The translations under genes and the position numbers were made by a program. Below are positions 1 to 64,000 of a stretch of 64,000 nt of DNA, piece by piece. Under the pieces are notes generated by a model. That model saw only the letters and a program-made list of their open reading frames with translations. It was not told the origin of the DNA and ran no database searches. Source of the stretch: Malacoraja senta (Eukaryota); NCBI GenBank assembly GCA_038087875.1, contig CM075993.1:9488001-9552000 (forward strand), in the 5' to 3' direction. Numbering within the stretch: position 1 is the first letter of the stretch; each line of letters opens with the position of its first letter.

Positions 1-391
1 AGTGTATGACAGTAATTGGGGATGATGATGCAATTCTAAGTACAAGGAATATATCAGATAGTTGTGGGACCAACTCTATCTAAGAACAGTGATGGAGTTA
101 TTTTCTCTTCTCCACTGTCCTTATTTTTACTTACCTCAATTACATTGGAAACAGATGAGGCCATTCAACTTCTCCAGAATTCAACTTCTCCAGAACTTCT
201 CTATTACCTGGCATTCTTCCGGTCTCTGTCATACCCTTACACAAGTTAAAATGCATTGACCCTAAAGGAAATGCAAGCAAACTAATACAATCTTTTCTCA
301 TTTCTTAGCATGTTAAGATCCAGTATCATTCTGCTTAAAATGCAGAACATAATTTACTGAGGTTTGGTGCCCAGATGTGAATATAATGCCA

Positions 392-672
392 TGCACAGTG
401 GTGCAGCGGTAGTTGCTTCTTTACAGCGATAGAGACCTGGGTTTGATCCTGACTATGGGTGCTAGTCTGTACGTTCTCCCCGTGACCTGTGTGGGTTTTC
501 TTCGGGTCTCCGGTTTCCTTCCACACTCCAAAGACGTGCAGGTTTGTAGGTATATTGGCTTGGTATAATTTTAAATTGTCCCTAGTCTGTGTAGGATAGT
601 GTTAGTGTGTGAGGATTGCTGGTCGGTACGGACTCGGTGGGCCGAAGGGCCTGTTTCTGCGCTGTATCTCAG
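392..672 (+). mobile_element. HE1-type tRNA-derived V-SINE
   Basis: A/B-box-like head, tttcctcccacactccaaagac V-domain and CR1-derived gggccgaagggcctgtttc tail. Confidence 0.85.
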
Positions 673-969
673 AACCAACTTATAAACTAAGATAGACCCT
701 TTGAGATGAGGCATAACATCCTCTTTGATCATACTTTGTATCTGTGGTCTACCTGTTAGTAATCTGTGTTCTGCACCTGGACATCTAAATCCCTTGCTTC
801 TCCGCATACCCTCAGCTGTCACACAGATTCATATTTGGCTTCTTGGAGACACAGAGCTGGACATTCTTTTTCTTTATTGAACTTTATCCACCACAATATT
901 TTCCACTCACTTAATCGATCTATACTTCTAATCTACACAACTCCGCTTACCATACTAACCCTGTTCCTT

Positions 970-1905
970 AAGGGGTCGTTGCTGTGGCCACTACTCTTCA
1001 CATTGGATTAATGATTTGGATGAGGGAATTGAAGGCTTTGTGACCAAATTCGTAGACGATATAAAGATAGATGGAGGGGCAGGTAGTGTAGAGAAAACAG
1101 GGGCTCTGCAGAAGGACTTGGGCAAGTTGGGAGAGTGGGCAGAGAAGTGCCAGATGGAATAGAGCTTAGCGAAATGTGGAGTCATGGATTTTGGCAGTAG
1201 GAAAAGCCGTAGACTATTTTCTAAATGGGGAGAGAATTCAGAAATCGGAGGTGCGAAGGGACTTGGGAGTGCTGGTGCAGGATTTCCAAAAATGTAATTG
1301 CATGTCGAATCGATGGTAAGGAAGGCAAGTGCAATGATGCATTTTGTTTGAGAGAGGGCTAGAATACAAAAACAGGGATGTAATGCTGAGGCTTTATAAG
1401 GCACTGGTCAGATTACACTTGAAGTATTGTGAGTAGTTTTGGCCCCCAAATCAGGAATGATTGGGTTAACACATGGTGAGCGCTTGAAGGCACTGGACCT
1501 GTACTTGCTGGAGTTAAGAAGAATGAGGACCTCATTGAAAGTTACAAAATAGTGAAATAGAATGAATGTGGAAAGGATGTTTCCACTAGTGGGAGAGTCT
1601 AGGACCAGAGGCCACAGCCTCAGAATGAAAGGACGTACCTTTAGGAAGGAGATGAGAAGGAATGTCTTTAGTCAGCGGGTGATGAATCTGTGGAATTCAT
1701 TGCTACAGACGGCTGTGGAGGCCGTCAATGGATATTTTTAAGATGGAGATTGACAGACTCCTGATTAGTAAGTGTGTCACGGGTTATGGGGAGAAGGCAG
1801 GAGAATGGGGTTGAGAGGGAAAGATAGACCAGCCATGATTGAATGGTGGAGTAGACTTGATGGGCCGAATTGCCTAATTCTGCTCCTGGAACTTATGAAC
1901 ATGAA
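970..1905 (+). mobile_element. CR1-clade LINE 3' fragment
   Basis: Decayed INDLDEGIEGFVTKFVDD RT motif, CR1 C-terminal region and 3'UTR. Confidence 0.85.
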
Positions 1906-3079
1906 TCCACTACTTTCCCCTTATCTATTTCAACCAGTTCCATCCTCAAAGAGATCCAGTGGATTCATCAAAAAGTTATCTTTCATAAATCCATGCTGAT
2001 CCTGTTCAATCCCATTATAAACCCATGCTGATTTTATTCAATCCCATTAATATTTTTTCACAAGATCAAAACACAAAGTTTTGTGTTTTGGAGGAACTCA
2101 ACGGGTCAGGTAATATCAGTGGAGAAATAACTAAAAGGTCCGCACCTGAAACACCACCAATTCCATCTCTCCAGAAGTGCTGCCTGTCCACAGCGATTTG
2201 TGTCTATCTGCCATGCTGCTCATTCATCTCCTGAGATTCACCCTGTAATTCTTACTCCTTTTACCATTTCTCTCTTTGCGCTCACCCAAGTACAAAGTAA
2301 ATTTACAAAAATCTCTACTTTAAGTGTCGAATAGGTCAGGAGGACACATCATTGGCAACAATGCTGAATACAAGATTCAACTGTCAGCCCCTTATGCCAG
2401 TTTACCCACTGAACTAAAATCTGATTCATTTTGCAGTGGTTCTCCCAGGAATCTTTGTACCTCTCCCCAGGTTTTCCCCATGTTTCTTGCTCAACCACCA
2501 TCAGTGGATCAGAAGGTACCAAAAGATAATTGCTGGAACCCTTACTGCTTCTTATATACTCTAATGATTTATCTAAGGATTTATATTCATTAAATAAAAA
2601 TAATGTTTAAAAAATCCAGTTCCTTGTTCCTCTCTCTGGACTTTCTCTTGCTCCTCTCTTCTCCCCCTGCGTTCTCTGTTCCCCTCTCCGAGCTCTCCAA
2701 GGGCATAGTTTGAATTGGATAAACACAAAGAAATGAGCACTTGAGAATGGGTGGGGAATACGGATTCAAGCCCACAGAGGAATTAGAACAATGGGATTCA
2801 TATTGTTAAAGACAAAATATTTTCCGTTGGACCAGTCTCAAGAAACTGGTGTTCTATTATAGTTTAACTGTTTAATTAAAATTGCAATTAATATATATAT
2901 TTTTTAAAGATTTTGAATGTTTATGAACATGTTATTCTGAGCTGCTTCTCATTTTCTCCATGTTGTGGGTGGGGCTCACTTGCCCACCCCAGGGGCAATG
3001 TTCAACTCCAAGATGCATTTGTATTAAAGGTCAGCTGTAAGCAAAGGCAGCTCATTATTCACTGCAAATTCCACACCCA

Positions 3080-3230
3080 ACGTCTCATCTGAACAGCTGC
3101 AACATCATCCATGTTGCACTCACACAACCCTGCACTGGAATATCAACCAGGATTTTGTGCTCAGCTCTTGGAGTGGAGTTTGAACACATTGACTCAGAAA
3201 CAGGATTCCATCGCACAGCTAACTGGGCCC
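3080..3230 (-). mobile_element. Ancient Deu-domain (SacSINE1-like) SINE relic; similar relics ~29840-29900, 30335-30390, 34700-34885, 35620-35720, 36040-36290, 39075-39280
   Basis: ctgcactgga..gattttgtgctca..ggagtgg..ttgaac..tgactcaga resembles the reverse SacSINE1 head as I recall it. Very diverged. Confidence 0.5.
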
Positions 3231-3689
3231 TCAGAAAGTCATTGGCTCTCTTTACACTGTGCAGTAAAAACTCCTATCTGGGCTTAGAGGGTTTCCCATT
3301 CAGCTGCTTATTCATTACAGACTGCCCTATGAAATACCTTAAGATGTCATCATGATGGAAGCAAGTGAAGGCTTGTCATGTAGTGTGGCCCGATTCAACT
3401 CTGCTTTCACTCTGCTGTGTTAAAACTGAAGATGGTTTGATTTACTTTAAGGGATGTCCATCTAATTGGAAATCAGCAAGACTTAAAAAAGAATGTGCAA
3501 CAAAACAAGATATTAGCGCAAAAAAATGAGAAAAATAAACAAATCTATGGAAGTGCAAGAGTGTCTGTAGTGTTTCATTGTCAAAGTAGGATTAGGGTTG
3601 TGTCTGTTGGTTCAAGTAAGAATTTAATTGTTCTATCTGGGACATATGACAATAAAACACTCGTGACTCTATCTCTTCAATCTCTCTAG

Positions 3690-4690
3690 TGTAGAACATT
3701 GAAATGTACAGCACAGGAACAAGCCTTTTGGCCCACAATGTCCGTGCCGAACATGATGCGTAGCTAAACTGACCTCATCTGCCTGCACATGATCCATATC
3801 CCTCTATTCCCTGCACTTCCATGTGCCTATCTAAAAGCCTCTTAAATGCCACTATCGTATCTGCCTCCACTGTCACCCCTACCAGTGGATTCATAGCTCT
3901 GGAAAAAAAATTGCCCCACACATCTCCGTTAAACGTTCTCTATCTCCTTTGGACATTTCCACCCTGGGAAAAAAAGGTTCTGACTGTCTACTCTATGTTT
4001 ACTGACTGTCACTATGCCTCTCATCATTTTATATGCTTCTATCAAGTCTCCCCAAACCTCTGACGTTCCAGAGAAAACAATCCTTGTCAATGCAACCTCT
4101 CCCTTCGGCGGAAACCCTCCAATCTAGGCAACATTCGAGTAAACTTCTGCATCCTCTCCAAAGCTTCCATATCTTTCCTGTCATAGGGTGACCAGAACCG
4201 CATGCAATACTCCAAATGCAGCCTAACCAAAGTCCTGTGCAGCTGCGTCATAACTTCCTGACTCTTATATTTAACGGCCTTAGCAATGAAGGTAAGCATT
4301 CTTCACCACCCTATCTATTTGTGCTGCCACCTTTAGTGAGCTATGAACTTGGACTCCAACATCTATCTGCACATCAATGCTGTTAAGGGTCTTGCCATTA
4401 ACTATACACTCTCTCCTTACATTCAACCTCCCAAAGTGCAGCACATCACACTTGCTCAGATTAAACTCCAAATGTCATTTATCTGCTCATTTCTGCAGCT
4501 GATCTATATCCCACTGTATCTTCTGACACAATTTCTCCTACGATTTTGGTGTTGTCAGCAAACTTACTCACCAACCCATCCATATTTATATCCAGATCAT
4601 TTATATATACCACAAACAGCAGAGGTCCCAACTGGTCCACTGGTCACAGACCTACAGCCTGAATATCTACCATTCACCATATCCCCTCCA
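3690..4690 (-). mobile_element. CR1-clade LINE 3' fragment
   Basis: MEFNLSKCDVLHFGR and LVRLHLEYCMRFWSP motifs. Confidence 0.85.
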
Positions 4691-5020
4691 GTGCCCTAGC
4701 GTGGTCTTTAAGGAACTGCACCTCCTGCAGATAGAGTCCTCAGGGACACTGGCCATTTCCAGAGTTCCCACATCTCACAGGCTGAACACTCCACTGCACC
4801 AGCTTCCATTCCACTACAAACGGACCAAGTTGCATTCAGAGACAAACAGAAAATGACAAATCAAACCTTATCCTAGAATCGCCCTCGCAGAAGACTCCTC
4901 TTGAGCCAAAGTCTCAATGTCTCACCTTTACTCTGTCCACTGACATTATGTCCACTCTATTATGGCCGTTTCACTAAGACTTACCTTTCTTTTATTGCCA
5001 GCTGTTAATTAGCCAATTAG

Positions 5021-5190
5021 CCAACCTGTGAGACTTGCTCCTGTTCTGTCGGGATATTCCTGACAGCTGAGACCACCAACTGTGAGACTTGCCTTTTGCT
5101 TTTGCAGGGATATCCCGACAGCCAAAACCACCAATTGTGAGTTTTGCCTTTTTAACTTTCTCCTGTTCTTGCACGGAAATGCCGACAGCT
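5021..5190. repeat. Diverged ~55-bp tandem repeat, 3 units
   Basis: ccaa(c/t)tgtgag..ttgc...gacagc units start at 5021, 5076 and 5131. Confidence 0.75.
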
Positions 5191-5482
5191 GTTGAAGGAA
5201 AGCAGTTCTTCCTGAACCTGGTGGTGTACTGCCTGATGGAAGCAGTGAAAAAAGGACATGGTGAGGATCTTTGATGATATATGCTGCCTTTTTGAGGTAT
5301 CGCCTCATATCGATGCTTACTATGGTAAGGAGAGCTGTTCCCGGAATAGGTGGCTGAGTCCATTATTCTCTGTAGCCTCTTGTAGTCCAGTGCATTGGAA
5401 ATTGCCATACCAGGCCACGATGCAACCAGCCAGGATACTTTCTATAGTGCATCTGTTGTTTGTTGGCATATTCGGAAAGCTT
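5190..5482 (-). mobile_element. Rex1/Babar LINE 3' fragment
   Basis: IIKDPHH..LFSLLPSG and TTRFRKNCFPST motifs. Confidence 0.7.
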
Positions 5483-5568
5483 TGAAGAAACTAGAGATGT
5501 ACAAGAGAAACAGAATCGAAGGTTCAGATCTAAAAAGTTGGATGGCAATTGAAAATGTTATAACTGAA

Positions 5569-5930
5569 CTAGATCTGTTGGGCCCTGTTCCCCCAACGCA
5601 ATATTCCACCACTCACCCATAGTCCCCAACTGCGCAGGCGCGGGACGTTTTTAAAGGTTAAAATGGCAATAACATGTGAACGCATCTCACTCTCCCTCTT
5701 AGTCCCCTATTCCTCTCCTACATTATCCTCCCTCTTCCCACCCTCCACCAACCTTCCTCTGCTTCCTCCCCTCACCCCCAACCTCCCCTCCTCTCTTCCC
5801 TCTCCCCTCCTCCATTACCTCGGCATCCCTCTTCTTCCCCTCCTCTTCACCCTCCCTCTTCTTTCCCCTCTCCTCCTCCCCTCCCCCATTCCCTCCCTCA
5901 CTCATTTCCCACACATTTCCTTCATTTCCA
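5569..5930 (-). mobile_element. Helitron 3' fragment (same family)
   Basis: CTAG at 5569-5572, then ctgttcccccaacgcaatattccaccactcacccatag...tgcgcaggcgcgg as at 60243-60301, then a C-rich tract. Confidence 0.65.
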
Positions 5931-7149
5931 GTAGATCTGATCTCACCCCAAACCTCCCAAACAGGACAAAGACACAGTAGCCTTTCACCCCACCAGCTTC
6001 TGTATTGAACACCAAACCTCGCCATTTCTGCCAGCTCCAACGGGATCCCCTCTCTTCTCCTGCGCACCTTTCTGCTTGGGTAACTTACAACCCAATGGCA
6101 CGAACATTGACCGTACCAATTTCAGGTAACCCACATCGCCCCCTGTGTATTTGTTCGTCACACACTCACCTGTCCACCTAATTTTCTTCTCCCACTCTCT
6201 TCCTCCCACACATCTCCATCTGTCCATCATATTCCCCATCCTAAGATAGACACAAAATGCTGGAGTAACTCAGCAGGTCAGACAGCATCTCTGGTGAAAA
6301 GGAGAAGGTGACGTTTCGGGCCTCGACCCAAAACGTTGCCTATTTTCTCCAGAGATGTTGTCTGACCTTCTGAGTTACTCCAGCATTTTGTGTCTATCTT
6401 CAGATTAAACCAGCATCTGCAGTTCCTTCCCACACATATTCTCCATCCTGTTTCGAAGATAAGCACAAAAAGCTGGAGTAACTCAACGGGACAGGCAGCA
6501 TCTCTGGAGAGAAGGAATGGGTGACGTTTCGGGTCGAGACCCTTCTTCTGACCATCCTGTTCCCATCATCATTGACCAGTCTCTATCCCACCCACCCTCT
6601 TCACTTCCCGTTAATCCCCATACAGCTATCTACTGGCTGTTGTTCCTCTTCCCTCTCAGTCTTGATGCAGGGTCTCGACGCAAAAGGTCGATTTACACCT
6701 TTTGCCTCAACAGATGCTGCTTGACCCTGTGTTCTTTCAGCGTTGTGGTTTTTACTGCAATATCAAAAGTACATTTAACAGGGTATTGTTCGTAAATCAT
6801 TATATGTTGAAAAAAATGAGAAAAGGAAAAGAAAACATTTCTACTTTTTACGGGATAAAACAGATTGCTTGACACAATAAATGCTACTTTAAAAAATGCT
6901 ATTAAGATTGCAATCTTGTAGTGTAATTTCAGAAAGCAGCATTGTTGTATAATGACATGTTTCTGATTCAGTGCACCCTGTTGAAGTAATCTATTGTAAT
7001 GTCACGCAGATCCTGGCATTTTAACTGCACAGCTGTGATCTCAGGAACGAGCCCTTAAAGGAGCACCAACGCATCACAAGCACCAATCTTGCAACTGTTG
7101 GAGACCGCTGCTTCTTCTCTAAGGGCCTGAGCAATGATTGGAAAAAGAG

Positions 7150-7706
7150 ATTGTGTTCAGTTCTGGGCACCAAGTTATAGGAAATATGTTGTCAAGCTGG
7201 AAATGGTACAGAGAAAATTTACGAGGATGTTGCCAGGACTAGAGGGTCTGAGCTACAGGGAGAGGTTGAACAGGCTGGAACTCTATTCCTTGGAGCACAG
7301 GAGGATGAAGGGTGATCTTATAGATGTGTATAAAATCATGAGAGGAATAGAACAGGTAGATGCACAGAGTACCCAGAGTACATATCGAGGACAAGAGGAC
7401 ATGGGTTTAAGGTGAAGGGGAAAAGATTTAATAGGAATCTGAGAGGTAACTTTTTCACGCAAAGGGTGGTGGGTGTATAGAACAAGCTGGCAGTGGAGGA
7501 AGTTGGGGCTGGGACTATCCCAACATTTAAGAAACAGTTAGACAGGCACATGGATAGGACAGGTTTGGAGATATATGGACCAAACGTGGGCAGGTGGGAC
7601 GAGTGTAGCTGGGACATGTGGGAAATGTAGGGATAAAGAACAGTGAATGAGTGTGGGCAAGTTGGGCCGAGGGGCCTGTTTCCACACTGTATCACTCTAT
7701 GACTAT
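7150..7706 (+). mobile_element. CR1-clade LINE 3' fragment
   Basis: CVQFWAP..VQRKFTRMLPGL..GDLIDVYKIM motif and 3'UTR. Confidence 0.85.
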
Positions 7707-9245
7707 GGTGAAGAACTTTATCCAAAGGAGGGATATTCTTTGTGCCAGGCGGCCTCAGCAATCCGGGAAGACCATGGCCAAATGCTCCCTGCAGGTGATT
7801 GGTGGGGAGTATCCGTTAAGAGTAATATTCCCAGGATTGCACCTCACTTGTAATACCATGTCCTTACGGGAGATGAAGGCGAGTCTTCACCTTTTAGTTC
7901 TACTTCATAACTGTAGTCTTCAGCTCCATCCATACTATGTTAACACCTTTTCTTATAGCATTTCTTATAACATTCACTGACGCTCACTCCTTCTTTCACT
8001 CAAATGACCGCCCCACCACTGAACCATCATTCCCAAACCTCCCCATGCAGCAAACTCTCAAAATGACATAGTTCAGTGGTGACGGCCAGGAATGATTAGG
8101 AGATTGCAAGCCGGAGTGACTGTGACCCTGATCTGCAAAGGCAAAGCAGCTTGAGTTTATGTGTGAGGATATATTTGAGGTGTCAGGGGATCATAGGTAT
8201 TGACTTGCTGAAATCTAGCCTGAAGACACAGCTCCTCAAGTGAAAACCAGCTAGAAGCATGTCCCTACAAACTCTGGGCAGATAAAGTCTTCAGTGATGA
8301 GCCCTTCTATGCCAACGGTAGACACAAAAAGCTGGAGTAACTCAGTGGGAAGGGCAGCATCTCTGGGGAGAAGGAATGGGTGACGTTTTGGATCCAGACC
8401 CTTCTTCGGACTAGTTAGGGATAAGAACAATGAATGAAAATTTGCAAAAAAGTAACGGTGATAAAGGAAACAGGCCATTGTTAGCTGTTTGATGGGTGAA
8501 AACGAGAAGCTGGTGCGACTTTGGTGGCGGAAGGATAGAGAGAGAGGGAATGCCGTCTGTCTCATCATTCCCATGCTCCCTGTAGAGTTAGTGAGGTTGC
8601 AACATACTGTCGAGCAGCCTGGTGAAGTGTGTTTACTTCTTTAAATAACGTGGTTGCAAAGAATGACCCCTGGTTTGTGGCTGTATGATTAATGGAAGTC
8701 CGCCCTTACAGAATTCACAGATCACTATCTGAAAATTTGAGACAGAATAACATTTGTTCTCACAGAATTTAAGCATGGAAAGCAAATAAATAAAAACATT
8801 TTTTTCTCCGTTGCATTTCATGGCCCGTGCACAGATGATGCAACTTTATGTAATGGAAAGTCGCGTTTTGGATCGTTTTCTTGGAATACAACTGACCCAT
8901 AAAGCAGGGATTGCCTGTAAACAGTGACATAAGAAACTACAGATGCTGGAATTTTGAGCAAAATACAAAGTGCTGGAAGCACTCAACAGTTTAGGCAGCA
9001 TCTGTGGAGGGAATGGACTGATGAGGTTTTGGGTTGGGACTCTTCCGACCTGAAATTTTGCGTCCAATCCCTCCACAGATGCTGTCTCCTTACTTATCTC
9101 CACTGAACTGATTCTACATCTGGTCTTCCGAACCTAATGTCGTTCCTCCCCACTTCAATGATTTCATCCTTTGTTAATAAAGTATTCCACCCCCGCTCTT
9201 TTCTCAAATGTCAAATATCTTTTAATTTGGAGTAATTTGTCTAGT

Positions 9246-10026
9246 GGTGGCGCCATCGAGTGTGGCAGCCTCGCCAGCAGCTGTTAGTCCTTTCATCCTT
9301 TTTGTTATTTTTAGTCTGTCTAAAAGTTTGTTTTTGGAGGTCTTTTAGTCTTTTTATATGTTGGGGGGGGGGGTAGGGGGAAACCGTCTTCTCAGTCACT
9401 ACCTGGTCGAGGATGCGTCTTTTCTTCGAGCCTCATCTTCGCCCCCCCTCGCGGCCTACCCTCTGGATTGGCGCGGCCTTTCCTGCCGGAGACCGGCCAG
9501 AGCTTCAGCAGCAGCGCAGCACTGAATTATCATCGCGGAGCGGGCGATGCCTTACTGGGATCGCCGTGTTGGAGCTCCGGAGTGTTGGGCCTGCCGACTT
9601 TAACACTGTGGAGCTGTGGTCTGCGGAGCTTCCAGCTGCGGGCGGCGCTGACTTTAACATCGCGCAGGCCTGGTATCTTTCGCTGAGGATCACCAGTGTT
9701 GGAGCTCTGCCCAGCTCGGCCTGTGGACTTCGGAAGCCGCGGTCTCCGGTAGGAAGTGGCTGATTCGGAAACTCCAGAGTGTTCTTCCGTTCCGACGCCG
9801 GAGCTCTGATCATCCGATCATCCCGGTGAGAGGGCCTGAAACATCGGACTGCAGAGGCTTCAATAGGCCCCGACCTCGGGTGATTTCGTTGTGGTGGGAT
9901 GTTTTTATGTTTTATGTTCAATTCTATAGTGTTGTGTTATCTTATTTGTTTGCTGCATGGTAACTCAAATTTCACTACGTCAATTGGTGTATGTGACAAT
10001 GAATATCCTTTGTCCTTTGTCCTTTT
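9246..10026 (+). mobile_element. GC-rich non-autonomous retroelement family, copy 1
   Basis: T-rich/G-run leader and CpG-rich body homologous to 39302-40133. Ends gtgacaatgaa + (CCTTTGT)n. Confidence 0.7.
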
Positions 10027-11285
10027 GTGTTCAGTGTTGGTCATCCTGCTGTGGGAAATAGTACAGAAAGATTTACGAGGATGTGGCCAGGAGTAGAGGG
10101 CCTGAGCCATAGGGAGAAGTTGGGTAGGCTAGGACTTTGTACCGTGGAGTGCAGGAGGCTGAGGGGTGATCTTATAGAGGTGTATAAGATCATGAGGGGA
10201 ATAGATAGGGTCGATGCACAATCTTTTACCCAGAGTAGGGGAATCATGAACAAGAGGACATAGGTTTAAGGTGATAGGGAACAGATTTATTCGGATCTCA
10301 AGGGGCAATATTTTGACACTGAAGGTGGTGGGTATATGGAACGAGCTGCCAGAGTGGGTAGTTGTGGCAGGGACTATAACAACATTTAAAAGACATTTGG
10401 ACAGGTATGTGGATAGGAAAGGTTCAGAGGGATAGGAGCCAAATTAAGGCAAAAAGGAATAGTGTAGACTAGACCAAGTGGGACCCGTTGGGTCCCAGTC
10501 ACAAGGGAGGCCTGGTCCCCCAATGCAACCCATTCCCCATCGCAATATTCCACCACTCACCTGTTCCCCCAATGCAACCCCTTCCCCCAAAGCAATATTC
10601 CACCACTCAGGGGAGGGGGTGTGGGGGAGGGGGGGTGAGGGAGGGGGGTAGGGGGGGTGGGGTTGGGGGTTGTGAGGGTGGGTGAGGGGGGAGGGGGGTG
10701 GGTGAGGGGGTGTGGGGGAAGGGGAGGTGTGGGGAGGGGAAAAGGGGGGGTGGGGAGGGGGAAGGGGGTGTGGGGAGGGGGGGGTGGTCGCAGCAGACGC
10801 AGCTCGCACTGTGCTCACCCCGCACCTTCAGCTTTTGGCCTCACGCAGCAGATCCCGGTCCCGCTCCGGCTTCACTCAGAAGGTTCCGGTTCAACTCAGC
10901 AGCTTCCGGCTGGTCGTGCTGGTCGCCGCAGAAGCAGTCCTCAGGCTGCTCACTCCCCGCGGGCTGCTTAACACACTCCGCCCCTTCAGCTTTTTATTCT
11001 CCTCTCCGCGTTATTGACAGCGGGTTCTGGAAGGGGCGGTTTTTACAATTTTTAAACCTTCATAACTTTTGTACTATTTCACCGATCAGAACAAAACTTA
11101 TTTGACTTGCAGCAGAGGAGAATGGTGAGTAAGGTGGCGAAAAATCGTAACGCTATGGGGGATCATTTTCTGTGCAAATTTAATTACAAAGCAGACCGGT
11201 AGTGGTCAAGATGAGATTTTTCAGTAATAGTATAGATGGGGGACAATTAGACCGAAGGGCATGTTTCATGCTGTATGACTCTCTG
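10027..11285 (+). mobile_element. CR1 3' fragment split by the Helitron
   Basis: RFTRMWPG..RRLRGDLIEVYKIMRGIDRV. The 3'UTR resumes at 11237. Confidence 0.82.
10469..11236 (-). mobile_element. Complete non-autonomous Helitron
   Basis: Minus strand starts TC(TATAC), ends GGGACCC-AAC-GGGTCCC hairpin + 7 nt + CTAG. Inserted between A and T with no TSD. Removing it restores the CR1 3'UTR (agtgtaga|tggg). Confidence 0.88.
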
Positions 11286-12928
11286 AATATTAAGTTCTGC
11301 TTTGGTTACTTTGCAACCATATATCTGTAAAGGAATCAGATCATACCCTTTAATTTTGGTCTGTGTTGTCAACTAATATATATTGTTTCCAGCTCCTGAC
11401 AAGCTAATTTAAAACCTCCCAGACAAAACTAGTAATTTGACGATTACCACCTTTGAGATCCTGCTTTTTTACCTCTTTCCTAGCTTCCTGTAGGATATCA
11501 TTCCTCTCTGTGTATGTGTTTGGTACCACATAGATCATGAACCTTGGATGCACTGCAGTGATTCAGTGACACCCTTGACTCTGACACCAGGGAAGCAACA
11601 AACCATCCTGGAGTAACATCTGTGATAAAAAATGCCTGAATGTTCTCTGTTATTAAATCCTTCATCACTATTGCTCTCTCACTCTCCCTTCCTGTGCAGC
11701 TGAGGTACTCATGCTCCTGATACTGGCTGCACTCTGCATATCCGCTGCAGAGTAGAGCAGCTGGTAAGGCTGCTGCCTCACAGCGCCAGAGCCCCCGGTT
11801 CAATCCTGACCTCAGGTGCTGTCTGTGTGGAGTTTGCATGTTCTCCTTGTGAATGTGTGGGTTTCCTCCCACATCTCAACGACGTACAAGTTTGTAGGTT
11901 AATTGGCCTTTGTAAATTCCCCGTAGTAAGAAGGGAGTGGATGTGAAAGTTGATAATGTAGAACTAGTATCTACAGGTGATCAATGCTTGGTGCCGAATC
12001 GGTGTTTCCACGCTGAAACTAAAACCATAACTAAACTCTCCTGCAGAACCATTATGTTTTTGAGGGAGATGAACACAGGGACTGCTTGGACTATTTGCTT
12101 GCTTCTTCTTGTCTGCACATATTAAAGGGTATTTGTAATGACATGAATGTAGTCTCTAAATACTTGCACTACAGTGAATACTGTGATGTGTACAAATCCC
12201 TATGCCAGCCCTACCTGCTCCAGTTGGCTGAAGGAAAAGTGGTGGAAAGGTCTGTCCATAAGTACTGTATGTTAGGCTGCTGTCCTTGTGGTATGCTCAG
12301 ATATAAAGATCCTGTGTATACTGCTGTACTGATGCTGTAAATTCGAATGAAACAATATATATTAGTTGACAACACAGACCAAAATTAAAGGGTATGATCT
12401 GATTCCTTTACAGAGATATGGTTGCAAAGTAACCAAAGCAGAACTTAATATTCAGAGAGTCATACAGCATGAAACATGCCCTTCGGTCTAATTGTCCCCC
12501 ATCTATACTATTACTAAAACTCTCATCTTGACCACTTCCGGTCTGCTTTGTAATTAAATTTGCACAAAAAACTATCCCCCATAGCGTTACGATTTTTCGC
12601 CACCTTACTCACCATTCTCCTCTGCTGCAAGTCAAATAGGTTTTGTTCCGATCGGTGAAATAGTACAAAAGTTATGAAGGTTTAAAAATTGTAAAAAACG
12701 TCCCTTCCAGAACCCGCTGTCAATAACGCGGAGAGGAGAATAAAAAGCTGAAGGGGCGGAGTGTGTTAAGCAGCCCGCGGGGAGTGAGCAGCCTGAGGAC
12801 TGCTTCTGCGGCGACCAGCACGACCAGCCGGAAGCTGCTGAGTTGAACCAGAAGCCTCTGAGTGAAGCCGGAGCGGGACCGGGATCTGCTGCGTGAGGCC
12901 AAAAGCTGAAGGTGCGGGGTGAGCACAG
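10809..12928. repeat. ~580-bp inverted duplication (arms 10809-11389 and 12349-12928, ~960-bp spacer)
   Basis: The right arm is the reverse complement of the left, covering the Helitron 5' half, the CR1 tail and unique flank. Confidence 0.95.
11752..12036 (+). mobile_element. HE1-type SINE (older variant)
   Basis: Same head and V-domain, degraded tail. Confidence 0.75.
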
Positions 12929-13611
12929 CATATAGAGGGCAGCTTAATGATAGTTATAAAAAAAATGTTTACACATACCACATGCACATGTTGGAGCATC
13001 TCACCATGAATCAGAACATTATTTTGATTCTGTGCCTGTTTGGATCAAGTAGTATCATTTTGGTAGTGCCTCATACACAGTGAACAGAAAACTGAGGTGG
13101 TGCAGAAATCATGAGCTGAGTGAGATGCTGCTGAAGTTAAGAAGCCGATAATGTCTGTAATGTGGACCTCCATGGCCAACCATGTATTTAAGGTCATAGA
13201 AGATCAAGGTCTCAGTGAGGACAAGGAATGCATTTTGGGGGTTGGCCTTCTAAATAGTTGGGTTTCTGGGAAATGTGCTTAGTTAAGAATGGTATGCCTA
13301 TAAATAAATAGGAATTGCTATTTAATATAATTTGAAGAAGGGTCTCGACCCGAAACGTCACCTATTCCTTTGCTTCATAGATGCTGCCTCACCTGCTGAG
13401 TTTCTCCAGCATTTTTGTCTACCTTCGATTTTTCCAGCATCTGCAGTTCCTTCTTAAACAATAGGAATTGCTCAGTAAGACTGAGAAATCACACTGCAGA
13501 AAATTCTAAACGTTGTATGTTGTCTGCTGACAGAATTTTGGGGAATGCCGGGTAAAAGCATAATTCTTCTGATAAACAAGGTTTGGAACACTAGCTCTGC
13601 AATACAGCTCG

Positions 13612-14325
13612 TGTTCACTGGAATTTAGAAGGATGAGAGGGGATCTTATGGAAACATATAAAGTTCTTAAGTGATTGGACAGGCTAGATGCAGGAAAAAT
13701 GTTCCCGATGTTGGGAGGAGTCCAGAACCCAGGGGTCATAGTTAAGCCATTAAGGACTGAGATGAGGAAAAACCTTTTCACTTGGAGAGTTGTGAATCTG
13801 TGGAATTCTCTGACACAGAAGGCAGTGGAGGCCAATTCACTGGATGTATTCAAGAGAGAGTTAGATATATCTTCTGAATCTTCTGAATTTTGTCGTTGGC
13901 AGGGCAGTACTCTGCATATCGCCATCTTGGACAATTTTACATTGTTATCAAGCCAATTAATCAAGCCAATTAACCTACAAACCTGTACGTCTTTGGAGTG
14001 TAGGAGGAAAACGAAGATCTCGTAGAAAACCCACGGGGAGAACGTACAAACTCCATACAGACAGCACCCGTAGTCGGTATCGAACCCGGGTCTCTGACGC
14101 TGCATTTTGCTGTAAGGCAGTAACACTACCGCTGTGCCACCGTGACTGCTAGTTAAGAATGGTATGCCTATATTAAGCTCTTGGGGCTAATGGAATCAAG
14201 GAAGATGGGGAGAAAACAGGAACGGGGTACTGATTTTGGATGATCAGCCACGATCATATTGAATGGCGGTGCTGGTTCGAAGGGCCAAATGGCCTACTCC
14301 TACACCTATTTTCTATGTTTCTATG
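13612..14325 (+). mobile_element. CR1 3' fragment interrupted by a partial HE1 SINE (~13930-14147, minus)
   Basis: CR1 C-terminal motif RVVNLWNSL. 3'UTR resumes at ~14177. Confidence 0.8.
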
Positions 14326-15927
14326 TTAATATTACACTACCTCTAGTTAACCTGGCTTCTGTTTAAATAAGAGTGATTCAAAAGAGATTCTATTTTTTCT
14401 CCGTGCGGTATTGTTCTCACTTGATAGAATTGTGTTGTGAATCAGTTTCTAGATTTGAATTATCTTTGTAAATCTAGCTTTCATTAAACCATTTAGCAAT
14501 TTTGCTCTGGCTTTTCAAATTAAAGTCAATTAAATGGTTTCCCGTCTAAAGTGTTTATGCTCCTATCATTAGACATTAAGTGTCAACTTGGCATCATTAA
14601 TTTGTTCCACATGAATTTGCTGTGCTTCAAAACAGAACACATTGCCTGCAGATCACTTGTTTTTCTAGCACATATCACACAATTATTGATCTAACTCGAA
14701 GAAAGTGACAGTAGACAAAAGTGCTGGAGAAACTCAGCGGGTGCGGCAGCATCTATGGAGCGAATGAAATAGGCAATTTTTCTGGCCGAAACCCTTCTTC
14801 AGACTGAAGTGACCCCAGGAATCATTTTCAGAAATAGGAGCCTGTGGGAATCCATTCACTGTTTATATTTGTTTTTCTACATCAGTGGCACACCTAATGA
14901 TGTACTAATTGCACAAAGCCTTTTTCCATCTGTACGTCATAATTTGGAGCTAATGGCTGAAACTATAACTCATGTTGAACAATCACATTAAAATCTGAGG
15001 GGATCTTGTGAATGTAAATAAGTTTAATTAAATTTGATATTTAAATACATTTTTCAAAACAATGAAGTTGAAAAAGCACATGACAGACAAAATGTACTGC
15101 TGACATCAAGAGATTTGACTTGGCAGTCTCAGAACTCACACACATCTTCAAAAATACACAGTATGCACCAACTTGTGCTTTCTCCTGCTTTGTGCTGAGG
15201 AGACGTTTAATGAGTAGGTGCATCAGAGCGATACCGAGGTCAGAACTCCATTACTGGACAGTTACAGCAATGACTAGTTATATAGGTGAGTTAGTGACCA
15301 AGTACTGGACAAGTCCATCTATGTAATCTCTATTGCCAGAGAGTGTTCAGAAACAGCACGTTCTATCTAGATGGAAAATGAACCGCAGCTGTTGGAAACC
15401 TGAAATAAAAACTGTATATCTAGAAACACTCAGCAGATCAGGCAGCATCTATGGAGACAGAAACAGTTAGCATTTCAGGTGGCAAGTTCAATGTCATATA
15501 TGATAAAGAGAGAAAGCAAATGTTTATATTGCAGAGAAAGGATAAGAACAGGATGGATAAGACAAAGGAAATACTTTTGAAGAAGGGTCTCGACCCGAAA
15601 TGTCACCCATGCCTTCTCTCCAGAGACACTGCCTGTCCCGCTGAGTTACTCCAACATTTTGTGTCTATCTTCAGTTTAAACCAGCATCTGCAGTTCCTTC
15701 CTACACAAAGGGAATACTTTTGATAGTCCAAGATTAGGGTTGCCTTGGTGAAGCCATCTGGTTGACAGGTTAAGAAAGTGAAAAAAACCCAGAAACTGTG
15801 CAATTCAAAGCTGTCAACTCTATTTGTCAACACCTAATTGAAGATAAGCAGGGAAACAGGAAGCACAGGTGCTGAACAAGGTAAAAGATCCAGATAGAAA
15901 TCCCATCACAGAGAGGAGCAAAGCTTC

Positions 15928-16601
15928 TTCTTCTTCTTCTTCTTCTTGTAGGATTCTGGCAGTGTAGACGCTGCTAAGCGTATTACTGCCCTCCACAGGT
16001 CAAAGTTTGAACTGAATTCTTACATACAGTCCTGTAACTTGCAGGAATTGAAGAACAGCCCTGGATATCAGTTGATGTTTCTCATTGTGTCCAAACAAAG
16101 ATAAAACAGAAAAAGCCTCAACTCCAAGTCCTGTCAGTCTAACAAACAATACTTTTCTTTCTACCCTATACTTTTTACATTCTAGGAAAACATGCTTAAC
16201 TGTCTCATTACTCCCACATTCACACAAGCCAGAAACATGTTTCCCTACAATGCACAAATAGTAATTTAACCCACAGTGTCCCAACCTCAATCTACACAGT
16301 TTAACTGAGTCCCTACGGGACAGAGATGTACAGAAACATATTTTCCTAACTTCAGATTGTATAGAAAAGTAGTGTCTACCCCTGACTTCCATTTCCCATC
16401 CTCTCTGCCATTCTTTTGTTAAGCCCTCTTTAATTATTTCTCTCAGTTCCACTCTCCCCAATGATACATGGATATCTATTTCTCTTCTTAAACTCTCCTT
16501 TGCTATGAGGTCCACCTGCTCATTCCCCCTCACCCCAGCATGCCCGGGAACCCAGCAAAAAGTGATGTTACACACAAACCCAATTCTAGAAAACACACTC
16601 A
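15928..16601 (-). mobile_element. 5'-truncated I-group (Nimb-like) LINE 3' end: RNase H C-terminus + CCHC finger
   Basis: Uninterrupted frame with WVPGHAGVRGNEQVD, RLRLGHCGLN and CECGSNETVKHVFLEC. (AAG)n tail and 14-bp TSD AGGAGCAAAGCTTC (15914-15927 / 16602-16615). Confidence 0.85.
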
Positions 16602-17129
16602 AGGAGCAAAGCTTCATGGTTGGCATTCCTTAAAAACAAGTTGCAATGAATGCAACAGTCATTTTTGTCTTAGACAGCTGCAGCTCATTGATGTCAGTAT
16701 ATTGGACAATTATTGCCATCTCATTAAAGCCTAGGTATTCATGGAGGTGAAGCTAATCTGCTAAACTAACAGGAAGCTTTTCAATCAGCAGTGGCTCCAA
16801 ACCTCAGCAGCTGAGCCAAAGCATGAATTTGCACAGATTCAACTCCAAGACATCATTGGTTCATTCACTGAAGCATGTGAGAGAATGGGCTTTATGTTCA
16901 TCTGCAAGATGATGGTCCTCTATCAACCTGCCCCACCGCACCACACTGACTTCTGGTAATAAAAGTTCATGGAGTTGTACTGGAAAATGTGAAGACATCA
17001 CCATATCTCAGGAAGCACCTCATGGTGTGGTGTAGGCAAGTATTAACTGGTGGCAACATTCACCAATGCCTCCAATGAGTCAGCACAGATTTTGTTCTAT
17101 TGAGGAAAAGAGTGTTTGAAGATTAAGAA

Positions 17130-17490
17130 CTCAGACCTTGCTCAAAACCTGTGAACTACCATGCCGCAGTGATCTTACATGCTGCTTTGACGCACCTACA
17201 GCAAGTATTGCAGACCACTGTCCCTGAAAAATCATCCAAATTCACAGGAAGCATGAGTGAGGCAGTATCAGTGTCCACATCCACAACACTGGTGTGACCC
17301 TGGTTACACTAAGTTGGCTACTTTCAGCTGGTCACATGATCAACATTCCCAATACCCAGCTCCTGAAACAGATGCTCTATTCTGGGCTTTGTTTGGGGGA
17401 AGGGGGTACCAAGCAGACGGACAAAAAGATTCCAGGGTGTGTTCAAAGTCTTGAAGAAGTACAACATTCCCACTGAAAAGCCTCTCCTTT
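17130..17490 (+). mobile_element. Old RTE-clade LINE fragment
   Basis: AGHMINIPNTQLLKQMLYSGL resembles the RTE ORF2 C-terminal WAGHV.RM...RLPKQ.LY motif. Confidence 0.6.
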
Positions 17491-17897
17491 AAAAACGTTG
17501 ACATGCCCTCTTGTGTGGAGCCTTCCAGTCTGCTCTGCCAGCCACCTATTCCAGCCAAACGTTGCCAGCAGTAGAGCAATGACGACAGATGATTGAGTGC
17601 ACACGACATTATGCTGTCTGAGATAATCGTGTTGAATAGTTATGAATTAAATGTGATGGGAGCAATGAGGAAGGGGACAGGATGTTGCTGAGTCAGTGGG
17701 TGAGTAAGTAGTCTAGTTCAATAGGAAGAATCATGGTTAACATATGTGTTTGACACAGATCCAGAAATTGGATCCAGAGAGGGTGTGTAGCATATGTAGA
17801 TTGCCAATAATATGGCTTCTTCGAGCAGCTCATAGTCGAGCTCACTAGGATCAACGTAATTCTGGATTTTGTGTTGTGTAATGAACAAGACATGATA

Positions 17898-17951
17898 GGG
17901 GTGGGAGATTGCAACCTTCACGTGGTCCACCCTGTTTCAACAAATGCAATC
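17898..17951 (+). ncRNA. Predicted minimal HDV-like self-cleaving ribozyme (copy 1)
   Basis: P1 GGGGTGG/CCACCCT with G1-U wobble, P2 GATTGCA/TGCAATC, P3 ACC/GGT, L3 TTCACGT, J4/2 CAAA containing the putative catalytic C. Confidence 0.75.
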
Positions 17952-18038
17952 AACCTGGCGTGCACAATCAAATAAGATCAAATAGAACAAGTTGTCCTAC
18001 AACTTTAGGCTGTGCACGCCATACGCAAGAAGAAGAAG
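17898..18038 (+). mobile_element. Short ribozyme-headed non-autonomous retroelement with (AAG)n tail, copy 1
   Basis: TSD AAGACATGAT (17887-17896 / 18039-18048). Inserted in a CR1 relic. Colinear with 24482-24627. Confidence 0.85.
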
Positions 18039-18696
18039 AAGACATGATTAGGGAGCTTAATGAATGTATACTTTATTGTCACAGTGAAATTCTTTGCTTG
18101 CATACCTTGCCAAGGTATGCAATAGTCGCCCATGACGGGCACTTACAAAATTACGCGCCAGTTCCCCCTTTACTCTTCCCCCCCTTCCTCACGGTGGTCC
18201 CCCCCACGCTGGGTCTTCCTTTGTGAAGGAACCCCTGGGAGGCAGCGATCATAATATGATATTATTCAACCTGCAGTTTCAGTGGAAGAAGCTGAAATTT
18301 CAGGAAACTACAGAGGCATGAGGGAGGAGCTGGCTAAAGGGACCCTAAAAGGAATAATGGTGGAGCAGCAATGGCAGGAGTTTCTGGGAGTAATTCAGAA
18401 GACGCGGGAGACAATAGAAGGCAATTACAAATTGCAATAAGGGAAGAAAAGATGAAATATGAAGTTAAGCTAGCCAATAATATAAAGGAGGATACCAAAA
18501 GTGTTTTTAGATTTATAAAGTAAAATAGAGGCAAGAGTGGACATTGGACCGTTGGAAAATGATGCCAGAGAAGCAGTAATGGGGGTGCAAAGAATATGGC
18601 AGATGAACTGAATAATTTTTTTTGTCAGTCTACACAATGGAAGACACTTGCAATGTGCCAGAAATTCAAGTCAGGGGCAGTCACTGTTGCTGAGGA

Positions 18697-19020
18697 GGGC
18701 GGTCACGGTGGCGCAGCGATAGAGTTGCTGCCTAACAGTGAATGCAGCGCCAGAGATCCGGGTTCGATCCCGACTACAGGTGCTGTCTGTATGGAATTTG
18801 TGCGTTCTCCCCGTGACCTGCGTGGGTTTTCTCCGAGATCTTCGGTTTCCTCCCACACTCCAAAGACGTACAGGTTTGTAAGTTAATTGGCTTGGTGTAT
18901 ATGTAAAAATTGTCCTGAGTGGGTGTAGGATAGTGTTAATGTGCGGGGATTGCTGGTTGGCGCGGACCCAGTGGGCCCAAGGGCCTGTTTTTGCGCTGTA
19001 TCTCTAAAACTAAAAACTAA
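18697..19020 (+). mobile_element. HE1-type SINE
   Basis: Full-length head, V-domain and tail with (ctaaaa)n. Confidence 0.88.
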
Positions 19021-22000
19021 GGAGGTGCTTGGGAAGCTGAAATCTGAATATAGATAAATCACCTCAACCAGATGGACTAGGGTTCCCAATGAGGTAGCTG
19101 TTGAGATTACATCTTGAGTTTCCAGAACACTGGAATATTGCAAATGTAACTCCAGAGAGAGAGGCAAAAGAAATAAAATTATAGCCCAGTGAATCTGACT
19201 TCTATGGTCGGTTACATTTTTGTCCATTATTAAGGGTGAGTTTTCAGGGTACTTGTAAGCACATGGTTAAACTAAGCCAGTCTGCATGGTTTTGTTAAGG
19301 GGAGATCTTGCCTACCAAAACTGTTGGAATTTTTTCAAGGAAATGACAAACTGGATAGACAATGGAGAATCAGTGGATGTTGTTTACTTGGATTTTCAGA
19401 AGGCCTTTGATAATGTGCCACACATGAGGCTACTAAACAAGATAGGAGCCTATGGTATTGTAGGGAAGATATTAACATAGATAGAAGAGGTTTCTCAACC
19501 TGAAACGTCACCTATTCTGTTTCTCCAGAGATGCTGTCTGACCCGCTGAGTTACTCCAGCTTTTTGTGTCTATCTTCGGTTTTAACCAGCATCTGCAGTT
19601 CCTTCCTACACACTAGCAATGGATAGAGGATTAGATGATTGGCAGAAGATAAAGAGTGTATTTTTTTAGAGTTTTTTCTTTCTGGTTGGCTGCCAGTGAC
19701 TAGTGGTGTTTCGTAGAAGTCCGCTCATTTTCACGTTATATGTTAATGATCTGGATGATGGAATTGATGGCTTTGTGGCCAAGTTTGTGGATGATGCAAT
19801 GCTGGTGAAGAATTTCCAATAGGTTAATTTGCAGGTTGAGTTGATGGTAAGGAAGGCAAATGAAATGATGTAATGCTGAGACTTTGTAAGGCGCTATTGA
19901 GGCCACATTTAGAATATTGTGAGCAGTTTTTGGCCTCATATTTGAGAAAGGGTGTGCTGGTATTGAGGAGAGAAAGTGGAGGTTTACGAGAATGATCCCG
20001 GGGATTATTGGGTTAATGTATGAGGAGCATATAAAGACTCTAGGCCTGTATTCACTGGAGTTTAGAAGGATGAAGGGAACTCATTGAAACCTAGTGAATA
20101 ATAGAATGGACGTGGAAAGGATGTTTTCCAGAACCAGAGGGCACATCCTCAGAATAAAAGAACATGACTTTAGAATGAAGATGAGGAGGAATTTCTTTAG
20201 CTAGAGGCTGGTGAATCTGTGGAATTCATTGCCACAGTCGGCTATGGAAATCAAGACTGGATATTTTTAACGTGGAGATTGATAGGTTCTTGATTAGTAA
20301 GGATGTCAAAGGTTACGGTGAAAAATCAGGAGAATGGGTTTGAGAAGGAAAAATAAATCAGCCGTGATTAAATGGCGGCATAGACTCAATGGGCCGAATG
20401 GCCTGGTTCTGCTCTTATGTCTTACGGTCTGAAAAACAACGTGTATGTGATGTACCATTAAAAAGCACCACTGAGTGGAGAGGAGAGACAGAGAAGGGAG
20501 TACATTGTTCCTGATGTAGGTTGTTGGCAGGAGAAACAGGAAGAGGAATTGATAGGGATGCAAGAAGAAAAATGGGGTAGGTGTTGATGGTTGATGTTGA
20601 TGTGGATGCAATGTGCCAAAGGGCCTGTTCCCCTCTGTATGAATCTAGTACCTCCTGAGCTTGTCACAACCCTGCCTGGTGAGCCACCTCTAGCCTCTTC
20701 AACACCACCCTCCCAGCTTTGTCCTGGGCAAGCACCTCCTCCCACCCAACTGCAGCCTTGGTGATGGTGCTTTGTGCAGCCTCTAGCTGCAAATGTCTCC
20801 ACTGTGTGTAGGGGACCCTCTGAGCTCACTGTTGGGAGTAAGTTAGGAACTGCTGATGCTGGTTTAAACCGATGATAGACATAAAACACTCAGCGGGACA
20901 GGCAGCATCTCTGGAGAGAAGGGATGGGTGACGTTTTGGGTTGAGACCATTCTTTAGACCAGATTTACTTTTGGTGATTGCTTATCCACCTCCCCAGGAA
21001 CTGAAACATTGTTGTGGAGACATACAGCCTAAAATCAGAACATTTGGCCCAGTGTATCCACACTGACCATCAACCACCCATTTGCACTAATCCCATAAAA
21101 ATAAACATATTTTCCAAGCACCAGACTGTCCCATCTTTGTGCAGGGCTTTCCTGCAGACACTGTACTTCATGCTAAGAACTGACTATACATACACCCAAT
21201 AACTGAATACCCTTTCTAGAGCTGCACAGTAACTGAATGCCTTCTTTGTACCTTCCCTGATATCTCAACATCCTTCTCTCCACTAACCAGTGTCCTTCTG
21301 AAGTAAGCAGATCAAAATAACACACTGTTCAAGATGCAGCATGACTCCTGTGGGGTTGAAAACTAAAGCTTTTGTTATGCATCCTAATAATTTGTTTATT
21401 TTCTTAATAGCCTAGGAACATACTGTGGTTTTAATGATTAAAGCCCATAGTTCCAAAACATCTGCCTGTGGTTTAATGTACTCTGGCAAAGGGTACAGAG
21501 ATTGCATTTATGACCAATAATAGTGTTTGATCTATGAGTAATATTATTTACCACAGATTTAGTGGAACATTTTAATCCCAACATTTTCAGCATTGTTTTC
21601 TGAAGTTAAATCACAAACAGTACACTGCTCAGAATACTCTCCTGACAATTCATTCTTATAAAGTTTTCAATGAGAAGTTAATTTTACATCTGATTGCTTT
21701 TCCTCACGCCCGTCACTAGCTGGAGTTTTGCTGTTACACTTGACCCAGATGGTTGGAGGAGAGTTGAGGTCGTCTACATTTGGTCCTGGGTGCTGTGAAA
21801 CACTTCCATGGGGCCAGCGTGTGACAGTGGTGTAGGTGCCTCTTGGTCCAGGGTCATTAAATGCCCTCTCCCAACTTCATCCCGTGCAGAGCAGAGTTTA
21901 CCAGGAAAGTTAGTAGGGGGAAACATAGAAAATAGGTGCAGGAGGAGGCCATTCGGCCCTTCGAGCCAGCACCGTCATTCATTGTGATCATGGCTGATCG

Positions 22001-22377
22001 TCCCCAATATAGAAACATAGAAAATAGGTGCAGGAGGAGGCCATTCGGCCCTTCGAGCCAGCACTGCCATTCATGGAGTGAGACTGTTCAGTGGGGGGGA
22101 GGGGGGTGGTGACATAGATCCAATTGGAAAAAGGTCTCCTATGCTGCAAGGAAATCTAATAATATATGGTGATGACCAATAGTCTCCACCATGTCTGCTG
22201 CCACGCAAATGCAGAAATAAAATAACACTGAAATGGCCTTATAGTCTATATGGCTGTAGGCAGAAACCATTCTCAGGAAAATGTCCTGGATTAGCACTTG
22301 AAAAATCATCACTTTGAAAGCAATGCCAACCCAAAACACCTATCGATTTTCTGCAGAGATTCTGTCTGACTCACTGA

Positions 22378-23547
22378 AGGGCCTGTCCCACTTGGGCGTA
22401 ATTTGCGCGTAATTTACGCGACACCATTTACGCGTCATGACGCACGCATGGTGCGTGGTGACATAGGCAGTAACGTCGAGGAGGAGCCGCCATCTTGGAG
22501 GAACGGCTGCTAAACAGCAGCCGTCCGTCAAATTCACTCTTTCTTTAGTTTTAGTGTTTTTTATTTCTTTGTTTGTTTGGGGGGTTTTGACTTTTAATGT
22601 GGGGGGGTAAGGGGGAAACTATTTCTAAATCCCTACCTGGTCGGTGAGGCAGCTTTTTCTCCAGGCTGCCTCGTTGACCCGTCCTCGTGGCCTACCAGCG
22701 GGCATGGAGCGCCGTTTCCTGACGGGGACCGCCCAGCACCTTCAGCTTCGGTGGTGGCACAGCGCTGGAGCGCTATCGGAGAGCGTAGCGGGCGATGCCT
22801 TGCCTGGGTCGCCGCGCTGGATCGACGCGCTGGAGCTCCGTTATGCGCTGACCGCCGACACCAACACCTCCGGGCTGCGGGACTGCGGAGCGACCAGCTG
22901 CGGGCGGCGGCGCCGACTCCAACATCGGGAGCCTCGTGGCTCCAAATCGGTGCGGCCCTGTCGGCTTCAGGTGCCATCGACTCCGCTGGGAAACCGGCCG
23001 TTCCAGCCGCTGCGAGGACTCTCCCGACGGCCAGGAACATCGGGCCTCCATAGAGGCAACTGTGGTGGCCTCGATGGGCCTGACTCTGGGGAGAACTGGG
23101 TTGGGGACTGGACATTGTGCCTTCCCCCACAGTGGTAACCATTGTGGGGGGATGATTTCTGTGTGCTGTGCCTGTCAGTCCGTGTACAAGATGGCGGTCG
23201 GAGGGGAGAGTGGACGCTGGCGCGAATTGGTCGCCGCTGCTCTCTCAAATTGTGTTTCTTATTTTCTTTTGGTGCTCTTGAAATTGAATTCTGTCCTTGA
23301 TTTGTGTACTGTGGTGTTTTTATATTTAATTTACTCCGATTATGTGTTTTGTATTTTTTTTTGTTGTGATTCTATGCATTGTAAGGTGTCCTTGGGTTTT
23401 AGAAAGGCGCCAGTAAATAAAATGATTATTATTATTATTATTATTATAACGTGCGGTCGCGCGCAGCGCCCCAGGAGTTTGAGATGTACAAAATCTTTGC
23501 TCGCCATCTGCGTGACACGCAAATGACGCCCAAGTGGGACAGGCCCT
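22378..23547. mobile_element. Harbinger/PIF-like MITE interrupted by a retroelement (22477-23446)
   Basis: 22-bp perfect TIR AGGGCCTGTCCCACTTGGGCGT with TGA/TAA flanks. Inner insertion bounded by TAACGT TSD. Confidence 0.78.
22477..23446 (+). mobile_element. GC-rich non-autonomous retroelement family, copy 2 (composite, (ATT)n tail)
   Basis: Same leader architecture. TAACGT TSD (22471-22476 / 23447-23452). L2-like tail gaaaggcgcc...aataaa(att)n. Confidence 0.72.
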
Positions 23548-24481
23548 TAAGTCACTCCATCACTTTGTCTTATTTTTATACACCAGTTCAGTTTGGTTTA
23601 TTGTCACGTGTACAGAGGTACAGTGAAAAGTTTTTTGTCGCGTGCTAACCAGTCAGCAGAAACACAATACATGATTGTAATCGATCCATTTACAATGTCT
23701 AGATACAGTACACCCTCAGTTCCTTATTTATCCTTTAAATAAGGAGCTATATTGTTCCACCTTTAGTCGGCATGGATAATGAAATGAATTGGCTCCAGTT
23801 CTTTAAATCTTTATGGTCTATTTTATTACAGGGCATTAACAGCCTGACAGAACTCAGAGTTTCCCACGGAGTACTGAATCTCTCTCCAAACATCCACACC
23901 CCTGCACCAAACCCATTATGCTTCTGAATTATTACTAGTGAATATGTAACTTGTGTCAAAATGTGTAGGAAGGAACTGCAGATGCTGGTTTACACCAAAG
24001 ATAGACACAAAATGCTGGAGTAACTCAGCGGGACAGGCAGCATCTCTGGAGAAGGAATGGGTGACGTTTTGGAACTTTTTCAGACTGAGAGTCAGGGGAA
24101 AGGGAAACGAGAGTTATGGACAGTGATGTAGAGAGATTTAGAACAAATGAATGAAAGATATGCAAAAAAGTAACGATGATAAAGGAAACAGGCCATTGTC
24201 AGCTGTTAGCTAGATGAGAAATGGAAGCTGGTGCAACTTGGGTGGGGGAGGGATGGAGAGAAGGAATGCAGGGGTTGCTATCATGTCTATCATGCCAAAA
24301 TGTTGCTTTGCACAGACCACTTTTTGTTGAGTTTTGCCCTTGAGGAAGTTTATTTTCTTTAGACCTGCTGAGTGCACTTCTGCAAACACAGCTCTCGCGG
24401 CTTGGATGGGAACAGTTATTGAACTGTTTTGTTGTTTATTATGGTATCTACTGAGTATTATAGTTTATGGTGCTGCATGTA

Positions 24482-24535
24482 GGGGTGGAAGATTGCAACC
24501 TTCACGTGGTCCGCCCTGTTTCGACTAATGCAATC
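24482..24535 (+). ncRNA. Predicted minimal HDV-like self-cleaving ribozyme (copy 2)
   Basis: P1 GGGGTGG/CCGCCCT, P2 GATTGCA/TGCAATC, P3 ACC/GGT, L3 TTCACGT, minimal P4 GT-TTCG-AC, J4/2 CTAA. Confidence 0.8.
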
Positions 24536-24627
24536 AACTCAACGTGCACAAACAGAAGATCAAATAGAGCAAGTTGTCCTACAACTTTAGGCTGTGCACG
24601 CCACATGAAAAAAGAAGAAGAAGAGAA
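24482..24627 (+). mobile_element. Short ribozyme-headed non-autonomous retroelement with (AAG)n tail, copy 2
   Basis: Perfect 13-bp TSD GGTGCTGCATGTA (24469-24481 / 24628-24640). Same 5' start as copy 1. Confidence 0.88.
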
Positions 24628-25409
24628 GGTGCTGCATGTAAAAATTTCATTGTTCCATTTTGGGGCATATGACAATAAAACACTATTGACACTCTTGCAT
24701 ACCACATGGATTACACACTTCACTACATTCCCCACCTTTTGCAGCCCACGTTATGACTTGTGCAGTACTCATAGGTCTAGTCTACACATGATCCATCATC
24801 AACAGTTGGCCCTGAACTCCTTCATCAGCAGTCATCTCTGGTGCAAAGACTGAAAACAACTGTTTCCTTCCCATTTCTCTGCTTTAAAAACAATGGTATA
24901 TTCAGACATGCTCAGGATCAAAGTCCATCTTTGTATCGTGTAGAAACCTTTTGAGGCCCAAACTTAATTTTAAACTTTAAAATTTAAAGAACAGGGAAAT
25001 CAGGGGTTGGTGATCTGTGTAAATGGTGAAGTGATGCCCACAATTAAGCACATCTCCAGGTCCATAAGTGTCCTTTCTATAATCCAGAACATGGAGATTA
25101 AGGAACAAAAGCCATTCAGTCCATTGTTGAGCTGCAGTGCTCACTGGATGCTCTAATCCACATTCAGTCCGGCTCTTCAATGTAACACTGCACCTGGTGT
25201 CAGGATCACATGTCAGATCTCTATTCATTTCCATGACAACAGTCAACAGTCGTTGGCTCTACCTACGTTAGGTCACAACAGTCACAAAATGCCAGAACAA
25301 CCCAGTGTGTCAGGCAGCATCCCTGGTGAATAGCTATCTTGACTACACTTCATCCCACCCTGCCTCCATAGCTATATTGACTACACTTCTTCCCACCCTG
25401 CTTCCTTTA

Positions 25410-26380
25410 AGACTCCATCCCCTACTCCCAATTCCTCCGTCTACACTGCATCTGCGCCCAGGATGAGGTATTCCATACTAGGGCATTGGAGATGTCCTCA
25501 TTCTTCAGGGCACGGGGGTTCCCCAATTCCATTATAGATGAGGCTCTCACCTGGGTCTCCTTTATATCCCGCAGCTCTGCTCTTACTCCCACTTTCCGTA
25601 TTCGTAAAAAGGCAGAGTTCCCCTTGTCCTCACCTTCCAACATTTTCACCACCTCCAACGGGATCCCACTACTGGCCACATCTTCCCATCTCCTCCCCTT
25701 TCTGCTTTCCGCAGAGACCGTTCCCTCTGTAACTCCCAGGTCAATTCGTCCCTTCCCATCCAAACCACCCCCTCCCCGGGTACTTTCCCTTGCAACCGCA
25801 GGAAATGCAACACTTGACCCTTTACCTCCCACCTCGACTCCATCCAAGGACCAAATCCGTCTATCCAGTTGAGGCAGAGGTTCACCTGCACCTCCCTCCA
25901 ACGTCATCTACTGCATCCACTGTTCCAGGTGTCAACTTCTCTACATCAGTGAGACCAAGCGCAGGCTCGGCGATTGCTTCGCTGAACACCTCCGCTCAGT
26001 CCGTCTTAACCAACCTGATCGCCCGGTTGCTCAGCACTTCAACCCCCCCTCCCATTCCCACTCTGACCTTTCTGTCCTGGGCCTCCTCCATTGCCAGAGT
26101 GAGGCCCAGTGCAAATTGGAGGAACAGCACCTCATATTTTGCTTGGGTAGTTTACAACCCAGCGGTATGAACATTGACTTCTCCAATTTTAGATAGCCCT
26201 TGCTTTCTCCCTCTTTCCCCTCCCCCTTCCCTGTTCTACCACAAGTCCTACTGTCTCTGCCTTTTTCCCGCCCCCCTGACATCAGTCTGAAGAAGGGTTT
26301 CGACCCGAAATGTCGCCAATTCCTTCTCTCCATAGATGCTACCTCACCCGCTGAGTTTCTCCAGCATTTTTTGTCTACCA
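25410..26380 (+). mobile_element. Penelope-like element 3' part: RT C-terminus, GIY-YIG endonuclease remnant and pLTR with hammerhead motif
   Basis: PYSQFLRL..IC, EMSSFFRARGFP, FTCTSSNVIYCIHCSRCQLLYISETKR and EEQHLIFCLGSLQPSGMNIDFS motifs. CTGAAGA..GAAA core at 26287-26314. Confidence 0.88.
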
Positions 26381-26599
26381 TAGACACTAACCTGTTGTTT
26401 TGCTATTTATCTAAGTACAGTGTATTTTCAGTTTATCAGAAACTAGAGGTAACTGACTGTCAGACCATGGTCAATCTAATGGACTCCATTTGTTGTTCAC
26501 CATGAGGTTTCCTCTAAATTGAGAAGCCAAGCTCAGATTGGGTAGTCGCTTGACAGAGCATCAACATTCAGTCCATGGAAGTCTTCATGGGATAATGAA

Positions 26600-27492
26600 G
26601 TAGATTTTCAAAGTCTACAGAGAGATTTAGGCCATTTGGAAGAGTGGGCTGAAAGATGGCAGATGGAGTTTAATGCTCACAAATGTGAGGTGCTACATTT
26701 CGGCAGGACAAATCAAAATAGAATGTACATGGTAAACGGTAGTGAATTGAGGAATGCAGTTGAACAGAGGGATCTAGGAATAACTGTGCATAGTTCCCTG
26801 AAGGTAGAATCTCATGTAGATAGGGTGGTAAAGAAAGCTTATAAATCAGAGCATTGAATATAGAAGTTGGGATGTAATGTTAAAATTGTACAAGGCATTG
26901 GTGAGGCCAATTCTGGAGTATGGAGTACAATTTTGGTCGCCTAATTATAGGAAGGATGTCAACAAAATAGAGAGAGTACAGAGGAGATTTACTAGAATGT
27001 TGCCTGGGTTTCAGCAACTAAGTTACAGAGAAAGGTTGAACAACTTAGGTCTTTATTCTTTGGAGCGCAGAAGGTTAAGAGGGCACTTAATAGAGGTCTT
27101 TAAAATTATGAGCGGGTTAGACAGAGTGGACGTGGATAAGCTTTTCCCATTGAGAGTAGGGAAGATTCAAACAAGGGGACATGACTTGAGAATTAAGGGA
27201 CAGAAGTTTAGCGGTAACATTAGGGGGAACTTCTTTACTCAGAGAGTGGTAGCTGTGTGGAATGAGCTTCCAGTGGAAGTGGTGGAGGCAGGTTCAATGT
27301 TATCCTTTAAAAATAGTTTGGATGGGTATATGGATGGGAAAGGAATGGAGGGTTATGGTCTGAGTGCAGGTAGATGGGACTAGGGGGAAGTAATTAAAAA
27401 AATAAAAAAATAAAAAAATAAAAAATGTTCGGCACGGACTTGAAGGGCCGAGATGGCCTGTTTCCGTGCTGTTATGGTTATATGATTATATG
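26600..27492 (+). mobile_element. Relatively young CR1 3' fragment
   Basis: ORFs 26636-26857 and 26877-27383 are CR1 ORF2 C-terminus (LYKALVRPILEYGVQFWSP...FFTQRVVAVWNELP). Confidence 0.9.
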
Positions 27493-28480
27493 GAAGTCAC
27501 CTTGTGCTTCCTTTTGCCTGCCTCTTTAATTAACTATTCACTGCAACTTATCATTCTGTGGCCTCCTTCACTTTGCAATGATCCTCAGCGCAAGCTCGTC
27601 TTCCATCAGAGCATGTTGCTGCCTTCCAGTCACAATATGGAACACTTCTAACTACCTTTAATTGGACTTTATCAGACTTTAATGTTATATCTTTCACTAA
27701 ATGTTGTACCCTTTATCTGTACACAGTAGACGGCTTGATTGTATTCATCTATAGTCTTTTCTTTGACTGGCGAGCATGCAAACAAAAGCTTTTTATGGTA
27801 CCTCGGTGCACGTGGCAATAATAAACGAAACTATTTTTGTCTATAGCAGAACAGGTCATTTTTTGGCAGTCATTACTTTGACTCAGTTCGCTTCTTTCTC
27901 ACAGTATAATCTGGCCTACTGACTATGCCCTCAGCCTTGGTGTGATCAATACTCTACACAAAGAAGACAAACGGTAGTTCACTTTTGGGTGGTCTCACTC
28001 TCAGTGATATTCCCGTTATTTTATCCATCCCTCTCCCACCTTCTCTGCCACTAAAAACAAACTTGTTTTCTCTCTTTCCCCATTCTGACAAAGTTTTCAG
28101 AACCTGAAATGCTAATTGTTTCTCATTCCCTTGATTATACCTGTCCTGCTGAATATTTCCAGCACTTCTGTTTGTATCAAGGTTCGTAAAGTGTTGGGAT
28201 GTGATAATAAAGGAAAAAATCTTGCAACTTCTTTGGTTCCTTTCACATCTGCAGGATTTTCACTGATTGAAGTACTTATGTGATGTACTTCCTGTTGCAT
28301 GGTATAAATATTGGTGATAACACTTTTAATCACCATCTTTGGGGGTATACCCATTATATGTGGCTAGAAGCGTTACACCTGTTTTGCCTCCAGTCTGATC
28401 CCACAACATTACACCTGTGGCTAGAAAAGATTTTGAAGATTTCAAATGATTGTTTCTGAAGAGAATATTATTCACATTGT

Positions 28481-28783
28481 TTAGTTTAGTTTAGCGTTTG
28501 GAGATACAGTACGGAAACAGGCCCTTCGGCCCATGGAGTCCGCTTTGACCAGCGATCCCCGCACACTAACACTATCCTTCACACACTGGGGATAATTTAT
28601 AATTATACCGAGCCAATTAGCCACATGTCTTTGGTGTGTGGGTGGAAACCAGAGATCCTGGAGAAAACCCATGCATGTCACGGCGAGAAAGTACGACTCG
28701 GTACAGAAAGCACCCATAGTCAGGATTGAACCCGGGTCTCTGGCGCTGTAAGGCAGCAACTCTACCGCTGCGCCACTGTGCCG
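28481..28783 (-). mobile_element. HE1-type SINE
   Basis: Reverse complement of the same consensus. Confidence 0.88.
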
Positions 28784-30811
28784 GCTAATGTTCTTATGCC
28801 CATTTGGTATTTCTCTTTGCAGTTGACAGCATAGTCTCATACTTTACCATTCAGTATTGTGTTAATTTTATGCTCTGTTTTATATATATAATTTTTTTTC
28901 CTTCTTAAGCCTTTCTGATTATTTGTGCAATATGAATTTTATTTGGGAACAACAGACATCTTCGGACTTGTTTCTTAAAACTCTCTATCCCTGGGATTTA
29001 CTCTACCTTATTTCAGCATATGATACAGAAGTTGGTTGGAAATTACTTGCTTTGAGTAACCAACAATGCCATTATCATTGCATCAGGCAACAACCAAGAT
29101 GAAGTAAGATGAGATGAAGTAAGTAAGATGAAGAAGATTAAGTAAGATCTTGGTCTGTCTCTCACTGGGCAATCCTATTTTCAGTATGCAGTACTGCGAA
29201 GGAGTGGGGACAGTGTCGACATTAGACAAGGGTGTGTTTTATTTTGATTGAATGGTTACAGCAGCAACGATGTTTGACTTCTGAACATACTACATGTTTT
29301 ACCTTCAGTCTGATCCCACAACATTTTAACTGTTCCTGGAATTGGCCATCAAGTCACTTAATTGTACCAACGATGGGCAAAGAATTGTGTCAATGGTACT
29401 CACCTTCCCAAGAATGAATTTAATGGACATTTTCTCTTGGTACATATCCTTAGGAGTGCTAACAGTTGGAGTAGTGCATAGTATTTTTGGTATGTAATCT
29501 TTCTGGATTTTCTTGGGTCATTGAAGTTAATAGTTGGAAAATTAGTTGTACTGTGATTTTAACATCTCCAGACCCACCCTCATGGGAACCAGACCACTGG
29601 TTCTAGAGAGCCAATGGATAATGTTTCTCACAAAATATTTGAAATGTCTGGATAATCGCAAACAATCTAAAGAGCACAAAACTGAACTAAACTGGTCTTG
29701 AACAGGAGGTGAAACAAGGAAATGGAAAAAGAAAGATTTCTGAATTAACATGTTTTTCATGCCAACTCATTGTTGTTGAATTGAAGTTACTTGTAAGATA
29801 TACAATGAGTGAAATGTCCACGGCATAGTCCCATATATGACAGCCTAATTATCTTGTTTCTTGATGTTGGTTGAAAGACAAATATTGGAGAAATCTACCA
29901 ATTAATTTTTTTATTTAAGTGAATTAGTGGCCCAAGTAAACAACTGACCCAAGAGATGGCAGTTCCAACAGTATTGTAGTGTGGCACGAACCTAGATGTT
30001 GTGCTCTGGAATGGGAAGTGAGCCCATGAATGTTCCAGGGACATTTGCTTCTCAAGCTTGCAAATTTTTGAATGCATTCCCAGCAAAAATGTTGATTCTG
30101 AGTCAATTAATTATTTCCCAAAACTGCCAGATTATTTTGAAGCAGGACGAAAGCTAACTGCCTCATCCTTTAGTTTCTGAATCAGAGGGTCTTTTGCCAA
30201 TAGTTTACACGACTGAAACTCACATTATGCCTCTAAATTACCCCATCCCTCTTAATCCCCCCTATAAGCAGAGCCTCAGCTTCACAGCAAATCTGAAATC
30301 TATGTCTGGCGTATTTCTCTCCATAGTGAACATTCCAGTGCATTTTTCTTTGAAGAACAGCAGGAGATTTCTTCCGATATTTATCTCTATTTATTTTTAC
30401 CCCGTCTAAAGCTCTGCCATGATTCGTGAATTATTCTGTTGCCAACCCCTCTCTCAATGGCCCCATGGATCGACTTGGAAAAATTCTGGAGTTAATTGTT
30501 AATCTTTGGGAAGCCACACAGAGCAATTTGGGAGAAGAGTGTTTAAAAATGACATGAAACCAATTTGCATTCTCCCATTTTTTCTGAACTAGTTTGAAAA
30601 ACATATCGGAGATGTGAAAAGGAGGCGACTTCAGTGGGCAAACAAGAAAAGTGTCAAATTCTCCAGGAATAAGGCCAAGATGCAATGACCACAACTGGAC
30701 GATTACCCAGCAGAGGCCGAGCCGGAGATTCAAAAAGGTGTTGTTTGCTTTCCTTGCTATTCTACCCCCATATGCATTTTCTAACCTTCTTCTGCTCTTA
30801 CATGTCACCTT

Positions 30812-31180
30812 CAAAGATCTTAAGGGATTATTAAGGATTGGATCACGCTAGATGCAGGAAACATGTTCCTGATGTTTTGGGTGTCCAGATCCAAGGGCCA
30901 CAGTTTAAGAATAAGGGGTAGGCTATTTAGAACAGAGATGAGGAAAAACTTTTTCACCTAGAGAGTTGTGAATTTGTGGAATTCTCTGCCTCAGAAGGCA
31001 GTGGAGGCCGATTCACTGGATGCATTCAAAAGTGAGAGATAGAGCTCTTAGGGCTAGCGGAATCAAGGGACATGGGGAGAAGGCAGGAACGGGGTACTGA
31101 TTGTGAATGATCAGCCATGATCACATTGAATGGCAGTGCTGGCTCGAAGGGCCGAATGGCCTACTCCTGCACCTATTATC
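30812..31180 (+). mobile_element. CR1 3' end
   Basis: Homologous to 13660-14325 and 63480-63845. Confidence 0.82.
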
Positions 31181-31247
31181 TATGTATCTGTCTGAACAGA
31201 TATCTATTCATGTCAGCTGAGCACCAGATGTAAGGCCCTTCCGTTGT

Positions 31248-31572
31248 GGTTCGCACGGTGGCGCAGCGGTAGAGTTGCTGCCCTACAGCACATGGAGCGT
31301 CAGAGACCCAGGTTTGATCACGACTACGGATGCTGTCTGTATGGAGTTTGTACGTTCTCCCCGTGACCGCGTGGATTTTCACCAAGATCTTCAGTTTCCT
31401 CCCACACTCCAAAGACGTACAGGTTTGTAGGTTAATTGGCTTGGTGTATGTGTAAATTGTCCCTAGTGTGTGTAGGATAGTGTTAATGAAGGGATCGCTG
31501 GTCGGCGCGGACTCGGTGGGCCGAAGGGCCTGTTTCCGCACTGTATCTCTAAAACTAAAAACTAAACTAAAA
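31248..31572 (+). mobile_element. HE1-type SINE
   Basis: Full-length copy. Confidence 0.88.
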
Positions 31573-31603
31573 CCTGACCCATTCATCCGGCAGTGAAAAG
31601 TTA

Positions 31604-31927
31604 ACATAGAAACATAGAAAATAGGTGCAGGAGTAGGCCATTCGGCCCTTCGAGCCTGCACCGCCATTTGATATGATCATGGCTGATCACCCAACTCAGT
31701 ATCCCATCCCTGCCTTCTCTCCATACCCCCTGATCCCTTTAGCCACAAGAGCCACATCTAACCCCCTCTTAAATATAGCCAATGTACTGGCCTCAACTAC
31801 CTTCTGTGGCAGAGAATTCCACAGATTCGCCACTCTCTGTGTAAAAAATGATTTCCTCATCTCGGTCCTAAAAGTCTTCCCTCTTATCCTTAAACTGTGA
31901 CCCCTAGTTCTGGACTTCCCCAACATC
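31604..31927 (-). mobile_element. CR1 3' end
   Basis: SRTRGHSLRIRG..FFTQRVANLWNSLPQ with catagaaa tail. Confidence 0.85.
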
Positions 31928-32561
31928 GTTAACAATACCTACTCCGTTAGTTCCAGGGTGCCTCAAAGCAGAGACAAAGGCAAACTGGGCAAGTGCGAAT
32001 GACATTAAAAAACCTTCCACTTGTACAATTATGAGTAGGGACAGGTTGTCTGGTAAGTGCCAAGAGATGTACGTCTGTGTTCCGTGGTGCTTGAACTATT
32101 GTAGAATAGCTGAAAAGTCCCTTCTCTCCGCTCCGCAGCCATTAATGCCAGCACAATTCCCCACTGCCAAGCTGGTCTTCAGTGATAGCAGCACCACACC
32201 CACACACTCCAATGAGACCAATACCCGATCTCAATCGGTGCCAGCCTGCCCATAATTTGCACTTGATCTGACCATGGGCATTTCTGCCAGTTGCTGAATA
32301 TATCCCTCATGGTTTAACTGGACTGGCGAAGGAGTTTGGCCTTTGCAGGAAGTCTGAAAGCAGCTTTAATGGAGGATGTGAATCACCCTCATTCTGCCCT
32401 CACCAGCCCAAATTCTGTGAATTTAACCATGCCACAGAGAATTGCTACATGTAAATGTGCACTAGAGCAAAGCTGACAGCTTACAGGAAACATTATCTCA
32501 ACCAAGCAGTTAGAGGTCGTTTTTGGAATGATGTGCTGAACAATCAAAGAAATTGATTATA

Positions 32562-33120
32562 GGCGGCACAGTGGCGCAGCTGGTACAGAGTTTAAGAAGG
32601 AACTGCAGATGCTGGAAAATCGAAGGTACACAAAAATGCTGGAGAAACTCAGCGGGTGCAGCAGCATCTATGGAGCGAAGGAAATAGGCAACGTTTCGAA
32701 CCGAAACCCTTCTTCAGACTGAGGAAGGGTTTCGGCCCGAAATGTTGCATATTTCCTTCGCTCCATAGATGCTGCTGCACCCGCTGAGTTTCTCCTGCAT
32801 TTTTGTGTACCAGCTGATAGAGATGCTGGCTCACCTCCCCAGTGACCCTGGGTTGCATCCTGACCTCAGGTGCTATCTGTGTGTAGTTTGCACGTCCACC
32901 CTGTGACCACATGGGTTTCGTCTGGGTGCTCCAGTTTCCTCCTACATCCCAAAGACGTGCAGGTTTGTTGGTTAATTGGCCTCTGTAAATTGGCCCAAAT
33001 GTGTAGAGAGTGGATGCAAGAGTGAACTAATATAGAACTAGTATGAATGGGTGATCGATGGTCGGCATGGACTCAGTGCGCTGAAGGGCCTGTTTCTATG
33101 CTGTATCTTTCAATCAATTG
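32562..33120 (+). mobile_element. HE1-type SINE interrupted by the Penelope palindrome
   Basis: Head split at cagctg.ta(c)agag, which is approximately duplicated on both sides of the insertion. Confidence 0.8.
32592..32811. repeat. Penelope pLTR-derived palindrome (arms 32625-32811, centre 32718) inserted in an HE1 SINE
   Basis: Near-perfect self reverse complement around cttcag-a-ctgagg. Related short pieces at ~6245-6550, 8320, 8935, 13333, 14715, 15580, 19490, 20845, 23965, 37470-37775, 51430, 54170, 56290, 56810 and 60030. Confidence 0.85.
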
Positions 33121-33804
33121 AATCCAGTCGTGAAGAACAGGAGGAGGCCAATCTTTCCGCCAAGCCTTGTATTAATCATGGCTGCTCTGGATTTCATGTT
33201 TATTTGCTTGTTTTTATTTTTTTTCTCAACATCCTCATCCAACTAAAAACTACAGGAGTCTTCAATCTGAAACATTAGCTCTATTAGCCATTTTTCTCTC
33301 TCCACATGCTGCCGAACCTACTGAATGTTTCCTGCATCTTTTTTCATTTTATTTCAGATTTCAAGCATCTGCAGTATTCTGATTTTCAAGTATACTGATC
33401 TTGGTTTAGAAAAGTAATTCTCAATTAAGTTTCAATATCTCTTCTATTAATTGTTATAAATATATTCTTTCCTTATTTTTGGTCTATGCTAATTATGAAA
33501 TATTGTTCTTAATTACAAATTCTTGAGAATATTCTCTGCATCTGCTCAGTTGAATCATTGTTGCAATTTAAACATGTATCAGATAAATCACTGATATAAC
33601 TCACCCACAGAGAGCAGGAGTAAAACTATTTGTATCACGTTTATTGCCAGAATCATGGAATATCAATCAGACCTGGCCCTGTAACAACTTGACTAAACCC
33701 AGCTTTGTTCGCCAACAAAAAACTTGTAAAATATGACCAGCTCATTATGGTGCATTTGAAATCCAGATGATGTAAGCTATCTTGTATAAAAGCCTGGTTA
33801 ATAA

Positions 33805-34485
33805 TTTCGAAGATAGACACAAAATGCAGGAGTAACTCAGCGGGACAGGCAGCATCTCTGGAGAGAAGGAATGGGTGACGTTTTGTGTCGAGACCCTTCT
33901 TCGGACTGAGAGTTAGGGGAGAGGGAGGCACAGAGATAAAAAATGTAAGGTGTGAAAACTGGGCATCAAAGGGGACGAACATCAAAGAAAATGTAGAGTA
34001 GATCATTGTTGGCCAGGGGAAGGTGACATTGAAGCATACACAGATAAAACATTTATCAGGGGGACAGTCGGACTGGTCGGTGAACTAGGATGGGGGAGGG
34101 ATGGAGAGAGAGGGAAAGCAAGGGTTGCTTGAAGTTAGAGGTCGATATTCATACCGCTGGGCTATAAGCTGCCCAAGCGAAATACAGTATGAGGTGCTGT
34201 TCCTCCAATTTGCGCTGGGCCTCACTCTGACCGTGGCGGAGGCCCAGGACAGAATGGTCAGTGTGGGAATGGGAGGGGGAGTTAAAGCGTTTAACAACTG
34301 GGAGATCAGGTAGGTTTTGGCAGGCTGAGTGGAGGTGTTCAGCGAAACAAATACATTTCCTGGAACACAGCCAGGTAATTAATACCATGCAGGTAGACAA
34401 AAATGCTGGAGAAACTCAGCGGGTGAGGCAGCATCTATTGAGCGAAGGAATAGATGACATTTCGGGTCGAGACCCTTCTTCAGAA
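33805..34485 (-). mobile_element. Penelope-like GIY-YIG C-terminus/pLTR fragments
   Basis: FAEHLHS..PVVKRFNSPSHSHTD..RKLEEQHLI motif followed by the common pLTR sequence. Confidence 0.8.
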
Positions 34486-34986
34486 TACCGTGCCTATCCA
34501 TCCAGACACAGACTGGGAGAATTACTTAAGAAGGCTGGTAAATAACTAGTTTCAAATCAGACAATGGCTCCTGCTGCTTTGAGTGTGCTTTCCTTCAAGT
34601 GAATTGAATTATTTAATGATTTTTTTTAAATGAAGTAAAATCCCGCAAACACTAGTGAAACAAAACAATAAATGATAGAATCACTGGGATAGCTTTTAAA
34701 CGGGTGCCCGTGGATCAAGTGGGGAGATGTTAAAACTACAACCTGCCTTGCCTGCTTTAACCGGCCACTGCTGGTCTGATTTCTATATAGTATCAGCTCT
34801 ACCTTGAACAGAACTTTAGACTGTTAACTCGGTTTTTGGAAAGTCTTGAGGTCATAAAAAGTATAAGATAAATATTCATCTTTCTTGTTTAAAGGAGTCA
34901 GATTTCACGGTGGGGGTGGTTGGAGACTGGGTGGGCACCAGGTAAGTTAGTAAGGAGGCCACGTGCTTTCATTTTATCAGGTTCTT

Positions 34987-35301
34987 TAGTTTTAGTTTAG
35001 CTTAGAGATACAGAGCGGAAACAGGCCCTTCGGCCAATCGAGTCTGTGCCAACCAGTGATTCCCGCACATTAATACTACCCTACGCACACTAGAGACAAT
35101 TTACTTTCATACCAAGCCAATTAACCTACAAACCTGTATGTCTTTGGAGTGTGGGAGGAAACCGAAGATCTTGGAGAAATCCCACGCAGGTCATAGGGAG
35201 GGCGTACAAACTCCATACAGACAGCACCCGCAGTCAGGATCGAACCTGGGTCTCTGGTGCTGTTAGGCAGCAACTCTACTGCTGCACCACCGTGCCACCC
35301 G
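34987..35301 (-). mobile_element. HE1-type SINE
   Basis: Full-length reverse copy. Confidence 0.88.
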
Positions 35302-36599
35302 CTATTTTTATTTTTACTTTCTGATGTCAAACTTGGCCAAAGAAAAAGTGGACCCACCTGCTGAGGGCCTTTCCAGCTTGGCTGGTGTGACAGAAGGAAA
35401 AGCATGTTCCCTCCAGGCTAAAGAACTGAACCTCTCACAGCTGGAACCTCCCCTGATCATTGGCCCCATCCCTTCATGCCGGCACCAGCAAACGTCTCGT
35501 GTACACAACCAATTCCCAGCCCTCCCCTCACCCCTTTATCACCACCTTTCTCTACATCCACTAATCCTCACACCTACTTCCAGCATTACAATAGGCAATA
35601 GGCAATACGTGCAGGAGTGGTCCCTCAGAGTAGTGTTGGGAACATAACCCTGGATTGTGTGCTCAAGATTCCAAAGTAGGACTTGAACAAACAAGTTTCT
35701 CTTTGCCTCTATGACTCAGGCTAAAGCACAACAAAGACTGACACGCAGCATCCCTTCTGGATTTGTGTTTTCTGAGCATCAGGCCCCCAGCTTTCCCTAA
35801 CGTTATTTAAATTTCTATGTGTGTTTTTGAGTCTAGGCTGAATGAATGTTTCCAGGCAGTGAGTTGACTGACTGAATCTTTCACGCCCATGTTCTCCAGC
35901 AAACCAAACATTGGCATGGAAGTGAAAGAAATAAAGTCTGACAGCCATAGTGCAGTGTGTTATGATCGTATCAGAAATATGGACCTTAGCATCCAAAGGA
36001 AATGTACAAGGCAATCTAACAGGTGAGCCTCATTTGCCTCTCACACACCTATGGCCTTGACAGTGGATGGTATTCCCACATTCTGATGCACTAGTGAAAG
36101 CATCCTTAATGAATATTATATTAAATCTTGTTTCTCATCTCATTACTATTGGTGGGACACTTCTGTGTACAGCCTTTGAAGCTGCATTTCCTCTGAAACA
36201 AAGGTCCACATTTCATGAGCATCTCAGGGTCTTTTAAACTCTTTATGACCCCTGAGTCCATTGAAGAAGTTAACGATATGCATATTTGTTCATTCTTTGT
36301 AAGGAGGATTTGTTCTATATTGTGTCAGGGAGAGGTTGCTGGAGTAAATGAAGGCATTACAGGGATATTTCCCAGGCCCTCAAATAGTGAAACACTCACT
36401 TTACTTAGTCTTTCTAGCAACAGCCGTCCCATAACAATCTAAGTGCAAGACCATTGAAGTGTGAATATTGACAAGTCTTCACTTGCAACTGGCAACTTTT
36501 AGCATTTCCTGATGTAGCTGAGCTAGTTTCACCTTGTTCTTTCTTTTTAATTAAGGTGAAAATTCTCCCAAATCCTTGTTCTCTGTCATCTTCTCTCCG

Positions 36600-37035
36600 T
36601 AGCTCACACTGACCTTTCTATCCTGGGCCTCCTCCATTGTCAGAGTGAGGCCTGAACTATTGTAGCTCATATTTTGCTTGGGCAGTTTCACCCCAGCAGT
36701 ATGAATATTGACTTCTCCAACCTCAAGTAACCCTTGCCTTCCCTCTCTCTCCACCCTCCCCATTCTCAGTTCTCCGACTAGTCTTATTGTCCTTGTTAAC
36801 ATTTTGTTTCTGTTTGCTTTGTTGCTACCGTCTTCCAGCTAACAATGATCTATTCCACATTTTCCTTGATCTCCATCCCCTTTGTCTCGTTTTCACACCT
36901 TACATTTTCTGATCTTTGTATTTCCCGCTCCCCTGACTCAGTCTGAAGAAGGGTCTCCACCCGAAACGTCACCCATTCCTTCTCTCCAGAGATACTGCCT
37001 GTCCCGCTGAGTTACTCCAGCTTTTTGTGTCTATC
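36600..37035 (+). mobile_element. Penelope-like 3' fragment with intact minimal hammerhead core (36943-36970)
   Basis: Same GIY-YIG tail. CTGAAGA-AGGGTCTCCACCC-GAAA-CGTC. Confidence 0.8.
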
Positions 37036-38005
37036 ATCACCATCTGCTCCCTGCATACCCCATCGCACTCATTCCGCAAATACAACCTTCAACTCCCACC
37101 CTCATTCCACCTACTTCCCTCCAACTTACCACCAACTGCCTCCCCACTCCACCCACACAGGCACAGCCTTGCACCAACGCGTCCTCTATACCATTCCACA
37201 TCACAACTTCCTAACCTCCCCTCTCTCAGTCCGAAGAACAATAGAGGGAAAAACTAAAGGATATCACTGAAATGGCAAGTCAAATTTCACTACACCAATT
37301 GGTGTATGTGGCAATAAATGTCCTTTGTCCTTTTGTCCTTTGAAATCATTTGCAAGCCAATGTTCTTCAGCATGTTATGAATTCCAAACGATCCTTTTGC
37401 AATAAGATTGTAGAGTGGCATCGTTAATTTAGTTCACTCGCAGAATTTACAAATGGATCAAGATGGTGAAACAAAGAAGTGCAGATGCTGTTTAATACAC
37501 AAAAGAACACAAAGTGCTGGAGTAACTCAGCAGATCACGCAGCCTCTCTGGAGAAGGTATCGACCCGAAACATGGAAGAAGGGTCTCGACCCGAAACGTC
37601 GCCTATTTCCTTCGCTCCATAGATGCTGCCTCACCCGCTGAGTTTCTCCAGCATTTTTGTGTACCTTCATCTGCATCTACAATTCCTTCTTAAACGACCC
37701 GAAACATCACTTCACCTTGTTCTCCAGAGATGCTGCCTGACCCACTGAGTTACTCCAGCATTTTGTGTCCTCTTGTGGATCAAGATGACTGGTGATGTAA
37801 ACTCATCATTGCTCCATACAGACTTCAATAACTTCAATCCCATCTATTTTAGATGGGTGGGCTAGTTTAAAATTACCCTCTAAAAAGTTCATTATTTTCA
37901 ATTAACGAATAAAGAAGAGATAAATGCCCTTATATGAAGAATTAATATCCCCTGTCTGTCTCTATGTATCGATTTTGCTATTATTTATTTATTAATTCTC
38001 GAGAT

Positions 38006-38321
38006 TTAGTTTAGTTTAGAGATACAGCGTGTAAACAGGCCTTTCGGCCCACCGGGTCTGTGCCGACCAGCGATCCCCGCACAGTGACACTATCCTACAC
38101 CCACTTGGGACAATTTTTACATTTACCAAGCAAATTAACCTACAAACCTGTACGTCTTTGGAGTGTGGGAGGAAACCGAAGATCTCGGAGGACACCCACA
38201 CAGATCACGGGGAGAACATACAAACTCCGTACAGACAGCACCCGTAGACAGGATTGAACCCGGGTCTCAGGCGCTGCATTCGCTGTAAGGCAGCAACTCT
38301 ACCGCTGCGCTACCGTGACCA
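38006..38321 (-). mobile_element. HE1-type SINE
   Basis: Full-length reverse copy. Confidence 0.88.
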
Positions 38322-38474
38322 CTGGCAAGCTGGTAAGTACAGAGAATGGCTTCATACTTCTGACCAAGATATATGATCTTTGTTTCTGACGTGCCCTGTA
38401 GAGGTAGAAAGGCTTTGGGAATCAGATAGATCTTTCAAGAGCTCCTCTCATAGGAAGTTAAAACCTGAACTTTT

Positions 38475-38696
38475 CATAGAAACATAGAAAATAGGTGCAG
38501 GAGGAGGGCATTCGGCCCTTCGAGCCAGCACCTCCATTCATTGTGATCATGGCTGATCGTTCCCAATCAATAACCCGTGCCTGCCTTCTCCCCATATCCC
38601 TTGATTCCACTAGCCCCTAGAGCTCTATCTAACTCTCTCTTAAATCCATCCAGTGATTTGGCCTCCACTGCCCTCTGTGGCAGGGAATTACACAAA
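38475..38696 (-). mobile_element. CR1 3' end
   Basis: Reverse complement of the 63630-63845 type tail. Confidence 0.8.
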
Positions 38697-39301
38697 ATGC
38701 CGGATTCAAGTACAAAATTCAGTACAATACATTATGGAATACATCCAATAATGTTGTTAATTCTCATCTCAGTAAAGAATAGCTGAAAGTCCATTGCTAT
38801 TAAACATCATAAAATCATCCTTACTCATAAACCACTATGACTGAAAATAAAAAGGCTTCTTTCAGCTGCTGCACATTTAACGGTTTCAGTTTACAGTTTA
38901 AGAATTCATTGATGCTGACAGCTCAGTTCAAACACTTGTGGGAATGCATTCATTACTGAGCAAATGCAACAAGATGTTATCCAACTGAGACGGCTGCTTG
39001 GTTCTTCCAATGCCCTGAAGCAGTGTGAACTCTACTGACAGTTATGCACTGTGTAGCGATGCATCTTTGTGCTGAAGCCCAGTGTCCTCACCTTTAAATC
39101 AGAGGGGCGAGAGATCGGGCTGCACTCCAGAAGTTGAGTTTAAACTCCTAGCTCTTGCCGGAGGATGTGCAATGTTGTTAGTAGTCCAGTTGTTGGGATG
39201 GAACCTTAAAGTGAGAGAACATCAGCGTGAAGATTAAAAAATCCGACAGTGCCTTTGAAGAAAAACAGGAGGATCCTTACCAATCCTCATCCTCGCTCTA
39301 T

Positions 39302-40133
39302 CCGGTGGCCTTGTTGAAAGGCTGCCTCCGCCTACAGTCTGTTTATCTTTTTATCTTTTTTATTTTTAGTATGTTTAAAGTATGTTTTTGGGGGATGTTT
39401 TTTAGTATTTCATGTGGGGGAGGGGGGTAGGGTAAAGGGGAAACTGTCCTTCAGTCACTTCCTGGCGAGGATGTGACTATCATCCGAGTCGCGCCCTACC
39501 TACTGGATTGGCGCGGCCTTTCCTGCCGGGACCGACCAGAGCTTCAGCAGCGGCAGCGCAGCGCTGGTTACATCCGGAAGTGGGCGATGCCTCACCTGGG
39601 ATCGCCGTTTGAAGCTCCGGAGTGTTGGGCCTGCTGCATCGACATCGCGGAGCTGTGGTTTGCGGAGCTCCCAACGCGGGCGGCGCTGACCAACATCGCG
39701 GAGTCCTGGGGCCCTTTGCCGGGGGCAGCCAGCGTTGAATATCCGCCCAGCTCGGCCTGTGGACTTCAGGAGCCGCGGACTCCGGTGGGAGGTGGCCGAT
39801 TCAGAGTTCCAGGCCGCTGAGGATGTTCTTCCGTTCGACTTCAGGGTTCCATCATTCCTGGCGAGCGGGCCTGAACATCGGGCCACCCGTAGCGGCGACT
39901 GCGGTGGGCTCAGGAGGTCACGAACATGGATGAACATCGGGGAACATCAGCGAGGAGGTTGACTGGACTTTGGTTCCTTCCCTCACAGTGGGGAACTTTG
40001 GTGCCGCTGCGGGGATGTTTGTGTTGTGGACCATTGTGTTCTGTGTTTTTTTTATTCTTATGACTGTATGGGAAATAGCATTTCATTGTCTTGAAGACAA
40101 TGATAATAAATTGAATCAAATCAAATCAAATCA
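39302..40133 (+). mobile_element. GC-rich non-autonomous retroelement family, copy 3
   Basis: Body homologous to 9246-9900. Ends aataaattg(AATCA)n. Confidence 0.7.
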
Positions 40134-40189
40134 ACCAATACCTATCCCAGTCATCATCGATCATTACCACAGTGCTCTATGTGGCAACT

Positions 40190-40726
40190 TGTTCTGCACA
40201 AGGAAGGAGTTAGTCACCGACTTCAGGGAGTACACGTCCTCGTCTGTATCAATGGTGCTGAAGACAATTTGTCCTTGTCGAACCACATGCGATCCTTCAT
40301 CCAAGAAAGCACAAAGCCTCCCCTTCCTCAGAAAACTAAAGAAATTTGGCTCGAGTGTAATGACTCTTACCTATTCCTATTGGGATGCATCAAATCTTGC
40401 TTTGCCAACATATCTGCTCAAGAAACTGCAGTTTTAGACGTAGCCCAATGCATCATGCAAACGAGTCTCCCCCCACTGACTCCAACATAATCAAGGACCA
40501 CTCACACCCCTGTTATTCTCTCTTCTCTCCTCTCCCATTTTGTAGAAGATACAAAAGTTTGAAACACATACTAACAAACTCAAGAATAACTTTTCCTCTG
40601 CTATTAGACTCTTGACCAGACCTTTCTTAATCTAAGGATGTATTCCCGATTCTCCCAGTCTACCTCATGCTGGCTCTTACACTTTTTAAAATTTGATATT
40701 TCTCGGTAGCTGTGACATAATATTCT
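40190..40726 (+). mobile_element. Degraded Rex1/Babar LINE 3' part (host of the L1; continues 45180-45300)
   Basis: KELVTDFR, FLRKLKKFG and IIKDHSHPCYSLFSPLP motifs. Tail gtgacaataaa at ~45282. Confidence 0.7.
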
Positions 40727-43700
40727 TTTTTTAAAAATATTTTTATTTATTAGAAGTATTGTACATTGCAGTGATATCAACCAAAAATAACATAATACAT
40801 TTCTTGTACCACTTCTTATTTGTAACTTTAAAAAGAAGAAAAATAGAAAGAGTTAGATAAGATAGTGAGTGCGTGAATGAGTGGTCCAGAGAAACCCGTA
40901 GGAATGTAAACCACAAGAAAGAGTTCAAAAGAAAACCAAAGAAAAAGAAAGAAAAAAAATAGAGAACATAAGAAAGTAAAATAAGATAAGATAAAAGGGA
41001 TGTACCTACTTCGTATCTTTACACACCCCTCACCAGGTCCTGAAACCATTTATTTTCAAAGTTATGTTGCACCCTATGCTTGTAATAAGTCGATAAATGG
41101 AGACCAAATCTTTTGGAAATGGTCTTATTTGCCTGCTAAGAGGAATCTCATGTCTTCCAGGTGTAACAGTTCGGACATATTTGAAATCCACATTTTTATC
41201 GTTGGTGTGGGAGCGTTTTTCCAGAATTTAAGTATAAGTTTTTTTGCCATTATTAAGCCGTAATTAAGAAAGCTCTTTTGGAACAAAGTCAGATCAAAGC
41301 TGGCTTCCATTGTTCCGAAAATAATCAGTTCTGCGTTCGGTTTCAGTTTTATTTTAAATAATTTTGTAAAAATTTCAAAGATTTCATTCCAAAATGTTTG
41401 GATTTTTATACAAAAAACAAAAGAATGTGCTATAGTTGCTTCTTGGGATAGACATTTATCACAGATGGGAGAGACATTCGGATAAAATTTACTTATTTTA
41501 GTTTTTGAGTAATATAGTCTATGTAAAGTTTTAAATTGGATTCGAACGTGTCTTACATTAATCGAGCATTTGTGTACATATAGCAAGTGTTTATCCCAAC
41601 TCTCTTTCGAGATTTTTATAGCTAGTTCTTGTTCCCAATCTCTTCTAATTCTATCTGATGATGGGCTGGGAAGATCATCAAAGACCCCTCCCACCCCAAC
41701 CATGGACTGTTTGCCCTCCTCCCATCAGGGAGGCGGTACAGGAGCCTCAGGTCTCGTACCAGTAGGATGAGGAACAGCTTCTACAATTATACCGTCGCAT
41801 TGCTGAACTCGGAGTCCCGCCGATAGATTCCTCCGGTCCCTCCTTCCCCATTGTTAATTATTCTGTATTTTTGATTATTCTGTATCCTCTTTTTTTTTTA
41901 AATTTCTACATTGCACTACTACTACGGACTGACGCAAAACTGCATTTCGTTGTACCCATACTCAGTATTTGTGCAATGACATTAAAGTTGAATTGAATTG
42001 AATTGAATTGAATATTTCTATATTTAGGATGATATTATACGTATGATATTAAATTAGTTGATTCCGCCTTTATATTCATTGCATCGTCTAATAGGTCTGG
42101 AGACAAATTTTGATATTCTTGTGTATATTTTTTCAAATAGTCACGGATTTGAAAATATTTAAAATATTGATTACTTCTCAGATTGTATTTAAGTTGTAGT
42201 TGGTGAAATGATTTAAAAAATTCCATTATCATACATGTCTACAAACGTTTTAATTCCTATTCTATCCCAGTATGTAAATGATTTATCTATAATAGATGTT
42301 TTAAACGACAGATTATTAACTATTGGTGAGAGAAGCGATAGGTTTCTTAATTTTAAGGTTAATTTTATTTGTTTCCAAATTCTAATTGTACTATGAATAA
42401 TTGGATTTTTACTGTATATTGTATTATTCAATTTTGTTGGTGAGAGAAGGATCGCTCCTATATTAAAAGGGGAGCAATCCTCTCTCTCCATTACTATCCA
42501 ATCCACCTGCTGGACAGAGTTTTCCAACAGGTGAATCACATTTTTGACATTTGCTGCCCAATAATAATACAAAAAATTAGGGAGTGTTAATCCACCAAAT
42601 TCTTTAGGTTTGCACAAATGTCCTCTTTGAATTCTATGGGATTTATAGTCCCATATAAAATTTGTGATATCGGCATCCAGTTTTAAAAAAAACTTTTTTG
42701 GTAAGTATATTGGTATTGATTGGAATAGATATAAAATTTGTGGTAGAAAGATCATTTTTATAGCATTTATTCGGCCTGTTAAAGACATCGGAAGTTTTCC
42801 AAAATTTAATCAGGGCGTTTAAGTTATTAAGTAGGGGCATATAGTTTGCATTAAATAAAGATTTATATTTTCTAGTAATTTCAATTCCCAAATATTTAAA
42901 TTTTTCTGAAGCAATTTTAAAAGGGAATTTTAACAGGTGTGTTGAGTCTTGAGGTTTTATCGTCATAATTTCACTTTTATTCCAATTTATTCTATATCCT
43001 GAAAAGGATCCAAATTCCTCTATTAGATTTAATATATTTGGTATACTGATTTGTGATTTTGTGATGTATAGTAGTACATCATCTGCGTATAATGATATTT
43101 TATTATTTGAGTATTTTCTATTATAACCATGGATATTCAGATGCGTTCTAATGCTTTCAGCTAAAGGTTCTATTACGAGAGCAAATAGCAGAGGTGATAG
43201 TGAACATCCCTGTCTATTGCCCCTTGATAATTGAAATTTCGGGGACAACATGATATTAGTTAATATTCTAGCAGTGGGCCTGTCATATAATAGTTTTACC
43301 CATGAGATAAAATTCTCTCCCATTTGAAATGTTTGCAATACTTTAACAAGGTAGTCCCATTCCACTTGATCGAATGCTTTTTCTGCGTCCAATGAAATAA
43401 TTGATAAGTCTTGTTCTTCGGTTTTATATGAATGCATTATATTAAACAGACGTCTCAGATTATTGCATGAGTATCTCTTGGGTATAAACCCCGTTTGATC
43501 CGCATTTATTAATTTACTAACATATTTACTTAATCTTCTAGCTAATGTTTTCGCTAGTATTTTTTGATCTGTATTTAACAGCGCAATAGCTCTGTATGAA
43601 CCCGGGTCTTCTAAATCTTTATCTTTTTTAGGTATAAGTGTAATCGTTGATTCCGCTAATGTTTCTGGTAGTGTTTGTTCTTTGAAAGCATATGTATACA

Positions 43701-45164
43701 TTTTATGTAACCGTGGTGTAATTATCTCATTAAATCTTTTATAAAATTCATTACTAAATCCATCTGGTCCTGGTGTTTTTCCATTCTTTAGTGAGTTTAT
43801 TGTTTCTTCTATTTCCTTAATTGAGATTTGTGCTCCTAATTCCTCTTGTTCGATCAAGTTAAGTTTTGGGAGATTACAGTTATCCAAGAACTCTATAACT
43901 TTAGTACTATCTGCTAACGTTTTAGATGTATATACATTTTGATAAAATTGAGCAAATCTTTTATTAATATCATTAGGTAGTGTTAACAATTCACCATTAT
44001 CTGATTTAATCTTTAAAATCATATGATCTTTTTCCTGTTTTTTCAATTGACGTGCAAAAAGTTTATGCGGTTTTCACCAAATTCAAAATTTTCCTGTTTT
44101 GTCATTTGAAATAATCTTATAACTTTTGCTGATAATATTTTATTTAATTTAAATTTCAATATTGTTATTTTTATTATGTTTACAGTATCTATAGTTGGCT
44201 CTTTAGCGTTATTTAGATCCAGTTGTCTAATTCATTCTTCTAACTGCCTTTGTTCATGCTTATTATTTTTATTTAGAAAAGCTTGATATGAGATTATAGA
44301 TCCTCTGATAAATGCTTTAAAAGATTCCCATAGTAAAGTTGGTGAAATATCTGGGGTGTCATTAGTCTCGAAAAAAAGTTCCATCTGTTGTTTTAAATAT
44401 ATACCACCTTGTGAATCATTTAGAATTTGAGGATTAAACCTCCAAAACGATTTATTATTAGGCATTCCTTCAAGTTTAAAAAAAAAGTTAACGGGGAGTG
44501 ATCAGAAATAATGCTGTTGTGATATTTTGGGTTCATTGTATAGGGAATTAATTTTGTGTCCACTAGAAAATAGTCGATACGTGAGTAGGTTTTGTGTACC
44601 ATTGAATAAAACGAGTATTCCCTTCCAGCAGGGTTAGCGATCCTCCAAACATCTGTTGTATTTGTATTTTTTATGTATGTATTTAGGAGTTCCCTAGTTT
44701 TAGATTTTGTGTTACCCCTGTTTTGTTGTGAAGATTTATCCAGGTACGGATCTAAAACGCAGTTAAAGTCTCGCCCAATTATCACGTTTTGATAATTAAT
44801 TGAAATTATATTCAGGATTTTATTAAAAAATTGGGGATTATCAAAATTAGGTGCATAAATATTTACCAAGGTGATTGGAGTAGCATGAATCTCTCCGGTA
44901 ACTATGAGATATCTCCCTTCCTTATCTATTATGATATTCTTTGATTTAAATGGTATACCTTTGCGAATAATAATTGCCGTACCTCTAGATTTAGAGATAT
45001 ATGAAGATTGATATGTTTGGCCTATCCAATTTGCCTTCAATCTAGTCTGAGCTTGCAATTTCAGATGTGTTTCTTGTAAGAAGTTTATGTCCGAATTGAG
45101 CGACTTCAGTTGTGCGAAAATCTTACCCCTTTTAATAGGTTCGTTAGCACCCCTTATGTTCCAA
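40727..45164 (-). mobile_element. L1-clade LINE: near-complete but frameshifted ORF2 (APE endonuclease, RT, Cys-rich C-terminus), no ORF1
   Basis: Motifs WNIRG, FLQETH, NIYAPN, SRIDYF, ISDHSP; KTPGPDGF, SLDAEKAFD, RQGCSLSP, LYADD. AATAAA and A-tail. 15-bp TSD GTGACATAATATTCT (40712-40726 / 45165-45179). Confidence 0.93.
41665..42012 (+). mobile_element. Rex1/Babar-type LINE 3' fragment nested in the L1
   Basis: KIIKDPSHPNHGLFALLPSGRRYRSLRSRTSRMRNSF motif and (GAATT)n tail. L1 frame resumes on both sides. Confidence 0.8.
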
Positions 45165-45471
45165 GTGACATAATATTCTGTGCTGTTTCCTTTCTCTTTT
45201 TGCACTACCAGTTGTATTCATGTGTGGTTTGATTGCATGGAATGATTTATCTTGAAATGTTTTCATTCTATCCCAGTACTTGTGACAATAAACCAATACG
45301 AATACGCAGTAGCTGCAATTGTTGCATTGTGTTATATCCAGTGGCTATTCTTTAAATAATGTACTCGTTGCAACACATTGGTTTATTTGTGAGTTGTGTC
45401 AAACCATTTATTACTTGGCGACTTGGCGGCTTGCAATGTTTCTGTCCTTCATTTTAGTTTACAACTATATG

Positions 45472-45596
45472 ACGGTCTCACAATGGCGCGGCGGTAGAGT
45501 TGCTGCTTTACAGCACCTGGGATCCGGGTTTCATCTGACTACGGGTGCTGTCTGTATGGAGTTTGTACGTTCTCCCAGTGACCTGCGTGGGTTTTT
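45472..45596 (+). mobile_element. HE1-type SINE 5' half truncated by the LTR element
   Basis: Head through gacctgcgtgggtttt, then the LTR begins. Confidence 0.78.
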
Positions 45597-45598
45597 AT

Positions 45599-47515
45599 TG
45601 TGATATTGCAAGGACTACTTTGTTATATCACAAGGACTACTTTGTTTGCCTGCGTAGCAACATGTATATGTGGGAATGACGTAATATGGGCACGGCACTC
45701 TGGTTCCAGATGGCCGTGAAATAAACAGAACCTTGATTCATGCTCAGCTTCAAACCCCTAATTACGTGTACTTTTGGTCATTCCAGACTCATAACAATGG
45801 TATAACAGATAATGGTATAACATGAAGTACAACATGGTGGCAGCGGTTTGTGTGATTTAGCCCGAGAAAGAAACAGAAAAAAGAAAGCCCTAGTAAAATG
45901 GACACTTTCCAGCTCAGTAAAGAATGCTAGAAATGCATCTCGACAGGGCCACTACACCTGGTTGGACGTCAGCACCGAGCTAGTGACGGGACACTGCAAG
46001 CAGCTGAGGGTGGTGAGTGAAGGCCCACATTGCGCCCCAGCCCTGTGCAGAGCTGAGTTCGGAAGGCGGAGAGACCAGCCACACACGGGGGCGCTGCGAC
46101 CGGTGAGACCGAACGCTTATGGAGACGAAGCAAGCCGAAAGGCTGTATTTTCTTTAAAACCTAAGAGCTTTAAAGTTAAAAGCTAGAAGCAGTATTGAAA
46201 ACAACAAAAGCTGCAGAGGCAGTATTGAAAAAGCTGTGTATGGAAAACGCTCGAGATAAGCAGAAGGCTGTTCGAGATAAGCCGTATTGAAAATGACTGT
46301 TACCAAGGAAGACATAAACAAGGGACCTTGGAAATCTCAAATTTAATGATGTTTTGAATTCTAACTTGATAAAATGTACTGAAGTATGATTGTTTACCAT
46401 AAAAACTTGAAGGACCCCCCCCCTAAGATTGCGCAAGCCGTGTGTGGAACAGAAAAAATAATAATTTGTGTGTAAGGCTTAAAGCTTAATCATTTGTGTG
46501 CAAGCTTACATATAATATTAGAAGTGAATAATGGTACATAATTTAGTAAGATTTGGCAAATACAGGCAACATTGTACTAGTGTTTGAATTTGAAGCTCAT
46601 ATGTATATATATATATATATATATGTAGATTGCATGTAAGTGTATATAGTAATAACGATAACAAGAGGTGTGTGACTCTGTGATACGTTTGTTTTGAATC
46701 CAAATTTAATATTTCAAGTTAACGTGTTTACGCCGTATATGGCAAGTAACATGACTCGGTTACCTGAAATAAACTGGCAAGTGCTGGACATTGCCAATGA
46801 GTTCTCCTTGTTCAAGCAGAGGATGAAATTGTGCCTGCAAGACTTAGAAATCACATCGGTGTCTAAGTAGGCAACAAAGATAAAACTTGCTTTAGGAGTA
46901 GAAGGACTCCGTCGTTTGAATGCGTTAGGTCTGAGCGAAGAGAATCAAAACAAGCCAGAGGAGATATGGACATTCTTTGAGGGCCAGCTGAGGACAAAGG
47001 TAAATTTCAGAGTCCACAGGTTGGAGTCGATGTGGTATCGCCAGAAACCGGAAGAATTGCTCGATCAATTTGTGACCCAGTGTCGAGAAAAGAGTCTCCA
47101 ATGTAACTTCACTGATCCCGAGCTCAATGAAAGAATCATTGAGTTGATAATCGTGTCAACGCCCTAGGAAGGTTTACAGCAAGAGCTTATACAGAAGCTT
47201 GCGGGATACACCATTCCAGAGGCGCTTACATTAGGCAGGCAGTATGAGGCCATTGCGGCAGGCAGTATGAGGCCATTGCGGCAGGCAGGCAGGCAGTGCA
47301 TTGCAGGTTTAGAGCCTGGGTCTTGCAATATAGATGCAGTCAAGACAAGAGGGACAACGAAGCAAAAGCTACAAGATAAGGAGAGACAAAACCAACTTCA
47401 AGGAGCCAGCCACCCTTCATCTCAAGGAGAAGGCCACACCACACATAGATGCACCAAGGAAACGCAGTGTCCATATCAGAGACAAGTTGCGGGCCGAGTT
47501 GGATAAAATGGACAT
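45599..47515 (+). mobile_element. Truncated Gypsy-type LTR element (5' LTR ~45599-45834, PBS, decayed gag)
   Basis: CA|TGGTGGCAGCGG PBS (tRNA-Leu-like). Gag-like WTFFEGQLRTKVNFRVHRL..RQKPEELLDQFVTQCR..CNF with stops, then pre-RT LHLKEKATPHIDAPRK. No 3' LTR seen. Confidence 0.78.
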
Positions 47516-47658
47516 TTAAAGGGAACATGCAAACTGCCATCTCACTGTGTGGGAAGGAGAGTGGCAAATATCATCTGATGAGCCAGATGTTAAATCATCA
47601 GGATATACAAATAGTCAGCGAGTGGATTATTAGTCTTTCACTGTAGTTTCTTTCTAAC

Positions 47659-49774
47659 CTTTCATGTTCGTTTTCTAGGTCTGCACAAAACTTGAAAGTC
47701 TTCAAGGTGCAACAGAAGTCTTTATTATATTACTCAATGCTGGCAGCAAGACAACTCAAAATGGCCGCACACGCACACGCACACGCACAGACAGACAGAC
47801 AGACAGACAGCAAAGCTCCTCTAGTATCTTTGGACAGGAGAGAACTATATACAAAACATCTCCCTTTGTCCTGTGCAGCGCCACCTGCTGCACGGGAGGA
47901 GCCACGGGTCCTCCCACCCCACACAGTCCACCAAACATCACATTCCCCCTTTCCAGTTTAGAACGTCTCCATTTAGCTGGACCTCGCTTCACTCTTTTTT
48001 TCCAGCCTTTTTTGCGTTTCACAACTCTTGCTAAAGGCTCAGAATCAACAGAGTGTTCCTCAGTCTTTTTTGAAGAGATATGTATTGGCTTTATCTGTAC
48101 GCTGTTCTTTCTCCACTCGGCCGTAGTTTTTCTCGGCGGTCGTCAGCATTTTGGATGCGAACGAGATTGGTTCTACCTTGCCGTTCGGCGCCGTCTGTGA
48201 GATTACAGCTCCAAGATCATATAGAGCGAGATCGGCTACGATGAGTCATAGTGGACCAAACACTTCTTCTGGGCGAGCATCTCCTTCAACCTGGTGAATG
48301 CATGGTCACACTCTTTGGACCAGTGCCATTCAACGTCCTGTTTTCGCAGGTTGCACTTGCTGACCATGTTGCAATCCATGGTAGATGACAATGCCATAGT
48401 TGATCCATCGTAGATCAAGGCGTTCATGTCAAGCTTGAAAGCATGGATCCAGTCGATGGCGCATAGAGATGTACCTTCTTTACCAACAACGATCAGCGGC
48501 AACATCTGTGTCATACCATTACAGGAAATGGCGACAGTGCATTTGCCTTTCGTGGGAATGGGCTGTCGTCCGTATCCGAAAAGGCGGATGTTGGCTGGTT
48601 CCAGTTTAGGCGATTCGAGATGTCCTGACTCACCAGTGTCCACCTGGAACTATAGATCGACGTTCGAGACCCGCAGCAAAATCCTCGTCTTGTCGGTAAT
48701 CGTAGACACACCGAGCACTTCAATAGGAATGGTCTCCGCGATTTGGTCGACTGTGTTTTGCGCTTTCTTGACCTTTCTCAGCTTACCTACGGATTGACAC
48801 ACTGCCCAGAGATTACCTTTTCGGTAACAGGCATAACAAACGGACTTGATATATGGGCACTCACGGTGATGATAAACAGTCGAGCCGCACTGGTAGCAGG
48901 GTTTCGATCCTCCCCACACAGGGAGACGGCTCTTCTGAAACTGTCCCTATTTCTCCGGATTTGCTCTGGGTCAATCAACTGGTTTCTGGCGTTGCGGACT
49001 AGTCTGACAAACTGTATGCACCTCCTGAGGGAGCTTCGACGTGTTTCGCCGGCCATTTTGTGCAGTTCTTTACTCAGCAGCTCGGCCATTTTAGCACACT
49101 GCACAACATTCTTCAATGAGGCGTCAGATTCCTTGAGAATCGCCTGCTGGATGAATGCGTGCCTGCAGCCCATGACCAGTCTATCCCGCAACGCATTGTC
49201 TTGCCACTTTTCCCAGCATTGAGCTTTAAAATCACATGCCATTGCCTTGGTACGAAGTTCGGCAAGAAATTCAGTTATCAATTCCTTCCTGTTGCACCGT
49301 CCTGTAAAAATCAAGGCGAGCTGGGAGGAAATTTCGACTTTCTTCGAAATGCAGCTGCAAAGCCGTTGTGATTTCAGCATATGAGACTTCAGTTACTTCT
49401 TCTGTAAGTAAATTTTGAAGCAGTGCAAAAGTATCTGGAGACATCGACGAACACAAAAGAGCCTCCTTCCTCTGGTCAGTCGTAATTGCCATACTTTCAA
49501 AATAAAACTCAGCGCGCATTAAATACGACGACCACCTTTCTCGCTCGGGATCGAAACGATTGAATTGCCGAGACATGTTAATTTGAGTTTCGTTTTAAAT
49601 TTTTTTTTAAAAATAGGCTCTTATCTGGGTCTTTGGTCGCAATCCGAAGAATCCCACGTCTGACACCACTTTCGTGTTCGTTTTCTAGGTCTGCATGAAA
49701 CTTGAGAGTCTTCAAGATACAACAGAAGTCTTTATTATATTACTCAATGCTGGCAGCAAGACAACTCAAAATGG

Positions 49775-49809
<35 letters not shown>

Positions 49810-49975
49810 GACAGACAGACGGACGGACGGACGGACGGACGGAAGCAAAGCTCCTCTAGTATCTTTGGACAGGAGAGAACTATATACAAAACATCTCCCT
49901 TTGTCCTGTGCAGCGCCACGCTGCACGGGAGGAGCAACAGGTCCTCCCACCCCACACAGTCCACCAAACATCACA
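47659..49975 (-). mobile_element. Internally deleted Gypsy-type LTR retrotransposon with two LTRs (47659-47942, 49669-49975)
   Basis: PBS TGGTGTCAGACGTGGGATTC (tRNA-Leu-like) and PPT GGAAAGGGGGAA. Gag (LRDRLVMG, two Cys knuckles), protease DTG and RT-connection fragment WHWSKECDHAF. No RT core or integrase. Confidence 0.9.
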
Positions 49976-51361
49976 GGTCTTCTTACATAAGGGATGATTT
50001 TCTTTTCATGAACAGAGAGCAACAAAGGTTCATCGGACTGATTCTTGGGACAGCAAGGCTGAGGAAGGAGGAGACAATGAGTTGGTTAGGTACATATTCA
50101 TTGGAATGTGGAAGAAATAAGAAGAGGGGATTTCACAGAAAGATTTGGTTCTACCAGCTGTGCCACTGAAAGTTGGAATTGTCCACCAGAGACGGCATTG
50201 GAGGTGAAGTCATTAAATATATTCAATAAGGTTGTAGACATATTCCTTGTGGAAACATATTTCTTAATGCAAAGAGAAAAACATGGGAATGTGGTACTGA
50301 AATGGATGTTCAACCATGATCGTGTTGAATGGTGAAGCAGGTCTGCAGGGCTGGATGCCCTACTTATGTTCCTAGTTTGTATCCTTCTGTGCATTCTAAA
50401 GTGGCATAAATAGCTTTCTACATCAGAATCATTAGCTAAGGCAGAAAAACATTGAGGTAGAGATCGCTATGATCTTATTGAATAGCAGGGCAAGCTTGAG
50501 TGGCAGAATGGCCTTCTCCTGCCTAATCACTGTGATTGTTATGAAGTGTCTTGTTGCCCGGTCATGCTAACTGGGTTATTGTTCTGATTTTTGTCCTCTC
50601 TTCTTCCTCGACGGTTGGAATTCCAGCCTCATCTTCCCATTTTATCAGAGTGTAGATCTGTTGGCATGCCTTTTCAATGTTGAGGCCAAAACTGCACATC
50701 CAGATCACAGATGATAAGTTGAAGTAGCCGTTCATCTGACAATGTTATAAAGTATTTCCCTGAGGATGTGCAACATAGCACATTGGTCTGAGAAAGCATC
50801 CAGCGGTAAATTCTGTACTGCATCTTGGTGGAACCAGTCTGTTGGGGATGAGCGGTATTGTCCACCAGCTGGGAATTTAGTTTAGTTTAGTTTAGTTCAG
50901 AGATACAGGGCGGAAACAGTGGTGCATGCAAAAGGACTCTTAGCTATGGTAGAGGGGAAGCCATCGTTTAAGAAGGAAAAAATCTCAGAGGCACCTGTGC
51001 AGAAAATATTGTCAGAACAGCTTTGAAAGAGGCAGCGGAATGGAGGGAATGGTAGAGTGCATAATAGAAACAAGTTATTTAAACTCCAGAGCACAAGATT
51101 TCCTGACAATAGCAATTCATGAGCATGACAAAGCGATAAAAAGTTTGTCAATCGCATCGTCAGGGTAAATGGAGTGATGTCTCACTACAGATGAGTATAG
51201 GATCTACGTTCAATTGTTAATTGAGGTGGTTGACAACAACAGCCTCGGTGGAGGGCTGGGTGGAATAAAACTACTGGATGAAGGAATCTTGCTGGCAATA
51301 CAGAAACTCGACCAGGTAGTCATATCGGACGTCCTTGTTTCCTTCGGAAAGACATTTAACA

Positions 51362-51660
51362 TGCTGGTTCCCAAGAAGAGCAAGGTGACATGCCTCAACA
51401 ACTACTGAACAGTGGCACTCACACCATTGTGAAGAAGGGTCTCGACCCAAACCGTCACCCATTCCTTCTATCCAAAGATGCTGCCTGTCCCGCTGAGTTA
51501 TTTTGTGTCTATATTCAGTGTAAACCAGCATCTGCAGTTCCTTCCTACACACGCATTGTGATGAAGTGCTTCGAGAGATTGGTTGTGGTGCAAAATCAAC
51601 TCCTGCCTCAGTATTGGCCTGGACCCACTTCAATTTGCTTACTGCCACAGCAGATCGATA
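51362..51660 (+). mobile_element. Rex1/Babar RT fragment interrupted by a Penelope-derived piece
   Basis: VPKKSKVTCLNNY..VALT / IVMKCFERLV / LDPLQFAY. The insertion is flanked by a duplicated CATTGTGA. Confidence 0.75.
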
Positions 51661-52911
51661 GTGATTCAAGATTCAAGAGAGTTTATTGTCAGATAGGACA
51701 CATGACAATAATGGAATGGAATAATGAATGGAATCCTGCTGGCTTTGCATTCTGCACTGATTACTGGGATAATAGAGGATTTACTCTCAGAATAGGACTG
51801 TAGACACCTCTCTGACTGTGAAGATTACACATTCTGTGTTACAGCCCACTGGAATCCATGGGAAGGCAACACCACCCTCTTTAGAGAATTAGAATGTAAA
51901 GCTGGAGGGAGCGATGGATGGGGAGAGATGGAGGGGAAATTGAAATTTTATGTATTCTAATTCTTTCAGTTACAAAACCTGAAAGTGAAGACATATTTCT
52001 CCCACCACCCATCACTCTGTTCCTTTCCCCTCCTCTGTACATTTATCTTCCACCCCTTCCATCTTCCCTATTTCTATTTGTTTATGGTGCGGTGATGGCC
52101 AAGGAAAGAATGCTTCACGTAAACGTTTGGTTGTGAGTCCTCAGCTTTGTAACACTGAATTAAAATACAGACCTGGGGCCTGTTTATACAACTTTTATCA
52201 TTCTGAACACCCTTTTTTTCTGCATTATTTATCTATCCAACACTCCCTGATGAAGCACACTGTGTGGCAACTGAAGATGTTGGAGAAACCTGTTCTTTAA
52301 ATTGGACGTTTCTGACTGTTTGCTGGCGGTCAAAATAACTCCCTGAAGTTGTTCTGGTGTTGAACAGTCTGTTTCATCCCAGGTGTTAGTACCTGATTTG
52401 TTGGTGCTGTGCTCTTATTCTTGTCTCCTAGATTCATTAGCTCGGGTCTGCTCAGAGGGCTGCTCTGTAAAAATGAAATGTATGCTGTGGAAATTCCTCT
52501 GCAGTCACAGTACCAACCTGAGTTGGAGCAGAGAACAACACTCAGATACGGCTAAATAGCTAATTTAGCAACCCCAACCAAACATACATTCTAGGCAACT
52601 GTACCTTCAATTGGACAGAGCTGGTATGTTATGACAGTAAAATGCATGTTTAAGATCTATCATTACAAAACCAGACATGCTTGAAGCATTCAGCAGGTTA
52701 GACAGCATTTTTTCATGTGGGTGGTAACAGATGTACTGAGTATATTTATTCATGTTACTGTGGTATTTACAGGTTGTGAGTGCATGTTGATTTGCGCTCA
52801 GTGTAGGACTGCAGATTTCTACACCTGTCTGACTGTGAAGATTACACATTCTGTGCTACAGACCACCGGAATCCATCGTAAGGCAACACCACCCTCTTTG
52901 GAGGAGTAAAC

Positions 52912-53622
52912 CACCGGGTGGCCGTGATGGCAGCCTCGCCAACAGTCTGTCTGGCCTTTTGTCTCTTTTTTGTTATTTTTAGTGTGTTTTAAAAGTTTGT
53001 GTTAATGTTCTCTGGTTTGTTTTAAATGGGGGGTGGGGCCAACTTTAAAAAAAATATCTTACCTTGCGACTGTTTTCTGGGTCGCTCTGCATCCTAACAT
53101 CGTGGAGCTGGAGGCCTTGCTCGGGCATGACTTTGAGCCCCACCACGGGGCGTGGACTTACCTTCGGGGCACATCCCTTGCCTGGGATCGATGCTCCAAC
53201 CGCGGCCTGCAGACTTTAAACTCAAGGGCTCGCAGTCTCGGGACAGACTGAGTCGGGAGCTTCATAGTCGCAGAAGGTTTTGACCAGCCCTGACCCGGTG
53301 TCAATCGCCAGCATGGGGGAGCTGACATCCCCCGGATGCAGGAGCTTGATCGCTCCGACACAGAGGGCTCGCCGCCGGCTACTGGAATCAAGATCATCCC
53401 GTCAACGGAAGGCTCGAGGTTCCCGACCGCGGGAGAACAAGAAGGGAAGAGATTGAACTTTTTTTCGCCTTCCATCACAGTGAGGAATGTGGAGGAGTCA
53501 CTGTGGTGGATGTTTATGTTAAAATGTATTTTGTGTATTCTGTTGCTTTTTATTAGTATGACTGTATAGCAAATCAAATTCCTCGTATGTTATAAAACAT
53601 ACTTGGCTAATAAAGTAAGTGT
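52912..53622 (+). mobile_element. GC-rich non-autonomous retroelement family, copy 4
   Basis: ggcagcctcgcc leader as in copy 1. Ends catacttggctaataaagta. Interrupts a duplicated segment. Confidence 0.65.
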
Positions 53623-53699
53623 GAGTATATTAGAATGTAACGTCGTGGGGAGGGATATGGTTGGAAGGGAACGAGGTGAAATATGAGATGTTAGCTAAA

Positions 53700-53965
53700 T
53701 TGCCAGTTGCTAAACACTTTAATTCTCCTTCCCATTCCCACACAGACCTTTCTGTCCTAGGTCTCCTCCATTGTCAGATTGAGACTAAACGCAAATTGGA
53801 GGAACAGCATCTCATATTTTGCTTGGGCAGCTTACAGTCTAGTGGTAAGAGAATTGATTTCTCTAACTTCAAGTAACCCCTGCACTCCCTCTCTCTCCAT
53901 CCCTCCCCCACCCAAATCACACCAGCTTTCATTCTCACCCAGCTACAGCTAACAATGGCCTGTTT
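53700..53965 (+). mobile_element. Penelope-like GIY-YIG C-terminal fragment
   Basis: PVAKHFNSPSHSHTDLSVLGLLHCQ..RKLEEQHLIFCLGSLQ. Confidence 0.8.
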
Positions 53966-54888
53966 TTTGACATGCTGATTTCGAAATTAGTTTTGGTTGA
54001 TGTGGGGATGCCTGACTTTATACATATTGAACATGTGTTGAACCGTACAGTACAAGGTTCTTGAGAGTCATCCTTTGATGCGCAGCCAGCTGTAACAACA
54101 CATGACAAGTCCAAGAGAATTCTCTTTACTAAGATTAAATACAAATAGAGGATCGAATATCATGTTTAAGAAAGAACTGCAGATGCTGGAAAAATTGAAG
54201 GTGCTGGAGAAACTCAGCGGGTGAGGCAGCATCTATGGAACGAAGGAATAGGTGATGTTTCAGGTCGAGTCACTTCTTCATACTATGATAGTGCCTCACC
54301 CGCTGAGTTTCTCCAGCATTTTTGTCCACCATTGAATAGCATGTATTTTTTTTTTAGAAATTCCTGCTTTTAAGAACGTATTGTGATTGATGATAAGGAA
54401 TTAGAAAGTGGACAAAATTTCAATTGGTCAATATCTGTGGAAAGGTAGACATTTCGAGCAGAATTTTAGCGACCCCTTGCGGTGCCTGGGCCATTTTAGT
54501 TACAATCATATTCATTCACACTAACACAGGACCCAACCCACAGACTGGAACCTCGACGCCCGCGGCTCTGGCAGGACCTTGATCCTTAACCAAACCACCC
54601 GGCCTAATTGCTATTCCCTGTCTGACGCCGCAATTGCCCCCCATATCTCTCTCGGCAACGAATGTGATGGCGTACTTCAACTACTCTACCCAGGAAGTCA
54701 TCTGCATTCCAGCGATAGGTTCAGTCATTCTCTTGACCATCTTGGGGGAACTGCCAAGAATCTATTGTCGCCAATCAACTGGACTCTGACAACTTGCATT
54801 CATTTTCCAGACACACTTTATTTACTTGTACACAAGGAGAGCAGCACTCTCCCATTCAATGTACTCAAATTCCAATCAGATCGTGAAA

Positions 54889-55128
54889 AGGTCCTGTCCC
54901 ACTTTCACGATCTAATTCACAACCTCTGCCGAGTTTGCCCTTGAGTTATACTCGCAGCATGGTCGTCACGAGGTTGTAGGTAGGTGGTAGGAGGTCGTAG
55001 CAGGTCGTGATGCTAGTTGTATATGTACTTGTGGCATCAAGTAGGTAGGGGTGTTTTTTCCAACATGATGAAAAATGTCCACGAGTAAAAAAGGTCGTGA
55101 ATTAGGTCGTGAAAGTGGGCCAGGCCCT
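54889..55128. mobile_element. Harbinger/PIF-like MITE (same TIR type)
   Basis: Ends AGGTCCTGTCCCACTTTCACGA / TCGTGAAAGTGGGCCAGGCCCT followed by TAA. Confidence 0.72.
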
Positions 55129-55481
55129 TAACTTTTTATACAGATTTTGACCCTTGGAATTGTGCGCACTTTCTAATTTCTTATCATCAATAACAATACG
55201 TTCTCAAAACATTGATATACAAATGCAATAACACTAATACAAGTAAACCTACATGCTATTTAATCCTTTATTTAATTTTCAATATCAAGAACCATGTAGT
55301 GTGCGTCAATCCTAAAACATTGGGGTACGTCAATGAATACCAATCAGGGACATTGATTTGCGTCAATGAATGACTAAAGGTTGTTGTGCTGCACAGCTAT
55401 CCTAACCTTGGTCATACTGCAGTTTCCACAGAGTGTGACATTCACTTATTCAATGTGTTTCATTCTTCTCCTGTCTTTCAG

Positions 55482-55818
55482 ATGACTGACTCCGATGAAG
55501 CTGCTGTAATCAGACCCTCACTGAGTGAGGCCCAGGTGGTGGAGTTGGTCGGACGGTTGTACGGTCTGAAGGTTTTAAAAGTCAAACCACTGCCCAGTTA
55601 CATGGACCAGAACTTCCACGTCCTGGTGTGCGAGACCCAGGAAGGTGGAGATCACGGGAAGAGCTACGTCCTCAAGGTTCTAAACACTGCCGAGAGCCAA
55701 GAAGCTGATTTGGTGGAAGTACAAACACGAGTCATGATGTTCCTAAACCAGAAAGGTTTTCCTACAAACACACCAATCACAACCATTGATGGCAAGATTA
55801 TGTCCCTGGAGACAATCA
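55482..55818 (+). CDS. HYKK: Hydroxylysine kinase-like (HYKK/AGPHD1), coding exon 1
   Basis: ATG immediately follows a pyrimidine tract and AG (ctgtctttcag|ATG). Translates MTDSDEAAVIRPSLSEAQVVELVGRLYGLKVLKVKPLPSYMDQNFHV...YVLKVLN...FLNQKGFPT, matching the vertebrate HYKK N-terminus as I recall it. Ends at a GTGAGT donor (55819), phase 1. Confidence 0.93.
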
Positions 55819-55985
55819 GTGAGTTTCATTAATTGATTTTTCTGCATTTACAGATGTTTGATAATTGTCCACATTTTCATAATTCTCTGAAAATATTAAA
55901 ACTAATCAGAAACATCTTTTCAGCTTCGGAAGGATAAGACAGAGACAGAGTACATGACAAGAAAACTGTGTTCTCTATTTTGAAG

Positions 55986-56125
55986 GTTATGGTGAAGAAT
56001 ATAAGAACTACATGGTCCGCTTGTTGACCTACCTGCCAGGAACTCAACTACTGGGGATCCCTGCAGACCCACAGATCTTGTACAAAATTGGCCGGACACT
56101 TGGTCAGATTGACAAAGCTCTGACA
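55986..56125 (+). CDS. HYKK: HYKK-like coding exon 2
   Basis: ttctctattttgaag acceptor and gtaagt donor. In frame with exon 1: SYGEEYKNYMVRLLTYLPGTQLLGIPADPQILYKIGRTLGQIDKALT (contains the HYKK VRLLTYLPG motif). Confidence 0.93.
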
Positions 56126-57412
56126 GTAAGTCCATTTATTCTAGTTCCAGCATTCTCTGAATAAGCCGTGTCTGAAACCAGTTTGCTTGTGTTGTTCAAA
56201 TTAAAGCGCCATCTTGTGGTGACAGATCAGAACTACTTTGCACCTTGAAACAATCAGTACCTTTTAAAGGCTTCCTTCTTATTTACACAAAAGGTCACAA
56301 ATTGCTGGAGTCGCCCAGCAGATCAGGCAGCGTCTTTAGAGAAGATGGAAACGTGATGTTTCGGATCAAGACCCTTCTTCAGACTGATTATGGGGAGGGG
56401 GGGGAGAAGATAGCTGGAAAAGGGGAGAGACGAGACTAAATGTGGCAGGTAATAGGTGGACACAGGAATAGTTGGGAGTTCAGGTGGGCACTGAGGAGAG
56501 ACGGGGCGGGGAATATTTAGGGTATTTGGGTATTGCAAAGAGATATAAAACAGGAAATGCTGAAAAGCTCAGCTGGTTAGACAGTATCTCCAGAAAAGGA
56601 AACAGAGTTTAACATTTCAGGTCAACGACCTAGTGTCAGACAGTCTTTGTCTAATAATTGAAATTGATAGAGTTTTGAACATTTTAGTATTTTCCTATAT
56701 TTTGTTTGAAAGATATATGTAAATTGTTCAATTAACCCCACATTGCTTTGGTACCAGCTGGGTGGGACATTTCATTGTGTAGGAATGGTTGGCATTCAGG
56801 TTGATAGGTCTGAAGAATGGTCATGACCTGAAACGTCACACATTCCTTCTCTCCAGAGATGCTGCTGTCCCGCTGAGTTACTCCAGCATTTTGTGTCTAT
56901 CTTCAGTGTAAACCAGCATCTGCAGTTCCTTCCTACAAATTTAATTGTTAAACTTTTATAGTCCACCACAAGCTTTTGCCTTACAATAGGATGCCACAGT
57001 AGATGTAGAAACCTAATAAATAGACAATAGACAATAGGTGCAGGAGTAGGCCATTCAGCCCTTCGAGCCAGCACCGCCATTCAATGTGATCATGGCTGAT
57101 CAATGTTGGGCCTTTGGGAGAAAGGACTAGCCAGAGGCTTTGTACATTGAGTTGTGAACATTTGTATTGAACTTCTGGTTGTGTACAATGAGTTAACCTC
57201 ACATTTCCCATTATCTAAAGTGCATTAGTCTGTTCATCTTAATCCACTTTAAAGATCTATCCTCTAAACATGACTAACTTTGTCAGTATCTGACCCTGGA
57301 TTCATTGGTGTTAAGTTTTAATAGAAAGACAGAATTTCTTGACAATTCTCTTGATGTTACCTCAAAGCTGCACTGGTGATGGTTGAGCGTGACGGACTTG
57401 TCCAATTATTAG

Positions 57413-57596
57413 GAATTCAAGCACCCCAACATTAAGAGTCTGCAGCGAGATTCTTACATCTGGAACCTTTCAAACACTCACCAGCTGCACAAGTACCTAT
57501 TCGCAGTGAAGAACACCAGCGATCGCCAAATTGTGGAGGAAATTATTCAGCAATTTATGAAGAAGATACTTCCAAATATCAACAACTTTCATAAAA
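57413..57596 (+). CDS. HYKK: HYKK-like coding exon 3
   Basis: attag acceptor and gtaggt donor. Translates EFKHPNIKSLQRDSYIWNLSNTHQLHKYLFAVKNTSDRQIVEEIIQQFMKKILPNINNFHK, colinear with the HYKK FHHP..SL.R..FIWNL segment. Confidence 0.92.
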
Positions 57597-57949
57597 GTAG
57601 GTGCCTATCTTTCTTGATCATGAGGGTAACAGAATGACATTTCAGATCAGATGGAGAGTTGGAACAATGAGAGGGATTAGTGGGCCATGGTACTCCCGCT
57701 TCACCTTCTGACACATGGTGCACAATGGAATGGAATATTGGCTGTGGTGCTTGTAGAGCTAGCTGGTCTGTTCCCACCCATTTCAATCAACAATCAATAC
57801 CATTACTATTATTTTCAATCATAACAGATCCCACTTCAAGATATAAGAAGGCAAAGGGAACTTTCCACAGTTGGACCTTGCTTATTGATTGATGTGTATT
57901 TTAATCACAGTTGGGGTATGGTGGTGGCACAGCAGTTAAATTGCCAAAC

Positions 57950-60030
57950 AAGTGATCCAGAGAATGGAGCCGTCTAACTCCCCATTTACTGTCCTCGCTC
58001 AACTGATGAATCAGTGCTCCTTCATGTTGAACAACACTTGGAGAAGCACAGAAAATAACAAGGGCACAGGATGTGTTCTGGGTGAGGGCCTCAATGTCCA
58101 TGACCAGGGCCGGATTTACGAATAAGCTTCACGTTTAAGCTTAGGGCCTCGAGATCTAGGGGGGCCTCGGCAGGGCCTGGTTTACCAATAGGTTTCATAG
58201 GCTGAAGCTTAGGGCCTCAAAATCTAGGGGGCTTCCGGTCAAGGTGTTTTTTTCCCGGAGTAAAAAAAATCCTGAGAAAAAAAATATTGGAGTGCTATCA
58301 GCATTTCCACTTTGATGGAAATTACCTGAAATTCTGAATCTGGCCCACTGAAGTTTTGGGGGGGGGGGAAATTGCGACCATCCAAGCGACACAAAATGAC
58401 GCTGTCTCTCCGCGCGTGCGCAGTGGGCCCGGGCGGGTTCAGATGTCCATTTGCACTCCGCACAATCACCTCGATGCCTCGCGTCTACCAAAGATCCTAG
58501 TTGTCTACTCTAGGTAGGTAGTGGAATATTTCTCTGGGCCGGGGGGGGGGGGGGGCTGCAGTGTCTGCGGCGCGGAGTCGGAGCCTTGCTGTGTGGGAGG
58601 GAGAGAGAGGGGGAGGGAGAGAGGGGGGGAATGTGAGAGGGGGTAAGGGGGGGTTGAGACAGAGGGGGGAGAGAGGGAGGGGAGGAGAGAGAGATGGGGA
58701 GGGAGAGAGAGGTGGAGGGAGAGGGAGGGGGAAGGAGGTGGGGGGAGAGGGAAAGGGGGATTATCTTTCGTGAGATTGCAAAATTAAGGTAGGTTTTCGA
58801 GCAATTATATTTTCTCCTCCATATGAATAATATCAAACAATTGGAACTGCTTTCTTTTCCTTGATAACAATACTGAAAAATATGTATACCATAGTTTGCG
58901 ATTTTCATTTTGCATCATTTTTAATGTGCACACACTAACACAGTCGAACAGTAACAGGCAATCAAATTAACACACAAAACATTTTCTAAAAAAAGGGTTT
59001 ATTTACTGCAAAAACTTACAGTATTTTATTTGCAGTGTTTGCATGCTCCTTTAAAACACTTTACATAACATTTTACAGTGCAACTTGATTATTAAAACAA
59101 AGACCGTTTCAATTCTTGATTTAAAAAAAATGTATACAACAATGATCCCAGTCATCCCATTCCAACCACTCATTACTCTCGACTCAACCAAAATTATTTC
59201 TGAAATATTGGTCATACATTTGGTGCAAAAATGCTCCAAAATAAGGCTCTGCATGCACCAGAGAGCATCTAAAACCCCGGCCGCAAGGGTCTTTGAACTT
59301 TGCGTTTGTGATATGTACTGCATGCACTTATTTCACATAAATATTTTGTAATCCTGCCATGCCACCCCCATTTTTGAAAAGGTTCGTACGGGCGTGGTGT
59401 ATAATATTTTTGACACTGTCATGGGCCTTTCTTACATATGCTGTCACAATGCACTGTAGTCTCTAAACAACACCAGTAATTTTCCTTGCCCTCCATTTCA
59501 GAATAATAGTGTTTTAAGCCGATAACTTGACACTAGCACTGGCAATAAATAAAAAGCGCAGCTTTCCAGCCCTTATCTCATTGGCCACGCTCGGCTGCAC
59601 ATCGGTGTCAATCTGGTGGACTCTTCCATCTTCCTCTCATCATGGCGGTGGGGGACTGGGAGGGGCCTCACAAGTGGAATAGCCTAGGGCCTCTCTTCAT
59701 CTAAATCCGGTCCTGTCCATGACTAAGAGTGGCTTGACAGCATCATCATTGATGGAGCTGGTTGAACCCTGAAGCACATTGCTGCCAGATTAAGTCTGTG
59801 GTAAGTGGTGAGTGAACCAAACTACCGTTGGATGATCTCATTCTCACTAATCTACCTCTGGTACCATTGGTAGAAGTGATAAATGCCCCTTCCCTGTGGT
59901 GACTCCTGCCTTCACACTGAGACCACCCTCGATGGTATAGTCATAGAACAGTTCAGGCAGCTCAAAACTGAACATCCACGAGGCACTGTGAACCATGAGC
60001 AGTAGCAGCGATGTGGCACCATCATCGTCA
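57950..60030 (+). mobile_element. Ancient CR1-like endonuclease-region relic split by the hAT element
   Basis: Decayed VLWV..NVH / DLILTNL / IGRSD motifs continue across the hAT TSD. Confidence 0.55.
58105..59715. mobile_element. Non-autonomous hAT DNA transposon in HYKK intron 3
   Basis: TIRs CAGGGCCGGATTTA / TAAATCCGGTCCTG, perfect 8-bp TSD TCCATGAC (58097-58104 / 59716-59723), subterminal TAGGGCCTC repeats. No transposase ORF. Confidence 0.9.
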
Positions 60031-60174
60031 GTCTGAAAAAGGGTCTCGACCCGAAACGTCACTCATTCCTTCTCTCCAGAGATGCTGCCTGTCCCGCTGA
60101 GTTACTCCAACATTTTGTGCCTATACTTTGTAACCTCATGGTCTGGCGTATTCCTCACTCTATCATTAAAATCA

Positions 60175-61774
60175 CCTGGTCACCCAACGCAACCCATTCC
60201 CCAACACAATATTCCACCACTCACCCCTTCCCCCAACACAACCTGTTCCCCCAACGCAATATTCCACCACTCACCCATAGCCCCTAACTGCGCAGGCGCG
60301 GCTCATTTCCCCTCATCCCCGAGCACTCCCATCCCCTCCTCTTCATGTGTGGGAGGGGTGGAGGGAAGTGTGTTGTGTGGCAGGGGGATGTGTGGCACGA
60401 GGGGAGGGTGTGTGTGTGTGGGCGGGGAGGTATAGGAATGGTAGAGAGGGTGGTGTGGGGTAAGGCTGTGTGGGCAGAGGGAGGGGTGTGTGGGTGGGGG
60501 GAGGGGTGTGTGGGGGCGGGGGGGTGTTGTTGGGGCAGGAGGAATTGTGACGGGGAGGGGTGTGAGGGCAGGGGCATGTGGGGGGAGGGGTGTGAGGGCA
60601 GGGGGTTGTGGGGGGGAGGGGTGTGGGGGAGGGGGTTTGTGGGGGAAGGGGGTTGTGGTGGGGAGGGGTATGGGAGCGGGGGTTTGTGGGGGAAGGGGGT
60701 TTGTGGGGGAGGAGGGGTTGTGGGGTGGGGGGGTTGGGGCGAGAGGGGTGTGTGGGCAGAAGGGGTTGTGGGGGGGGGTGGGGTGTGGGAGGGGAGGTGT
60801 GGAAGGTGGGGGGGTGGGAAGGTGGGTGGTGTGAAGGAGGAGGGTGTATGGGTGGGGGTGGGTTGGTGGGGACGTGCGGGGGAGGGGTGTGGGCGGGGGC
60901 TTGTGTGGGGGATAGGTGTGTGGGGGATAGGTCTGCGGGGGGTGTTGTGTGAGGAGGGGGAGTGTGTGCGAGTAGGGGATTGTGGGGGGGATTGTGGGAG
61001 GGAGGGGTTTGTGTGGGGGGAGGGGTTTGTGTGGGCGGGGGGGTTGTGGGGAGGGGGATGTGTGGGCAGGGGGTTGTGGGGGGAGGAGTGTGTGTGAGCG
61101 GGGGGTTGTGGTGGGAGGGGTGTGTGTGGGCTGGGGGGAAGGTGGGGAGAGAGCTCGGAGAAAAGACGGGGAAGAGCCATGGCGGAGAGGGGGTATCACG
61201 GGGGAGGGGGGCAGGAGCCAGCGAGGGGAACCAGAGGGGTAGGGGCTGGAGCTGGCGATGCAATGGGGACTCACAGCGGGTACTGGGTGCTGGTCGCTGG
61301 TCGTTCTCCTCCGCCGGGATCAGAGTCTCCGTTTTCCGTTTGGCGACATTGGCAACATCGTCGACTCCTCGCCGGCCGGGCTGGGCTGGGCCGGGCCATT
61401 ATCAGTCCTTCCGAAATTGCGCCCAGTTGGAGACCTCTGCTGGTGATCCAGTGCGTCCCTCAGCTCCACTAAAGACGCGATGGCGCAGGAAGGGGCGGAC
61501 CTTCCCCGGGAGTGACAGGAGAAGAGACTAATCCACGCAGCGCTGACTGGCAGGAGAGGAGATCGATCTGTGCATGCGAGAGTTTTAAAGATTTATAAAC
61601 CTCACTAACTTTTACATTATGCCAGTGATCGGAACGAAACGGTACACTCGCAGCACTGGAGAACGGTGAGTGAGTTGGCGAAAAATCATAGCACGATCGT
61701 GTATCTTTTTTGCGCAAATAGAAAGACTGTGCAAACCGGAAGATAACAAGATTAGAATTTTAGTTGTGTATAGA
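60175..61774 (-). mobile_element. Non-autonomous Helitron of the same family, 3' terminus missing, in HYKK intron 3
   Basis: 5' A|TCTATAC end. About 200 bp homologous to 11040-11236. Shares the caatattccaccactcac subterminal repeats with 10510-10610. Long G-rich tract and different internal sequence. Confidence 0.8.
60350..61212 (+). repeat. G-rich low-complexity tract (GGGGTGTGTGGG-like) inside the Helitron
   Basis: Dense G-runs. Similar tracts at 10610-10786 and 58596-58760. Confidence 0.9.
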
Positions 61775-61808
61775 TGGTAAAATGTTGCAACATTTGTATG
61801 TCCAACAG

Positions 61809-62284
61809 GCATTATTCACGGGGACTTCACTCACACCAACATTCTTGTGCAGCCTCTTCATTCATCAGCTGATTGCTCCAATGCAGCAGGTCACATGCAG
61901 CAGGAGCTGGAGATTTCTGGCATCCTGGACTTTGGCGACATGGCTTGTGGTTACCATGTGTATGACTTGGCCATCTGCATAATGTATCTCACGCTGGACA
62001 GCGAAGACCCCCTGCATGTTGGAGGCCATATTCTCGCAGGTTTTGAGAGTGTGATCCCTTTAACTCTCCAGGAAAGAGATGCCTTGTATTTGCTGGTTCT
62101 TTGCAGGTTTTCCCAGGCGCTGGTTTTCGGGACATATAATATTCTGCGTTACCCAGACAATGAAGAGTACCTACAGATCACAACAAGAACTGGCTGGAAG
62201 CATTTGCACCAACTCTGGGAGCTAGGAAAAGAAGCAGTGGAGAAGATTTGGTTTGAGACGGCCAAGTCCTACCTCACTCTGTGA
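61809..62284 (+). CDS. HYKK: HYKK-like coding exon 4 (catalytic HGD..N and DFGD motifs, stop codon)
   Basis: caacag acceptor. Translates SIIHGDFTHTNILVQ...ISGILDFGDMACGYHVYDLAICIMY...VGGHILAGFESVIPLT...TGWKHL...KEAVEKIWFETAKSYLTL*. The four exons sum to 1137 nt (378 aa + stop) with no frame break. Possible ATTAAA polyA signal at ~62352. Confidence 0.95.
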
Positions 62285-63294
62285 AACCTCCATTGGTTCT
62301 CAGTGCCGGAGTATCAATGCCTTTCCCACAATATCTATATTTGAAAGAAAGATTAAAAGATATTCGAGCAATATTCCGACCATCTGAAATTATATCCAGA
62401 TGGATTTTAAGCCATTTTTCACTGGCATCCTTTAGTTTAGTTTGGTTTAGTTTAGTTTAGTTTAGTTTATTGTCACCTATGCTGAGGTACAAATAGGTAG
62501 ATGGTTGTTCAGCACTGCTCTCTGGTTTATGTTTTTCACTGTCCACCTTTCTGTCACTTTTCCCACTGTAACTGAATCAACAGTCCAAGTGTGAACCTCT
62601 CTACAATCACTGAGTCCCCAGTCCAGAGCTTCCCCTGCGTGGACCTGAAACGGTGCAGTCAACCATCATGAGATGTGATGCCTGGTAAATAGTCTCACTA
62701 TCCTCTGTCTGATTGTCCTGCACATACTGGAACCCAAATCTTGGAACTAATCTCCAAACCCCATACCATTCCTGATTACATAGTGGGTAATTTTCTGTCA
62801 GGTTTGTGTTTGTAAATGATCTACAATCTGTACATGAATGGGATTGAAATTGCACCAAAACTCCTCCACATGTTGATTTACACTGTTATTTACATTGTCA
62901 ATAGCTGAATTATCTCCCAAGGACTGTTGTGAAATGCTCTTTGAAGACCAGTTCACATACGATGTACATATTGCAAAGCAGTTTGGAGAATTTCTTCTTA
63001 ATTGCCGTTTGGCCACGTTTTTCCTTCCTCGTGTAATGCCAGAGTTCATTCATCTCCTTCCACTTCAACTCCATGCAGGCACTTTTGTCATGCACTATCC
63101 TTTGCCAGTCTCTTCCAACAACCCCCATCATCACTTCCATTGTTTACTTCTTGCTGTCTTCCATCCTTCCCGACTTGCTCTGCAATCTAAAACTTATTCC
63201 AACTTCACTTTTTCAATTTCTATCGAAAGATCACCAATTTGAAATGTTAACTCTTCTTCCCTCTCCACATTTGGTGAGAATTAGTCATAGAGTC

Positions 63295-63845
63295 ATTGTG
63301 TACAGTTTTGGTCTCCTAATTTGAGGAAGGACATCCTTGTGATTGAGGCAGTGCAGCGTGGATTCAAGAGATTGATCCCTGGGATGGCGGGACTGTCATA
63401 TGAGGAAAGATTGAAAAGACTAGGCTTGTATTCACTGGAGTTTAGAAGGATGAGGGGATCTTATAGAAACATATAAAATTATAAAAGGACTGGACAAGCT
63501 AGATGCAGGAAAAAATGTTCCCAATGTTGGGCGAGTCCAGAACCAGGGGCCACAGTCTTAGAATAAATGGGAGGCCATTTAAGACTGAGGTGAGAAAAAA
63601 ACGTTTTCACCCAGAGAGTTGTGAATTTTTGGAATTCCCTGCCACAGAGGGCAGTAGAGGCCAAATCACTGGATGGATTTAAGAGAGAGTTAGATACAGC
63701 TCTAGGGGCTGGTGGAATCAAGGGATATGGGGAGAAGGCAGGCATGGGTTAATGATTGGGGACAATCAGCCAGGATCACAATGAATGGCGGTGCTGGCTC
63801 GAAGAGCTGAATGGCCTCCTCCTGCATCTATTTTCTATGTTTCTA
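63295..63845 (+). mobile_element. CR1 3' fragment (followed by a minus-strand CR1 tail to the window end)
   Basis: CVQFWSPNLRKD..LGLYSLEFRRMRG motif and 3'UTR. Confidence 0.85.
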
Positions 63846-64000
63846 GAGTGATACAGTGTGGAAACAAGCCCTTCACTTGCCCACATGGGCCAACATGTTC
63901 CAGCTATACTAGTCCCACCTGCCTGCGTTTGGTTCATATCCCTCCAAACTTGTTCTGTTTCTTAAACATTGTGACAGTCCCAGCCTCAACTACCTCCTCT

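Follow-up and report, generated by a model that had tools for sequence, protein, structure and literature searches.

A 146-bp noncoding retroposon of Malacoraja senta joins the two ends of a likely Vingi LINE and begins with a predicted P4-less HDV-like ribozyme

Ribozyme-headed retroposons that retain the two ends of a partner LINE are already known from the published accounts of NARTc, RIME and the R2 SIDEs. NARTc and RIME are the non-autonomous partners of L1Tc and ingi, and the HDV-like ribozyme of L1Tc (L1TcRz/Pr77) cuts at position +1 (PMC3185411; PMC4035085), while the R2 SIDEs are described as ribozyme-headed internal-deletion derivatives (PMC3414825). According to the 2018 survey by Kojima, bipartite elements arise in the clades RTE, Ingi, Vingi and R2, and the survey does not count Vingi among those bearing a ribozyme (PMC5786205). 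Vingi LINEs are described as compact, with a single ORF encoding apurinic endonuclease (APE) and reverse transcriptase (RT) domains and without RNase H (PMC13708176). Minimal HDV-like ribozymes (drz-Mtgn-1, theta) have been reported in gut phages and in metagenomes, where they frequently sit behind tRNAs; their origin and function are described as open in the paper and its preprint, and the preprint's scan of human, mouse and protist genomes found no minimal ribozymes (PMC10879173). The published reports of the P4-less form that we found all came from phages and metagenomes. Our literature search, with repeat libraries and patents outside its scope, returned no report of a Vingi ribozyme or of the element family described here, and earlier surveys may list such elements.

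The retroposon lies in a 64,000-nt stretch of the M. senta genome (the window), where it occupies 146 bp (24482–24627) between the copies of a 13-bp target site duplication (TSD). Every part that an earlier note on this DNA had proposed was recovered (Table 1): P1, P2, P3 and P1.1 are all present in the order of the nested double pseudoknot, G1 is the first base after the 5′ TSD, so that the predicted cleavage site coincides with the 5′ end of the element, and a 3′ stem with an inner hairpin is followed by an (AAG)n-type tail. The tRNA, 5S or 7SL head and the A and B boxes of Pol III SINEs were not found in the 146-bp element; a tRNA gene search returned nothing and an A-box/B-box regular expression gave no match, in agreement with the same note. 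A second copy in the window has its own TSD, and its fifth P1 pair is U-A, versus U.G in the copy at 24482.

Table 1. Features of the element, of its window and of related loci (positions refer to the window unless a locus is named)
Feature	Position	Strand	Remark
5′ TSD	24469..24481	+	13 bp; last base directly before G1
Predicted P4-less HDV-like ribozyme	24482..24535	+	54 nt
P1	24482-88/24511-17	+	G1-U wobble
J1/2	24489-90	+	AA
P2	24491-97/24529-35	+	
P3	24498-500/24508-10	+	
L3	24501-07	+	
P1.1	C24503-G24518	+	1 bp, pairing possible
Loop in place of P4	24519-24	+	6 nt
Predicted catalytic C	C24525	+	within C-N-A-A junction
Match to partner LINE nt 1-79	24482..24560	+	ribozyme and start of 5′ UTR; aligned to L337, L333
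Linker	24561..24573	+	13 nt; first 8 nt repeat LINE nt ~68-75, remainder without traced source
Match to last codons, stop codon (24588-90) and 3′ UTR of partner LINE	24574..24607	+	
3′ stem	24543-50/24593-600	+	encloses inner hairpin; 3′ arm in LINE-3′-end segment
(AAG)n-type tail	24608..24627	+	common to element and LINE
3′ TSD	24628..24640	+	
Second copy of element	17898..18042	+	88% identical, own TSD
3′ fragment of young Nimb-like LINE	15925-16600	-	related loci L098-L109
Presumed CR1/L2-type fragment	26832-27383	+	
Decayed L1-type element	41125-46186	-	L1 similarity used in RT tree
Exon presumed to resemble hydroxylysine kinase	55374-55832	+	
Exon presumed to resemble hydroxylysine kinase	61781-62284	+	
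LINE copies with inverted ribozyme head	L274, L280, L281, L284, L288, L300, L310, L312, L313, L316, L317		
Family D match to CPEB3 model	L430:686-769	+	RF00622
Family D match to CPEB3 model	L427:3816-3899	-	RF00622
Family D match to CPEB3 model	L428:3869-3952	-	RF00622

As far as the published descriptions go, the element resembles NARTc and RIME in being short and noncoding, in combining the two ends of a LINE and in its HDV-like head with a predicted cut at +1 and a 1-bp P1.1, whereas its vertebrate host, a partner lacking RNase H, the 54-nt P4-less predicted ribozyme and the (AAG)n tail set it apart. The Vingi-1_EE derivatives likewise join the 5′ end to the 3′ end of a LINE that has a single ORF and lacks RNase H (PMC5786205), and the R2 SIDEs, as described, have the same architecture, although R2 is rDNA-specific with an RLE and the present element is dispersed and of the APE type. 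The nested double pseudoknot without P4 and the short J1/2 and L4 are those of the minimal HDV-like ribozymes (PMC10879173), but unlike the phage and metagenome forms this one stands at the head of a retroposon of which a vertebrate genome carries thousands of copies. The published heads of mollusc LP-SINEs were compared by eye with the element and were not similar; these heads, which also occur in Nimb and RTE LINEs, have a structured look and may represent an unrecognised ribozyme (PMC4758252).

A core 22-mer of the element occurred 2,769 times in the 1.94-Gb genome of M. senta, a looser core pattern gave 4,930 matches and a 19-mer from the 3′ end gave 5,538 exact matches, with zero matches for the reversed controls of the latter two, and the genome contains about 5,000 or more copies. 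For an unbiased view of the 5′ end we took the first 100 copies selected by the 3′ 19-mer alone, four of which were segmental duplicates. These started at nt 1 in 78 cases and at nt 2 in 10, with one start each at nt 3 and nt 6 and the remaining 10 further inside; the shared 5′ end that the earlier note had proposed as a check was thus found (88/100 starting at nt 1-2). All 30 of the best matches began at G1, in a sample biased by having been chosen for similarity. The first heptamer was intact in 70 of the 96 non-duplicate copies, and 57 of these 70 had an exact TSD of 7–14 bp, which abutted G1 in 31, overlapped ambiguously with G1-G2 in 13 and was separated from it by 1–3 extra bases in 13. 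The base preceding G1 was a T in 38/70 of the intact-heptamer copies. Words of the element were also present in sequencing runs of seven organisms, five of them at high share, and in four other organisms the largest 5′ junction among those listed corresponded to 24482 (495, 424, 312 and 515 contigs). RNA-labelled runs contained the element only within contigs, mostly with flanks attached, and such contigs show neither cleavage nor strand.

Among the copies we also noticed a shorter second derivative, in which LINE nt 1 to ~90 is joined directly to the last ~25 nt and the tail (L142, L145, L151, L156, L158, L159, L162). A DNA-transposon-like repeat adjoins the 3′ part of the element at a TTA site in several other copies (L143, L146, L148, L149, L155, L157, L160, L167, L168), and this probably reflects insertion of the repeat at that site.

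Three of the 100 sequences chosen by their 3′ end were the 3′ ends of a LINE, with a reading frame ending in a C-terminal zinc knuckle, and the last codons, stop codon, 3′ UTR and (AAG)n tail of this LINE (family A) equal the 3′ end of the element. A near-full copy of about 3.1 kb (L333) runs from ribozyme nt 8 into a single APE-RT-zinc-knuckle frame, in which a search for RNase H gave no match, and a further copy (L337) retains G1 followed by the LINE 5′ sequence. Alignment to both resolves the element into LINE nt 1–79, the 13-nt linker, the last ~33 nt of the LINE and the tail; a linker derived from an inverted piece of the LINE was considered and is unsupported by this alignment. With both ends matching one LINE, no ORF, TSDs and a LINE-type tail, the element has the make-up of a bipartite non-autonomous LINE derivative. 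The sequence comparison therefore changes what the earlier note had called a ribozyme SINE: a multi-copy, ribozyme-headed retroposon without a tRNA head it is, but it is an internal-deletion derivative of a LINE and not a new kind of SINE, its predicted ribozyme having been brought along with the LINE's own 5′ end. The ATG at 24528–24530, inside J4/2–P2′, is in frame with the LINE ORF (L333:98-1363), and a second in-frame ATG follows ~60 nt downstream.

Family A copies are decayed (about 85–96% alike), with no intact ORF among the LINE copies found. Homologues of the LINE protein are APE-RT proteins of ~1,000 aa, many of them on contigs of 3.1–3.5 kb. The single ORF with APE and RT, the absence of RNase H, a length of ~3.1–3.2 kb and the ~1,000-aa frames of sister families correspond to the outline of Vingi, an outline that RTE LINEs fit as well, and the partner LINE likely belongs to the Vingi clade. 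A quick RT tree, which contained no named Vingi, Ingi or RTE reference and from which families F and G were left out, placed families A–E with the ~1,000-aa homologues and separate from both Nimb and L1 (SH-aLRT 98). Three earlier pattern searches, aimed at a LINE with this same 3′ end, had returned only truncated, deleted or DNA-element-interrupted copies (17/17, 30/48 and 30/45 read), because the LINE carries letters that the patterns excluded, and a DNA search with a stretch of L278 matched only itself. Scans for distant relatives gave one locus in metagenomes, 45 in prokaryote bins and none in viral sequences; the ribozyme descriptor matched 0/46 of these loci, which mostly lack 5′ ends.

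Of 42 LINE copies of family A picked through their C-terminal region, 11 had an inverted ribozyme head at the 5′ junction, up to about 2.5 kb away from its normal place, and the TSD abutted the inverted piece in the three copies checked by eye. This looks like second-strand priming at nt ~70–330 that extends back to the RNA's 5′ terminus, often near nt 79, where the 5′ part of the mini-element ends, and it hints that the LINE protein holds the RNA 5′ end near the target. Pairing between the 5′ and 3′ ends was assessed in families A–E, where 23, 103, 15, 5 and 48 of 300 shuffles, respectively, reached the observed run, and general pairing was not established.

Within the element family, the predicted fold was assessed in several ways. 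A descriptor of the HDV-like fold, written with the element sequence already in view and hence not blind, matched only the two element copies in the window, and gave no matches on both strands of 20 × 64 kb of order-1 Markov resamples (2.56 Mb) or in a further 4 Mb of resampled controls. The sole ribozyme match in Rfam was HDV-F-prausnitzii at exactly the 54 nt of the predicted ribozyme, with 16 bits where the cut-off is 44 and with models that contain P4; the score being below threshold, Rfam alone makes no ribozyme call. ViennaRNA, which is unable to fold a pseudoknot, gave z 0.4, and the constrained halves of the fold had energies of -12.4 and -7.3 kcal/mol. The core positions, which we assumed from the HDV literature (the G1 wobble, U and G in L3, and the catalytic C followed by N-A-A), are all occupied as expected. 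In an alignment of 86 copies (10/96 dropped, under 40/60 identity), U20 was retained in 84/86, G25 in 79/86, the catalytic C in 80/86 and the two adenines in 85/86 and 84/86, while all 18 pairs and five core residues were retained together in only 38/86. Within the ribozyme, variants above 10% were confined to J1/2, the fifth P1 pair (U-A/U.G), the loop and the position that follows the catalytic C. Where CpG had decayed, the change that preserves the pair predominated in P1′ (17:4, p 0.007), the one that preserves the C predominated at the catalytic C (13:4, p 0.049), and decay in L3 was symmetric (5:4). The crude measure of depth-summed contigs from four other organisms gave a mixed picture: G25>A (5.5–8.8%) exceeded C24>T (<3%), and the P1′ skew was absent in one of the four runs. 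Double-sided compensatory change in P1–P3 was not found among the 86 copies, which had only one one-sided change.

Compensatory changes were found between families. A search with a distant homologue identified six more Vingi-like LINE families (B–G) in the same genome, each beginning with an HDV-like fold of different sequence, and in the families with both ends read (B, C and D) G1 directly adjoins the TSD. Families D and E contain long open frames of 986–1,014 aa (sister families at L419-L438). When families A, B, C, D, F and G were threaded onto the fold, with two copies of D and with E omitted for its imperfect P2, a family's own strands paired at 93/96 positions versus 295/480 for strands swapped between families. 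Per helix, own versus swapped pairs were 40/42 and 143/210 in P1, 18/18 and 65/90 in P3, and 35/36 and 87/180 in P2, where placing P2′ by best complementarity inflates the count. Compensatory changes between families occur in P1, P2, P3 and P1.1, with the P1.1 C-G replaced by U-A in family C, and family E has a 2-bp P1.1. The covariation proposed in the earlier note as a check on the fold is thus found across six LINE families, but not within the family itself, and on this comparative evidence the HDV-like fold it claimed is supported. J1/2 measures 1–3 nt in all threaded families. Since families B–G carry 19–44 nt with a helix at the position where A has 6 nt without a predicted helix, family A has lost P4, already at the stage of the LINE. 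Tandem repeats of the 5′ part of the ribozyme lie upstream of G1 in L427, L428 and L434, which suggests repeated template jumps at the 5′ end.

We consider it probable that the noncoding element is made up of 79 bases from the start and ~33 from the finish of a single-ORF, likely Vingi LINE, together with the tail, and that its head is a P4-less ribozyme cutting before G1. The chief rival to this view, which we regard as unlikely, is that the head is a relic crippled by the loss of P4, with the uniform 5′ end arising from an internal Pol II promoter or from a stable fold that blocks decay. The first 77 nt of L1Tc (Pr77) are reported to act as a promoter as well (PMC3185411; PMC3383444), compensatory pairs are absent within the family, P4 is missing and J1/2 is short at 2 nt, a length also seen in families C and D; a 1-nt J1/2 spacer in the Agam-2-1 ribozyme is reported to give little cleavage (PMC4908430). 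Ribozyme activity of the element may indeed be low or lost, because the sister families show nothing equivalent to the 6-nt loop in place of P4. Against a relic, subfamily variants avoid the core, the skews in CpG decay run towards keeping the pair and the catalytic C, the P4-less form was already present in the LINE and has been retained over thousands of insertions and in at least five organisms, and P4-less ribozymes are reported to cleave in vitro (PMC10879173).

Two further alternatives have much smaller probabilities. That the element is a true SINE mobilised by a young Nimb-like I-group LINE with an (AAG)n end, a fragment of which lies in the window, is very unlikely. Such a LINE does exist, 5.1 kb long with two ORFs (ORF1 of ~400 aa and an ORF2 frame of 1,277 aa with RNase H), copies 99% identical and an (AAG)n tail, but it has only the tail in common with the element, the rest of the shared sequence being chance 11-16-mers; the 3′ end is not shared, and the element matches the Vingi-like LINE at its 5′ as well as its 3′ end. 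The earlier note's I-group partner stands as a LINE of Vingi/Ingi type, and not as the Nimb-like LINE of the window. Full copies of the latter have alternative short leaders, all joined at one point. Least credible of all is that the fold arose by chance because the 5′ end is rich in G/C; the Rfam score below threshold would fit it, but the resampled controls gave no matches, and six sister families have the same topology in the same place, one of which scores far above an Rfam ribozyme cut-off.

For the derivative of a Vingi-like LINE that we favour, a route can be proposed by analogy with the mechanisms published for R2 and L1Tc (PMC3185411, PMC8256844). A copy of the element would be transcribed by Pol II, either as read-through or by means of a promoter within the head, and the ribozyme would cut co-transcriptionally, as in R2 and L1Tc, leaving an RNA that has no cap and whose 5′ end is fixed. 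Acting in trans, the LINE protein, with its endonuclease and reverse transcriptase, would then recognise the 5′ and 3′ ends that the element has kept, and target-primed reverse transcription starting at the (AAG)n tail would, again as in R2 and L1Tc, yield insertions with TSDs of 7–14 bp.

Three copies of family D matched Rfam RF00622, the model of the mammalian CPEB3 ribozyme, at 63.8, 52.6 and 40.7 bits (cut-off 35); family B scored 19.9 and families A, C, E, F and G were not among the matches listed. Stretches of 18, 8 and 10 nt are identical between family D and RF00622, which differ by compensatory changes in P1 and P2. Family D is young, its copies being 95–98% alike with apparently intact open frames of 1,008 and 1,014 aa. 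The 146-bp element has the same L3 heptamer as the CPEB3 ribozyme and a 1-bp P1.1, whereas the CPEB3 ribozyme has a P4 and is a single intronic copy, and the element itself did not match RF00622. A trace of Vingi is reported in the human genome (X12_LINE, PMC5753468). Against descent, convergence among HDV-like ribozymes is real, R2 and HDV sharing 21/27 core bases (PMC8256844). The portions available of PMC10919898, PMC8233481 and PMC8256844 give no origin for the CPEB3 ribozyme, and we found no published report of a LINE origin. The chances that the mammalian CPEB3 ribozyme descended from a LINE 5′ ribozyme are about even. The broader proposal, that HDV-like ribozymes are general at the 5′ ends of vertebrate Vingi-type LINEs, that a working 54-nt P4-less form has spread and that CPEB3 is an exapted ancient Vingi-type 5′ end, with family D as a young, seemingly intact relative surviving in this genome, we put forward tentatively, as somewhat less probable than its negation. 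Through the family D match, the question of where the CPEB3 ribozyme came from becomes open to direct testing.

Vingi LINEs are reported to be under engineering for gene insertion with the native 5′ UTR kept (PMC13708176). If our reading is true, a single genome would offer a natural series of seven ribozymes for assay, 5′ ribozymes would extend to the Vingi clade, and minimal HDV-like ribozymes would gain both a eukaryotic home and a job.
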